Shown: positions 1 to 64,000 of the stretch, in pieces
How positions within the stretch are numbered: position 1 is the stretch's first letter
Layout: every line of letters starts with the position of its first letter
From: Hemiscyllium ocellatum
Lineage: Eukaryota
Length of the DNA: 64,000 bases
Assembly (NCBI RefSeq): GCF_020745735.1
Contig: NC_083445.1
Coordinates: forward strand, 1,550,001-1,614,000
Direction: 5' to 3'
Notes under the pieces: generated by a model
What the model saw: only the letters and a program-made list of their open reading frames with translations
What the model was told of the DNA's origin: nothing
Database searches by the model: none
Position numbers and translations under genes: made by a program

Positions 1-680
1 GGGTACACTCGCCCACACACACTGACTCTCACTAGAGTACAGCTCAGCTCCCACACACACCGACTATCACTGGGATACAATCCCACACACACCGACTCTC
101 ACTGGGGTACAATCACATACTGTTTCTCGCTGGGTACAATCCAACACACACTGACTCTCACTGGGGTACAATCCCACACATAATGACTCTCATTGTGGTA
201 CAGCTCCCACACACACTGACCCTCACTGGGGTACACTCCCACACACACTGACTCTCACTGGGGTACAGTCCCCACACACTGACTCTCACTGGGGTACAGC
301 TCCCACACACACTGACCCTCACTGGGGTACAGCTCCCACACACACTGACTCTCACTGGGGTACAGCTCCCACACACACTGACCCTCACTGGGGTACAAGG
401 TCCCATACACTGATTCTCAGTGGGGTACAGCTCCCCCACACACTGACCCTCACTGGGGTACAGCTCCCCCACACACTGACCCTCACTGGGGTACAAGGTC
501 CCATACACTGATTCTCAGTGGGGTATATAGACCCCACACACGCATTGACTCTCACTTGGTTATGGGCCCCATAGACACACTGACTCTCACCGGGGTACAA
601 GATCCCACATACGCGCTGACTCTCACTGGGGTACAAACCCCATACACACTGACTCTTACTCTGATACAATCCCTCATGCA
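1..680. repeat. ~33-bp satellite array (CACACACTGACTCTCACTGGGGTACAGCTCC unit), left arm, runs off the window start
   Basis: Directly visible tandem units; they generate the spurious 'CTPVRVSVCGS' ORFs. Confidence 0.95.
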
Positions 681-1163
681 ATGTAATATTAAATGTAATA
701 ACCTGTCAATGTCTCCCCCCACTGCTCCCTGTCCCTTGAGTGTCAGATGAGGCTTTGTCTGCAGTGTGGTCTGTTGTTGGGTGCAAGTTATAATGTGGGG
801 CTGGAAGAACAGTGTCTGTAATGGACTGGACAGACAGGAAATGTCTAATAAGGAAATCTGTTGATGATGTGCTGATGGCCTTACAGTATTGCTCCGAGTT
901 TGCCAAAGAGCAGGCAGCTGGAATGTTTCAGCTATCAGAGGATTAGCTTGGATTAGAAGCTGACACACAGTGACTGTGATGAACAGTATTGACGATTGAT
1001 GAGTCTGTGCCCTGGTGGTTTGCTTTTTGAAAACTTTTTCTAGTTGGATTCCTGAATAACGGCGATGTTTACATTTGCAATTGTTTGCAGCACCCTAAGC
1101 AATGATGATGGGATTGTTTGGCAAACAGTTACATTAAAACCTGCTCGCTCATAAACTCAGCTA

Positions 1164-1935
1164 TGCATGGGGTCTGCACCCCAGTGAGAATTAGGATGTG
1201 TGTGGAGTCAGTGTGTGGGGGAATGTACCCCACTGAGAGTCAGTGTGTGTGGGAGCTGTATCCCAGTGAGGGTCAGTGTGTGTGGGAGCTGTACCCCAGT
1301 GAGGGTCAGTGTGTGTGGGAGTGTACCCCAGAGAGAGTCAGCGTGTGTGGGATTGTACCCCAGTGAGAGTCAGTGTGTGTGGGAGCTGTACCCCAGAGAG
1401 AATCAATGTGTGTGGGAGCTGTCCCCCAGTGAGAGTCAGTGTGTATGTGGGAGTGTACCCCAGAGAGAGTCAGTGTGTATGTGGGAGTGTACCCCAGAGA
1501 GAGTCAGTGTGTGTGGGAGTGTACCCCAGTGAGGGTCAGTGTGTGTGGGACTGTACCCCAGTGAGAGTCAGTGTGTGTGGGAGCTGTACCCCAGTGTGTG
1601 TGGGGGCTGTACCCCAGTGTGAGTCAGTGTGTGTGTGACTGTACCCCAGTGAGGGTCAGTGTGTGTGGGAGTGTACCCCAGTGAGGGTCAGTGTGTGTGG
1701 GAGTGTACCCCAGTGAGAGTCAGTGTGTGTGGGAGCTGTACCCCAGTGTGAGTCAGTGTGTGTGGGAGCTGTACCCCAGTGAGGGTCAGTGTGTGTGGGA
1801 GCTGTACCCCAGTGAGAGTCAGTGTGTGTGGGAGCTGTACCCCAGTGAGGGTCAGTGTGTGTGGGAGTGTACCCCAGTGAGAGTCAGTGTGTGTGAACAT
1901 GTGCTTGTCTGTACCCCAATAAGAGTGATGTGCGC
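1164..1935. repeat. Same ~33-bp satellite in inverted orientation (GGGAGCTGTACCCCAGTGAGAGTCAGTGTGTGT), right arm
   Basis: Unit is the reverse complement of the 1-680 array. Confidence 0.95.
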
Positions 1936-3906
1936 CCCCTCAATTTCATGTGGGATAGCTGTTCCAGGAGTAAAGGAAATGAAAAGGTATTTTGTTTCGA
2001 CAGATAACAATGTGAAGCTTCTGGATATTTTTGTTTTTCCAGAAAGGAATTGCTTCCCAGTGTGATAACATGCAGCCAGGAAGCCGCCAGTGCTTTGAAA
2101 TGTACCAGATGCTCACATCACGACAGCTGGAATGTAATATCGGCAAAGGAATAAAATTGGAAAAGAATGACAAGTTTTGTCCAGTCCAAACCCATCAACC
2201 CTCAAATAAATCTATTGGAAAAATCTTCCGTTGGATTTTTACAATGTATGGACTGCAGTGAGGATGATTAACATCTCTCACCATGTACAGGCAACCAAGT
2301 GTGAAACCAGTCACAGCTCTTAGAGCAGGAGTCCATTAGCCGCCTATTCAGGTGACCCAGAGTCTCAGGAATGCTTTGAACACAAACAGTCACTAACGGG
2401 AAGCAAGCCTCTGGTATTAAGATGGTATCTCAAACATTTCAAGAAACTCACTTGTCAACACTCCTACTCATGTTGAGACTTCACAGCACAAAGTCGTCTT
2501 CTGGCACACACCCCTGCCCCACATACCAAATACGTCGTCCTATTCAAAAAGTCAACATAAAAACGATTATAAAAGGAAGACCTTGTGTCTGGTTTTCCCT
2601 CTGATGAAGATTAATTGTGGTTAATTTAATTACTCCTAGTTTAGGATGTTGGATGCTGCGGGCTAGTACCAAACCAGACATATCAGCCCAAAATCGAGGC
2701 TGACCACAGCACTGTGGGAGTGCTAAACTGGAAGCATCTTTCACCAATGTTATTAAAGAGATACAGTATTATCTATTCCAGTGAAGATCTCACAGCTCAC
2801 TTTGCATAACAGTAGGAACCTCTCCCTATTCATCCATCAACCAAATCTAGTAATATACTTGCCCATAATCAATTATTTATTTCTTCACTGTTTGTGGTAT
2901 CCTTTAGTTTAGCTGTGTATATGCACAGTAACTGTGGGCCTGCGATTCACTGCCTGAGACAGCTGCACACTTACAAGTGCGGGCAGGCACACTGACCGGC
3001 AGCTCGATCCCACAGATCTGTTCACAGATACTGTTCCCTGCCAACAAGGCGCATGTCTATTAATCGCTCTCTTAGATCACAACAGTCTGAATGGCACAGA
3101 AGTCACAAAGGCTCGATTCTTCAACTCCCAGAAACAGTCTGCAGGGCTCTGGCAAAACAGATAGCAACAAGGAATCTTTTCCAATCCATGTCCCTTGTTC
3201 TTCATGTTTGCCACTTCATTTTCTTTCAAACGATATGATGGACAGTAACACAGTCTTGGCTCTATTCTCAGAGACCTGTTTGAACACTAGGATGTATTCA
3301 AAACCTGCCAAACACAAAACTGAGTGAACCCCAACTTGTTTCCTCTTTATGCAAATTGTCCTTGTATTTTGAATGGCCAATTAGGAAAAACGGCTTAACT
3401 ATCCCACTGTAAATAACGTTCTAGGTCCTTTTTCCTTTTGGCTGGTCACCCCCATGGCAATCCCAGGTGACATGGGCAGTTTTTGGGACGAGATGAGATC
3501 ATAGTCAGGAAAACAATTCATTCTCTGAGAATGCTCTGAGAGGCTTTTGTGGTGCAGTGGTGGTGTCCCCACCTCTGGTCTAGAAGATCTGCTTTCATGT
3601 CCTATCTCTGGAGTAGGTGGGACAGGTCAGAATATCCCAGCCAGTTTGGTCTTTAAAGGGAGATCACACTAACATGTAGGTGACAACAGTGCTGCCCCCC
3701 CCCACAGTGAGATCAAGAGCTGGACTGTAGCAGCTTCGCCCCGACTCCTGCTCAGGCTTCCTGCATTTGATAGTAGTGTCTACACTGTCAGCAATTCGAG
3801 CTGTCTCCCCAGCCAGAGTCTCAACTGGGCACACTCCCCCTAGTCACTCTATTGTAGCCACAGCTGGAGCCTCAGCAGTGATGAAACGAATGAAAACTCG
3901 CAGCGT

Positions 3907-3912
3907 TTTATT
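3907..3912 (-). terminator. Probable polyadenylation signal (AATAAA) of GTF2F1, giving a ~1 kb 3'UTR
   Basis: TTTATT on the plus strand, the first AATAAA I found downstream of the stop at 4936. Confidence 0.65.
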
Positions 3913-4935
3913 GGATAAGGTATTGAGCCTGAACCATTACATGTGATTTCATTGCACAACAAATACAGATACTGAACAAGTTTAACATTTGACAGAACCA
4001 ACACAGAGGAACGTTACAGCACATTCCACCTCACTTACATTTTTGGTTTTACTGAGCTCTCCAGCCCAGCGATAGGAGAAATTCTGCTCATTTTGGTCTT
4101 GCACTGACAAACCCACTCCCACCTTATCCTGAACCAAATCTCCAACAACCCTCTGCCCCACAATCCAGCCCCCAGGCTTCAGTCATACCTGGTGTGTAGT
4201 AATCCACTGGAGTTGATGTGTGTTTGTACGGAGTCTTTATCCTTCCCCCACATAGATACTTCTCCTAAACATTGCTGCCCGCGCCTCCCCACCTCCCCCC
4301 ACCCCATCCCCGGCTATGACTGGTGCTTCAAAGTTGTCAGCAGGTGGAAAGGCTTTTGCTACAGTCAGTTCTGTACTTAAAGGCTTGGTACCCAATCCAT
4401 ACAAACTGTCCCGTCACAGGAGATATTGTACTCCTAGACTCTGTGTGAATTGTACAGTCACGTTCTACCCAGGAGCTTCTCTGTTGGTTATGTCTGGTGA
4501 GCCACTCTGGTCACGCGTGTAATATGAAGTCAGGCTGTCCCAGTGAAGCTGCTGTGCGTATTGATGCCTGTTTGACAGGAGGGATTTCCTAGAGCAGGTC
4601 CTGAATGGCTCAGGTCCCACGGTAAGGCTCCAACAACAAGCAGCACCCACAAAGGAGTATCTGCTACATCAGGGCCCTCCATAATGAGACTGATTTTGAT
4701 CCAGTTTAAGGTTTGCCTGTGCTGTGGGTTGAACCTAACTCTCACAAAAAAAACCCTTGTCCTTCATCCCTTCAGTCAGGGTTGGACTGAAAGCCAGGGC
4801 TCAGGAGGGAAGAAAGGACAAGGCTGAGTGCAGACCATAACAATTACCATATTGTACAAAATGACAGCAAGAGGTCAATCCATTATATACAGGAACAAAA
4901 TCAAAAGCTACATACACACACAGACTGGGCCACTG

Positions 4936-5146
4936 TCAGTTCCCTTCCTTCAGGAAGAAGTGCATCTTCTCATTAATCATCTTCCGCTCAGGATTGAGTT
5001 TTTTCAGGATCTGTGCCAGGACATTGACTGTCTGCTCACTGCTGAGCCCTGTCTTCTTGGTTTGAAACTTCTTCAGCAGGTCCTTGGTGGTCATGGGTTT
5101 TCGGGTGAGATACCGTCGAACTGCATCCTCTGTTAACTGGATATCA
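4936..5146 (-). CDS. GTF2F1: GTF2F1 coding exon 13 (C-terminal winged-helix, FCP1-binding region)
   Basis: DIQLTEDAVRRYLTRKPMTTKDLLKKF...MHFFLKEGN*; TGA at 4936-4938. Confidence 0.97.
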
Positions 5147-8100
5147 CTGCGGGGTGGGGGTGGGGAGCAGGGAGAATGGCCAGGGGGTTAATCATGGGCA
5201 TCTCACTCAGTGACAACTGTGCAGCAACCCCCTCCTCCCCCGAGCCCACAAGCAACCCGCCCCTTACTCAATACCCCATCCCCCAGCATCTCGTTCAACC
5301 CCATTCACTCATGTCTCACTATCACTTATCCCCAACTCCAGCCTGCCCCCATACTGACCCTCTCCTCCCCTCCCCCCAACCAGCACTCACCCCCACCACC
5401 TCCATTTCCCCATCCTATCCCACACACCACCCACTCCCCGTCCCACTATCCCATTCCGCCTTGTCCTGCTATCCCATTCCACACCATTCTGATCCCATTC
5501 ACCGATCCCACTCCACACCATTCTGCCCTGTCCTGCTATCTCATTCCACACCATTCTGCCCCATTCTGCAATCCCAGTCACCACCATTCTGCCCCATCCC
5601 ACTATCCTGCTCCCCACCCTTCTACCCTATCCTGCTATCCCACTCCCCACCATTCTGCCCCGTCCTGCTATCCACTCTCCCACCATTCTGCCCCGTCCTG
5701 CTACCCCACTCCACCATTCTGCCCCATCCCTCTATCCCACTCCCCACCATTCTGCACCGTCCCACTATCCCACTCCCCACCATTCTGCACCGTCCCACTA
5801 TCGCATTCCCCACCATTCTGCCCTGTCCTGCCAGCCCATTCCACACCATTCTGCCCCACCCTGCTATCGCACTCCCCACCCATTCAGCCCCTCCCTGCTA
5901 TCCCACTCTCCACCATTCTGCCCCGTCCCATAATCCCATTCCCCACCATTCTGCTATCCCACTCCCCACCATTCTGCCCCATCCTGCTATCCCACTCCCC
6001 ACCATTCTGCCCCAACCTGCTATCCCACTCTCCACCATTGTGCCCCACCCTGCTATCCCACTTTCCAGCATTCTGCCCCATTCTGCTATCCCACTACCCA
6101 CTATTCTACCCCATCACATTATCCCACTCCCCTCCATTCTGCCATGTCCTGTTATCCCACTCCCCATCATTCTGCCCCATCCTGCTATCCCACCCCCCAT
6201 CATTCTGCCCCATCCTGCTATCCCACCCCCCATCATTCTGCCCCATCCTGCTATCCTACTCCCCATCATTCTGCCCCATCCTGCTATCCCACTCCCCATC
6301 ATTCTGCCCCATCCTGCTATCCTACTCCCCACCATTCTGCCATGTCCTGTTATCCCACTCCCCACCATTCTGCCCCATCCTGCTATCCTACTCCCCATCA
6401 TTCTGCCCCATCCTGCTATCCCACTCCCCATCATTCTGCCCCATCCTGCTATCCTACTCCCCACCATTCTGCCATGTCCTGTTATCCCACTCCCCACCAT
6501 TCTGCCCCGTCCTGCTATCTCACTCCCCACCATTCTGCCCCAACCTGTTATCCCACTCCCCACCATTCTGCCCCATCCTGCTCTCCCACTCCCCACCATT
6601 CTGCCCCGTCCCACTATAGCACTCTCCACCATTCTGCCCCATCCTACTATCCCACTCCCCACCATTCTGCCCATCCTACTATCCCACTCCCCACCGTTGT
6701 GTCCTGTCCCGCTATCCCACTCACCCGCTGCTTGGGGTGGATTTGCCGGATTGGGGTTGTGGGGTGGATTTGCCAGAGGCAGACTGGGGCCCCGTATCCA
6801 TCTTCAGCCGCTTGGCCACCGGAGTTTCTGCAGAGTTACCCTGCCGCTTCCCTGTGAACAGGAGACACCGGAATATTAAACATTCCCCGATTCGGAGCCA
6901 ACAGTCTGGGTCCGGAACAGTTATGTTGTTGTGCCACCCCATCATGTCCCGTGGGCACTCAGACCGTACCCCTATCCCCACACCCTCTGTTTCACTGGGA
7001 ATTGAGCACAGCCCCTTCCCTGAGGTAGGGGTCAGGCTGAGCAGAGTGTGGGGGGGGATCTCACCTTGCTCCAGTTTGTTGGCAGCTGCCTTGAGTGTGG
7101 ACGAGGTGCTGATCTGTGGGGTGGGTGTTCCCGGGCGACTGTTCCCACAGGAACTGGTATTTGATCCTCTCCAATCTTTCTTTGGGGGCGTTTTCTTCTT
7201 CTTTCAACACAAGAGAAAAAGAAAGGTTCAGAGATGGCAGGGCGCCCTCGGGGAGTGTGGACCCGGAGGGTGAACGTCAGAAACTTACCGACATGAAAAG
7301 CGCTGAGGCTGCTTCAGACTCGATGTCACTTTCATCCGAGGATTCCGATTCCTCGCTGCTGTCTGTGGAAACACAATCACACCTCAGCTCTCACAGATTC
7401 CAGCCCCGTTCCCCAGGAAACAATCCACAGCTACACCCAGCAGCTCCAGCACTGTAACTGAGTGTGGCCCAGGGACTGATGGAGGAGCCTGGGGATTAAT
7501 GAGGCAAGCTTCCACCACCGCCTCCCCCCCTCCCCCCCTCCCCCCCACCTCATCATTGCTGAGACAGCAACACTGGCCAGGGTCTGACAGACATGACCAC
7601 AATGAGATTACCCAGTTACTGACACTGGCCAGGGTCTGACAGACATGACCACAATGAGAACATGTTGCCTCACATCTGCAAGCAAAAGGGACAGTCAGTT
7701 CTGACTCCACTGGGTTCCATCCTACAGCAGTTTTAAGCACAGGGCCCTCAACAGACAGTGGACCAGGGGAATGGAAAGTTACTGACTGCACTTTCAACTG
7801 TTTTGGTACAAACTGCGTGAATACTGGCCAGTTCACCAAGTCCTGGATCACAGCTTGGGTAATCGCAGTTCATTAGCTACAAGATCAGAATCTTCCAGGG
7901 GAACAGATGGTGCTGCAGGTAATATTGTGGGCAATGGTTCCTCTAGTTCTGGCCTCGAGCTCTCTGGACATCGGTTACAGGTCCTGATGTCAGCTGGGAG
8001 AAACATGAAAGGCTCCCCACAATGAGAGAAAATTCCATCAGAACGAGGAACAGCTCGAATGTTAGAGGGGGCAATTTAATCTCTAGATAAGGGACAGTAT

Positions 8101-11100
8101 CATTGCACAGGAAAAGCATTCACAGACGTGCAGAGACCAGAACAGGAGAGACAGATGCACCATCTCCCCTTTCATACACAGGTCTGAAACAGCAGCTGGA
8201 GAACAGATTCCAAACCTTTGTTTTTCTTTTCTCTCTTTTCAGGGGCTGCAGATTTCTTGTCGTCATCTTCCTCATCTTTCTCTTCATTTTGTTTTTCCTC
8301 TTCACTCTCCTCACTGCTCTCAGATCCAACAGTCTCATCAACGCCTGAGAAACACCATGCCAGGAGAATTCAGAAACCAGACCGGGATGACACAGAAACT
8401 GATCATGACAGTGATAACAGATTAACAACAGAACCTACAGAGGAACAGGTCAGGAAAGCTGCCAAACATATCGATGAAGGAAAAGTAGAGCACAGAGAAA
8501 TGTGGGGCCATTGCTGGAGAACTGGCAATTGCAAATCGAGGAATGACAGAAAAGGTTTTTAAAAAAAAAATTGTCTGTCTTCTCAGGTACAGGAAACCTC
8601 CCAGAAATAACAAATCCAAGAGACGAACACAAATGAGAAACTGAAAACATTATGTCTAAGTAACTGGACTGTCAGTAACATCATTCTCACCTGCTCACCC
8701 ACTCTCTCCCCCTACATTGGTCTCTCTCATTTCCCCCTCACTCTCTCCTTGTGCTGTTCTGTCTCATTCCCCGCTCACTCTCTCCCCTTACATTGTTCTC
8801 TCTCGTTCCCCCCTCACTCTCTCCCCTTACACTGTTCTCTCTCATTCCCCCCCTCACTCTTTCCCCTTACACTGTTCTCTCTAATTCCCCCCTCACTCAC
8901 TCTGCTTACACTGTTCTCTCATTACCCCCCTCACTCATTCTCCTTACACTGTTCTCTCTAATTCCCCCCTCACTCTCTCCCCTTACACTGTTCTCTCTCA
9001 TTCCCCCCTCACTCTCTCCCCTTACTGTTCTCTCTCGTTCCCCCCTCACCCTCTCCCCTTACACTGTTCGCTCATTCCCCCCTCACTCTCTCCCCTTACA
9101 CTGGTCTCTCTCATTCCCCCCTCACTCACTCTCCCCTTACACTGTTCTCTCTCATTCCCCCCTCACACTGTTCTCTCTCATTCCCCCCCTCACTCTCTCC
9201 TTACACTGTTCTCTCTCATTACCCCCTCACTCTCTCATTCCCCCCCTCACTCTCTCCTTACACTGTTCTCTCTCGTTCCCCTTCACTCCCTCCCCTTACA
9301 CTGTTCTCTCTCGTTCCCCCCTCACTCTTTCCCCTTACACTGTTCTCTCTCGTTCCCCCCTCACTCTTTCCCCTTACACTGTTCTCTCTCGTTCCCCCCT
9401 CACTCTTTCCCCTTACACTGTTCTCTCTCGTTCCCCCCTCACTCTTTCCCCTTACACTGTTCTCTCTCATTCCCCCCTCACTCTCTCTCCTTGAACTGTT
9501 CTCTCTCGTTCCCCCCTCACTCTCTCGCCTTGAACTGTTCTCTCTCATTCCCCCTCACTCTCTCTCTTTGCACTGTTCTCTCTCGTTCCCCTTCACTCTC
9601 TCCCCTTACACTGTTCTCTCTCTCATTTCCCCCTCACTCCCTCCCCTTACACTGTTCTCTCTCGTTCCCCTTCACTCCCTCCCCATACACTGTTTTCTCT
9701 CGTTCCTCCCTCACTCTCTCCCCTTACACTGTTCTCTCTCGTTCCCCCCTCACTCTTTCCCCTTACACTGTTCTCTCTCGGTCCCCCCTCACTCTCTCCC
9801 CTTACACTTTTCTCTCTCATTCCCCCCTCACTCTCTCCCCTTACACTGTTCTCTCTCATTCCCCCCCTCACTCTCTCCCCTTGTGCTGTTCTTTCGCGTC
9901 CCTCCCTCCCCATGCTATTCTTGCTGGTCCCTTTAATCATTTTGTGATTTTTTAGGAATTTGATCGCAAAGTGAATCAAAGGCGATATAGAAGATCAACC
10001 AATTCTAGTGTCTGAATTCACACCCTTTACCTACAGATGGTTCATTTCTTTGTGCCTATTTTCTCAAACCCATCACATCTTGAACAGCTCTGTCAGTGTA
10101 TGACTGAGTGTACTTGGAAGAAGTGGATGCTGTTTCATTCTGGTTTCTTACTGTAATTATACTTTAGCTGTTAACTGTTTTAGCCACTTGTTTAAAGAAT
10201 AAGTCTTACTTATAATAAAGGAATTATTTTTCAGTTGTTCCAAGTCATTTGGTTGATCGCTCTTCTCCAAAGAGACTATTGTCGGGATTGTACTGACATT
10301 TTACATTTTCAGTGCAGCTCATGGGCTGGTCTGCCCCCTGCTCATCAGGATGCAGAGGATAGTGACTAATGCAGTGACATTGACCGAGAGCTGTGTAGAG
10401 ACTGCAAAGATCAGAATCCCAGCTGCAGCTTCTCACAATCTCAATGTCTGGGATGAAGGACTGGGTGTAATACTTACAACTTTGCAGATGACAAATTAGA
10501 TGTGAACATTATTCTGTACTGGGCAGTTACTAGGCTCCAGTCAGAACTTAAGAACATACAAACTCATTGTATGCTGTAATCCAACAGGGAGGCTTTATTC
10601 CGAAGCTCTGTACTCTGTAAGGACTCGAAACAAGTCTGAACAAGCCTGACTGCTGATTCAGAGGACTCACCTCTTAAAGCGACACTGTTCCTAACATAAC
10701 ATCCCACAACTACAACATCGAACCAATGAGAGCTACCAGGTGGATAGAAAGAGGCTTCAAGGAGACTTGGACAAATCGAGGGAACGGGCAAGTGTGTACA
10801 GATGGAATGGAATGTGGATCAGTATGAGGCCATTCACTGGGGTCACTGGAACACAGGTGATCTTTGAAATAGTTGTTACTGATGTCAGACTGGACCCGAG
10901 TGCCCTTGTTTACAACTTACTAAAATCTCACATGCCAGTACAACAGGTACGGGCAAGATAAATGCTATGCTTGCCACCCCTGCAAGGGGATCCAAGTCCC
11001 GGAGTCAGTCAGTCTTGGGTGCAGTTGTAAACTGGTGAGACCCTACCTGGAGTATTATGTGCAGCTTTGATCTTATTTAAGAAGGGATATACTGTCAGAG

Positions 11101-14100
11101 ACAGAGTGCAACTCTAGAATGACCCTTTGGTTGGCAGGATTGCCTGATAGAGTCATATAGCACAGAAACAAACCCTTTGGTGCAATCAGTCCATGCTGAC
11201 CATAACCCCAACTAAACAAGTCCCACCTCTCTGCTCCTGGCCCACATCCCTCCAAACTTTTCCTATTCATGTACATAACTAAATATCTTTTAAACATTGT
11301 AACTGTCCCCACCTGCACCATTTCCTCAGGGGAAAGTGAGATTAAAGATCAACAGTTCTCTCATCGTTTGAAAAAAAATGAGTGACTTCATTGAAATTTG
11401 CGAAATTCTTATTGAGAGTGACGAGGGATATGGAGAGGTTGTTTTCCCTGGCTGACGTTCCAGAACCAGGGAATTTACCTGATAAAGGGCAGACCATGTA
11501 TGACTGAGATGAGGAGCAATTCCTTGCTCAGGATACAGTGAGCCTTTAGAATTTGTCACTCCCGAGGGCTGTAATTATTGAGAAGAAATCGGTAGATGTC
11601 TGGACACTCATAACATCAAATGAGATCATCCAAGAAATGAGCAGTGAGAGGGCAAGTGTGAGGGAGAGGGAAGAATGGGAGGAGAGAGGGCAGAGAACGG
11701 ACAGGATGATGCGCTGTCTAGTCCCGATGGGGGTCAGTTTTTAAAGCTGTCAGGTCACAGAGAAAATGTTTCTCCAGAGACAGGTCTCCACTGTGAAAGC
11801 TGCCCTCAATCTGATCCCTCCACACTAACTCAGGGAAAGGCTGCAGTTTATCAGCATTCAACAGCAATGATAAAGAAACACCAACCCACTCACCTTAGAG
11901 CTATGGATGAGACCTTTCTCAGCAAAACATAAGCTTTAGTTACAAAATACAAGTTAACCACCAAGGAACGTATTGCAGGCTGTTGGCAGGTTTAACAGGA
12001 TGACTGCGGACATATTCAGAGGAACCTCGATTATCCGAAAGACATTGGTGGGGACTATTTTGTCAGATATTTGAAAGTTTGGATAACCAAATGCCAGATA
12101 ACACAGTTTAGCCAGGCATCAGGACCTCACAATCTTGCTGAATAATCTGAAATTCAGATAATCGAATGCCAAATAAACAAGGCTCCCCTGTAGACAGAAA
12201 GAGCCTTCTTACCTTCGGTCACGGGGAACCATAATTACAACCGATCCTGCAGAAACCGGACACCAGCATGACACCACAATCTCAGAGTCAATCACCGCAC
12301 AAACATCCCCCTCACAACCAGCACCAGGGACAACCACTACATACCTTTCGGTACATCCTCCCCTTTATCGGCTTTCCCTTTATCCAGCTCGTCATCATTA
12401 TTGTCACTGAAAATCAAACACAACACTTTCAGTAAAATACTTGACAGGTTTACCTCCCCCTCTCCCCGTGACCCCACCCCTGACCCCAGCAAACAGCCAG
12501 ACCCCTCTCCCCGTGACCCCACCCCTGACCCCCAACCCCAGCAAACAGCTGGGCCCCTCTCCCCATGAGACACTGCAATGGGCAGCCAAGAAGCTCCCCC
12601 ACCCCTGCAGTGTCCCCCCGCTCTCTCTCCCCCCCCACCCTGATGCAGTGTCCCCCCGCTCTCTCTCTCCCCCCCCACCCCCACCCTGATGCAGTGTCCC
12701 CCCGCTCTCTCTCTCCCCCCCCACCCCCACCCTGATGCAGTGTCCCCCCGCTCTGTCTCGCCCCCCCCCCCCCCACCACCCCGGTGCAGTGTGCCCCTGC
12801 TCTCTCTCCCCCCCCCCCCCCCCCCCCAACCCCCACCCCATGCAGTGTCCCAGCAGGCTCAATGGAAAAGCTGTAACCCCCGGGGTGGAATCCTCACACC
12901 GATGATCGCAAGTAAAAAAGATTAAATACCTCGATTCATCATCCGAGATATAATCCACTTCCTGCCCTTCGAAATCTCCATCATCACTATCCTCCACAGC
13001 CTCATCGTCAGAACCCTTCCTCTTCTTCCTCTTGGCTCCAGCTGGCCCTTTCTTTGGGGCTTTGGGGTCTTTCTTGGTGTCTCCTGGAGAAGGCAACAGA
13101 AGGGCCACGTTAAACACGGAATCCATGGCGACAGGAATTGGCCGTTTCCTCATCACCCCCCTGGGCCTCGCAAACCTTTACTGGCCTGAGCTTTCAATAA
13201 ATTCCTCTCCTGTTCCCTGGGGAAGGGAATTCCACAGGTTAACAACCCGGAGACAGAGATACTAAATGCTTTCATCTCCATTTTAAAGGGAGGCCTCTTC
13301 CTCGCTGCCCCGAATTTTAGTCAACCCTACAACAGGGAGCACCCTCTGGGTATCCACCCTCCGCAATGACACCCTCCGAGGGAGCCAGTGGCCCAGGGCC
13401 CACACTGTCAGACACTCGCTGAGGGAGCCAGTGGTTCAGAACCCACACTGTTAGACTCTCTCTGAGGGAGCCAGTGATCCAGAACCCACACTGTCAGACA
13501 CTCGCTGAGGGAGCCAGTGATCCAGAACCCACACTGTCAGACTCTCTGTGAGGGAGCCAGAGGCCCAGGGCCCACACTGTCAGACTCTCGCTGAGGGAGC
13601 CAGAGGCCCAGGGCCCACACTGTCAGACTCTCGCTGAGGGAGCCAGTGGCCCAGAATCTCTGCCTCAGTGTAAGAGGTGTTCTGGGGAGACTGGGAATGT
13701 GACATTATCTACATCAGCACAGACTGGGCAGTGGGAGGGAGGAGGAGAAATGGGAAAGTGTCTTTAAACCAGACCATTAGGGTTAATTGTGAAAGTTAAT
13801 TGGAAATGACAATGAGCAATCGAAGTAAAGTGAGAAACGTATGTGAAAAACAGGCTGAATGTATGAACAGGGTGATTTGACAGCGGGCGGGAGGGGGAGC
13901 AACCTGACCTCGGGTATGGGAGGGAACTATCCCCTTGTGCAGTTTATGTTGGGCCACCTGATATTGCTTACCATCTAGTTGCAAGAACTGGAAAAGTGCT
14001 GCAGTTGGAATGAAATGGGGATTCAGCCTGTAACGTTACATTCAGAATCGTATTAATAACAGGGACCATGCTCCACTCATCGGAATTTATCCCAACAGGC

Positions 14101-17100
14101 TGGGGTTCCCGAGAGCGGTGCTGTGCAATCGGAGACCGTCTCAAATGCCTCTGTCACTGAAGTCCCCGATGGATCGCAGGCAGTGAGAGATTCACTGGTT
14201 TTATCTCAGTTGATTAACCTAATTATATTACGTTATAAAGTAACTGTGGTATTAGCTAACAATGATTAATTCATGTACGTATAAATACTTTAACCCAATA
14301 AATGAGCTACACATTGAAGTGCATGTATCAGACCATAAACAGGGAGGTACTTTCAGCTGAACAACACACAGGACGAGGTGAACCGTGTCACTTACTGTCC
14401 TCATCACTGTCCTCCTCATTCTCCTCAGAGCTCACTTCCAGGTCATCTTCCAGGTCGTGGATGCGGAGGTCATTGCCTTTTCGCTTCCTTTCTTTCCCTT
14501 TCTTTCCCTTCTCTTCCTCCTCCTCTCCATCATCCCGGTCCTGATCCTTTAACCTTTTCTGCAGCATGATACTGAAATGGTTCACCACCTTGTTGCGCCT
14601 GGCCATTAACCATCGTTCCAAGGTGATCGGGCGGTAGGGGACAAAAACAGAAATAACCCCAAAACAATGTCAAACTCAGCGTAACAAACGGCAATAACCG
14701 AGCACCCTCAACATCAGCAGGAAGATGGTGCAGTGACTCTGAGGAACAGACAGATAATGCCCCCTACAATGAAAGACAGACAATAATGACCGACTGAGGT
14801 GCCTTCTCGGTGAGAGAGGGGCCCAGTACTGTTCAGAGTCCACTCGCAGCAAACCCAGTGTTTGAACATAGTGCCCTGGCAGCGTGAGGATAACCAGCAG
14901 CAGCCCCTCCAGCCGAGAGAGGGTGAGGGACAGGGAAGCTCAATCACAATTCCCTTAAACAGCCCAAAACCCTGAGGTATCGATAGAAAAAGATTTGATT
15001 TGGACTTCCAAGATCAACAAAGTCTGACTGCGAGAAGTCAATATTAACGTTAGCCTTACACCAACCATATGGAATGTCTTGTGGTGAGACTGAGAGAGAA
15101 CTGAATAAAATTACAAACATAATTCACATCTTATTTTTATTCCTCTGATAACACTTGCAACACTAAAACACGTGCAGCAGTGAGGAAACTATCAGGAGTT
15201 AGTCAATACGCTGGGAATATAATAAGGATGATGTGGAAAAATGGAAGACATGGAATATTTTTTGGATTGAAACGTTACCATGCTGCTCCCTACTCCCAAC
15301 CAAACAATAAGGTTAGTCTAGTGTCTGACCAACCAGTGCTGTGATGTTATTACACACCTCTGGAGCAGTTGGCTCTGGGATCCAGGCTTCCCAGTCCAGG
15401 GGCATGGACAGTACCTCAGCAACCCCCACCTCCATGATGACAATTTAATGTGACTTCAGGGAAAAGGCAAGCAAAGCTTTCAAGGTGATAAAGGTTCAGA
15501 GCCCTTCGTTATTCCTGCCCAGTTAAAGGGGCCTACATGTTCATGGCTGCCTGGTAACCCTTTTGGACATAACTTTCTGTTTTACACACCTAAATAATTA
15601 GTAAGGAAGACACCCCAGAGGTTGCAAGTGTTTCTCCTGAAATTCTTTCTTAATAGAAGTTCCCAGATCCCCAATAATAAGCAGTGTTCCTGGCTAGCCT
15701 TTTAAAATCTGAAAGCTGAAATGTGATCACTTCCCAAAGCCTCAGATTCAGGTCAACTGTAATCAGGATGAGGTTCTTCCATCGGTGTCCAGCTCTCAGT
15801 AACGTGATGCTCTCGAAAGGGAAGCCAGTGTTTTGGCTTCTCTCCCATTCTTAGGCCCCTAGCCCAGGAACGTGCTGGTCCTCTTCCCTTTAAACCAGCC
15901 TGGCTGTAGGGACCGCTCTCTTCTCATGCGCTGTCAATGGGTCTACATTTGGGATTAAGGGGATATACTTCTATTTTGAGATTTGACAGTGTTTGTACTC
16001 GTTTAATGAATACGTTTTGCTCACTGTAAACTGATTTTTTGAATTAATTAAAAAAATCTCTGGTGAAAGTCTCTTATGTTCTCACTTTTAAACATAAAGG
16101 TAAAGTCAGGACAGTCCCAGAGGATCTCACGGGCTGTTCTCTCATTACAGAGATAGAGAGAGACGACTGGTGCTGGTTTAACCTGAGACACAGGCGAGGG
16201 GAGAGATCTTCATGGTAATGTGACCAGTGGAGTGCCACAAGGATCGGTGCTGGGCCCTCTACTTTTTGTCATTTACATAAATGGTTTGGATGCGAGCATA
16301 AGAGGTACAGTTAGTAAGTTTGCAGATGACACCAAAATTGGAGGTGTAGTGGACAGCGAAGAGGGTTACCTCAGATTACAACAGGATCTGGACCAGATGG
16401 GCCAATGGGCTCAAAAGTGGCAGATGGAGTTTAATTCAGATAAATGTGAGGTGCTGCCATTTTGGGAAATCAAATCTAAGCAGGACTTATACACTTAATG
16501 GTAAGGTCCTAGAGAGTGTTGCTGAACAAAGAGACCTTGGAGTGCAGGTTCATAGCTTCTTGAAAGTGGAGTCGCAGGTAGATAGGATAGTGAAGAAGGT
16601 GTTTGGTATGCTTTCCTTTATTGGTCAGAGTATTGAGTACAGGAGTTGGGAGGTCATGTTGCGGCTGTACAGGACATTGGTTAGGCCACTGTTGGAATAT
16701 TGTGTGCAATTCTGGTCTCCTTCCTATCGGAAAAACGTTGTGGAACTTGAAAGGGTTCAGAAAAGATTTACAAGGATGTTGCCAGGGTTGGAGGATTTGA
16801 GCTACAGGGAGAGGCTGAACAGGCTGGGGCTGTTTTCCCTGGAGCATCGGAGGCTGAGGGGTGACCTTATAGAGGTTTACAAAATTATGAGGGGCATAGA
16901 AAGGATAAATAGACAAAGTCTTTTCCCTGGGGTGGGGGAGTCCAGAACTAGAGGGCATAGGTTTAGGGTGAGAGGGGAAAGATATAAAAGAGACCTAAGG
17001 GACAACTTTTTCACACAGACGGTGGTATGTGTATGAAATGAGCTGCCAGAGGATGTGGTGGAGGCTGGTACAATTGCAACATTTAAGAGGCACTTGGATG

Positions 17101-20100
17101 GGTATATGAACAGGGTTTGGTGGGATATGGGCCGGGTGCTGGCAGGTGGGACTAAATTGGGTTGGGATATCTGGTCGGCATGGACGGGTTGGACTGAAGG
17201 GTCTGATTCTATGCTGTACATCTCTGTGACTGTATGACTCTATGACCTCAGCCAAGCAATTGGCTACTTTGGTGATTAGAACATAGAGCATTCCAGCGCA
17301 GTACAGGCCACTCGGCCCTCGATGTTGTGCCGACCTGTGGAACCAATCTGAAACCCATCTATCCGACACTATTCCATTACCATCCATATGCTTATCCACT
17401 GACCATTTAAGTGCCTTTAAAGTTGGCAAGTCTACTACCATTGCAGGCAGTGCATTCTACACCCCTACTACTCTGAGTAAAGAACCTACCTCCGACATCT
17501 GTCCTATATCTATCACCCCTCAATTAAAGCTATGTCCCCTTGTGCTGGCCATCACCATCCAAGGAAAAAGGCTCTCACTGTCCACCCGATCTAACCCTCT
17601 GATCATCTTCTACATCTCTATTAAGTTACCTCTTAACCTTCTTCTCTCTAACAAAAACAGTGTCAAGTCCCTCAGCCTTTCCTCAATAGACCTTCCCTCC
17701 AGACCAGGCAACATCCCAGTAAATCTCCTCTGCACCCTTTCCAATGCTTCCACATCTACAATTCTATCACGTGGTGACCAGAACTGGATACAATACTCAA
17801 AGTGCGGTTACCCCAGAGTTTTGTAGAGCTGCAAGATGACCTCATGGCTCTGAAAATCAATCCCTCTACCAATAAAAGCTACCACAGTACACCTTCTTAA
17901 TAACCCCATCACCCTCAGGGATCTATGTACATCAACACCGAGATCTCTCTGCTCATCTACAATACCAAGAGTCTTACCATTAGCCCAGCACTCTGCATTC
18001 CTGTTACTCCTTCCAAAGTGACTCACCTCACACTTTTCTGCGTTAAACTCCATTTGGCACTCAGCCCAGCTCTGTAGCTTATCTATGTCCCTCTGTAACC
18101 TGCAACATCCTTCCACACTGTCCACCATTCCTACGCCTTTAGTGTCATGCACAAATTTACTAACCCATCCTTCTCTGCCCTCATACACATCATTTATAAA
18201 AATGACAAGTGGCCCCAAATCAGATCCTTGCGGGCACACCACTAGTAACTGAATATTAGGATGAACATTTCCCTTCTTGTCTTGTCTCAAATGGCCAATC
18301 ACTCTCAATCCCATGCCTATGTATTGTCTGCAATAGCCTACCGTGGGGAACCTGATCAAACACTTTACTGAAGTCCATATACACCACATCAACTGCTTTA
18401 CCCTCATCCACCTGTTTGGTCACCATCTCAAAGAACTCAATAAGGTTTGTGAAGCACGACCTACCCTTCACAAAACTGTGCTGACTATCCCTAATCAAAT
18501 TATTCCTTTCTAGATGATTATATCCTCTCTCTTTTACCCACAACCGAAGTAAGGCTCACTGGTCTACAATTCCCAGGGCTGTCTCTACTCCCTTCTTGAA
18601 CAAGGGAACAACATTTCCTATCCTCCAAGTTTCTGGTACTGTCCCTGTAGACAATGATGACATAAAGATCAAAGCCATAGGCTCTGCAATCGCTTCCCTG
18701 GCTTCCCAGAGAATCCAATGTCACAAAGTTAGTCCCATTTTTTTCCTAAAAGCTGTTCCTTGGCTCAAGGAGACTCTGTCCTTGATTTTATTTCAGAGGG
18801 GTAATAACGCAGGCCGGGCTCTGATCAGTCTGATTTGGTCCAGAGATGAAAAGGGTTTGACAGGCCTTTTGTTTATATGTAAACAGATGGGACTTCAGGC
18901 CAAAGTGGTCATGTTTTAGCAGTGACCGGTATAATGAAAGGGGAGTGGTCAGCTCTCTAGTTGAACAGTTTAGTTCAGTCTTGAACTGGTGAGGATTTCA
19001 ACAGTGAACTGTGTGGAAACTCTCCCTCTCTTTCTGCCCTTCACCTTCAGCCAGTAAGCATGTGTTCCATTGATACTGGCTTTTAAAGGGAGTTTGCTTC
19101 ATGGGACTGCTGTGTATATTCGGCACCCCATGCTTAAGTCTAGTTTGGATAGACTGAGTTCTGTTAGGGTTCTTTATTCTGTTCTTTGTGTTTCATTGTG
19201 TAATTCTGTGAATAAATTTTTGTCTGTTTTAAAATGTAGTAGTCAACCCAGCTAACTTACTCTGGGTAATCTTCACTGTACACTTACTGAAACAAATTGC
19301 AAAGGTCCTCAAACTATAGCGTTTCCAGTCAATATTTGGAAAGTTAAAGTCCCCTATAACAACTACCTTGTTACTTTCACTCCTGTCCAGAATCATCTTT
19401 ACAATGCTTTCCTCTACATCTCTGGAACTTTTCAGAGGCCTATAGAAAACTCCCAACAGGATGACCTCTCCTTTTCTGTTTCTAACCTCAGCAGACAAGT
19501 CCTGATCAAACATCCTTACAGTCACCCTAATACTGTCCTTGACCAACAAGGCCACAGCTCCCCCTCTTTTACCACCTTCTCTGTTCTTACTGAAACATCT
19601 AAACTCTGGAACCTGCAACAACCATTCCTGTTCCTGCTCTATCCATGTCTCCGAAATGGTCACAACATTGAAGTCCCAGGTACCAGCCCATGCTGCAAGT
19701 TCACCCAGCTCATTCCGGCTGCTCCTGGTGTTGAAGGAGACCCACTTCAAACCACCTTCCTACCTGCCAGTACACTCCTGCCACCTTGAAATCTAATTCA
19801 TGACCTCACTACTCTCAACCTCCTGTACACTGAAGCTACAATTCAGGCTCCCACCCCCTGGTGAACTAGTATAAATCCTCCCACAGAGCATTAGCAAAGC
19901 CCCCCCCCAGGACACTGGCACTCTCTGGTTCACATATAGACCATCAGACTGAATCAATTCATTTATACAAACACAGCTCGCCTGGTGGTGAGGTGGGGCT
20001 CCATTATCAGCACATTCCTCTGTCTCCAGCTGTAACATCTACAAGGGTAAGTAGATGATGTGCATCAATATCTGATGCTCCTTATAGTACCAGGGGAAAG

Positions 20101-23100
20101 TGCTGGGAACAAACTGACCTGAGAGAGATAGCTCAGACAAGAGGCCAGTGATGTAATCCATTACAGCATTACATAAGAACATTACAGCACAGGAACAGGC
20201 CCTTCGGCCCTCCAAGCTGGTGCTGATCCTTATCCTTTATCTAAACCTGTCGTCTATTTTCTAAGGATCTAAGGATCTGAATCCCTTTTACTCCCTGCCC
20301 ATTCATGATTAGATTAGATTCCCTACAGTGCGGAAACAGGCCCTTCGGCCCAACCAGTCCACACCAACCCTCTGAAGAGCAACCCAGACCCATTTCCCAC
20401 TGACTACTGCACCTAACACTATGGGCTATTTAGCATGGCCAGTTCACCTGACCCGCACATCTTTGGACTGTGGGAGGAAACCGGAGCACCCGGATGGAAA
20501 CCCACACAGACATGGGGAGAATGTGCAAACTCCACACAGACAGTCGCCCGAGGCTGGAATCGAACCTGGGACCCTCATGCTGTGAGGCAGTTGTGCTAAC
20601 CACTGAGCCACCATGCCGCCCATGTATCTGTTTACATACATCTTAAATGATGCTATCATTCCCGCCTCTACCACCTCTGCTGGCAGCGTGCTCCAGGCTC
20701 CCACCACTTCCTGAGTAAGAACTTTCCACGCATATCGCCCTAAACTTTTCCCCTCTTGCTCTGAACTCCTGAGCCCTAGTAATTTAGTTCCACACTCTGG
20801 GAAAAAGCTTCTTGCTATCCACCCTGTCTATACCTGTCATCATTTTGTCTAAATCAATCAGGTTTCCACACCCCCCCCCAACCACCACCCCACCACCACC
20901 CTGAACCTTTGTCTTTCTAATGAAAATAATCCTAATCTACTCAACCTCTCTTCATAGAGAGTGCCCTCCATACCAGGCAACATCCTGGTAAACATCCTCA
21001 GCACTCTCTCCAAAGCATCCACATCCTTTTGGTAATGTGGCGACCAGAACTGTACGCAGTATTCTAAATGTGGCCAAACCAAAGTCCTGTCCACCTGTAA
21101 CATGACCTGCCAAAAAAGGCACAGATTTAAACTTCGAGGTAACCAACATTAGGAGCTTTACCTTCCCCACTCCTCCTCGGCTTCCTCTGCTGTCAGAGTC
21201 TTGTGTTTCGCGACAGGGATAAAGTTGTACCAGGCATTAACAGGGAAGGCTTCAAACGCTCCATCAGGACACTGTGTGAAGATGTAGTAGGAAGCATTTT
21301 CAGTGACCCCACCTTTCCTCTGACCTTTGAACCTTAACAAAGGAAAAAGAGATGAGGAATTCACACAGAGGGTTGTCCCCATTGCTGCCCAGTAATGAAG
21401 CAATTCCCTTTCCTTACTTCCGACCCGCTTTCCCATTCACTCTCAGCAGCCAGGGCTGGTCCTCGGGTTTAAACTCGCGTGTAACAATTCCAAACTTCTT
21501 CTTTCTTGACTCCTCACGGAGCTTTTTGCCAAACTCACTGCCTGCACCGAACATCGGCTGTTCCTCCTCCTGGTAAATCTTCTTGTTACTCAGGTCACGC
21601 TCCATTTTAGCCTGAGAGGAAACGGAGAGTCGTGTAATGTTTGTGACGAACCCTGACAGTCATCAGTATCAATGTATCCTGTGCAGGCCCCTCTCCCTGC
21701 ACCTCGCTCACAGATTACTGGAGCCCTCTCGTATAAAGTTATATAATCTAGGAGACCCTGATAGCAAGCATGGATTCCCTCTCACCCACCCATCATTTAC
21801 TCAATGTGAATAACACAAAAGCTTTTAGACAGAGATACCCTGAAAAGGATGAAGTTGAACGGTGCAGTACCACTAAACCTGCTGGAATAGTGAACATTTC
21901 CAAGCACCCCTTGCCCTGTGGCATCCCCCACCCCTTCTGAGGCCTCTACCACCTGCAGAGTTATACCTGAGTCCATGTCGAGAAATCTATCTTATCAGCA
22001 GCATTGAAGGCCATGATGTTGTGTTTCTTGGTGTTGTTCCTGCAAAGGGAATGGGGTCAATTCAATAAGAGATCAGGTCCTGATGCTCACCCTCAAAAAT
22101 CCCCTCAGCCCATCACCCCCTCAGCCCTCACCACATCACAGAAGTTCTGAGAAAGAGTCACTTTAGACAAAGCTATGGAGTGAAGTCAATGGGGGCCCTC
22201 AAAATGTTTACGTTTTCTCTCTCCACAGATGCTGCCAGACCTGCTGACTTTCTCCAACTTTTGATTATTATTGCAGATCTCCAACACCCAAGTGCTTAGC
22301 TTCTGTTTTCATTAGAAAATAACCCACCCTGATTTGGGAAGAGCTCATACATTTCCCTGTGAATGATTAACGGGTTGTTCCCGTGTCCTGGCCCAGCTGC
22401 TAGTTACTGCTAATTCAGACATGAATGATCCGAGAATCTCTTACTTGGGGACACGGACTGTGTATTCCGTCACTGCCTGGCTGCTCGAACCCTGTCAAAG
22501 AAAAACAACCATGTGATCATCAGTGACCTCCGCCAAGCAGTAACTGTAATAATAATCCCCTACCTGCCACACCATAGTAACTGGCCTGTGCTTCGGAACT
22601 CAGCACAAGAATGAGCCAGAGGTGAACCTTCCCTCCACCATAAGATCAGAGTTAGGATGATTGCTCATGCACAACGCTCAGCACCATCTGGGAGTCCTCA
22701 GATACTGAGGCAGTCTGTCTTGCCCAGATGGTGTCTAACTGCTTTTGGTAAGTAACAGGAAAACTAACTTTTGGATACCACTGTGCCGTAGAGAACAAGC
22801 TAGTTTTCCAAGATCAAAGACAAACCGTGAATCGTGTGGCATATAGTCATTAGTTACACAAGGGCATGTAACCTTTAAGATATTTGATAACATTTGAGTT
22901 ATCGGGAAAGGCTGAAAAAAACTGGGCGGTTTTCCCTGGAGCCTCAGAGGCCAAGGGGTGACCTTATAGAGGCTTATAAAATCATGAGGGGCATGGATAA
23001 GGTAAATAGACAAGATCTTTTCCCTAGGGTAGGGGAGTCCAAAACCAGAGGGTATAGGTTTAAGGTGAGAGGAGAAAGATTTAAAAGGGACAAGAGGGGC

Positions 23101-25615
23101 AACTTTTTCATGTAGAGGGTGGTGTGTGTATGAAATAGGCTGGCAGAGGATGTGGTGGAGGCTGGTACAATTACAGCATTTAAAAGGCATCTGGATGGGT
23201 AAATGAATAGGAAGGGTTTGGAGGGATAGGGACCAAATGGTGGCAAATGGGACTAGATTAATCTAGGATATCGCAAGATTGAGTTTCTGTGCTGTACATC
23301 TTTGTGACTCTGTTAGTGAAACATCTCTCTCACACTCTCTCACACACATACACACACAAAATCCGCAAACATCAAAACAACTCTGAGAAAGTCATCTCAC
23401 ACCCTTGAACTTTGGACTCCTGATTTACTAAATGTTACGTTTTGTTCATGTTTCCCACCCACAATATCTCTGCAGAGCGCTCGGTTTTGCCTATCCTACT
23501 TGTGAATAAATACACGTACATGTTTGCACTTAAAAAGGCAATATAATTGGTCAAACCTATCAATATGAGAGTTGATTTTATCTGACAGAATGGTCACAGT
23601 CAGACCTTAATCATCGTTGAGAATCCATTGGTCACATTTCACACTTGTGACAATTTGTGGAGTATTGGGGCTTGATTCGAGGTGCACAGCTGTCCCCAGG
23701 GTCATGGGACTGCCCAACAGCAGCAAGTCCTGACCAACATCCAGGCTTGAGAAATGGCAGAAAGTATTTGTGTTACATAGAGGCAGGCAATGGCCATCTC
23801 CAACAAGACTAAATCTAGCTATCTCCCATTGACATTCAATAGTGTTACCATCACGGAATCCATCACTGTCAACATGCTGGGGGTCACTATTAACAAGAAA
23901 CTCAACATCAATGGACTTGCAACATCAATACCACAGCTTCTAGGCAAGTCATAGGCTCGGATCATGTCATCCCTAAAGCCTGTCCATTGCCTACGGGCCA
24001 CAAGTCAGGCGTGTGACAGTATATTCTCCACTTGGCCAGATCAGCTCTAACAAATAGATCAAAACCATCCAAAACAAAGCAGCCCACTTAAACTGGCATT
24101 CACTCCATCCACCACAGTAAGGCTGTGGATGCAATTTACAAGATACACTGCAGTAACACACCAATTACCTTCAGATAGCATCTTCCAAACTCACAATCGC
24201 TATAACTTAGAAGGACAAGGGCAGCAGGGAGATGGGAAAACCACTGCTTGCAAGTTCTGAACCATCTCACCTTGGGGTAGTATCTCAGTTCCCTCACTGT
24301 TGCTGGGGAAGAATCCTGGAAAGCCCTCCCTGAAAGCACTGTGGGTAATGCCTACAGTCCATACATTATTGTCATTCTCCCAGCAGCTCACAACCACCGC
24401 TCGGGGGGGGGCAGGTCAGGGGGGCAATAAACACTGGGCTTGTCAGCAATGTCCACACCCTACTAAACAAACTGCCACAAGGTTTGATCCAGTCGCCTTC
24501 CCTCGATCCCACACTCACAATATTTATTATTTAGCAGCACACAGACGGGCCGGTGCAGGGGACAGGCCGCACAGACGGACCGGTGCAGGGGACAGGCCGC
24601 ACAGACGGACCGGTGCAGGGGACAGGCCGCACAGACGGACCGGTGCAGGGGACAGGCCGCACAGACGGACCGGTGCAGGGGACAGGCTGCACAGACGGAC
24701 CGGTGCAGGGGACAGGCTGCACAGAAAACATTGCTGTCAGGGCAAGAGAACCAACTGACTGGGTGTCCTGATCTTACTATCTTGCTAATACAATAGGCTA
24801 TATTTAACCCTTAGTAAGGGGGATCCGTGTTCCCTTTGTGAATGATAGAATGGCTAAGTGTTTACTTTGTTCACAGCTCAAAAAAGATGCACATGATTTT
24901 GATCTTAAAAACTTAAGTCTTGTAACTGCTACAAAAACTAAACCCTGTGGTGAATGCAGCATCAGGGCTGAGACACATTTAATGAGGTTAACAGGATTCA
25001 GAAATCCTAGCTACCTGATGAAGGAGCAGCGCTCCGAAAGCTAGTACTTCCAAATAAACCTGTTGGGCTATAACCTGGTGTTACGTGATTTTTAACTTTG
25101 CCCACCCCAGTCCAACACTGGTACCTTCACATCAGAGAAACACTTGGATTAAGGGGCTCAGAAAATCCAGTGTTATCCCAGTCGAAGGGAATTTCAATAT
25201 ACATCTCACACTTGAACAATGGTAAGTCTGGATTTACGCGTTTTCTTCCTGTACATCTGTCAATGCACATTTATCACAATACCCTCTGTCTATACACGAG
25301 CTCGGGCTAGACTTCTCAGAAATTAGAACTGTTGCTGAAAGTTCGAAAAATGAGGGAATTGAGTGAATGCAGAGACACTTTAGAAATTGGGATTAACTTC
25401 CTTAAGGCAAGAGAAAATTGAGTAGAGAATGAATAGAAGAGTTCAAACTGCTGATAGTTTTGATGAGAAGCGAATAGCGGTTCTTCTTCTGACTGACAAA
25501 GCCACTTCGTACAAAATCTTTCCAGAATTCAACAGCAGCCAATTCTTTTCAAACTTTCTAAAGCCTCTCAGGCCAACCCATCTCCAGTAACAGTCCAACT
25601 TACCAAATTGGCCAT
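4936..25615 (-). CDS. GTF2F1: General transcription factor IIF subunit 1 (RAP74), 530 aa; join(25604-25615,22445-22491,21967-22039,21418-21611,21162-21332,14396-14598,12930-13083,12345-12406,8216-8344,7289-7362,7065-7200,6725-6851,4936-5146)
   Basis: Spliced translation MANLGSSSQAVTEYTVRVPKNNTKKHNIMAFNAADKIDFSTWTQAKMERDLSNKKIYQEEE...FEAFPVNAWYNF...RIHDLEDDLE...EDSDDGDFEGQEVDY...GNSRPGTP...TEDAVRRYLTRKPMTTKDLLKKFQTKKTGLSSEQTVNVLAQILKKLNPERKMINEKMHFFLKEGN* is recognisably RAP74. All introns are GT-AG, phases are consistent, and the total is 1593 nt. Confidence 0.97.
5400..6722. repeat. 33-bp minisatellite (CCCCACCATTCTGCCCCATCCTGCTATCCCACT) filling most of the last GTF2F1 intron
   Basis: Visible tandem units; the 33-bp period explains the 567/469-aa Pro/His-rich ORFs. 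Confidence 0.95.
6725..6851 (-). CDS. GTF2F1: GTF2F1 coding exon 12
   Basis: GKRQGNSAETPVAKRLKMDTGPQSASGKSTPQPQSGKSTPSSG, 127 nt. Confidence 0.95.
7065..7200 (-). CDS. GTF2F1: GTF2F1 coding exon 11
   Basis: KKKTPPKK...GNSRPGTP...STSSTLKAAANKLEQ, 136 nt. Confidence 0.95.
7289..7362 (-). CDS. GTF2F1: GTF2F1 coding exon 10
   Basis: DSSEESESSDESDIESEAASALFMS, 74 nt. Confidence 0.95.
8216..8344 (-). CDS. GTF2F1: GTF2F1 coding exon 9
   Basis: GVDETVGSESSEESEEEKQNEEKDEEDDDKKSAAPEKREKKNK, 129 nt. Confidence 0.9.
8690..9895. repeat. ~39-bp pyrimidine-rich minisatellite (CTGTTCTCTCTCGTTCCCCCCTCACTCTTTCCCCTTACA)
   Basis: Visible tandem units; 13-aa period in the spurious ORFs. Confidence 0.95.
10460..11640 (+). 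mobile_element. Degenerate CR1/L2-type LINE fragments, with an antisense LINE 3' end nested at ~11148-11325
   Basis: Remnants such as tttgcagatgac (FADD), ctggtgagaccctacctggagtattatgtgcag (LVRPYLEYYVQ) and an agagtcatag tail. Confidence 0.65.
12017..12190. mobile_element. Tc1/mariner (Tigger/pogo-like) MITE
   Basis: Imperfect TIRs CAGAGGAACCTCGATTATCCG ... CAAATAAACAAGGCTCCCCTG followed by TA; internal GATAATCGAA sub-repeats typical of Tigger-type ends. Confidence 0.6.
12345..12406 (-). CDS. GTF2F1: GTF2F1 coding exon 8
   Basis: DNNDDELDKGKADKGEDVPKG, 62 nt, tttcag/gtatgt boundaries, phase 2->1 fits both neighbours. Confidence 0.88.
12445..12850. repeat. C-rich tandem repeats (~46-50 bp; CCCTGATGCAGTGTCCCCCCGCTCTCTCTC...) in the intron between coding exons 7 and 8
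   Basis: Visible tandem units with long C runs. Confidence 0.85.
12930..13083 (-). CDS. GTF2F1: GTF2F1 coding exon 7
   Basis: DTKKDPKAPKK...GSDDEAVEDSDDGDFEGQEVDYISDDES, 154 nt. Confidence 0.95.
13369..13655. repeat. 43-bp minisatellite (GAGGGAGCCAGTGGCCCAGGGCCCACACTGTCAGACACTCGCT), ~6.5 copies
   Basis: Visible tandem units. Confidence 0.92.
14396..14598 (-). CDS. GTF2F1: GTF2F1 coding exon 6
   Basis: RNKVVNHFSIMLQKRLKDQD...RIHDLEDDLE...EDSDED, 203 nt, donor gtaagt. Confidence 0.94.
16219..17247 (+). mobile_element. CR1-clade LINE (HER1-like), 5'-truncated RT C-terminus plus 3'UTR
   Basis: SGVPQGSVLGPLLFVIYIN...FADDTKIGG...[15 protein letters not shown]...LERVQKRFTRMLPG; (ATGACTCT)n-type tail. 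Confidence 0.93.
17278..19800 (-). mobile_element. CR1-clade LINE, degenerate endonuclease (19305-19790) plus RT (17278-18718), interrupted by an LTR
   Basis: APE motifs (ISETW...GGAVALLVK...GVFYRP...IGDFNFPNIDW); RT motifs (RPVSLTSVVGK, QHSFVKGRSC, DVVYMDFSK); (ATGTTCT)n tail. Confidence 0.9.
18719..19303 (+). mobile_element. LTR-like fragment inserted in the CR1 LINE
   Basis: Starts with TG (TGTCACAAAG), non-coding, AATAAA at ~19211, composition similar to the LTR at 59353-60941; no clear CA end or TSD. Confidence 0.55.
20168..21115 (-). mobile_element. CR1-clade LINE 3' fragment
   Basis: [27 protein letters not shown]; split by a SINE at 20308-20621. Confidence 0.85.
20308..20621 (-). 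mobile_element. HE1-like tRNA-derived V-SINE
   Basis: GGGCGGCATGGTGGCTCAGTGGTTAGCAC A-box head, GGTTCGATTCC B-box, V-domain (GAGTTTGCACATTCTCCCC...GGTTTCCTCCCACAGTCC), (TCTAA)n tail. Confidence 0.9.
21162..21332 (-). CDS. GTF2F1: GTF2F1 coding exon 5
   Basis: FKGQRKGGVTENASYYIFTQCPDGAFEAFPV...LTAEEAEEEWGR, 171 nt, preceded by an 85-bp intron. Confidence 0.96.
21418..21611 (-). CDS. GTF2F1: GTF2F1 coding exon 4
   Basis: AKMERDLSNKKIYQEEE...PEDQPWLLRVNGKAGRK, 194 nt. Confidence 0.96.
21967..22039 (-). CDS. GTF2F1: GTF2F1 coding exon 3 (NNTKKHNIMAFNAADKIDFSTWTQ)
   Basis: tttgcag|G...CAG|gtataa, 73 nt. Confidence 0.95.
22445..22491 (-). CDS. GTF2F1: GTF2F1 coding exon 2 (GSSSQAVTEYTVRVPK)
   Basis: tttgacag|GGT...CCCAA|gtaaga, 47 nt. 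Confidence 0.95.
22894..23312 (+). mobile_element. CR1-clade LINE 3' end
   Basis: SYRERL...RGDLIEAYKIMRG...; same 3'UTR as 16219-17247. Confidence 0.85.
23735..24475 (+). mobile_element. Degenerate L2/CR1-type LINE 3' portion (second family)
   Basis: Remnant 'TVNMLGVTINKKLN' RT C-terminus; ends GGGCAATAAA; related antisense pieces at ~38170-38390, 55560-55730 and 57620-58230. Confidence 0.7.
24538..24724. repeat. 30-bp CpG-rich minisatellite (GCACAGACGGACCGGTGCAGGGGACAGGCC), ~6 copies
   Basis: Near-perfect tandem units. Confidence 0.95.
25012..25046 (+). ncRNA. Minimal type-I hammerhead ribozyme motif in a Penelope-type terminal fragment (~25010-25132)
   Basis: UAC-CUGAUGA-A-GGAGC-AGC-GCUCC-GAAA-GCUA-GUA: core boxes, 5-bp stem II, 3-bp stem I, palindromic loop-less stem III (AGCU). 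Confidence 0.7.
25604..25615 (-). CDS. GTF2F1: GTF2F1 coding exon 1 (MANL)
   Basis: ATG GCC AAT TTG|gtaagt; 12 coding nt like the MAAL exon of the mammalian gene; candidate acceptor tattacag at 25669-25670. Confidence 0.85.
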
Positions 25616-26006
25616 AATTGCAAGTTTATGGTGAGAGCTTCAACTTCCGAATGGGCCTTGTTTAGAAGCTGTAATACGAGTAAATAAAGGTAAATTCTCA
25701 AAGCTGTGAAGGTGGAAGAAAAGGAGGAGGAGGATGTCAGACAGGGTATTGTGGATGACGGCTGGGGGGGGGATTGGTAGGGAGCTGACTGAGGAGTGGA
25801 TGGGGGGTGTGATTGGAGGAGGAACTGGGGTGCATTGGGGGAGGTGATTTGGGGATGGATGGGGTGAAAGTGACTGGGGGTAAATGGGGGGGGGGGGGAA
25901 GGTGAGTGAAGGATGGATGGGGTGAAAGTGACTGGGGGTAAATGGGGGGGGGGGGAAGGTGAGTGAAGGATGGATGGGGGAAGGTGATGGGGAAGGTGAT
26001 GGGGGG

Positions 26007-26106
26007 NNNNNNNNNNNNNNNNNNNNNNNNNNNNNNNNNNNNNNNNNNNNNNNNNNNNNNNNNNNNNNNNNNNNNNNNNNNNNNNNNNNNNNNNNNNNNN
26101 NNNNNN
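26007..26106. other. Assembly gap (100 N) inside the putative 5'UTR intron of GTF2F1
   Basis: Run of N flanked by a G-run and a C-run. Confidence 0.99.
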
Positions 26107-26149
26107 CCCCCCCACACACACACACCCCTCCCCCCAATACAGAGAGAAC

Positions 26150-26450
26150 CGAAAACAAACCGTCTCCCCAACTAAACCCCACTCACCGGAAACCAGGACC
26201 ACGCTTAATCCCCGCCCCCGGCATCCGGTCCGGCACAGAATCCCCGCCCCCCCCGGCATCCGGTCCGGCACACAATCCCCGCCCCCCGGCATCCGGTCCG
26301 GCACACAATCCCCGCCCCCCGGCATCCGGTCCGGCTCTCTCAGTTCCTGGGTCGAACAGGCCCCTGTAAGAGCGGAGTCAGTCAGAGACAGAGTGCGGGA
26401 GGAGCTGGGGGGGTGGGGGGTCACTGTCAGGGGAACGTCACCCTCAGGGG
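26150..26450 (-). promoter_or_regulatory. GTF2F1: GC/CpG-rich promoter and probable non-coding first exon of GTF2F1 (donor CCG|gtgagt at 26187/26186); contains ~4 x 33-bp repeat with GC boxes
   Basis: CpG-rich island ~600 bp upstream of the ATG exon; strong donor; each unit carries GGGGCGGGG and CCGGATG on the minus strand. Confidence 0.65.
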
Positions 26451-26459
26451 GATTCCAAG

Positions 26460-26840
26460 TTAGTGAGATGATTTGTAGCTCGGGTGCTGGTTGTTGTGGT
26501 TCTGTTCGCTGAGCTGGGAGTGTGTGTTGCAGACGTTTCGCCCCCTGTCTGGGTCCCATCCTCAGGGAGTGGGAGCCTCCTGTGAAGTGCTTCTGTGATC
26601 AATCCTCCGGCATTTGTAGTGATTAGTCTCTGCCGCTTCCAGTTGTTAGTTCCAGCTGTCCGCTGCGGTGGCCGGTATATTGGGTCCGGGTCGATGTGCT
26701 TATTGATTGAATCTGTGGATGAGCACCATGCCTCTAGGAATTCCCTGGCTGTTCCCTGGATTGTCCGATAATAGTCGTGTTGTCCCAGTCAAACTCATGT
26801 TGCTTGTCATCTGCGTGTGTGGCTACTAAGGATAGCTGGT
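26460..26840 (-). mobile_element. Penelope-like element 3' end (GIY-YIG C-terminal region plus terminal repeat)
   Basis: DQLSLVATHADDKQHEFDWDNTTIIGQ...REFLEAW; homologous to the 48250-48610 segment; hammerhead-like CUGAGGA...GAAACGUC at 26529-26568. Confidence 0.82.
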
Positions 26841-26953
26841 CGAGAAGCAGGGTCACTGCCCCGGGAATGGGGTGGGCACCGGATATTGTTCTGAGAGAGC
26901 ACACCAGCCCCTGACGATGGTGCAGACAATAATTTATAGACAAATAAGTTTGA

Positions 26954-27318
26954 GAGAATGAATCCTAGGTTCTTTCCTCCTATACGTTTTCTTTTGGCTT
27001 CTTCATGGTTCGTGGCCCAAGCTGAGATTGTTCTAACGAGGTTCCCAGCAGAGCATCCTGCCACCTATAAAGCTCCTTGAGTGGAACATCGAAACATGGG
27101 TCTATTGACACCCCCTTTGTTCAGTCTGCCAGTGAGACTGACCACGATTTTCCCAACTCTTTGTCATCAATAGTCTCAAACTCCCCAAAGCAGCTACGCT
27201 TCATCATTATGGTCAGAAATTTCACAATCCCTTTGGAACATGGTTGGATGAGAACATGGTGTTTCTGTGCATTGTCTATGCTGGTAAGGGCATCAGGGAG
27301 AACATATATGCTCACCAT
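26954..27318 (-). pseudogene. RPS15A: Processed pseudogene of 40S ribosomal protein S15a (uS8)
   Basis: [40 protein letters not shown]...GEFETIDD /fs/ [16 protein letters not shown] /fs/ FDVPLKELYRWQ ... NHEEAKRKRIGGKNLGF aligns end to end with RPS15A ([43 protein letters not shown]...HEEARRKHTGGKILGFFF); intronless and frameshifted. Confidence 0.92.
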
Positions 27319-27589
27319 GATGCTGCTTGGTCAAAGAATTGCTTAACTTTAGATCTATCAGTGATGATATTGCTGCAAGGAAAGTACCATACTCCATGAG
27401 TATGGGATGCAGCAGCATTAGCAGCACAGGATCAGTCGTCCCCAGGACATCAGTATCTCCACAAGACCCATGACATGGTCTTCAGGAAGATACAGAGCTC
27501 TTTCAACGTCAGGTGTCACGTTTAGGGAGTGTGGAATAAGTTAGAAAGCATTCAGCCTCATTCCTTCAATCTGGACTAATAGTTCAATT

Positions 27590-28200
27590 AAGAGAATGTG
27601 TGGACTGCAGATGCTGAAGAATCAGTCAAAAAGTGGGCTGCTGGAAAATCACAGCAGGTCAAGCAGCATCTAAGGAGCAGAAGAGTCGATGTTTCAGGCA
27701 TAAGCTCTTCATCAGGAATGTGGAGAGAGAAGGGGCCTAAGAGATAAAGAAGGGGGGGGCAGATTAAGGATGAGGCTGGGGTTAATGTAGCTGGGAAGGT
27801 GATAGATGGATGCAGTTGGGAGATAATTGTGATAGGTCAGTGGGAAGGATGGAGTGGATAGGTGGGAAAGAATATGGACAGTTTGTCAGGGTGGATCTGA
27901 GATGACGTGAGGGGAGTCGAGGTGTGAAAACTGATGAAGTCGATGTTGATGCTATGTGGTTGTAGGGTCCTGAGGCAGAAGATGAGGCGTTCTCCACTGC
28001 CAAATCAAAACCATCCACCAACTGAAAGAAGGAGTCTCTGCTCCACCCTCCCCACCGCCATATCACCATTACCTCCCACCTGTATTCACCTATTGCCTTC
28101 CCACTACCTTCCCCTCCGCCCCATGCCCCACAGTTCCACCCCACTTCCCTATATATGTCTCAGCTCCCTGCCCTCGCCACATTACTGATAAAAAGAGTTT
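27590..28200. mobile_element. Penelope-like terminal fragments in both orientations
   Basis: GATGCTGCCTG/CTGCTG..TTTTCCAGC terminal motif, degenerate hammerhead at 27685-27718 (-), CCTCCCACC-rich tail in the opposite orientation. Confidence 0.65.
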
Positions 28201-29786
28201 CATCAATTCCTGACAGGACTAATTGAACATGGATTCATAAATTTTGTACAGCAGAACAGTTTCTCAGAGGCAGCTTCTGGCTGGGACTGTGACAATGGCA
28301 AATCAGACCAAGGGCAACCTCTTGCAGCCTGTGACCAGATGAAGCCCACAGCAGAGACAGCTGCTCCAGAGCTTGCATGGAGAACAGAGCAGATCCCTTC
28401 AATAGAAGAGGAAAACATGGGAGCATTGAGGGACCATAACAACTGGGGGCTGGGGGGTTATGGGGGACAGAGTTTGTCTATTTTCACATCTTGTCTTTAT
28501 CTTGAAACTCACTTAACTGTACATTTAGTATTGTACTTTTTGTCCCATGGTTCATTTTCCTGAAGGCAGCATTTCTAAAAGCAAATAGAAGGTTTCAAAA
28601 CAGTCCTGGTGTCATTTTTAAAAAAAATATTATCTGCTATTCCTGTCATAATTTTGCATTACCACTTATAAATCATGACAGTTCAGATGTTAAGGATGCA
28701 CTTTTGCCCTATTTTGTATAGTCAAAGCAATGTTTTAATTTAATATCAACACTGTCAAAGAGAGTGACAAACAAACAGCTTTTCAGGAGGGAGATACAGT
28801 CATTTAGATTTAAGGAGCAAAAACTGTAGGAAGCAGACATTCTCACTGCTGTTGGTGTACCAGGGCTAGTTCACCTTCTTTCTCCTGCATCAGGATCTGT
28901 GGAACATTTATCCATCTAACCTGCTGCTCCACTCGTTTCTCTCCAGGGTCTTCTTATTCGACAGTAAAACTGTGCAGTGCACAAGCTGCAGCTCCAATCT
29001 TGGACACTGTCTCATGCAAGTACAGTTAGGTACTGCCTTACCTGTCCAAGCAAAAGGAAGCATGTTCAGAGTACTCAAATGGTTTTCTCCTGTACTTGCT
29101 GTGTCCTTCCTGCCTCAGTGCTGTTCCTGTGAAATTCGGTCATCAAACCACATAGTCTTTGGGAGACTATCGTCCGATTCTGAGTGTAGAAATCATGGCC
29201 TGTTGCAACTGAGTTGACCAGGACAAAATGAATCACGTGTGCTTTGCTGGTTATCTGCATTCACATTTTAGAATCTCGGCAAATCTGTTAATTTTAAACC
29301 ATAGGATTATCTCAATCATCTGATAAACAAAGGACCTTGTCATGAAATGTTGCACATCACTAGTCCCATGACGAAATGAACCACAAGCAAGAAATGATAA
29401 TCCTGCATCATATGATCAAATGAATCTGCATCATATCAACCACTGAAGCATCAGTATTGTGGAATACGACATCTCACACACATGCAGGCATGGAAGTAAC
29501 GGTGTCTAAGCATAAGATTCTATAATGATCTGTTCAAAGTGAGATATAATATTACATTCAATGTCCATCTCAGTAATTCAGCAACATTTTTATTACAAGC
29601 ATTAAAGTTTTTTCACTTCTGAAATTTTCATTTAAACCCTTTACCTACATATATTTAAAACAGATTGTTAAAAGAAATGCATTACAAATTCACATCGACA
29701 CAGCATCTATAAGAGTTGAAGGCCTTTTAAGGTCAAAGATAAGGTTATTTTCTAATTATGTTACAAAATGTCTGACATTTGACTCC

Positions 29787-30015
29787 GTGGTTAGCACAGA
29801 GACTGGGTTTGATTGCACCCTTTGGTGACTGTGTGGATTTTGCATGTTCTCCACACGTCTGTGTGGGTTTCCTCCAGGTACTCCAATTTCCTCCCGCAGT
29901 CTAAAGGTGTGGAGGGGGAGATGGATGAGCCAGGGGAATGCAGGGTTGGGTGGAATGCTCTTTGGGAGTTAGCATAGGCTGAATGTCCTACTTCACTACT
30001 AATGGGGATCCTATG
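29787..30015 (+). mobile_element. Degenerate HE1-like SINE
   Basis: GTGGTTAGCAC head and V-domain GGGTTTCCTCC remnants. Confidence 0.65.
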
Positions 30016-30954
30016 ATTTGCACTTTTCAAGTTCACTGCAGACCATTTAAATAATAATTTTTAATGAAAGTACAACCTCCAAAATCAAGCTTTGCAAATA
30101 CTACATTCCAAAATTTCTCTGACCACACGAAAATCTCAAACTCAAATCTTGTGGGGGTGGGGGTGGAATTGAGCTGAAGTTTATGGTTTTGTTAATTTAA
30201 CAGACAACCCTTTGTCTGGATTGGGAATCCCCACCAGGGGCTTTAAATGAGCATGTGCATATACTTCCTCGAAAGTCCAAATCGGACAATACTCGAATAA
30301 CATAACACCAGCCAGAGTGGGAAAACCCACCCTAAGGTGTCAACCTGTCTCTCCACAGGTGCTGCCAAACATGCAGAATTTTTCCTATATTTCAAATCTC
30401 AAATATGCACAGTCCTTTGCTTTTATTTATGGTGTTAACCAGTTAGAGTGAGCTGACGGCACTTCCTATTAAACCCAGAGATACGCTGAAATGAAAAGGA
30501 AATATTCAGCAGGTCAGACAGCAGGAGAGAGAAAACATATGCAACTTTTTTCATATTTTTATTATCCACAATATTTTGATTATGTTTCAACCTGGGGTGG
30601 AATTGTAAAGAATAAATAAATTCTACAGTAACCAAGCTGCTGAGTTTACATTTTCTTATGTCTCATTTATCGTCACTTCACTGTCTCTCCATTGTGACCC
30701 AGCAGAGGGGAGATATACCATCACTCACATTAAAACCACTGAGCCTTCTTTTATCCTTAGCACCTTTCACTCAGAGACACTCAACCTTTAAAAGGTTAAG
30801 TGTTTGATGGGAATGCTTATAGATATTTCCACTTGGGCACAAGGGGGAAGCAAAGTGACAAGGCCAGCATATAATTATTTAATTCATATAGGTGGGTGAT
30901 GGGGAGATGCCATGATATTTTCACCGACCCAGTAATCCAAAGGCCCAGACTAAT

Positions 30955-31960
30955 CATAGAACCAGACAGCACAAAAGAGGCCTTTTGGCCCGAGTCTGTA
31001 CCGACAAAAACAATTCAAGCCTACACAAGTCCCACTGTCCAGCACTTGGCACATGGCCTCGAATGTCATAATATTTCCAGAGTGCATCCAAGCACTTTTT
31101 AAAGGTGGTGAGGTTTAAGCCTCCAACTACCCTCCAATGTATTCCAGATCCCCTCCAGCCTCAATAAAAATAAATTGCCTCAAATCCCTCTAAACCTCTT
31201 GCCTTCACCTTAAAATTACGTCTCCTTATTACCAAATTCTCAACTGAGGGAAACAGCTGTTCCAATCCACCCTGTCCATGCCCCTCAATCTCATATACAA
31301 TCAGGTTCCCACCAATCTGCTCTGCTCCAAGCAGAACCCCCAGAGCTTATCCAATTTCTCATTATAACTGAACTGCTCCACCCCAAACAACATCCCTCCT
31401 GTAACTGCACACAGTACTCCAGCTGCAGCCTGACCACAGTTCTGTACAAGTCTAACATAAATTAGAAGAGCAGGGAGGTTAGGTCACTGATTTTAAAAGT
31501 AAGTTCCTGAATGCCTCTTAATCGCCCTATTGTCCTCTCCTACCAAATTCAGGGATTTGTGGACCAGAGGCTCTGGTCATTCATTGAGCACTCACTTACC
31601 TTATTCCTTCTTCCAATGTTTATCACCTCACTTCCCAGGGTTAAGTTCCATCTGCCACTGATTTGCTCATCTGAAAATTAACCATCTATATCCTCCAAGA
31701 ACTCCCTGTTAGCCGACTTACATCCAACTTGCCAAGTAACCCTGGATCCTTTGTGTTTTTTCCTTCTTTCATCAGGGTCCCATGTGGGAACTTGTCAAAG
31801 GTTTTCCTTAAATCCATTTAAACTACATCGACTGCACTCTCACACCTGGTCACATCCTCAAAACATTAAAACAAAAACTGGTTAGGCATCAGCTCCTGCC
31901 GACAAAGCTATGCAGACTACCCCAACAACCTTGCCTCCGAGTGGAGATTAATTTTTTTTC
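30955..31960 (-). mobile_element. Degenerate CR1-type LINE inserted in a SINE-like element (head ~30895-30955, body ~31980-32245)
   Basis: LINE 3'UTR and RT remnants (GTCCCATGTGGGAACTTGTCAAAGG = D..FDKFPH on minus); the SINE ends GGCAATAAGTGCTGGCC. Confidence 0.55.
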
Positions 31961-32624
31961 TAATAACCGGAGGAAAACGGGATTGAATTCCTCCCTGGCA
32001 GCTGATTAAATTTAAATTCAATAAATTTGGAATTGAAAGCTAGCCTCTGTGATGAAGACTATAACTATTATCATTATTGTAACAATCCAGTTCACTGTGT
32101 CTTTTGGACAAGGAAATTGGTCATTCTTACCTGGTGTGTGGGGTATGTCATCCTAGACTCATAGCAACCACCCTCTGCATTGGTCTAGTAGGCCTCTCCG
32201 TTCCAGGGCAACTAAAAATCGGCAATAAGTGCTGGCCTTGTGCTCAAAAGAATATAATTACTTATAAAGCATTCAGAAAAAACCGTTACCTGGAGACAGG
32301 TGATAAGATGGAACTAGGTACCACAAGGAGTGGCTGAGGAGAATGGTATTAGCTTTCAAGTGATAGATAGACACATACAAGATTCTGTTGATGGGGTGGA
32401 CACAGGATTGTGTGCGACATTAACCACCCCTGTTTCAGTGCTGAACATTTCGTGTAATTATTGAAAGTGGTTTTTCTCACATGGTTTTCCAAGCTGATTG
32501 GGGACAGACACCAAGTTTGGGATCAGGCCCAAGGTTAATCATGGAGCATGCTGCTCCTGAAGGTCAATGTCACAGGTTAACTTCAATAACTAGATTCCCT
32601 CAGAAACACAGGTTGATGGGAGTA

Positions 32625-32669
32625 TTTATTGTACAGGAATTATAAATCATGAACCTATTTGCATTTATT
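32625..32669 (-). terminator. Two AATAAA polyadenylation signals of YJU2B (32664-32669, 32625-32630)
   Basis: TTTATT twice on the plus strand immediately after the stop codon. Confidence 0.6.
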
Positions 32670-32685
32670 TACACACAGGCACAGC

Positions 32686-33128
32686 TCAGGCAACATCGGT
32701 GTCTGAACTAGAGTCAGAATAGTCTGCAACAAGGGAGCTGGTATTGAGATCTCGATCCGAGTCTATCATCACTTCAGTCTGTAGAGAAATGTCAGCTTCT
32801 TCCTTTAAGTCACTAACACACTCTTCAGTCGTACTGTCTGGAACATGGTCCTTTTGATGTGTTCTACTTCTCATCTTCAGTCCAGAATCCTTCTCTCTGC
32901 TGATCAAGAGCGACTGCTGTTTCTGGCTTTCTGATTTCCGTCGAATTATTCCAAGATTACTTGCAGCAAACCCATTTGGGCTGTTTGTGGATTTGGTTGT
33001 TAATATTTTATTCAGGCCAAGTTTTTTCAAGGTCTCACCAGCCTTCTCCCCCATGGCAACTTGTGATGATGCAAACCAGGACCTGGAGGTGATTTCCTTC
33101 CTTTTCAGCCTTTGCTTGTCCTCGTAGG
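32686..33128 (-). CDS. YJU2B: YJU2B last exon (SYEDKQRLKRKEITSRSWF...SSLVADYSDSSSDTDVA*)
   Basis: 443 coding nt, in frame with ORF 32686..33054. Confidence 0.93.
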
Positions 33129-36100
33129 CTGTAGAAGAAATAGTGGAACATCAGAATCACTGCAATTCTCACAGATACAACAGAGAAAAAAAAAAACAGG
33201 TCAGTCCGCCTGGTCTGGCGTTTTAGAGACACACAAACTTCTTTCCATTTAATCTCAGCTTAACCCTCTTCAACATTCTCCCTCAAAATGTCACATTCCT
33301 TATTCAGTCCCTCCCTGTGGTGTACATGTTTCTCCCGAATTTCCAACTGTATTTCTTGGGGACACATTGATGACCTTTAAGCTCTGCTCTTTAGTACAAG
33401 AGGAAATATTCTAAGTTACCCAAAGGGTCATTTTACTGGAGAATGTTACTGCTGAGACACATGCATAATCCACCTTAGAGTCATTAGATAATGAGTAGTT
33501 CAAACTGGGTCAGTCTTACTGAATCAGGTGATTATTCGTCATGTCCCAGTGATCTCCAGCTGAAAGCAAACTCAGCACAGGTAGGGACTGCTGCAGAGAG
33601 TCAGTGCCATCATCATGGATTCTCAGAGGTGAACGCTATTCCCTTTGTATTCAGTTTTGACCAAATGCATTTAACTCCTGAGGTTCTTAGCCTAAAGGGT
33701 TTCTTTAGCTCCTCTGTCCCTAACACTGATACAGTGACCTTGAACCCCTTGCGCCGCCATGGAAGTTTACTAAATCACAGTGGGTGAGGAGTTCTGGGAC
33801 ACCCCATTGCACACACCCAGTGTGTGTTGTCGTCTCTCTCTGACTACACAGAGAACCTGGTTACATGGGCTTCAGAGAGCTTTGCCAGGTCTCCCTGATC
33901 ATGTACTTTACCATCACTCCTGTTCCAGACTGGGTGCTGAGAAGCCCCAGTCATTGCCTAGGACTCTCCCAGAACACCAGAGGATGAACCATATTGCTCC
34001 CAAGATATTAGCTGAGAATTTTCCTTCCTATAAACACAGCTGGAATGCAGCAGTGTTGAAGCTGAGATCAGCTCCTACTCTGCACCCTTCTACGCATTAA
34101 TATTGATCGTCACCCAACTTACAATCCACAGTATGGAATTTGAGAAGCGAAGCCAGGTGTTTATCATCCTCAGACTCCTGAACCAGAGGAATACTGAGAG
34201 ATGCTTTGTTCCGAAGAGCTTCATCTTTCTCTTCCACCTCTTTCAACACCTTTTTCTCATCCTAAAGACAGGAGAAATGTAATTGTTTATTAAGAATTAA
34301 CATTCATGACTGCAATGAAATAGGAGAGCTAAATGGAAAACATGTGGGCACCAGGAACATAAAGATATCTTTAGCAACGACTTCCTGCTTTGTGTTTAGT
34401 GATTATCTACACACCCTTTATCTTTTTAGTTGTTCGATGGTTCTCAGAAAGATATATTGTTCACATGTGGGAGACACCACTATGCTAACTGGTGCTGCTC
34501 ACTCTCTTAAGGAGGGGCTGTAACTGGTGGTGTTGCCTTTCTCTGGGAGAGGTGGGCTGGAGAGTGAGGGGTGCTGGGCTAATAGCGTCACAGAATCTGC
34601 ATCAGCAAACACACCCGGAATTTCTTGCGCAGCATGCTGTTCATGGCAAAGTCATCTTTCCAGGCATTCTGCATCTCCTGGATATCGGACAAGGTGGGAA
34701 TGGCAATCTTCAGCTTCTCCTGGTCACTGACTCCATGTTCCAACTTGTACATGGCATCTGTCTCCAACTTTTTCTTCTCTTCATGCTCTGGAGGATCAAT
34801 AATCTTCATGTGATTAAAGTGAAAGCAGCACACTCAGACCAACTATCAGCCCGAATTCACAAAGACCCATTCAATGCCGCACTCACCCTCCCACCACATC
34901 ACATCAACTCCTGAGCCAGAAACCCACACCTCCCCAATCGAGCTGACCCACACTAACATGGCCTGTCAAGCATCCTGACCATCATTCCACCCTTCCCCAC
35001 ATACACTCTCACCCCTGCCTGCATTCTCACCTCCCTCAGAGATCCCTCCCCTTCCCTTAATCCCCACTCTCTGCTCCCTCCTGCTGGGTCACTAACCTGT
35101 CGTTAAGATTTGCTCATTGTCCTTCATGTCCCAGCGTTCCTCTTTGCGCCGTGCTCCACTCACTATCACATAGTCACAGTTGGCTGGGTCAGTCTGCATC
35201 TCGATGTGATTCACACACAAATGGCACTTCATCCGGAACCTGCAACATCCAACACCAGCCTTAACGGAACACTGACAGTGAGAGAGCAAGGAAACTATCC
35301 AGCTCCAAAATCAACCCAGTGTGAGAGTGAGCGAGCAAGCAAGCGAAAGGGAGTCAGGTCTCTGTGCCTAGAAAAGGGGGCCTGGGCAAAAATCAGGGAA
35401 TCCTCCCACCTGTCATTGTCTCATGAGCAGCCATACAGGGACAGCCTGATCACAGCTGGAGCTTGAGGTCCACGACAATGGGGACCAGGGTTCTCCAGAG
35501 GGAGAACATGTGGTGAACTGGATCATTCATACAGGAGATCCCACTCCAGCAGTCACACCATCTCAAACACACACACTGGCAGCTAGTGGATAAATGCAGA
35601 GGAGCGCGTAGACCCATTCTATTATCACTGGACTGCCCGACACAGCAAGACTAACAACTGGTTGAGAAATAAGGTAATTTTTTAAAAATTTACAATAGCT
35701 ATTGGCTAGGCCTGCATAATGTGAACCACTTCTTGAAATACTGCAGTCAATGGGGGGGCGGGGGGGTGCACTCACAATGCCATTAGGGAAGGAGATGCAG
35801 ATTTTTGATTCATTGACAATAAAGGAATGGGGAGCCTGCCTCTGCCAAAGGAAAGGGAGGATCGATCTGTCCCGATGAAACATTGAAAAGGAGAGGAGCA
35901 GCCAAGCCCTGACTGAGCTTCAGAGGATGAGGTGAACAGGAGTGGTACCTGTAGATGGGGGTTGTGTAGTAATTCCCAACTTTCTTCTTTTCTGCATTAT
36001 ACCGGACACCTGGAATGAGGAAAGGACTTTTAACCCATTAACATCTACTCTTTTAAACCCATAGGAAAGCTATCTTTATACTGTCCCCAACAAACACTCC

Positions 36101-39100
36101 CAGAGGAGTTACACAGCGTGGAGTTAGAAAGACTGTAAAGTTCCCTTTATTCTTGAGCCAAGTAAAGCTCCCTCTGCTATTTTAAACCAAGTAAAAGATC
36201 CTGTGACACCGTCCCCGTCAAACACCCCGAGGGCAGGGGCACCGCCCCCGTCAAACACCCCGAGGGCAGGGGCACCGCCCCCGTCAAACACCCCAAGGGC
36301 AGGGGCACCGTCAAACACTCCGAGGGCAGGGGGCACCGCCCCCGTCAAACACTCCGAGGGCAGGGGGCACCGCCCCCGTCAAACACCCCGAGGGCGGGGG
36401 GCACCGCCCCCGTCAAACACCCCGAGGGCGGGGGGCACCGCCCCCGTCAAACACCCCGAGGGCGGGGGGCACCGCCCCGTCAAACATCCCGAGGGCGGGG
36501 GGCACCGCCCCCGTCAAACACCCCGAGGGCGGGGGGCACCGCCCCCGTCAAACACCCCGAGGGCGGGGGGCACCGCCCCCGTCAAACACCCCGAGGGCGG
36601 GGGGCACCGCCCCCGTCAAACACCCCGAGGGCGGGGGGCACCGCCCCCGTCAAACACCCCGAGGGCGGGGGGCACCGCCCCTGTCAAACACCCCGAGGGC
36701 AGGGGCAGCATAGGATTCGATACAGACTAAAGCTTCCTCTACGCTGTTCTAGAAACAGGTACTGCACAGATTTAAATACAAAGTAAAAACTCCTTCTACA
36801 CTGTCCCCAAACATTCCCAGAACAGGAACAGTAGAGGGTTCGATACAGAGTAATGCTCCTTATTCTTGCAAACAATCCTGCTTGGGTAAAGGTTTTACTG
36901 CATGCTTGCAATTTCCCTCCTTATGGCATCTCCTAAACAGCAAATGTTGTTCTGCGGAGCCAAACTCAAGTGAAGCGAACTACATCTCATTGTTCTTCAG
37001 TTAACTGCCGTAAAGCCGCAGAGATACAAGTTTTCTCCAGTGTTTACACTGGCTCCACATTTAGGCTGAAGAGATGAAAAGGCTGAATGCACTAACTCCC
37101 CCAGCCCAGTCCCATTATATCCTGCACACTGCCATAGACTTACCCATTCCAATGTGCTTCCCACAACCATCACACCAGATGTTATATGGCATCTCGAACC
37201 TTTGAGAAAGCAGAAGATTCAGTTACTGGTAAACTATTCCTAATAAGCCACAATGATATCTGTCACCCTGAAGATCCAATTCCAGGCACATCAACAGGCC
37301 AGTGAGTATGAACAAGACATTAATCAGGAAAGTGTGGCTACCACAGCCAAGCTGACCAACTCTTGCTCATCCACTATTCAGATCTGCTTGGATAGCAATG
37401 GAGGAAGGAACCTTATTTGACATCCCTTTAATTGGACCACAGAGCAGCTGAAAATTCAGATTCAGCAGGAGACTCACCGAATGATGAGGATTCCTTGGGA
37501 GAGTTTTCGTGCCCTTTCCCGCAGAGGATGACTGTTCCTGTATTTGTTGAGGGATCCATGCTGTCAGGTGAGAAAGACATCATCCCAGTTGAGAAAAAGC
37601 AAGGAAGAGAAACATTCCGGTTAAAGCCAGAGTACATTTCTTAGCATTGAAATCCCTCCACCCAACTCCTCCCATCTCTAGTTCTCTCACAGAACCAAGC
37701 CCAGGTTGTTGATATCACTATTCAGTTTTTACATCTGAGAAAGAGGCCTTTCGGCCCATCATGTGAACATTGGTCATCAAACATCCACCTATTCTAATCC
37801 CATTCTCCAGCTCAAGGCTTAGTGCACAATGGCATTTCAAGAATTTATCTAGTTGATTTTTAAATGTTTTGAGGGTTCCTGCCGATTTTAGTCAGAGTTC
37901 CAGATACCCACAACCTTCTAGGAAAATGTTTTTGCTCAAACTCCCTCAAAACCTCTGACTCCTCATCTGAAAGCTGTGCCTACTGATTACTGCCCTTTCC
38001 ACTAAGGGGAAAAAAGTTTCTTGTTATCCACACTCAGGGCTTCTTACATCTCAAACAGATCCTCCCTCAGGCTTCTGTCCTCTAAGGGAAACAACCCCAG
38101 CCTATCTAGTTTTTGATGTGAAACACTCTTAAGGTTTTACAATGTTGAAGGCATAAAATAAATGTAAGTTTTTTTCATTAAAAACTATTTTTCACGGGAT
38201 ATGAGTGATTTTAACAAGGCAAAATGTATTGCCCAACCGAAACAGCCCTTGAGAACATGGTGTGAGCTACCTTCTTAAACAGTTGCAGTCTTTGGGGCAT
38301 AGATACACCCACAGTGCTGTTAGAGAAGGCAGTTCAAGGTTTTTTGAGCCAGCAACAGTGAAGGAATGGTAATATAGTTCCAAATCAGGATAGAAAGACA
38401 ATAGCACACAGTTGCTGTATGAAAATATCTTATGGATACAGCTTGCAGTTCTTAAGCACCATTCCAAGCACTTTATCTCAAACACACTGAACTCTTACCT
38501 TGGCAGGATCAAAGTCAGGTGGGTAATACTTGTTCACACCTTTCCGTTCCCCCTATAGGGAAGAAAAAATAATTTGCACAATGATTAGCCAAGTTTTTCT
38601 TTTGTCTTGAATGCATGCCTCTCCATCCTCGAGAGGCCACCTCTCTCAGGATTGAGAATTCCTCAAGGCCAGGACATACCAGTCCAACATTGATGTGGCT
38701 ATTCCTCACCAGAGTCCAGGCAATAGCACTGGTATGAAATTTTAAATATGAAAGTTTCAATGGTCAAACCCCAACCAATTCTCGACAGCCAGGAGTCCCA
38801 ACTAGTATCCCTTAGGTAAACCATTGACTGGACAGAGACAAGGTGTCAAACTAGGGATCAAACCCAGAGCCTTTGGACCGACTACACCTCAGAACACTGG
38901 GAAGATGTTTTGCAAAACGTTATAAAGCGGAGCCTCATCACATAGCAAGGCAAACATCCTTCTAGTCAGCAGGCCACAACTCCTGCAACAACCCATCTGT
39001 CAAGGATTTTTAAAGCTGGGGCTTCATCCAGCTGCAATAGCATAGTCTCACCTTTGAAGCTCAGACAAATTCAGAGTGAGCACTCAGTTTGATTCTGCAG

Positions 39101-40958
39101 TGAAGAATGTCAGTAGCATGCCTGAATAATTTAAATTTTAATTATTGCCATAGAGTCATGGAGATGTACAGCATGGAAACAGACCCTTCAATCCACCTCA
39201 AACGTCAACCAGCCCTATTTGCCAGCACCTGGCCCATACCCCTCTAAACCCTTCCTATTTATATAGTCATCCAGATGCCTTTCAAATGTTGTAATTGTAA
39301 CCACCTCCACCACTGATAGAGTCACAGAGATGTTCCTCTGGCAATTCATTCCATACAGTTACCATGCTTTGCGCGGGAAAAGTTGCCTCTCAGGTCCCTT
39401 TTAAAAGTCCCCTTCACCTTAAACCTATGCTCTCTTGTTTTGGACACCCCACCCCAGGGAAAATACCTTGTATTTTTACCGTATCCATGCCCCTCATGAT
39501 TTTATAAACCTCTAAAAGGTCACCCCTCACCCTCCGACACTCCAGGGAAAACAGCCTATTCAGCTTCTCCCGATAGATCAAACCCTCCAACCCTGGTGAA
39601 ACCCTTGTAAATCTTTTCTGAACTCTTTCAAGTTTCACAACATCCTTTCGATAGCTGGGAGACCAGAACTGAATACAGGATTGCAAAAGTGGCCTAACCA
39701 ATATCCTGTAGAATTGCAACATGATGTCTTAATTCCTACACTCAATACACTGTCCAATAACGGCAAGCATACCAAACACCTTCTTCACTATCCTACTTAT
39801 GACTCTACTTTCAAGGAACTATGAACCTGCACTCCAAGGTCTCATTGTTCAGCAACACTCCTCAGGACCTTATCTTTAAGTATATACATCCTCAATTTGC
39901 CTTACCAAAATGCACCTCACATTTATCTAAATGAAATCCATATCCCACACCTCAGCCCATCTGATCAAGATCCTGTCGTTCTGAGATTATGTCTAATTTT
40001 GATATCATCTGCAAACTTACTAGCTATACCTTGTATATTCCCATCCAAATACAATACAAAAGAAACATTTCAGACCCATATTCAAAAAATAGACTGCAAT
40101 GAATCACAGTTTACACTTAATGACACAAATCCAAACAGCAACTGTATTATTACCTAATTTGGCAGGACAGTGGCTCAGTGGTTAGCACTGCTGCCTCACA
40201 GGGCTAGGGAGCCCAGGTTCGATTCTAATTTCAGGCAACTGTATGTGGAATTTGCACCTTCTTCCCATGTCTGTGTGGGTTTCCTCCAGGAGCTCTGACT
40301 TCCTCCCACTTTCCAAAGATGAGCAGGTTAGGCGAATTGGCTATGCTAAATTGCGCATAGTGTTCAGAGATGAGTTTGCACGTTCTCCCCGTGTCTGCGT
40401 GGGTTTCCTCCGGGTGCTCCGGTTTCCTCCCACAGTCCAAAGATGTGCAGGTCAGGTGAATTGGCCATGCTAAATTGCCCGTAGTGTTAGGTAAGGGGTA
40501 AATGTAGGGGTATGGGTGGGTTTCGCTTCGGCGGGTCGGTGTGGACTTGTTGGGCCGAAGGGCCTGTTTCCACACTGTAAGTCTAATCTAAAAAAAAATG
40601 TGTAGGTCAGGTGCATTAGTCAGGGGTAAACGTAGAGAAACGGGGAATGGGTTTGGGTGGGATACGCTTAAGAGGGTCTGTGTGGACTTGTGAAAGGCCT
40701 GTTTCCACACTGTAAGGATTCTAAGATAACTAGCCAGAATTAAAGCAGGACACAAGACTCAAACAAAATGTTACACCACTTTATGTGGAGGTGCCAGTAT
40801 TGGATGGGGTGGACAAAGTTAAAAGTCACACAATACCAGGTCATAGTCCAAGTTATGTGACTTTGGACCTTCCCTTTAGGTAGACACCATTGATCAATTG
40901 CTTGTATAGTACATAAATATTCATTCTTAATACAAAGCATGACCAGTATATTTACCAT
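32686..40958 (-). CDS. YJU2B: YJU2 splicing factor homolog B / coiled-coil domain-containing protein 130, 384 aa; join(40956-40958,38499-38552,37478-37560,37144-37199,35949-36009,35097-35239,34615-34787,34123-34261,32686-33128)
   Basis: M|GERKGVNKYYPPDFDPAK|HGSLNKYRNSHPLRERARKLSQGILIIR|FEMPYNIWCDGCGKHIGMG|VRYNAEKKKVGNYYTTPIYR|FRMKCHLCVNHIEMQTDPANCDYVIVSGARRKEERWD...SSLVADYSDSSSDTDVA*. Matches CCDC130 rather than YJU2/CCDC94; GT-AG introns, consistent phases, 1155 nt. Confidence 0.96.
34123..34261 (-). CDS. YJU2B: YJU2B exon (DEKKVLKEVEEKDEALRNKASLSIPLVQESEDDKHLASLLKFHTVD)
   Basis: 139 nt. Confidence 0.95.
34615..34787 (-). CDS. YJU2B: YJU2B exon (EHEEKKKLETDAMYKLEHG...NSMLRKKFR)
   Basis: 173 nt. 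Confidence 0.95.
35097..35239 (-). CDS. YJU2B: YJU2B exon (FRMKCHLC...NEQILTT)
   Basis: 143 nt, second CxxC pair. Confidence 0.96.
35949..36009 (-). CDS. YJU2B: YJU2B exon (VRYNAEKKKVGNYYTTPIYR)
   Basis: 61 nt. Confidence 0.95.
36205..36708. repeat. 33-34-bp CpG-rich minisatellite (GCACCGCCCCCGTCAAACACCCCGAGGGCGGGGG), ~15 copies, in a YJU2B intron
   Basis: Visible tandem units. Confidence 0.95.
37144..37199 (-). CDS. YJU2B: YJU2B exon (FEMPYNIWCDGCGKHIGMG)
   Basis: 56 nt, first CxxC zinc pair. Confidence 0.95.
37478..37560 (-). CDS. YJU2B: YJU2B exon (HGSLNKYRNSHPLRERARKLSQGILIIR)
   Basis: 83 nt. Confidence 0.95.
38499..38552 (-). CDS. YJU2B: YJU2B exon (GERKGVNKYYPPDFDPAK)
   Basis: 54 nt, ccctatag/gtaaga. 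Confidence 0.95.
39146..40030 (-). mobile_element. CR1-clade LINE 3' fragment
   Basis: LVRPLLQSCIQFWSPSYRKDVVKLERVQKRFTR; agagtcat tail. Confidence 0.85.
40160..40725 (+). mobile_element. HE1-like SINE with a younger 5'-truncated SINE copy nested at ~40371-40598
   Basis: Old head and V-domain, then a second V-domain with a (TCTAA)+A tail, then the old 3' part resumes; ATG repeated at both junctions. Confidence 0.85.
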
Positions 40959-41016
40959 GACTTATCTCTTGAACTTCCAGTCCACTGTCAAATGGTTTCC
41001 ACTGCAATCCAACAGC
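40956..41016 (-). CDS. YJU2B: YJU2B exon ending in the initiator ATG (5'UTR plus ATG only)
   Basis: ttttgtccacag|gctg...aagtcATG|gtaaat; the next exon starts GGG GAA CGG AAA in phase 0. Confidence 0.8.
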
Positions 41017-41142
41017 CTGTGGACAAAAGAAACACTGAGTGAGGTTCCTGACATACTTCTTACTGATGTATGTCTGTGTGAGAATAAGTGGAGGGTTACA
41101 GGAGGACAGAGAGGAACGAGGACGAAAGGGTCAGGAGATAGA

Positions 41143-41523
41143 GGAGGAGAGGGTGGGCAGGAGAGGGTGGGCAGGGGAGGGAGGGCAGGGGAGGGTGGGC
41201 AGGGGAGGGAGGGTAGGGGAGGGTGGGCAGGGGAGGGTGGGCAGGGGAGGGAGGGTAGGGGAGGGTGGGTAGGGAAGGAGAGGGTGGGTAGGGGAGGGAG
41301 GGCAGGGGAGGGAGGGCAGGGGAGGGTGGGCAGGGGAGGGTGGGCAGGGGAGGGTGGGCAGGGGAGGGTGGGCAGGGGAGGGTGGGCAGGGGAGGGAGGG
41401 TAGGGGAGGGTGGGAAGGAGAGGGTGGGCAGGGGAGGGTGGGTAGGGAAGGAGAGGGTGGGCAGGGGAGGGTGGGCAGGGGAGGGTGGGTAGGGGAGGGT
41501 GGGCAGGAGAGGGAGGGTAGGGG
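41143..41523. repeat. 14-bp G-rich minisatellite (GGGTGGGCAGGGGA), G-quadruplex-prone
   Basis: Dense GGG runs with short loops, in the first intron of YJU2B. Confidence 0.92.
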
Positions 41524-41559
41524 ACCACTGAAGGGGCAAGAGGGACTTGAGGAGCAAAA

Positions 41560-41870
41560 CTTCGTAGGGCTGAAAGCGGCAGCGTTTCCGAACCCCCGTC
41601 ATCCCGGGAGTAACAACGAGGACAATCGGCAGTAAAGACGGATGTTAGGCGGGAGAGGCGGATTCCCCCTGCGCCGGGCCAGGCCGCCGAGAAACCTCGG
41701 AAACCCAAGGCCCCGGTTTCCACAGCAACCCCGATCCCGCCAGCCGCCATATTACCTGCTCCGAGAGCCAGACTCACCGCGCAGGCGCGCCCCCGCCGCG
41801 ATGACGTCAAGACGTTCCTGCTCCCAACCGTCTCCGAGCAACGGGGGCCGTCCGAGCCCATAAATGCCCA
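41560..41870 (-). promoter_or_regulatory. YJU2B: CpG-island promoter and non-coding first exon of YJU2B; CRE palindrome TGACGTCA (41802-41809), YY1-type CCGCCATATT (41744-41753), GC box; candidate donors at 41778 (GCG|gtgagt) and 41756 (CAG|gtaata)
   Basis: CpG-dense unique sequence upstream of the ATG exon with canonical housekeeping promoter motifs. Confidence 0.75.
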
Positions 41871-42143
41871 AGAGACTGCAGCAGCCAGAGAAACCCAGCT
41901 AGTCAGAGAATAAACTGTGTATCTCAGGTCAGTAAAGTTAGAATTATAAAAAGTTTCAAGCTGAAGTAGGGGGTTGGTCGAATTTAAGCATGTGAGGCCA
42001 TTGCTGCACTGTGTCTAAGTGAGCGATTTACCTCATGGCAGCCCCTGCACATTCCCCATTTTTAGACAATAATCCAATTCCATCTTCAATCTTAAACTGA
42101 ATCTACCTCCACCGCATTTTCAGCAAGTGTCTTCTAGGTCCTA

Positions 42144-42813
42144 TTGTCACGTGTACCAAGGCGCAGCGAACAGCTTTGTCTCGCGAGCAGTACAGTCAGA
42201 TCACAGAGTTAAGTAGCACAGATAAGTAAATAACAGGTAAACAGCGGCAAAAACAATAACACAGGTACAGGCGAATGTTGAGAGTTTGTGCGTCCATTCA
42301 GTATTCTCACAACAGGAGGGTAGAAACGGTCACAAAACCTGGCTAGTGCATGTGTTCAGGCTCCTGTACCTTCTCCCCGATGGTGGAGGTTGTAGGTAAA
42401 CATTGCCAGGGTGGGGGTGGATCTTTGAGAATGCTGCCGGCCTTTCCTTGACAGTGGGCCTGGCATTCTATAGATAAGAGTTTGGCCTTTGTGATTGTCC
42501 AGGCCAAGTTCACCACTCTCTGTAACCGTCTCCGATCTTGAGTGGTGTGGTTGAACATACCAGGTAGTGATACATCCAGACAGAGTACTCTTGATGGCGC
42601 TCCTAGAAAAGTTAGTAAGGATATTTGCCGCCATACCAAATTTCCTCAGCTGCGTGAGGAAGAAGAGATGTTGGGCCTTTGTAACCAATGTGTCCACATG
42701 AAGAGTCCTGGATGCCCACACCCAGGAACTCCACTCGTTCCACCTCTGTGCCGTTAATGTGTAGGGGTGCATGATTAACATTCTGCCAAAAGTCAATAAT
42801 GAGTTCCTTGGGC
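42144..42813 (-). mobile_element. Rex1/Babar-type LINE 3' fragment
   Basis: Same family as 52499-54705 (KAQHLFFLTQLRKFGM...SGCITTWY...RRRLQRVVN; shared 3'UTR). Confidence 0.85.
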
Positions 42814-43169
42814 AAATGTTTCTCCTCATGTCACTGCCCTTAAACTGGTGCCCTCTCACTCTTGATCCCTTCTCCATTGGGAAGAGCTTCTCCCTATCTA
42901 CTTTACCCTGACTCTCATGATGTTTCAAATCACTTAACAACCAATTCAGCAAAAGCAGTCTCAAAGACTCTATTGGCCTAATTAAAGTCCCTCATTCCTG
43001 GGACCGTTCTCATTAATCTATTCTATGATTTAAATAATATATTAAATTACAGATATAAATAACAAAGGGTTGATGGTGCAGAGACAACAGGAGTGGTAAT
43101 AAGGTTAAAAGTGTGGCCTGAGGAGGTGTGAATGGCAGAATGATGAAGTAGAAGGACTCCTGATGGATG

Positions 43170-44290
43170 TCAGTTATAAAAGTCATACAGCACAGAAACA
43201 GGCCCTTCTGCATAATTCATCCATGCCGACTAGATTGCCTCAAATAAATTATTCCCATTTCCCTGCATTTGGCCCAGATCATTGTCAACCTTTCCTCTCT
43301 GTGTACATGTCTTTTAAATGTTGTCATTTTTCCTCTGGCAGCTTGTTTCATATGTGCACCATACTTGGTGTGAAAAAGTTGACCCTCAGATCCTTTTAAA
43401 TTTTTCCCCTCTCATCTTAAACATATACCCTCTAGTTTTGAATTCCCCTAACCTGGGGAACAGACCTTGTCTATTCAACCCCTGCAGTCTGATTCTGATT
43501 TTATAAACCTCAATAAGGTCGTTCCTTAGCCTTCAATTTGCCCTACAGCTCAAACCTTATAGTCTCTGTAACAAATTTTTTTTTGCATGCTTTCCCGTTT
43601 AATAACTTGACCTATATCAGGGAAAAAGTTCTCTCGAACTCAGCACCGCCTTCCTAACCTGCAATCTTCTTTCTGACCTCTCCGCCCCCACCCCACTCCG
43701 GCCTATCACCCTCACCTTGACCTCCTTCCACCTATCGCATCTCCATCGCCTCCCCCAAGTCCATCCTCCCTACCTTTTATCTTAGCCTGCTGGACACACT
43801 TTCCTCATTCCTGAAGAAGGGCTTATGCCCGAAACGTCCTGTTCCTTGGATGCTGCCTGACTTGCTGCGCTTTTCCAGCAACACATTTTCAGCTATATCA
43901 GGGAAACCAGAATTGCATATAGACTCCAAATTTGGCCTTACCAATGTCTTGTACAGTCGTAACATGATGTCCAAATTCCTGTACTCAGTGTTCTGACCAG
44001 TGAACGCAAGTGTGCCAAGTGCCGTCTTCACCACCCTGTCTACCTGTAATACCACTTCCAAGAAACTGTATGTGCACTCCTGGATCTCTCTGTTCAACAA
44101 CACTCCCCAGTCCCCTACCATTAACCGTGTAAGTCCTGCCCCAATTTGTCTTAGCAAGACCCCGCATTTATCTGAGTTAAACTTCATCTGCCATCCTCGG
44201 CCCATTGGCCCACCTGATCAATGTCTCTTGTACTCTTGGATAACCTGTCCACTATACCATCAATTTTGTTGCCATCTGCAAACTTACAAA
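43170..44290 (-). mobile_element. CR1-clade LINE fragment interrupted by a Penelope-type insertion
   Basis: WQMKFNSDKC...IMLRLYKTLVRPNLE. Confidence 0.8.
43626..43892 (+). mobile_element. 267-bp Penelope-type terminal element with hammerhead motif, flanked by 14-bp TSD CTATATCAGGGAAA
   Basis: Direct repeat at 43612-43625 and 43893-43906; CUGAAGA-A-GGGC-UUAU-GCCC-GAAA-CGUC at 43811-43838. Confidence 0.8.
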
Positions 44291-44749
44291 CCAGTTAATA
44301 CCACTTAGTACAGTCTCATCCTACCTCCAGAAGGGAAGATAGTGATGTCAAGGCTGGACAGGGAAGAATCAGAGATGAACAAAATGAAGGTGAGAGAATG
44401 ATGAAATTGAAAAGAAATTTAATGAAGTTTTCCAGTTTAGGGCAGAGTAGAAAAAGGCATTGCTTGTGTCATACTATACTGAAAAAAGAGTTGATAGGAC
44501 GTGATACAGTGTAGGACTGGAATAAGAAATATTCCACATAGCCCACAAACCAGGTATACCTTGGATCCATGTGGTTAACCTTGACAATAGCTTTTATTTT
44601 AGTCAGTGAGATGAGTTAAAAGCGAAGAAGTTCAGCTGGATACAGATGAGGGGAGCACTGGATCAAAACTGCTTGGATCTCCATTGAAGGAAGAACTGGA
44701 ACCTGTCAGGCCATCCTGATCAGAGATGACGGCGTAGGGAGAGATCCAT

Positions 44750-45087
44750 TACAAAATTCTGAATGGCCTGGACAGAGTGGACATTGGGAAGATGTTTCCA
44801 TTGGCAGGAGAGACGAAGACCCGAGGGCACACCCTTTAGAACGGAAATAAGGAGAAACTCTTTAGCCACAGACTGGTGAACCTGTGGAATTCATTGCCAC
44901 AGAAGGCTGTGGAGGCCAGGTCATTGAGTATAGTTAGAACAGAGATAGCTAAGTCCTTGATTGCCAAGAGGATCAAAGGTTACAGGGCGAAAGCAGGAAA
45001 ATGGGGTTGAAAAACCTATCAGCCATGATTGAACCACAGAGTAGACTCGATGGGCTGAATGATCTAATTTCTGCTCCTATGTCTTAA
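44750..45087 (+). mobile_element. CR1-type LINE 3' end
   Basis: KILNGLDRVD-GKMFPL...VNLWNSLPQKAVEA; tail CTCCTATGTCTTA. Confidence 0.75.
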
Positions 45088-45499
45088 AGGGAGATGTTGA
45101 GGACAGAGAGCTTTAGAGAAGTCAAATCAGTAAGGAGAGACTGGTGGTTTTGAATGAAGCATTACTTGGTGTGGCTTTGGAGCCCTATTCTGGCCTGGTA
45201 GTTTCTGTCTCATTGGCTGCACAAATATGATCTGAGAAGATACACAATTCTCTGTTCTCTGCTTTTTGCTGGACTCTCTTCTCCAGCTGAGATTTTTGTC
45301 TTGGCTTGGCTCTCTCAATGTCCTGAGAGAAAGTGAGTACTGCACATGCTGGAGAGTCAGAGTAATCCTGATGAAGAGCTTATGCCCAAAATGTCAATTC
45401 TCTTGCTCCTCGGATGCTGCCTGACCTGCTGTGCTTTTCCAGTGCCACACTTTTCAACTCTTTCAATGCCCTTTCAAACAGAGAGCCTTCAGAGGTCAC

Positions 45500-45960
45500 A
45501 GCTATCAGGACTTTCTCTCAGTCTATGGCTTATAGCTTGCAGGTGTTCTTGTCCTGAGGTATGGACATCCAGGACATCATGGCTTTAGTGACCAATTCAT
45601 TGTACAGCAGCTTTTTGGGTAAACGGTAGTCATAAATGTGTCTGAGCCACTACAAGCATTGCTACTTAGCAGTGAATCTCTGTTGATAGAATTAGCAATC
45701 CTCAGGACCTCTGAGTTGGTGACCTGCACTTGTCAAGAGCTCCTCCACCGTGGACTTGATATATAGCCATGACAGGTAGGCTTTCTATACGGCCTAGAGC
45801 TTCCTTGGCGATTCGCCCAAAACTACAATCAAGGTAGTGTTGCATATGTCTCTTCAACTGTTTGTTGTAATCAGTGATGATCTCCCTGTCTTTGTTTTCA
45901 ATGGAAATGTTCTCTTTACTGAAGGACCTGTTGCCTTTTTGATCACTTCAAATGTGTCCC
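45500..45960 (-). mobile_element. Degenerate RTE-clade LINE C-terminal fragment (related piece at ~48611-48680)
   Basis: WLRHIYDYRLPKKLLYNEL...GCPYLR resembles the RTE motif WLGHV..M.D.R.PK.LLYGEL...GRP.LRYKD. Confidence 0.55.
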
Positions 45961-46151
45961 GACATTCCTGCATTCAAGAACATCTGGATATTTTGGCATG
46001 TAACCAGTAATTATTTGTACATCACATTGTAATCTGTTTAACTTTATTTCAATGGCTCTTAGTGCATTCAGAATATCCTTACTCCAGTCTGTCACAATTT
46101 ATTTCCATAAAAGGACTGGACCGGGGGGAAAATGGACCCAAGATAGAAACA

Positions 46152-48610
46152 TGAATAGGGCTGTCATGTTGAAGGAAACCATGACCTTGTCATCCTCTGT
46201 TTTGATGATGTGAAAGAATTCTGGGTGGAGTAGATTGAGTGACGTGAGTCTTCTACTCAGTGTTTCAGTTTACGATGAAGTTCCTTGGCTAATCTGTCTG
46301 ACGGTGTGCTGGGGAGTGAGACTATAGGTCTGAGGGCGGGCCCTTGGTTTGTGTATCTTTGGTAACCCATAGAAACAGGGTTTGTTAGATCCTTCAGGTT
46401 TCATTCTTTGAAGGTCTGTCTTGTTACTTTCACCTGTCTTGTAGAGTGTGTTCAGTGTCACTGTAATATGGTTTTCTCGGTTTGTGGAGTCGGGTCCATC
46501 GCCACCTGTTGGTAGATGTCAATATCTGCAAGTAGTGTGTTTGCCTTTTCAATGTATTGTGTTCTGTTCAGGATGACGGTCACGCGCCCTTTGTCTTCCA
46601 GTAGGATTACAATATTTCTGTCTTTTCTGAGCCCTTCCAGTGATGTCCTTTGCAGTGTGTTGAGGGTGTTCCCATCTTTCTGCTTGTTGTTGGTGCTACT
46701 AAGCAGAAAGTGGTAGCACAGTGGCTCAGTGGTTAACACTGCTGCCTTACAGCATCACGTACCTGGGTTCAATTCCAGCCTTAGGCAACTGTCTCTGTGG
46801 AGTTTGCACATTCCCCCGTGGTCTTGTTTGGGTTTCTTCCGGGTGCTCCGGTTTTCTCCCACAGTCCTAAGATGTGCAGGTCGGGTGAATTGGCTATGCT
46901 AAATTCCCCTTTGTGTTCAGAGATGTGTAGGTTAGGTACGTTAGTCAGGAGTAAATATAGGATGGAGGAATGCGTCTGAATGGATTACCCTTCAGAGCAT
47001 CTGTGTGGACTTGTTGGGTCGAAGGACCTGTTTCCACACTACTGATTCTACTGTCTGCATCTTGGCCTGCTGGATTTCTTCAGTACATCCATTGTCTTTG
47101 AGGGTTAATTCCAGTGCTGCTAGGAAGTCCTTTTTATTGGCATTCCTGTGGTTGAAGTTCATTCCTTGTACAAGGACAGCTTTCTCCGTGTCTGTGAATG
47201 GTTGGTCTAACAGGTTCTTTATCCAAGCTTCTGAATTATCTGTATTATTGCTGTGTGTGAGCTTGTCCAGTTTTTCTTGTAACATTAGTCTTTTCTTTGT
47301 CTTGGTCAGTTATTGTTTAGTGTTGATGGTTTGTTCTAGCATAATTGTCCATTCCTGGAATTTTTGTTCGATGTGACAGCCCTATTCACATCAATAAACA
47401 TCACCCTGGCCAAAGAAACACTGGCTGCACTACTAGATGAACCAAGGACACAAACACCTGACAACACCAACTACATCAGCAAGGACAGCATCCGCAAACT
47501 AGTAGACCTATGCCTTAAAACCCACTTCACCTTCAACAATAAGACCCACAACGGGACATCCATGGGATCACCAATATCAGGATTCTTGGCAGAAGCATTT
47601 ATGCAGAGGTTGGAACAAACAGCCATCCCCATGATCCATCCCAAACTTTGGGTACACAGAACTAATTAGAAGAAACCCACAAACACATAAACAACCGTCT
47701 TAATGGAATAAAGTTCACCAAAGAGGAAGAAAACAACAACAGACTCCCTTTCCGAGATGGCACATTAGAACAAAAAGCCAATGGAGAGCTGAAAACCAGA
47801 CCAAATACTCCACCACAGGAGTAATCATCCCAACACCCACAAACAGAGCTGCATCAGGACATTATTTCAATGAGCCACAACATACTGCAGCACCCAAGAG
47901 CTATGAAATGCCAAAGAAAACCACCTATACAATGTATTCAAGAACAACGGGTACCCAGTAAGCACAGTCTGTTGATTCCTCCATAACAAACCTAAACAAG
48001 AAGACACAACATGTCCAGAGACTCTAGCCACACTACTATACATTAAATACTCCTTAGTATCGCAGTAGCCCACAAACCTTCCAACACACTGAAACAGCTC
48101 TTGATGAATCAAAAGGACCCTTACCAACAACCAGCAGAATGAATGTCATATACAAAATACCCTATAAGGACGGCAACAAACATTACATTGGTCAGACTGG
48201 CAGGAAACTAGCCACCAGGAAACACGAGCACCAACTAGCTACCAAAAGACACGACCAACTATCACTAGTATCCTTACACACAGACAATGAGGGACACCAG
48301 TTTGACTAGGACAATACATTTATCCTGGGACAGGCCAAAGAGAGACACGCTTGGGAATTCCTAGAGGCCTGGCATTCAAACTGCAATCCATTTACCAACC
48401 TCTGAGAAAGAGAACCAGAAGTGATATCACCCACTACAATAGACCCAGACACATAAATAGAAAATGAGACAGAACACCAGTGCTTCACTGGAGGCTCACT
48501 GATGTTACCTAGCATGGTGATGAAAACGTCTGAGAACAAATTTTCCAGCTCTGTGAGGAAACTTACAACCTGAACCACAACTTGAGCTACAAATCTTCAC
48601 AAAAATCGCA
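46152..48610. mobile_element. Penelope-like element (RT plus GIY-YIG): 5' half on minus (46152-47366), 3' half on plus (47367-48610)
   Basis: Minus: NIVILLEDKGRVTVILN, FYGLPKIHKP, VMVSFNMTALF. Plus: FDVTALFTSI, GTSMGSPISGFLAE, NVIYKIPYKDGNKHYIGQTGRKLATRKHEH. Confidence 0.9.
46712..47050 (+). mobile_element. HE1-like SINE inserted in the Penelope element
   Basis: tRNA-like head, V-domain, GCCTGTTTCCACACT-type 3' end. Confidence 0.88.
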
Positions 48611-48834
48611 GTCATGAATGTGTCTGAACCACTACAAGCATTGCTATTTAGCAATGAATTAGCATTCCGTAGGATCCTCACCTTCCCCCATACCGAGCAG
48701 ATTCCCTGAACGGTGAAAATTGTCTTTCGGCAGACACTTTATTGGTCTCTCAGATAACCACTGGGGGGATTTTCTGAGAAAGTGGAGTTGTCATTGACCA
48801 GCAGGAGCAAAGTCCACAAAATACATGGTCCACT

Positions 48835-49300
48835 GCTCCTCACATATATATAACCTCCTCTGGAGGTCTGTAAACACCTCCAGCCACTACATGGCTCCCT
48901 AGGTCTGTAACCTCCTCTGGCCCCTACATATCTCCCTAGCTCTGTAAACACCTCCAGTCTCTATATCCTTCCCTGTGTCCATAAACCCCTCCAGTCCCTA
49001 AAACCCACCCCATCTCTGTAACCTCCCTATGTTTCTTAACACCTCTAGCCCCAACAACCCTTCACTGCACTCATCCCTATCTCTGAAACTTCCTTAAGTT
49101 TCTCCATCCCTCCCTATCACTGTAATCTCCTCCAAGTGTTACAACTCTCTCCATCTTTGAGCCTCCTCCTTCTCCAACCACCCTTCCTACCTTGAAACCT
49201 CTTACAGCCCTTTCTGTCTTTATAACTTCTGGCTTAAGAGCCCTCCCTAGCTCTGTAATGTGCTCCTGCCACAGTATCCAGCCCCATCTCTGTAACTGCA
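48835..49300. repeat. Degenerate ~35-40-bp tandem repeat (CTCTGTAACCTCCTCCAGCCCCTACA...CCT)
   Basis: Recurring TCTGTAA-CCTCC motif. Confidence 0.7.
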
Positions 49301-49754
49301 GCATCAACCAGCAGGGCCTCTTATGTCCCTTTCCTCCAATTTAGTAGCAGAATGGATTAGTTGTTTTATGAGACTTCAGCCTGCTCTGCCACTGAATATG
49401 ATCATGGCTGTCTGATTGTAACCTCATCCCGACATTCCTGACTATTACCAATAACCTCCCACTGCCTTTTGCTTATCAAGAATCTTTTCACTTTTGAATT
49501 AAAAATATTCAAGAAATCTGATGCCATCTTCTTTTCAGGAAAACAGATCCAAGGGCTCACAGCTCTCTGAGTAAGAAGATTCTGCTCATTTCTGCCTTAA
49601 ATGGGCAAGCCACAGGAGGAAATATCCACTCCACATCCATCCTGACAGGACCACTCAGGATTTTTGCATCTCAATCAAGTTGCATCTTACTCTAAATTAT
49701 TTTTCACTAGATATGAACTACCAACGAAGATACAATCAGATCAAGGGTGAAATA

Positions 49755-50063
49755 TTAGATTAGACTTACAGTGTGGAAACAGGCCCTTCGGCCCAACAAG
49801 TCCACACCGACCCGCCGAAGCGCAACCCACCCATACCCCTACATTTACCCCTTACCTAACACTACGGGCAATTTAGCTTGGCCAATTCACCTGACCCGCA
49901 CATCTTTGGACTGTGGGAGGAAACCGGAGCACCCGGAGGAAACCCACGCAGACACGGGGAGAACGTGCAAACTCCACACAGTCAGTCGCCTGAGTCGGGA
50001 ATTGAACCCGGGTCTACAGGCGCTGTGAGGCAGCAGTGCTAACCACTGTGCCACCGTGCCGCC
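49755..50063 (-). mobile_element. Full-length young HE1-like SINE
   Basis: GGCGGCACGGTGGCACAGTGGTTAGCAC head with CpGs retained; near-identical to the nested copy at 40371-40598. Confidence 0.92.
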
Positions 50064-50289
50064 GAAGTAACCCAGTGGGTTAGTTAGTGGGTTAGTTATT
50101 ATAGTTGATATAAACTCAGCCTGTCTGATTTGGCCTCATAAAACAATTAACCCATTCCAAATATTAATCTAATTTTCTGAACTGCTTCCAATGCATTTAT
50201 ATCTTTCTATAAGTAAGGTGACCAATGTTATAATTCAGATGTGGTGTCACCAATACCCTGTGTAACTGGACATAAACTCCTTAAATGGA

Positions 50290-50900
50290 AATGTTTGAAG
50301 ATCAATGTGGAGTATGATGAAGTGGGGCGTGAGGGAACCTGGTCCTGGTTCTATGAAGGAGGAAAAACAGTGGGTCCAGAAGTGTGGGAAATAGATCAGT
50401 CACAGCTGAAGGCCCAATCCACCATAGTGGGGGTGAATCTGCAGTTAAAGAAGGACATGTCAGAAGCACTGCAACTGAAGGTGGCCTCATTAGAACAGGA
50501 GAACAGAGACAGAGAAACTGAAAGAAAGAATGGAATGCCAACAGGAGACAGGATGTGAGGAAGTGGAGCTGAGCTGGTTTTGGGAGTCAGTAGGTTTGTA
50601 ACAGGTTATTAGTGGATAGCCTTTTCCTGGAAATAGAGACATAAGTCAAGGAAGGGTCGGATGAGTCAGACATGGATCAGCTGAAAGTGAGAGAAGTTGG
50701 AAGCAAAATTGATCATTTTTTTCCATTTCGGACAAGAGCAGGAAGCAGCAGTGATACAGTTATTGACGTACTGAAGAAAAGGTTATGGGAGGAGCAGGAA
50801 TGGAACAAGAAATGTTTCTCAAACTCCCAAGCATAATATGAGTCCCATGGTCACTCATTGTATTTGCGAGAGGTAAAATAAGTTAAAAAAAAGTTGAAAA
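50290..50900 (-). mobile_element. Highly degenerate Penelope-like RT fragment (similar remnant at ~44320-44740)
   Basis: FLQYVNNCITAAS resembles the FLRYIDDC.GAAS Penelope RT motif. Confidence 0.5.
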
Positions 50901-51323
50901 TGCCTACTTTTGCAAAAAATAGCATTTGAACGGGTCTCTTTCAGCAAACATGGATTTGTGACAGGCAACATCTCAATAATGTTTTCAATAGTTTTGTTAA
51001 TTAACATAACTCATGATTCCGAAAGAGCGGTTTTGGGTCCTGACCCAGTATTAGATAACGTATATTTATGATATCACAATCTGGCCCTTCGGCATGCTTT
51101 AAGTGTATGAAGAGCATCCAGGTGCAAGCATGCTGAAGTACATGGGTCTTAGTCAAGTTGGATCCACTGCCATTTTCAAGAGTCCATGCTCCTGTCACAA
51201 AAAGAGGCCAATTTTGCTGACTATCTGTCTTTAGTGACATTTGCTAATTGAAATATGAGTATTGTCAGGGCACTTTGAGAACTTCCCCTACTTCAAAATT
51301 AGGGCCATGCTATCATTCACAAT

Positions 51324-52140
51324 GGTCAGAGACCCAGGTAGTCTCAGTCAAAACCAGTTTCCCTTATCTTCAGCTTCAATCTTAGCCAACATCTTTGGAG
51401 TAGTGTTTGAACCTGATTCAGAGTGTAGCAACTAATTCCTATTTCATTATTAGTCTTGCTTTTGTAAATAATTACAAAACCTGCAAAATATAAAAGGGAA
51501 CATACTCTTCATGAGCAGTATTTCTGTTAGGAGCTATTAGCTTCTGCCCCAGTAGGAATAAGATTGAGATCGCTCACCTCTCATTGTCAGCATGAACCTT
51601 ACAGCCATTACTTGTAGCTTGATTAGAGCTGAATTATCAGACACCAAAGGGAAATATTCTGACCAATCAGTCCAAACAATCTCCCTGACCAGGATATGAA
51701 ATATTGCATGTTGGTCACCTGGACAGTTAGATCATAACTGTCCAGGTGACCAACATGCAATATTTCATACCCTGGTCAGGGAGATTGTTTGGACTGATTG
51801 GTCAGAATATTTCCCTTTGGTGTCTGATAATTCAGCTCTAATCAAGCTACAAGTAATGGCTGTAAGGTTCATGCTGACAATGAGAGGTGAGCGATCTCAA
51901 TCTTATTCCTACTGGGGCAGAAGCTAATAGCTCCTAACAGAAATACTGCTCATGAAGAGTATGTTCCCTTTTATATTTTGCAGGTTTTGTAATTATTTAC
52001 AAAAGCAAGACTAATAATGAAATAGGAATTAGTTGCTACACTCTGAATCAGGTTCAAACACTACTCCAAAGATGTTGGCTAAGATTGAAGCTGAAGATAA
52101 GGGAAACTGGTTTTGACTGAGACTACCTGGGTCTCTGACC
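51324..52140. repeat. Near-perfect long palindrome: 406-bp arms (51324-51729 / 51735-52140) with a 5-nt spacer
   Basis: Read through by eye; one mismatch seen (51694 vs 51770). Confidence 0.97.
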
Positions 52141-52296
52141 TGAGATCATCAAAGCCCAAAGCCTTACCACAAGATGGTGCTTAATTCCATCTGCAAATAA
52201 CAGAATTAAGTTTATGTACACATTCATCCATATTCGACAAGAGTTGCAGATACTAATAGTTTAAAATGAGAAGAGCTGTGACATTGTGAATTTAAA

Positions 52297-52312
52297 TCCA
52301 CCAGGTGGCACC
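52297..52312 (+). promoter_or_regulatory. Candidate CTCF site CCACCAGGTGGCAC
   Basis: Matches the CCASYAGRKGGCRS core consensus; motif evidence only. Confidence 0.45.
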
Positions 52313-52498
52313 CTTTAAATAAGTGTGATCCCGCGCAGTGAGTTTTCTGATGTTTGGCTTTATCAGGACAGAGGCTCCATTCGCTGTTAGGCAGCACAGG
52401 ATGCCTCGGCTCACTTGTGTTCATAATCTAAAGCAAAGTCCACCAGGCTGATGCTCACACTCTTTGGCAAGCTCCAGTCTGCGGACAGTGCCCACGTT

Positions 52499-54705
52499 GA
52501 ATTTAATTTAATTTAATGTCACATGTACCAAGGCACAGTGAAAACCTTTGTCTTGCGAACAATACAGGCAGATCACATTGTTAAGTAGCATAGATAAGTA
52601 AATAAAAGGTAAACAGCGGCAAAAACAAAAACACAGGTACAGACAAATGTTAAGAGTTTGTGAATCCATTCAGTGTTCTAACAACAGTAGGGCAGAAACT
52701 GTTACAAAACCGGTTGGTGCGTGGGTTCAGGCTTCTGTACCTTCGTCCCGATGGTAGAGGTTGTAGGTAAACATTGCCAGGGTGGGAGGGATCTTTGAGA
52801 ATGCTGGCGGCCTTTCTTTGACAGTGGGCCTGGTAGATGGATTCTGTAGATGGGAGGTTGGCCTTTGTGATTGTCCGGGCTGAGTTCACCACTCTCTGTA
52901 ATCGTCTCTGATCTTGAATGGTACATATGTCATACCAGGTAGTGATACCTCCAGACAGAATGCTCTCAATGGTGCACCTATAAAAGTTGGCAAGGATTTT
53001 CACCGTCATGCCAAATTTCCTCAGCTGCCTGAGCAAGAAGAAATGTTGTTGAGCCTTTATAACCAGTGTATCCATATGAAGAGTCCAAGAAAGCTTGTTG
53101 TGGATGCCCACTTTCAGGAGTTTGACACTCTCCACTCATTACACCTCTGTGCTGTTAATGTGTAGGGGGGAATGAGTAACATCCTGCTGAAAGTCAATAA
53201 TGAGTTCCTTGGTTTTGCCGGCATTGAGAGCTAGGTTGTTCTCAGTGCACCATTTTTCCAGGTCTTCCACTTCCTGTCTGTAGTCTGTTTCGTCGCCATC
53301 TGAGATTCGACCGACTATGGTGGTGTCTTCAGCAAACTTGTAAATGGCATTAGTTTGGTATTTGGTGACACAGTTATTGGTATACAGTGAGTACAGTAGG
53401 GGGCTGAGTACTCGCCTCTGGGGGGCTCCAGTGTTGAGTGTTAATAAGGATGAAATATTGTCCTCAGTCTTCACTGATAGTGGCCTGTGGGTCAGGAAAC
53501 TGACGATCCAGTTGCAGAGAGTGGGGCTCAGTCTGAGATCACTAAGTTTAATAATCAGTCTCAAGGGGATAATAGTGTTGAAGGCTGCACTGTAGTTAAT
53601 GAGTAGGATTCTTACATAGCTGTTCTTGATGTCAAGATGTTCTTGGGAGGAATGAAGGGCAAGTGATATGGTATCTGACATGGATCTGTTGGTCCGATAG
53701 GCAAATTGGAGTGGGTCAAGAGTAGTGGGGAGGCTGGAGTTGATTAATGCCATGACCGGCCTTTCAAAGCACTTCATAACCACCGAAATTAGGGCCACTG
53801 GGCGGTAGTCATTGAGACATGTTGCATGAGCCTTCTTCGGCACAGGGATGATGTTGGCCCCATTGAAACAGGCAGGGACTGTGGCCTGCTGCAGGGAGAG
53901 GTTGAAAATGTCAGAGAAGACCTCTGCCAGTTGATCTGTGCATGCTGTGAGTGCACGGCCTGGTACTCCGTCTAGTCCCATCGCTTTCCTTGGATTCACA
54001 CGAAGGAGAACTGATTTGACCTCTGATGCAGTGACTGTTGGGATTGGTTCATCAGGACTTGTCAAAATAGGTGTTACCTCTCCGCCGAAATTCTGCTCAA
54101 AATGAGCATACAATGCCATGAGACAATCTGGGAGGTATATGTCATCATCTGCAATCTTGAACTGTCCCTTTTTAGAGCCTGTGATGTCATTCAGTCCTTG
54201 CCATAGTTGCCATGTGCCTGTCTGGGTCTCTAGTTTGGATCGGTATTGGTCCTTGGCTGTCTTAATGGGTCTGCAAAGGTCATCCTTGGATTCCTTATAT
54301 TTAAGTGAGTCTCCTGATCTGAAGGCCTCACACCTGGTTTTTAGCAGGTTCTGTCTGTCCTGATTCATCCAGGGCTTCCTGTTGGGGAGCATTTCCTCGG
54401 TATGCAATCCTCCACACACTTGCTGATAAAGTTTGTTACAGTGGTAGCGTACTCATCCAAGGTACCTGCAGCCTGTTTGAACATGCCCCAATCAGCTGAT
54501 TCCAGACAGCACCGGAGTTGATCCTCTGCCTCCTCCAACCAGCACTGGACCTGTATCTGTGAGGGGGTCTCCTGCTTGAACTTTTACCTGTAAGCTGGAA
54601 GAAGAAACAAGGCATTGTGGTCGGTGTTCCCAAAATGAGGGTGGGGGATGGAACGGTGGGCATCTTTCGCAGTGGTGTAGCAGTGGTCTAAAATGTTTAA
54701 GCCCC
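52499..54705 (-). mobile_element. Rex1/Babar-clade non-LTR retrotransposon, 5'-truncated ORF2 (RT) with few lesions
   Basis: ORF 53139..54419: KAMGLDGVPG...IIPVPKK...CLNDYRPVALISVVMKCFER...LDPLQFAYR...AFNTIIP...GAPQ..VLSPLLYSLYT...FAEDTTIVG; C-terminus in 52650..53135; (ATTAA)n tail. Confidence 0.92.
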
Positions 54706-56384
54706 CACACCAGGCTCCTAGCATTCAGTAAAGTATCCCGAGTAAGTCACTCACTTACTGGTTAATCAGTGACCCTGAACCCTGATATGATGGGCAATGT
54801 GAGGATCTTGTACAGTACTAATGTCTGAGCCTCTGGGCAGAAGATATCCTCTCAAGTCCCATTCACCCCAGAGTTATGTCATAACATACTCAAACAGGTT
54901 GGTGAAATAAATAATATAATGGCAATGTGTACTTGGTTGGAGTGATACCTAGTGCATAGGGAGTTGTGGTCGAGACTAATCATCTGTTCGGTTTTCTGTA
55001 TGTGCAGGTTGTTGCCTTTTTAAAAATCAGATCTCACTGATCCTCTTTACACTTGCGTCTTGTTTCCTGTCTGTATGTATTGCTCAGGTAGCTCTCAGAA
55101 TGAGTCTCCACTCACGATGAACAGAGATAACAAGCTTATAATCAAAAGTTCAGTTTCCGGATTCAAATCACAAAATGTTTTCTAGATTGAATCGAAAAGG
55201 ACATTTTGATCTTTTATTCCACATAGCCTTCACACCTGGCAAAGGGCACGTAAGGTTCTGAAATGTCATCAATATAGCATCTGTTGTTTGGGATGTACCG
55301 GTAAGGTGTCAGTCATCTGGAGGATGTAATTTCTCTAGTATTCAACTGTTGGCTACAATGTGAGTGGAATTTTCTTGGATTTAGACCAGTGTCCAGTGAG
55401 GACAGACCCAAAGCACAGTGATGTTGTAAAATTGCATTAATTTCAAAACTCAGGAACTCTACAGGGTAACTGGAGAAAATGGGACATTCTGTTTACATTG
55501 TATCCGACTCCATCTTTCTGTCTGTCCACCTCTGTATGTATGTGTCTGGCTGTGACAATATTTTTTCTTTTCATGCATTCATGGGAGATGGTCATTGCTG
55601 ACTTGCATTTAGTACCCATTCCTATGGCTCAGGGGGGAGTTAAGAGGCAGCCGCATTGCTGTGGGCCTGGAGTCGCATGTAGTCCAGACCAGGTAAGAAA
55701 GGCAGATTTCATTCCTAAAGGACATTACTGAACCTGTCCAGCACAGCTTTGAAATGATCCAGTTGGTCTATGGTCTCTGTTACTGACAATAACTTTATTC
55801 TAGTTTTTTTCATTAAATTCTCCAACTGGGAGTTGACCTCATGTTGCTGCTTCATTCATGTAGGTCTCAGGATGACCATTCTACTTCTCTTGATTGTGTG
55901 GGTATCTGTCTGTCTGTGTATTGATGTGTGTCTCTGTATATGTTTATGTATATGTGTCCCTTCATGTGAGTGCCAGTCTGTCTGTGTGTGCTGTTTAACC
56001 GTCTCTCGGTATCCTTATATCACTCAAGTAAAATCACTGCAAGATTGTTGTTATAATTCATTTAATGCTCTAATGTATTTCAGGCTGCAGAAGCTGTCCC
56101 TATTCATCTTGAGCTGATACATCTCCCCATCACCACAATATGCCCCTTCACCTCAAATAGCCACTTCGTCAGATGAATAATCTGACATGTGTGGTGTTGC
56201 AAAAATTACCCACATCCTGAACACTTTTTCACACACATATCTAAATTCATGAGCTCTGAGGAATTCACGTTGAATTTGACAGCACAGAATAAGGTCATGG
56301 AGTCTGTGCTAGCTTTTTGAAAAACTTATATTATCACTGGCACCTTGATAATCTCTCCTCTCTGAGTATTTATCCTTTTCATGT

Positions 56385-56665
56385 GTCAGCATTGACTCTG
56401 AACTCAGGAGGTTTTGGCTTGGCAGGTTCCACTCCAGAGAGTTGAGCATCTACTGCGGCCTAACATACTCAGTGCACAGGGAGTGCTGGATGAGATGTTA
56501 AACTGAAGTCCTTTCTGCCCTTTACAATATTATTTCAAAGAAGGGGTACCAGAGTTCGCTCTCAGCTCCTAGCCAAACCTTATCCCTCAACCACAAAAAC
56601 AGATGATCTGGTCATTATCACATTATTGCTTATGGGAGCTTGCTGTGGGCAAATGGCTGCTGATA
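56385..56665 (+). mobile_element. Degenerate Deu-domain SINE (AmnSINE/SacSINE-like); weaker related remnant at ~2690-2900
   Basis: CAGTGCA..GGGAGTGCTG..GATGAGATGTTAAAC...TATCCCTCAACCA..AAAAACAGAT..TCTGGTCATTATCAC..GGGAGCTTGCTGTG motifs recalled from Deu-SINE consensus. Confidence 0.55.
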
Positions 56666-56799
56666 TTTTTTGACAACTTCGTTTCACAAGGATTTAATAG
56701 ACTGTAACACATTTTGGTTATCTTGTGGTTGAGCAAATTCTTTCTTTTATTCCCTTTTGAAAGAAGTTTCAACATTTTCTCACCTGCTGGACAAGTTGT

Positions 56800-56932
56800 C
56801 ACTCCTGATGAAGGGCTTATGCTCGAAACGTCAACTCTCCTGCTCCTCAGCTGCTGCCTGACCGGCAGTACTTTTCCAGCATCACACTTTTTGACTCTGA
56901 TCTCCAGCATCTGCAGTCCTCATTTTCTCCTA
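56800..56932 (+). mobile_element. Penelope-type terminal fragment with hammerhead motif (56805-56832)
   Basis: CUGAUGA-A-GGGC-UUAU-GCUC-GAAA-CGUC followed by the same 3' sequence as 43626-43892. Confidence 0.75.
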
Positions 56933-57889
56933 GGTTGTCACTGTCTTTTCCAGTGGATTTGACACTGATTCCAGATGTCCTGTCCCACTCTTCCATTATC
57001 TAAACCTTACCCCTCCACAATACAGCCTCCATCTTCCCTTTCTCACTCCCTCCCTTCCCACTCCCCCTCTCTCAATGAAGCAGTCAGAATGGCATCATCG
57101 TCCCCTCACTGATTGCCATGCCCCTGGCTCTGTAGGAGTTCCTGGGACTCAGTGCCCTGTTTCTAGGGATTAACACAAAGAGCCAGAAATTAAGTACAAG
57201 ATATTGCCAGTGCATCAACCATGACACACAAGTGTCCATGTGTTATAACCTGTATGTCCTAAGATGATATTAAGACCATAAGACATAGGAGCAGGAGTTG
57301 GTCATTTGGCCCATCGAGTCTGCTCTTCCTCTAATCAGTGAGAGCTTGGCTGATCAGATAATTCTCAACTCCATTTTCTTGCCTTTTCTCTCTTTTCTTG
57401 TCATCTGTTAGATTAAGATTCATGTTCCAGCCTCTAGGTTTTATGAAAATATTGAATTGTAGAAAAATGGGTGAGACCGTCAGCCTATTGTGCCTGTGCA
57501 GGGTTTTGGAAAACATATACAATTCAATTCTCCCTCCCTGTGCTTTGCACATAACCCAACAGAATTTCTCCCTTCAGGCATGGAACAAATGGCAATTTTT
57601 GTTTGATTGGTTCACAGCATATGGGCATCACTGACTTGCCAGTGTATCAGAAGATTGTAGGGATACCTACCAAACTGGTACAGAGAGTGTTCTAGGGCTT
57701 TGACCCAGCAATAGCATCAAGCCTGGATATTGTCCAGGCTTTCTGCATTGAAGACTGCTTTAGTATCTGAGGAGTAGCAAAAGATGCTGAACATTGTGCA
57801 GTCAATAGCAAACATTCCCATTTCTGGCCAAACGATCAAGGGAAGATCATTAATAAAGCAGCTGAAGATGGTTGCACCCAGGAACTCAG

Positions 57890-58140
57890 AGGGCCCTCCT
57901 GTGGTGCAGAGACAATGTCCATGCCCCTGGACTAGGAGGCCAGGATTCAAGTTCCACCTGCTCCAGAGGCATATAATAATAGGTTGATTAGGAAAAGAGG
58001 TTAAAAAATACGCTGAAGAATTGGTGCTCTTGTTGTGCAGTGTTAGTGTCCCTGCCTCTGAGCCAGAAAACTTCTGTTCAAGTTCCACCTACTCCAAATG
58101 TGTGTCACAATATTTCTGAACAGGTTGATTAGCAAATATT
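57890..58140 (+). mobile_element. Two tandem ~125-bp tRNA-derived short elements inside a LINE
   Basis: TGTGGTGCAG(TG) A-box-like and TTCAAGTTCC B-box-like motifs, ending AGGTTGATTAG; related copies at ~3540-3635, 15320-15415 (-) and 54805-54905. Confidence 0.55.
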
Positions 58141-59476
58141 TACCCTGAGGAACTCCAACTGTGATGTCCTGGGATTGAAATGATTTATTTCCAGCAACCA
58201 CAATCAGCATCTTTTAATGCAAACATACAGGGTAGGAGCAGGAGGAAGCCAATTACCATTTAATAAGACAATAGCTGATCATCAAATTCACATTCCTGCC
58301 TATCCCCTGATATGCTCGGTCAATCTCACACCTCCACCCCATACCAGTAGCTATGTAGCAAGTACACTGCACCTGTATTAAACATGGCCAGGTCTCAAAG
58401 TCTAAAGGGAGTAGTCCTCAGTCAAATCAAGGGAACTTACTTTCAGTCAGGAGGTCCCAAACAATAAGTTAAGGGCAGCTTCTAACATCATTCCAAGGAT
58501 TGGATATGGTCAGTCTGTCATTTGGGTGATTGGGGGTCCAAACTCCGACAGTTTGGAAAGTTGACGTATGTCAGCTCTGTGTATCTGGTTCAACCAGTCC
58601 TGGAAGTTGCAGGAAATCAGTCAGGGAGCTGCGCAGGGGTTGGTCAGGAACATTACCAGTCATCAGTATTGGCTGGTCGTCCAAATCAGTCAACACATGG
58701 GTCAAGGCCTATTCTGCGGCTCCACCCTTGAAAAGTCATTGGTGTATTATCAGGGCTTATTGCTACAGGAGGAAAGCTGGGGAACTCAAATGTGAAAATT
58801 GGAAAATGTATGCAGGGGTATTCCAATTTGGAAAGTAGGGCAAATCAATATATTTTGAAGGGGGAAGATGATAGACCATGAAAGAACAATGCAGGGGGAG
58901 GTGAGTATCATCGATAGTCAGCAACACCCTTGCTTTGGTGAGATAGAGCACAACTATTATCTGGCATGTTGGCCCAATATAGCTGCAGTTGGGTGTAAAG
59001 TAAGCAGATGTAAATTTCGATAGATAGTTTGGGTAGGAGCTTGGGAAGCTCTTAGCCAGTGGGGTTGGGGGTACCGGGAGGAGAATGTGTATATTTGGGA
59101 GTTCATCAAGGGTAAGAGGCTGAGGCTGAGGCTGAGACTCACTGCATGAAACATGACGGCTGTTTCCTTCTGTCATGCTGCAAATAACAAGTGCAACAGA
59201 ACTGCAAATGGCTGCCATCATACCTGGAATGCGTTTCATTCCCTGGGATGGGACTTCAACTTTTGAAGATGTAAGGCCCTCCAAAGGTACAGCAACATCA
59301 TTACACAAACAACCATACAGTACAGCTGAAAGACACCTTCAAGCATTACCCATGTAATGAGATTTTTTAAATGCTTTTGTGATGAGGAAAGGTTGACAGA
59401 GAGGGGAGAAATAAACAATTTGTGAAGTCTTGGGGTTTCTTTTAAAGTTGGAGCAATAGATGCAGAACAAGGATTT

Positions 59477-59755
59477 TTAGATTTAGATTACTTACAGTGT
59501 GGAAACAGGCCCATCGGCTCAACAAGTCCACACCGACCCGCCACCCACCCATTCCCCTACATTTACCCCTTTACCTAACACTATGGGCAATTTAGCATGG
59601 CCAATTCACCTGACCCGCACATCTTTGGACTGTGAGAGGAAACCCACGCGGACAATGTGCAAACTCCACACAGTCAGTCGCCTGAGTCGGGAATTGAACC
59701 CGGGTCTCTGGTGCTGTGAGGCAGCAGTGCTGACCATTGTGCCACTGTGCCGCCC
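59477..59755 (-). mobile_element. HE1-like SINE (young subfamily, internally deleted) inserted in the LTR
   Basis: Same sequence family as 49755-50063. Confidence 0.88.
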
Positions 59756-59967
59756 ACACGGTTTTAGTTTTAGCTTTCAGTAGCAGTTGCTGATGGGGTC
59801 ATAAAGCTGGATGTGGAAGCTGTTATTCTTCTCTCTGTTACAGCTAAGAGCTTGGGCTATGTTCTTGCTGCTAGAATTTCTTGTGAGACAATCTATTTTA
59901 CTGAATTTGTCTTTGCCAAGGGTGCGTTTATGTGATGTTACTTTGTTGGAACAGTTACTTAGTAATA

Positions 59968-60650
59968 GTCACAGAGTCATTGAGATGTACAGCATGGAAG
60001 CAACGCCTCACATTTATCTAAATCATACTCCATCTGCTACTCCTCAGCCAGTGGCCCATCTGATCAAGATCCCGTTATACTCTGACGTAACCTTTTTCAC
60101 TGTCCACTACACCTCCAAGTTTGATATCGCCTGCAAATTTACTAACCATACTTCCTATATTCTCATGCAAATCATTTATATAAATGACAAAAAGCAGTGG
60201 GCCCAGCACCATCCTTGTGGCACACTGCTGGTCATAAGCCTCCAGTCTGAAAAGCAACCCTCCACCAACACCCTCTGTCTCATACCTTCAAGCCAGTTCT
60301 GTATCCAAATGGCGACTTCTCCCTATATTCCATGTGATCTAACCTTGTTAACCAGTCTACCACGAGGAATCTTATCAAAAGCATTACTGAATTCCGTATA
60401 GAGCAAGTCCACTGTTCTGTCCTCATCAATTCTCTTCATTACTTCTTCAAAAAACTCAATCACGTTAGTGGGACATGATTTCCCATGCACATTGACTATC
60501 CCTAATCAGTTTCCAAATGCATGTACATCCTGTTCCTTGGGATTCCCTTCAACAACTTGCCCACTTCTGATGTCAGCCTGTGGTTCCCTGGCTTTTCCTT
60601 ACCACCTTTCTTAAATAGTGGCATCATGATAGCCAACCTCCAGTCTACCT
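59968..60650 (-). mobile_element. CR1-type LINE RT fragment inserted in the LTR
   Basis: VLGPLLFVIYINDL...VSKFAGDIKLGGVVDSE. Confidence 0.85.
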
Positions 60651-62026
60651 AACCTGTAGTTTAAATTACCTTTTATTCTGTTAAGTTTTCCAATAGAGTT
60701 ATTCCAATTTAGAGTCATAGAGATGAATAGCATGGAAACAACTTCTTTTACTGTATTTTAACTATAGTGTATGAGTAAAGAGTATGTGTATGGATATGTG
60801 TTTTACTTCAAGACTGGTAGTTTGACCAATCAAATTGCATCCAGAATGCAACGTTTGGCACTCATCTTTAAAATAAGAAAAAGTTAGGGTCTCGGCTGTC
60901 TTCTTAATATATTTTGAAGGTATTTAGTCAGGTCTGTAACAAATTGCAGGCTTTTGTCGGGAGCAAAATCTCTAATTCCAGGTTGGGTCTAAGATTGTCT
61001 GACTCAAAGGCAGTGAGTGGGTGAGTGTCGGTACTTTTTATTTCAGAATTTGCGTTTGATTGGTTTAAACAGGGTGTGCCTTGTGTGGTGTTGGCTCTTT
61101 CAGTCACTATGAATTTCTGAGGGGTGGAAGAAGTCACTTCAGAAGTTTTACAGAAAGTGAGCAAGGCAAAACCTTTGGAATTGGCAGACACGCTGGAGTT
61201 GGAGTTGCCTTTGTCTATGTGTATAGGGAAGGTAATTGCAGCAATAATTCGATATTTATGTTTGCTGGAATAGTCATTAGAATTATTGGAAATTGCTAAA
61301 AATTCAATTGTAAATGAAGCAGCTTGAACATTTAAAGGAAATGAAACAGTTTGAATTGTTATTAAAAACAGAGGAAAAGGAAAAGGAAAGGAAGGCCCCA
61401 GTGGGAGAAAGAAAGAGTTTTTGAACTTCAGATGTTGGAACTAAAAACTCAAATTCGACTTAAAATGGCGGGGGTAGATGTGAAAGTTAAGAATATTGAT
61501 GGCAACAGTGATGGAAAGCAATTCCATCGTAGCCAAGGGACTGGTGGGATTTGTTTAAATACGTCCAAGCATTACCTAAGTTTGACAAGGATGTAGAAAA
61601 CTTTTTCATTTCATTTGAGTAATTGGCTAAACAAACAAAGTTAGTGGAAAAAGCTAGTGAGATATAGTACAGCATCACTATCAGAGCAGTTATCTGAGGA
61701 GTATGAGGAGGTGAAAAAAGTCATTTAAAGTGCATCTGAGCTAGTACCAGAAGCCTACAGAGAATGTTTTAGGAATCTAAGAAGAGAACCTGGTCGAATA
61801 TACGTAGAGTTTAACAGGATCAAACAAAATAATTTTGATAAGTGGTAAAGGCATTCAAATGGGTCAAACATATGGCACTCTTAGAGAGATAATTGTTTTG
61901 GAGGAGTTCAAAATTCATTTCCTAAAATAGGAAGAACTTGTGGAAGAGCAGAGAGTTAGCAACTGAAATTGCAGATGATTTTGAGTTAGTTCATAAATCA
62001 GAGTTTGCCTTCCGGCATCAATTTCG

Positions 62027-62165
62027 TAGAACATAGAACATTACAGCATAGAACAGGCCCTTTGGCCCTCGATGTTGTGCTGACCTGTGAAACCAATCTG
62101 AAGCCCATCTAACCTACACTATTCCATTCACATCCATATGCCTATCCAATGACCATTTAAATGTC
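62027..62165 (-). mobile_element. LINE 3' end ((ATGTTCT)n tail family) inserted in gag
   Basis: Same 3' end as 17278-17410. Confidence 0.8.
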
Positions 62166-62729
62166 CTGTGGGGGATAGAAATTAGGGAAAAGAAAAATCC
62201 TCAGTTGGTAAGGGAAAAGGAAATCTCATTGAAGATAGTAAATGTAGGTTATCAGATGGTGAAAAGGAAACTCATGGGGGGGGTGTTGGATGGGGAGGGG
62301 GGGCGGCAGTGAGAAGAGAAGTAAAAAGCTCAGGTGTTTTCACTGCAGTAAAATAGGCCACATGAAGTCACATTGTTGGTGGGTTAGAAGTTCTCATGAC
62401 CACATGATGTAACATCATTAACCAACACCACTAATGACTATGATGTACAAGCAGTGAGTTGTGGCCTAGAATGGTTCACTCTAGTTACCAAAGTAGCAAG
62501 CACCTTCCAGTAGTCTGCACTTGTTTCAGGAGCTGCTCACTTTATATCTTGGACCACAAAACCTTGTGTTGCATTAAGGATGGTGACGCTCTGCGTCTTC
62601 AATCTTGTGGCTGCAGCTAAACAGATACTTTGCTCGCACAAAGTGATGAAAAGTGAATATATATTTCCAAATGTAAAAACTTATTTACAATTAAGTGTTA
62701 CTTATGCCATCTATACGTCCACAAATAGT

Positions 62730-64000
62730 CTTAAGACCATAAGATGTAAGAGCAGGAGTCAGCCATCGAGTCCATCGAGTCAACCATTGAGACTCCATCG
62801 AGTCTACTCCACTCCATTCAATGAGATCGTGGCTGATCTGATAATCCTCAACTCAATTTTCCTGTCTTTACCCCACAACCTTGATTTCCTTGCTGATTAA
62901 AAGTCTGTCATATAACATGGGAACAAATCCTTCAGTCCAACTCATCCCTGCCAACCAGGTATCCTAAACTGATCTAACCCCTTTTGCCAGCATTTGGCTC
63001 ATATCTCTCTAAACCCTTCCTATTCGTGTACCCAAATTCCTTTTAAATGTTGTAATTGCACCACCTCCACCACTTCCTCTGGCAGCTTATTCCACACATG
63101 CACCACCCTCTGAGTAAAAGGTTGTCCCTCAGGTCTCTTTTAAATCTTTCCCCTCTCACCTTAAACTATGCCCTCTCATTTTTGGATACTCTACCCTTGG
63201 AAAAAGACCTTAGCTATTCACCCTATTCAAGTCAATCAGCCCTTAAAGTTACCCCTTAGGTCCCTTTTAAATCTTTCCCCCTCACCCTAATCCTATCCCC
63301 TCAAGTTCTGGATTCCTCCAACCCAGGGAAAGGACCTTGTCTATTCACCCTATCCATGCCCCTCATGGTTTTATAAACCTCTATAAGATCATCTCTCAGC
63401 CTCCAAAACTCCAGGGAGAAAAGCCCCAGACTATCCAGCCTCTCCCAATAGCTCAAACTCCCAGTCTTGGCAATATTCTTGTAAATCTTTTCTGAACCCT
63501 TTCAAGTTTCATATCATCTTTCATGGAGTAGGGAGGCCAGAATTGAATGCAATATTCTAAAAGTAGCCTCAACAACGTCCTGTACAGCCACAACATGACA
63601 TTCCAACTCCTTTACAAAATGCACTAACCAATGAAGGCAAGCGTGCCAAATGCTTTCTCCGGCACCTTGTCTATCTGTGACTCCACTTTCAAGGAGCTAT
63701 GCACCTACATCCCTTTGTCTGTTTGTTCAGCAACAGTCCCCAGGGTGCGACCATTAACTGTATAAGTCCTTTCCAAATTTATCTTACCAAAATGCAGCAT
63801 CTCACTTTGATCTAAATTAAACTCCCTCTGCCACTCCTCAGCCCATTGGCCCATTGGCCCATCTGATCAAGGTCATATTATGTCTGAGATAATTCTCTTC
63901 GCTGTCCGCTGCACCTCCAATTTTGGTGTAATCTGCAAATTAACTAACTATACCTCCTTTATTCACATCCAAATCATTTATATAAATGACTAAAAGCAGT
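62730..64000 (-). mobile_element. CR1-clade LINE 3' fragments running off the window end
   Basis: VIYINDL...FADYTKIGG...LERVQKRFTRILP on minus; internal duplication ~63120-63230 / 63250-63350. Confidence 0.85.

Follow-up and report, generated by a model that had tools for sequence, protein, structure and literature searches.

An 817 bp near-perfect palindrome in a shark genome, single-copy and probably formed by a one-off fold-back or template switch

Features of the locus

The window analysed here, a stretch of 64,000 nt of shark DNA, carries a near-perfect palindrome of 817 bp (Table 1). By repeat search and by direct comparison, complementarity between its two arms ends abruptly at either outer end. 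The arms match at 405/406 positions, and the centre of symmetry is T51732. These coordinates confirm what the first-pass annotation had described: arms of 406 bp, a 5 nt spacer and one mismatch. Folded as single-stranded DNA, the palindrome reaches −514 kcal/mol, compared with −89 ± 5 kcal/mol for shuffled sequences (z = −79), so chance is not an issue. The arms are 39% G+C and contain no open reading frame of at least 70 aa. Within the 64 kb window, blastn found no further copy of the arm and an inverted-repeat search found no other palindrome of comparable kind. The outer flanks read ...CACAAT on the left and TGAGAT... on the right, with no repeat between them.

Table 1. Palindrome components and other features of the window (position 1 is the first letter of the window).
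Feature	Position	Strand	Remarks
Left arm	51324..51729	+	406 nt; ancestral in-place template; single-copy, non-coding
Spacer GATCA	51730..51734	.	5 nt; putative fold-back loop, asymmetric
Right arm	51735..52140	-	406 nt; derived inverted copy of 51324-51729; found in organism A only
TG at distal junction	52141..52142	.	2 nt filler, or part of an imperfect 9 nt direct repeat; read from sequence
AGATCAT, first copy of 7 nt direct repeat	51729..51735	+	overlaps arm end, spacer and first base of right arm
AGATCAT, second direct-repeat copy	52143..52149	+	alignment of both relatives' contigs restarts no earlier than 52149
Sole arm-to-arm difference	51694	.	A, with C at 51770 where T is expected
CTCF-like motif (predicted)	52298-52311	+	CCACCAGGTGGCAC
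CR1-like LINE remnant	about 52510-54419	-	3′ end near 52510
RVT_1 ORF of CR1-like LINE	53139-54419	-	Pfam; 426 aa; nearest RT ORF to the palindrome
PF09004 ORF of CR1-like LINE	52650-53135	-	Pfam; LINE ORF2 C-terminal motif
Second copy of CR1-like LINE 3′ part	42142-42708		84.5% identical
End of very high-copy element	about 50000-50063		candidate tRNA-derived SINE, minus strand
37 nt tandem repeat	48864-49021		about 4 copies, 71-78% matches
TFIIF-alpha-domain ORF	12404-13156	-	Pfam profile positions 243-291, E = 7e-9
Open frame of 567 aa	5176-6879	+	G+C-rich; probably not a gene
Two short-tandem-repeat blocks	132-1895		opposite orientation

The sequence AGATCAT occurs at the centre of the palindrome and a second time just past the right arm, from which it is separated by TG, as the first-pass annotation had pointed out; there is no other occurrence between 50000 and 53500. 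The repeat may alternatively be read as a 9-mer matching at 8/9 positions (TTAGATCAT / TGAGATCAT). Because two random 24 nt windows of the 64 kb sequence share a 7-mer with a probability of about 0.023, the direct repeat is suggestive but not decisive.

Pfam searches of the open reading frames neighbouring the palindrome returned only two things: on the right side a CR1-like LINE, and at a considerable distance on the left side an exon with a TFIIF-alpha domain. This exon places GTF2F1, the sole gene identified in the window, on the minus strand about 25–40 kb left of the palindrome. The CR1-like LINE is old, since a contig of one relative (organism C) reaches its edge and a second copy of its 3′ part in the window has diverged to 84.5% identity. 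Its summed contig depth of 1e5–1e6 shows the family to be extremely abundant in all three species. To the right of the palindrome there is also a CTCF-like motif, CCACCAGGTGGCAC, a full match to the core pattern CCASYAGRKGGCRS and the only one in the 64 kb window, against 0.03 expected. The candidate CTCF site noted earlier at 160 bp from the palindrome is therefore real as a motif. This predicted site sits in the ancestral single-copy flank and is present in both relatives.

The window has several other features. Near 50 kb, to the left of the palindrome, one end of an extremely repetitive element is found; its summed depth is about 1e7 in organism A (this shark) and about 3e6 in its relatives. 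The consensus of the loose ends, when reverse-complemented, includes GGTTCAATTCC, a motif resembling a tRNA box B, which suggests that the element is a minus-strand SINE of tRNA origin. A 37 nt tandem repeat is found a little further left. At the far left of the window, two blocks of short tandem repeats face in opposite orientation and form many overlapping inverted pairs, 75–160 nt long, 84–100% complementary and about 0.7–1.5 kb apart. The long open frame listed in Table 1 lies in strongly C-skewed DNA and has no Pfam match; base composition or repeats are the probable reason for it, not a gene.

Representation of the palindrome in sequencing reads

Read evidence was taken from Logan contigs (k = 31) of four public runs, aligned to positions 50000–53400; these are assembled contigs and not single long molecules. 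Two of the runs are from organism A: X1 (sample S1, study P1) and X2 (sample S2, study P2). Each yields three contigs over the locus, with 0–1 differences from the window. In both runs a left-flank contig covers 50038–51353, that is, the flank plus exactly 30 nt of the arm, and an arm contig of 406 nt equals the arm. A right-junction contig (52111–52540 in X1 and 52111–52553 in X2) consists of 30 nt of the arm followed by the right flank. The diagnostic join, from the end of the inverted arm to TGAGATCATCAAAG, is thus present in both samples at full depth.

A true inverted repeat forces a de Bruijn graph of k = 31 to break exactly k−1 letters inside the arm ends. The observed contigs break at just these points and therefore indicate a true inverted repeat. 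The arm contigs have a depth of 54 against 32 for the flanks in X1, and of 38 against about 26 in X2, i.e., 1.5–1.7 times the flanks. At the single mismatch, the left-arm variant is found in the arm contig of X1 and the right-arm variant in that of X2, so reads contain each of the two letters.

The centre of the palindrome is less well covered. A centre contig is absent among the contigs listed and was deduced from the mean depths of bins, which are reproduced exactly in both runs by a 65 nt contig at 51700–51764, comprising the 35 words that touch the spacer. At a depth of 15.2 it reproduces the X1 bins (55.5 and 17.0), and at a depth of 7.2 those of X2 (0.63 and 33.1). Words spanning the centre are accordingly under-represented, at 0.47 (X1) and 0.27 (X2) times flank depth, which may reflect library bias against hairpin-forming fragments. 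Heterozygosity was considered as another source of the low depth. If an empty allele were present as well, the contigs should end at 51727–51729 and at 52143–52149, and they run unbroken through both intervals. Judged in this way from graph topology, heterozygosity is disfavoured and the palindrome appears to be homozygous in the two samples.

The first-pass annotation had raised an assembly or library artefact as an alternative, on the ground that the AGATCAT repeat includes GATC. Such an artefact could stem from ligation at GATC, from an adapter overlooked in a long read, or from a molecule folded back into a chimera. Chimeras of palindromic form are well known from long-read sequencing, and the low depth of the centre-spanning words would also fit an origin of this type. 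Against it, the right junction and the arm-exact breaks recur at full depth in two samples from two studies, the arms are 1.5–1.7 times as deep as the flanks, and unique sequence runs on at either side. Hi-C ligation at GATC was examined separately and rejected: the symmetry centre is off the middle of the GATC, GATCGATC is absent, and the density of GATC sites (7 in 1.9 kb) is as expected. An artefactual origin is highly improbable on this evidence. The first-pass annotation had named a lack of reads across the junctions and halved depth as the marks of an artefact, whereas contigs of two samples cross the junctions and arm depth is raised. The palindrome is real, and is neither an assembly nor a Hi-C artefact.

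Copy number of the arms

At 80% likeness, contig depth over 51026–52393 is 0–55 in organism A and 7–11 in the relatives (four runs in all). The same measure gives 1e5–1e6 over the LINE at 52508–53400 and about 1e7 over the SINE end at 50000–50113, which served as positive controls. The palindrome arm is single-copy and belongs to no repeat family.

Long arms with almost no interior are also the shape of mobile elements that end in long inverted repeats, such as an element of the Foldback type or a MITE made up of two terminal inverted repeats (TIRs). The depth of the arm is that of single-copy DNA in 4/4 runs at 80% likeness, however, and the whole palindrome has no flanking target duplication. 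Two other species, moreover, have the left arm as orthologous host DNA that adjoins the flank without a break. A mobile element of this kind can hardly be credited. The possibility that the arm is a multi-copy MITE TIR, which had been named as an outcome that would overturn the first interpretation, fails on the single-copy depth at 80% likeness together with blastn within the window.

The corresponding site in two relatives

Contigs that bridge the site were found in both relatives. In organism C, a contig of 1969 nt (X17, record 9) aligns to 50178–51727 and then to 52149–52542, on one strand. In organism B, a contig of 3037 nt (X9, record 24) aligns to 50098–51724 and to 52149–52369, likewise on one strand. 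They differ from the window by 3.6–5.8% (about 4% divergence). Neither bridging contig contains the right arm. Since B and C are colinear with the window through the left arm and then skip to 52149, the right arm is the derived copy. Comparison of the three sequences thus identifies the left arm as ancestral host DNA in place, and the right arm as an inverted copy found in the lineage of organism A only. This upholds the earlier proposal that 405 bp of upstream sequence had been templated, in inverted form, next to itself, as the two relatives have the left arm and lack the right one.

The mirror-image arrangement, in which the left arm would be the copy, was considered and rejected. It finds only the 5-mer ATCAT at 51312, with a 7 nt filler and a chance probability of about 0.3, and it is also countered by the colinear alignment of the relatives through the left arm.

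The junction of the empty site did not turn out as foreseen. It had been proposed that the ancestral locus read left arm-AGATCAT-CAAAG and that the inverted copy entered at a staggered break. Between 51727 and 52149, organism C has 25 letters where this model predicted 7, and between 51724 and 52149, organism B has 28 where it predicted 10, an excess of 18 in both relatives. Neither side of the alignment reaches into AGATCAT in B or C. From letter counts and alignment ends, the expectation that related sharks would carry the left arm only was right, and the AGATCAT junction predicted for them was not confirmed. Because the relatives have 25 letters where 7 were predicted, the 7-mer cannot, on the aligned sequences, be read as a clean target-site duplication.

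Two possibilities are seen for the 18 letter excess: about 25 ancestral letters were replaced in A, or B and C share an 18 nt gain. Immediately past the second AGATCAT, the right flank opens with two tandem units of CAAAGCC (52150–52163). A change in copy number of CAAAGCC could explain part of the excess, yet 18 is not a multiple of 7.

The two arms differ at 1/406 positions (0.25%), compared with about 4% between organism A and its relatives. Taken at face value, these figures would make the duplication recent, dating it very roughly to the final tenth of the period after the split, with the wide Poisson error of a single difference. Its true age could be greater if gene conversion has kept the arms alike.

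Origin of the inverted copy

The account that we favour is a germline, DNA-level inverted duplication produced by a one-off fold-back or template switch in the lineage of organism A, after its split from the two relatives; we put its probability at about 80%. The structure, its reality in reads, its single-copy status, its derived state and the identity of the copied arm are established by observation; the chemistry, and any choice between break repair and a switch during replication, we infer. The inverted copy adjoins its template, the arms being 5 nt apart, and the return junction, with only TG between the right arm and AGATCAT, shows little homology or filler. Both are features of fold-back events.

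The event would have begun with a 3′ DNA end just past the left arm, exposed by a double-strand break or belonging to a nascent strand at a stalled fork. By folding back, this end may have engaged the strand it belonged to or the same-sense sister strand, with no more than 1 nt of homology, leaving a loop of 5 nt. Extension of the folded end by about 405 nt, with the upstream sequence as template, would then have produced the inverted copy. The displaced new strand would have been joined to, or realigned with, the downstream side with 0–2 filler bases, beside the 7 nt repeat, and about 25 ancestral letters may have been replaced in the process. The product would be the left arm, GATCA, the inverted copy and the downstream flank, with one substitution gained since.

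Priming by the short hairpin CAGTTA-GATCA-TAACTG, as suggested at first, does not hold, since the right half of that hairpin is itself part of the new copy and so cannot have primed the event. The only pre-existing microhomology that can be assigned at the switch point is T51735 against A51729, a single nucleotide; the 25 letters of the relatives are unaligned there. Break repair and a replication switch would give an identical product and cannot be told apart here, although the TG filler, together with the loss of about 25 ancestral nt, slightly favours break repair. Some points count against a fold-back or template switch. The copy, at 405 nt, is several-fold above the length of typical events of either kind, homology at the fold-back is at most 1 nt, and the relatives have 18 extra letters.

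An enzymatic alternative would start from staggered nicks made by a LINE or Penelope endonuclease, followed by snap-back of the reverse transcriptase, which would copy target DNA instead of element RNA and add TG untemplated at its final jump. Staggered nicks would explain the 7 nt direct repeat, whose chance probability is about 0.02, and the 2 nt filler and near-zero homology at the fold-back would suit a reverse transcriptase that snapped back. The distance to the nearby CR1-like LINE is 370 bp. This LINE is old, however, to judge from the contig of organism C, which enters its edge by about 30 nt, and from copies in the window that are about 85% alike. The alignment ends and letter counts of the relatives, moreover, show no simple single AGATCAT target. 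The palindrome itself holds no retroelement sequence, being made up of single-copy host arms, a 5 nt spacer and a 2 nt filler; contig depth, open reading frames, Rfam and blastn revealed no element 3′ end, reverse transcriptase remnant or hammerhead in the arms or junctions. We regard this route as unlikely. It is distinctly improbable, too, that the palindrome is an 'empty' retrotransposition accident, in which 405 nt of host DNA were snap-back-copied and no element was inserted. If it were one, retroelement enzymes would generate element-free palindromes, and with them potential hairpin-RNA loci, across the shark genome.

Possible function

A transcript of the palindrome would form a near-perfect stem of 406 bp, and the locus might then be a functional source of hairpin RNA (endo-siRNA or miRNA) kept by selection. 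Rfam miRNA models do match the centre of the palindrome, but their scores are far under the gathering thresholds (58 vs. 95, 51 vs. 90, and others) and occur on both strands. The locus is also young and absent from the relatives. Selection for hairpin RNA is accordingly very unlikely. As evidence of a miRNA gene the matches were rejected, sub-gathering hits on both strands being what any perfect hairpin would give; the same Rfam search of the palindrome returned miRNA-shaped matches only and no hammerhead. Words of the palindrome were found in no RNA run, and the value of 0.00 in the two small, probable RNA runs (sample S1) is no proof of silence. The suggestion that the palindrome yields double-stranded RNA, as an endo-siRNA source or ADAR substrate, thus drew no support from these two runs. 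No function is indicated, and the palindrome is most likely a neutral scar.

Significance and comparison with known systems

The locus is a natural one-step inverted duplication of which both states are observed, empty in two relatives and filled in two samples of organism A. It shows that a vertebrate germline can retain, apparently in the homozygous state, an 817 bp near-perfect palindrome with a 5 nt spacer; this is of some interest because such palindromes are regarded as unstable. The kind of event, an accident of DNA repair or replication, is already known; this example is unusually long, at about 405 nt, and the palindrome alone alters no open question.

The palindromic AT-rich repeats of human 11q23 and 22q11 are near-perfect, several hundred bp long and expected to extrude cruciforms. 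The shark palindrome resembles them in all three respects, but its arms, at 39% G+C, set it apart from AT-rich repeats.

Fold-back inverted duplications in humans have short inverted homology at the spacer boundary, and proceed through a dicentric chromosome; the duplications that result are very large and come with deletions at the chromosome end (Hermetz et al. 2014, PLoS Genet, PMC3907307). An intrastrand fold-back at a break and a spacer between the inverted copies are shared with the event proposed here. The shark copy differs from those duplications in being of 0.4 kb and interstitial, with normal sequence beyond it and no dicentric route.

Template-switch mutations can make perfect hairpins in one step (Mönttinen et al. 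2023, PNAS, PMC10710096): for a short distance the growing strand takes itself or the opposite strand as template before switching back, replacing a short stretch. The examples considered here are 28–83 nt long with stems of 30–55 nt. Like these, the shark palindrome is a perfect reverse-complement repeat (bar one letter), replaces a short stretch, is lineage-specific and was detected against relatives. Its stem, at 406 nt, is far longer than those of these examples, and it is known here from DNA alone.

A further parallel is found at double-strand breaks in yeast, where the tail left by resection folds into a hairpin and is extended, after which the displaced strand is ligated to the opposite break end with 0–5 bp of homology (Yu et al. 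2024, NAR, PMC11724301). The local fold-back inversions described in that study mostly insert 5–34 bp, and up to just over 150 bp, and used 10 bp of imperfect inverted homology with a 41 nt loop. The shark copy is longer, at 405 nt, with at most 1 nt of homology and a loop of 5 nt; and whereas the yeast breaks were induced, the shark event is germline, apparently homozygous and in a vertebrate. The two have in common an inverted copy lying beside its template, a short loop, synthesis that would start from a folded-back 3′ tail, and a join that uses little homology.
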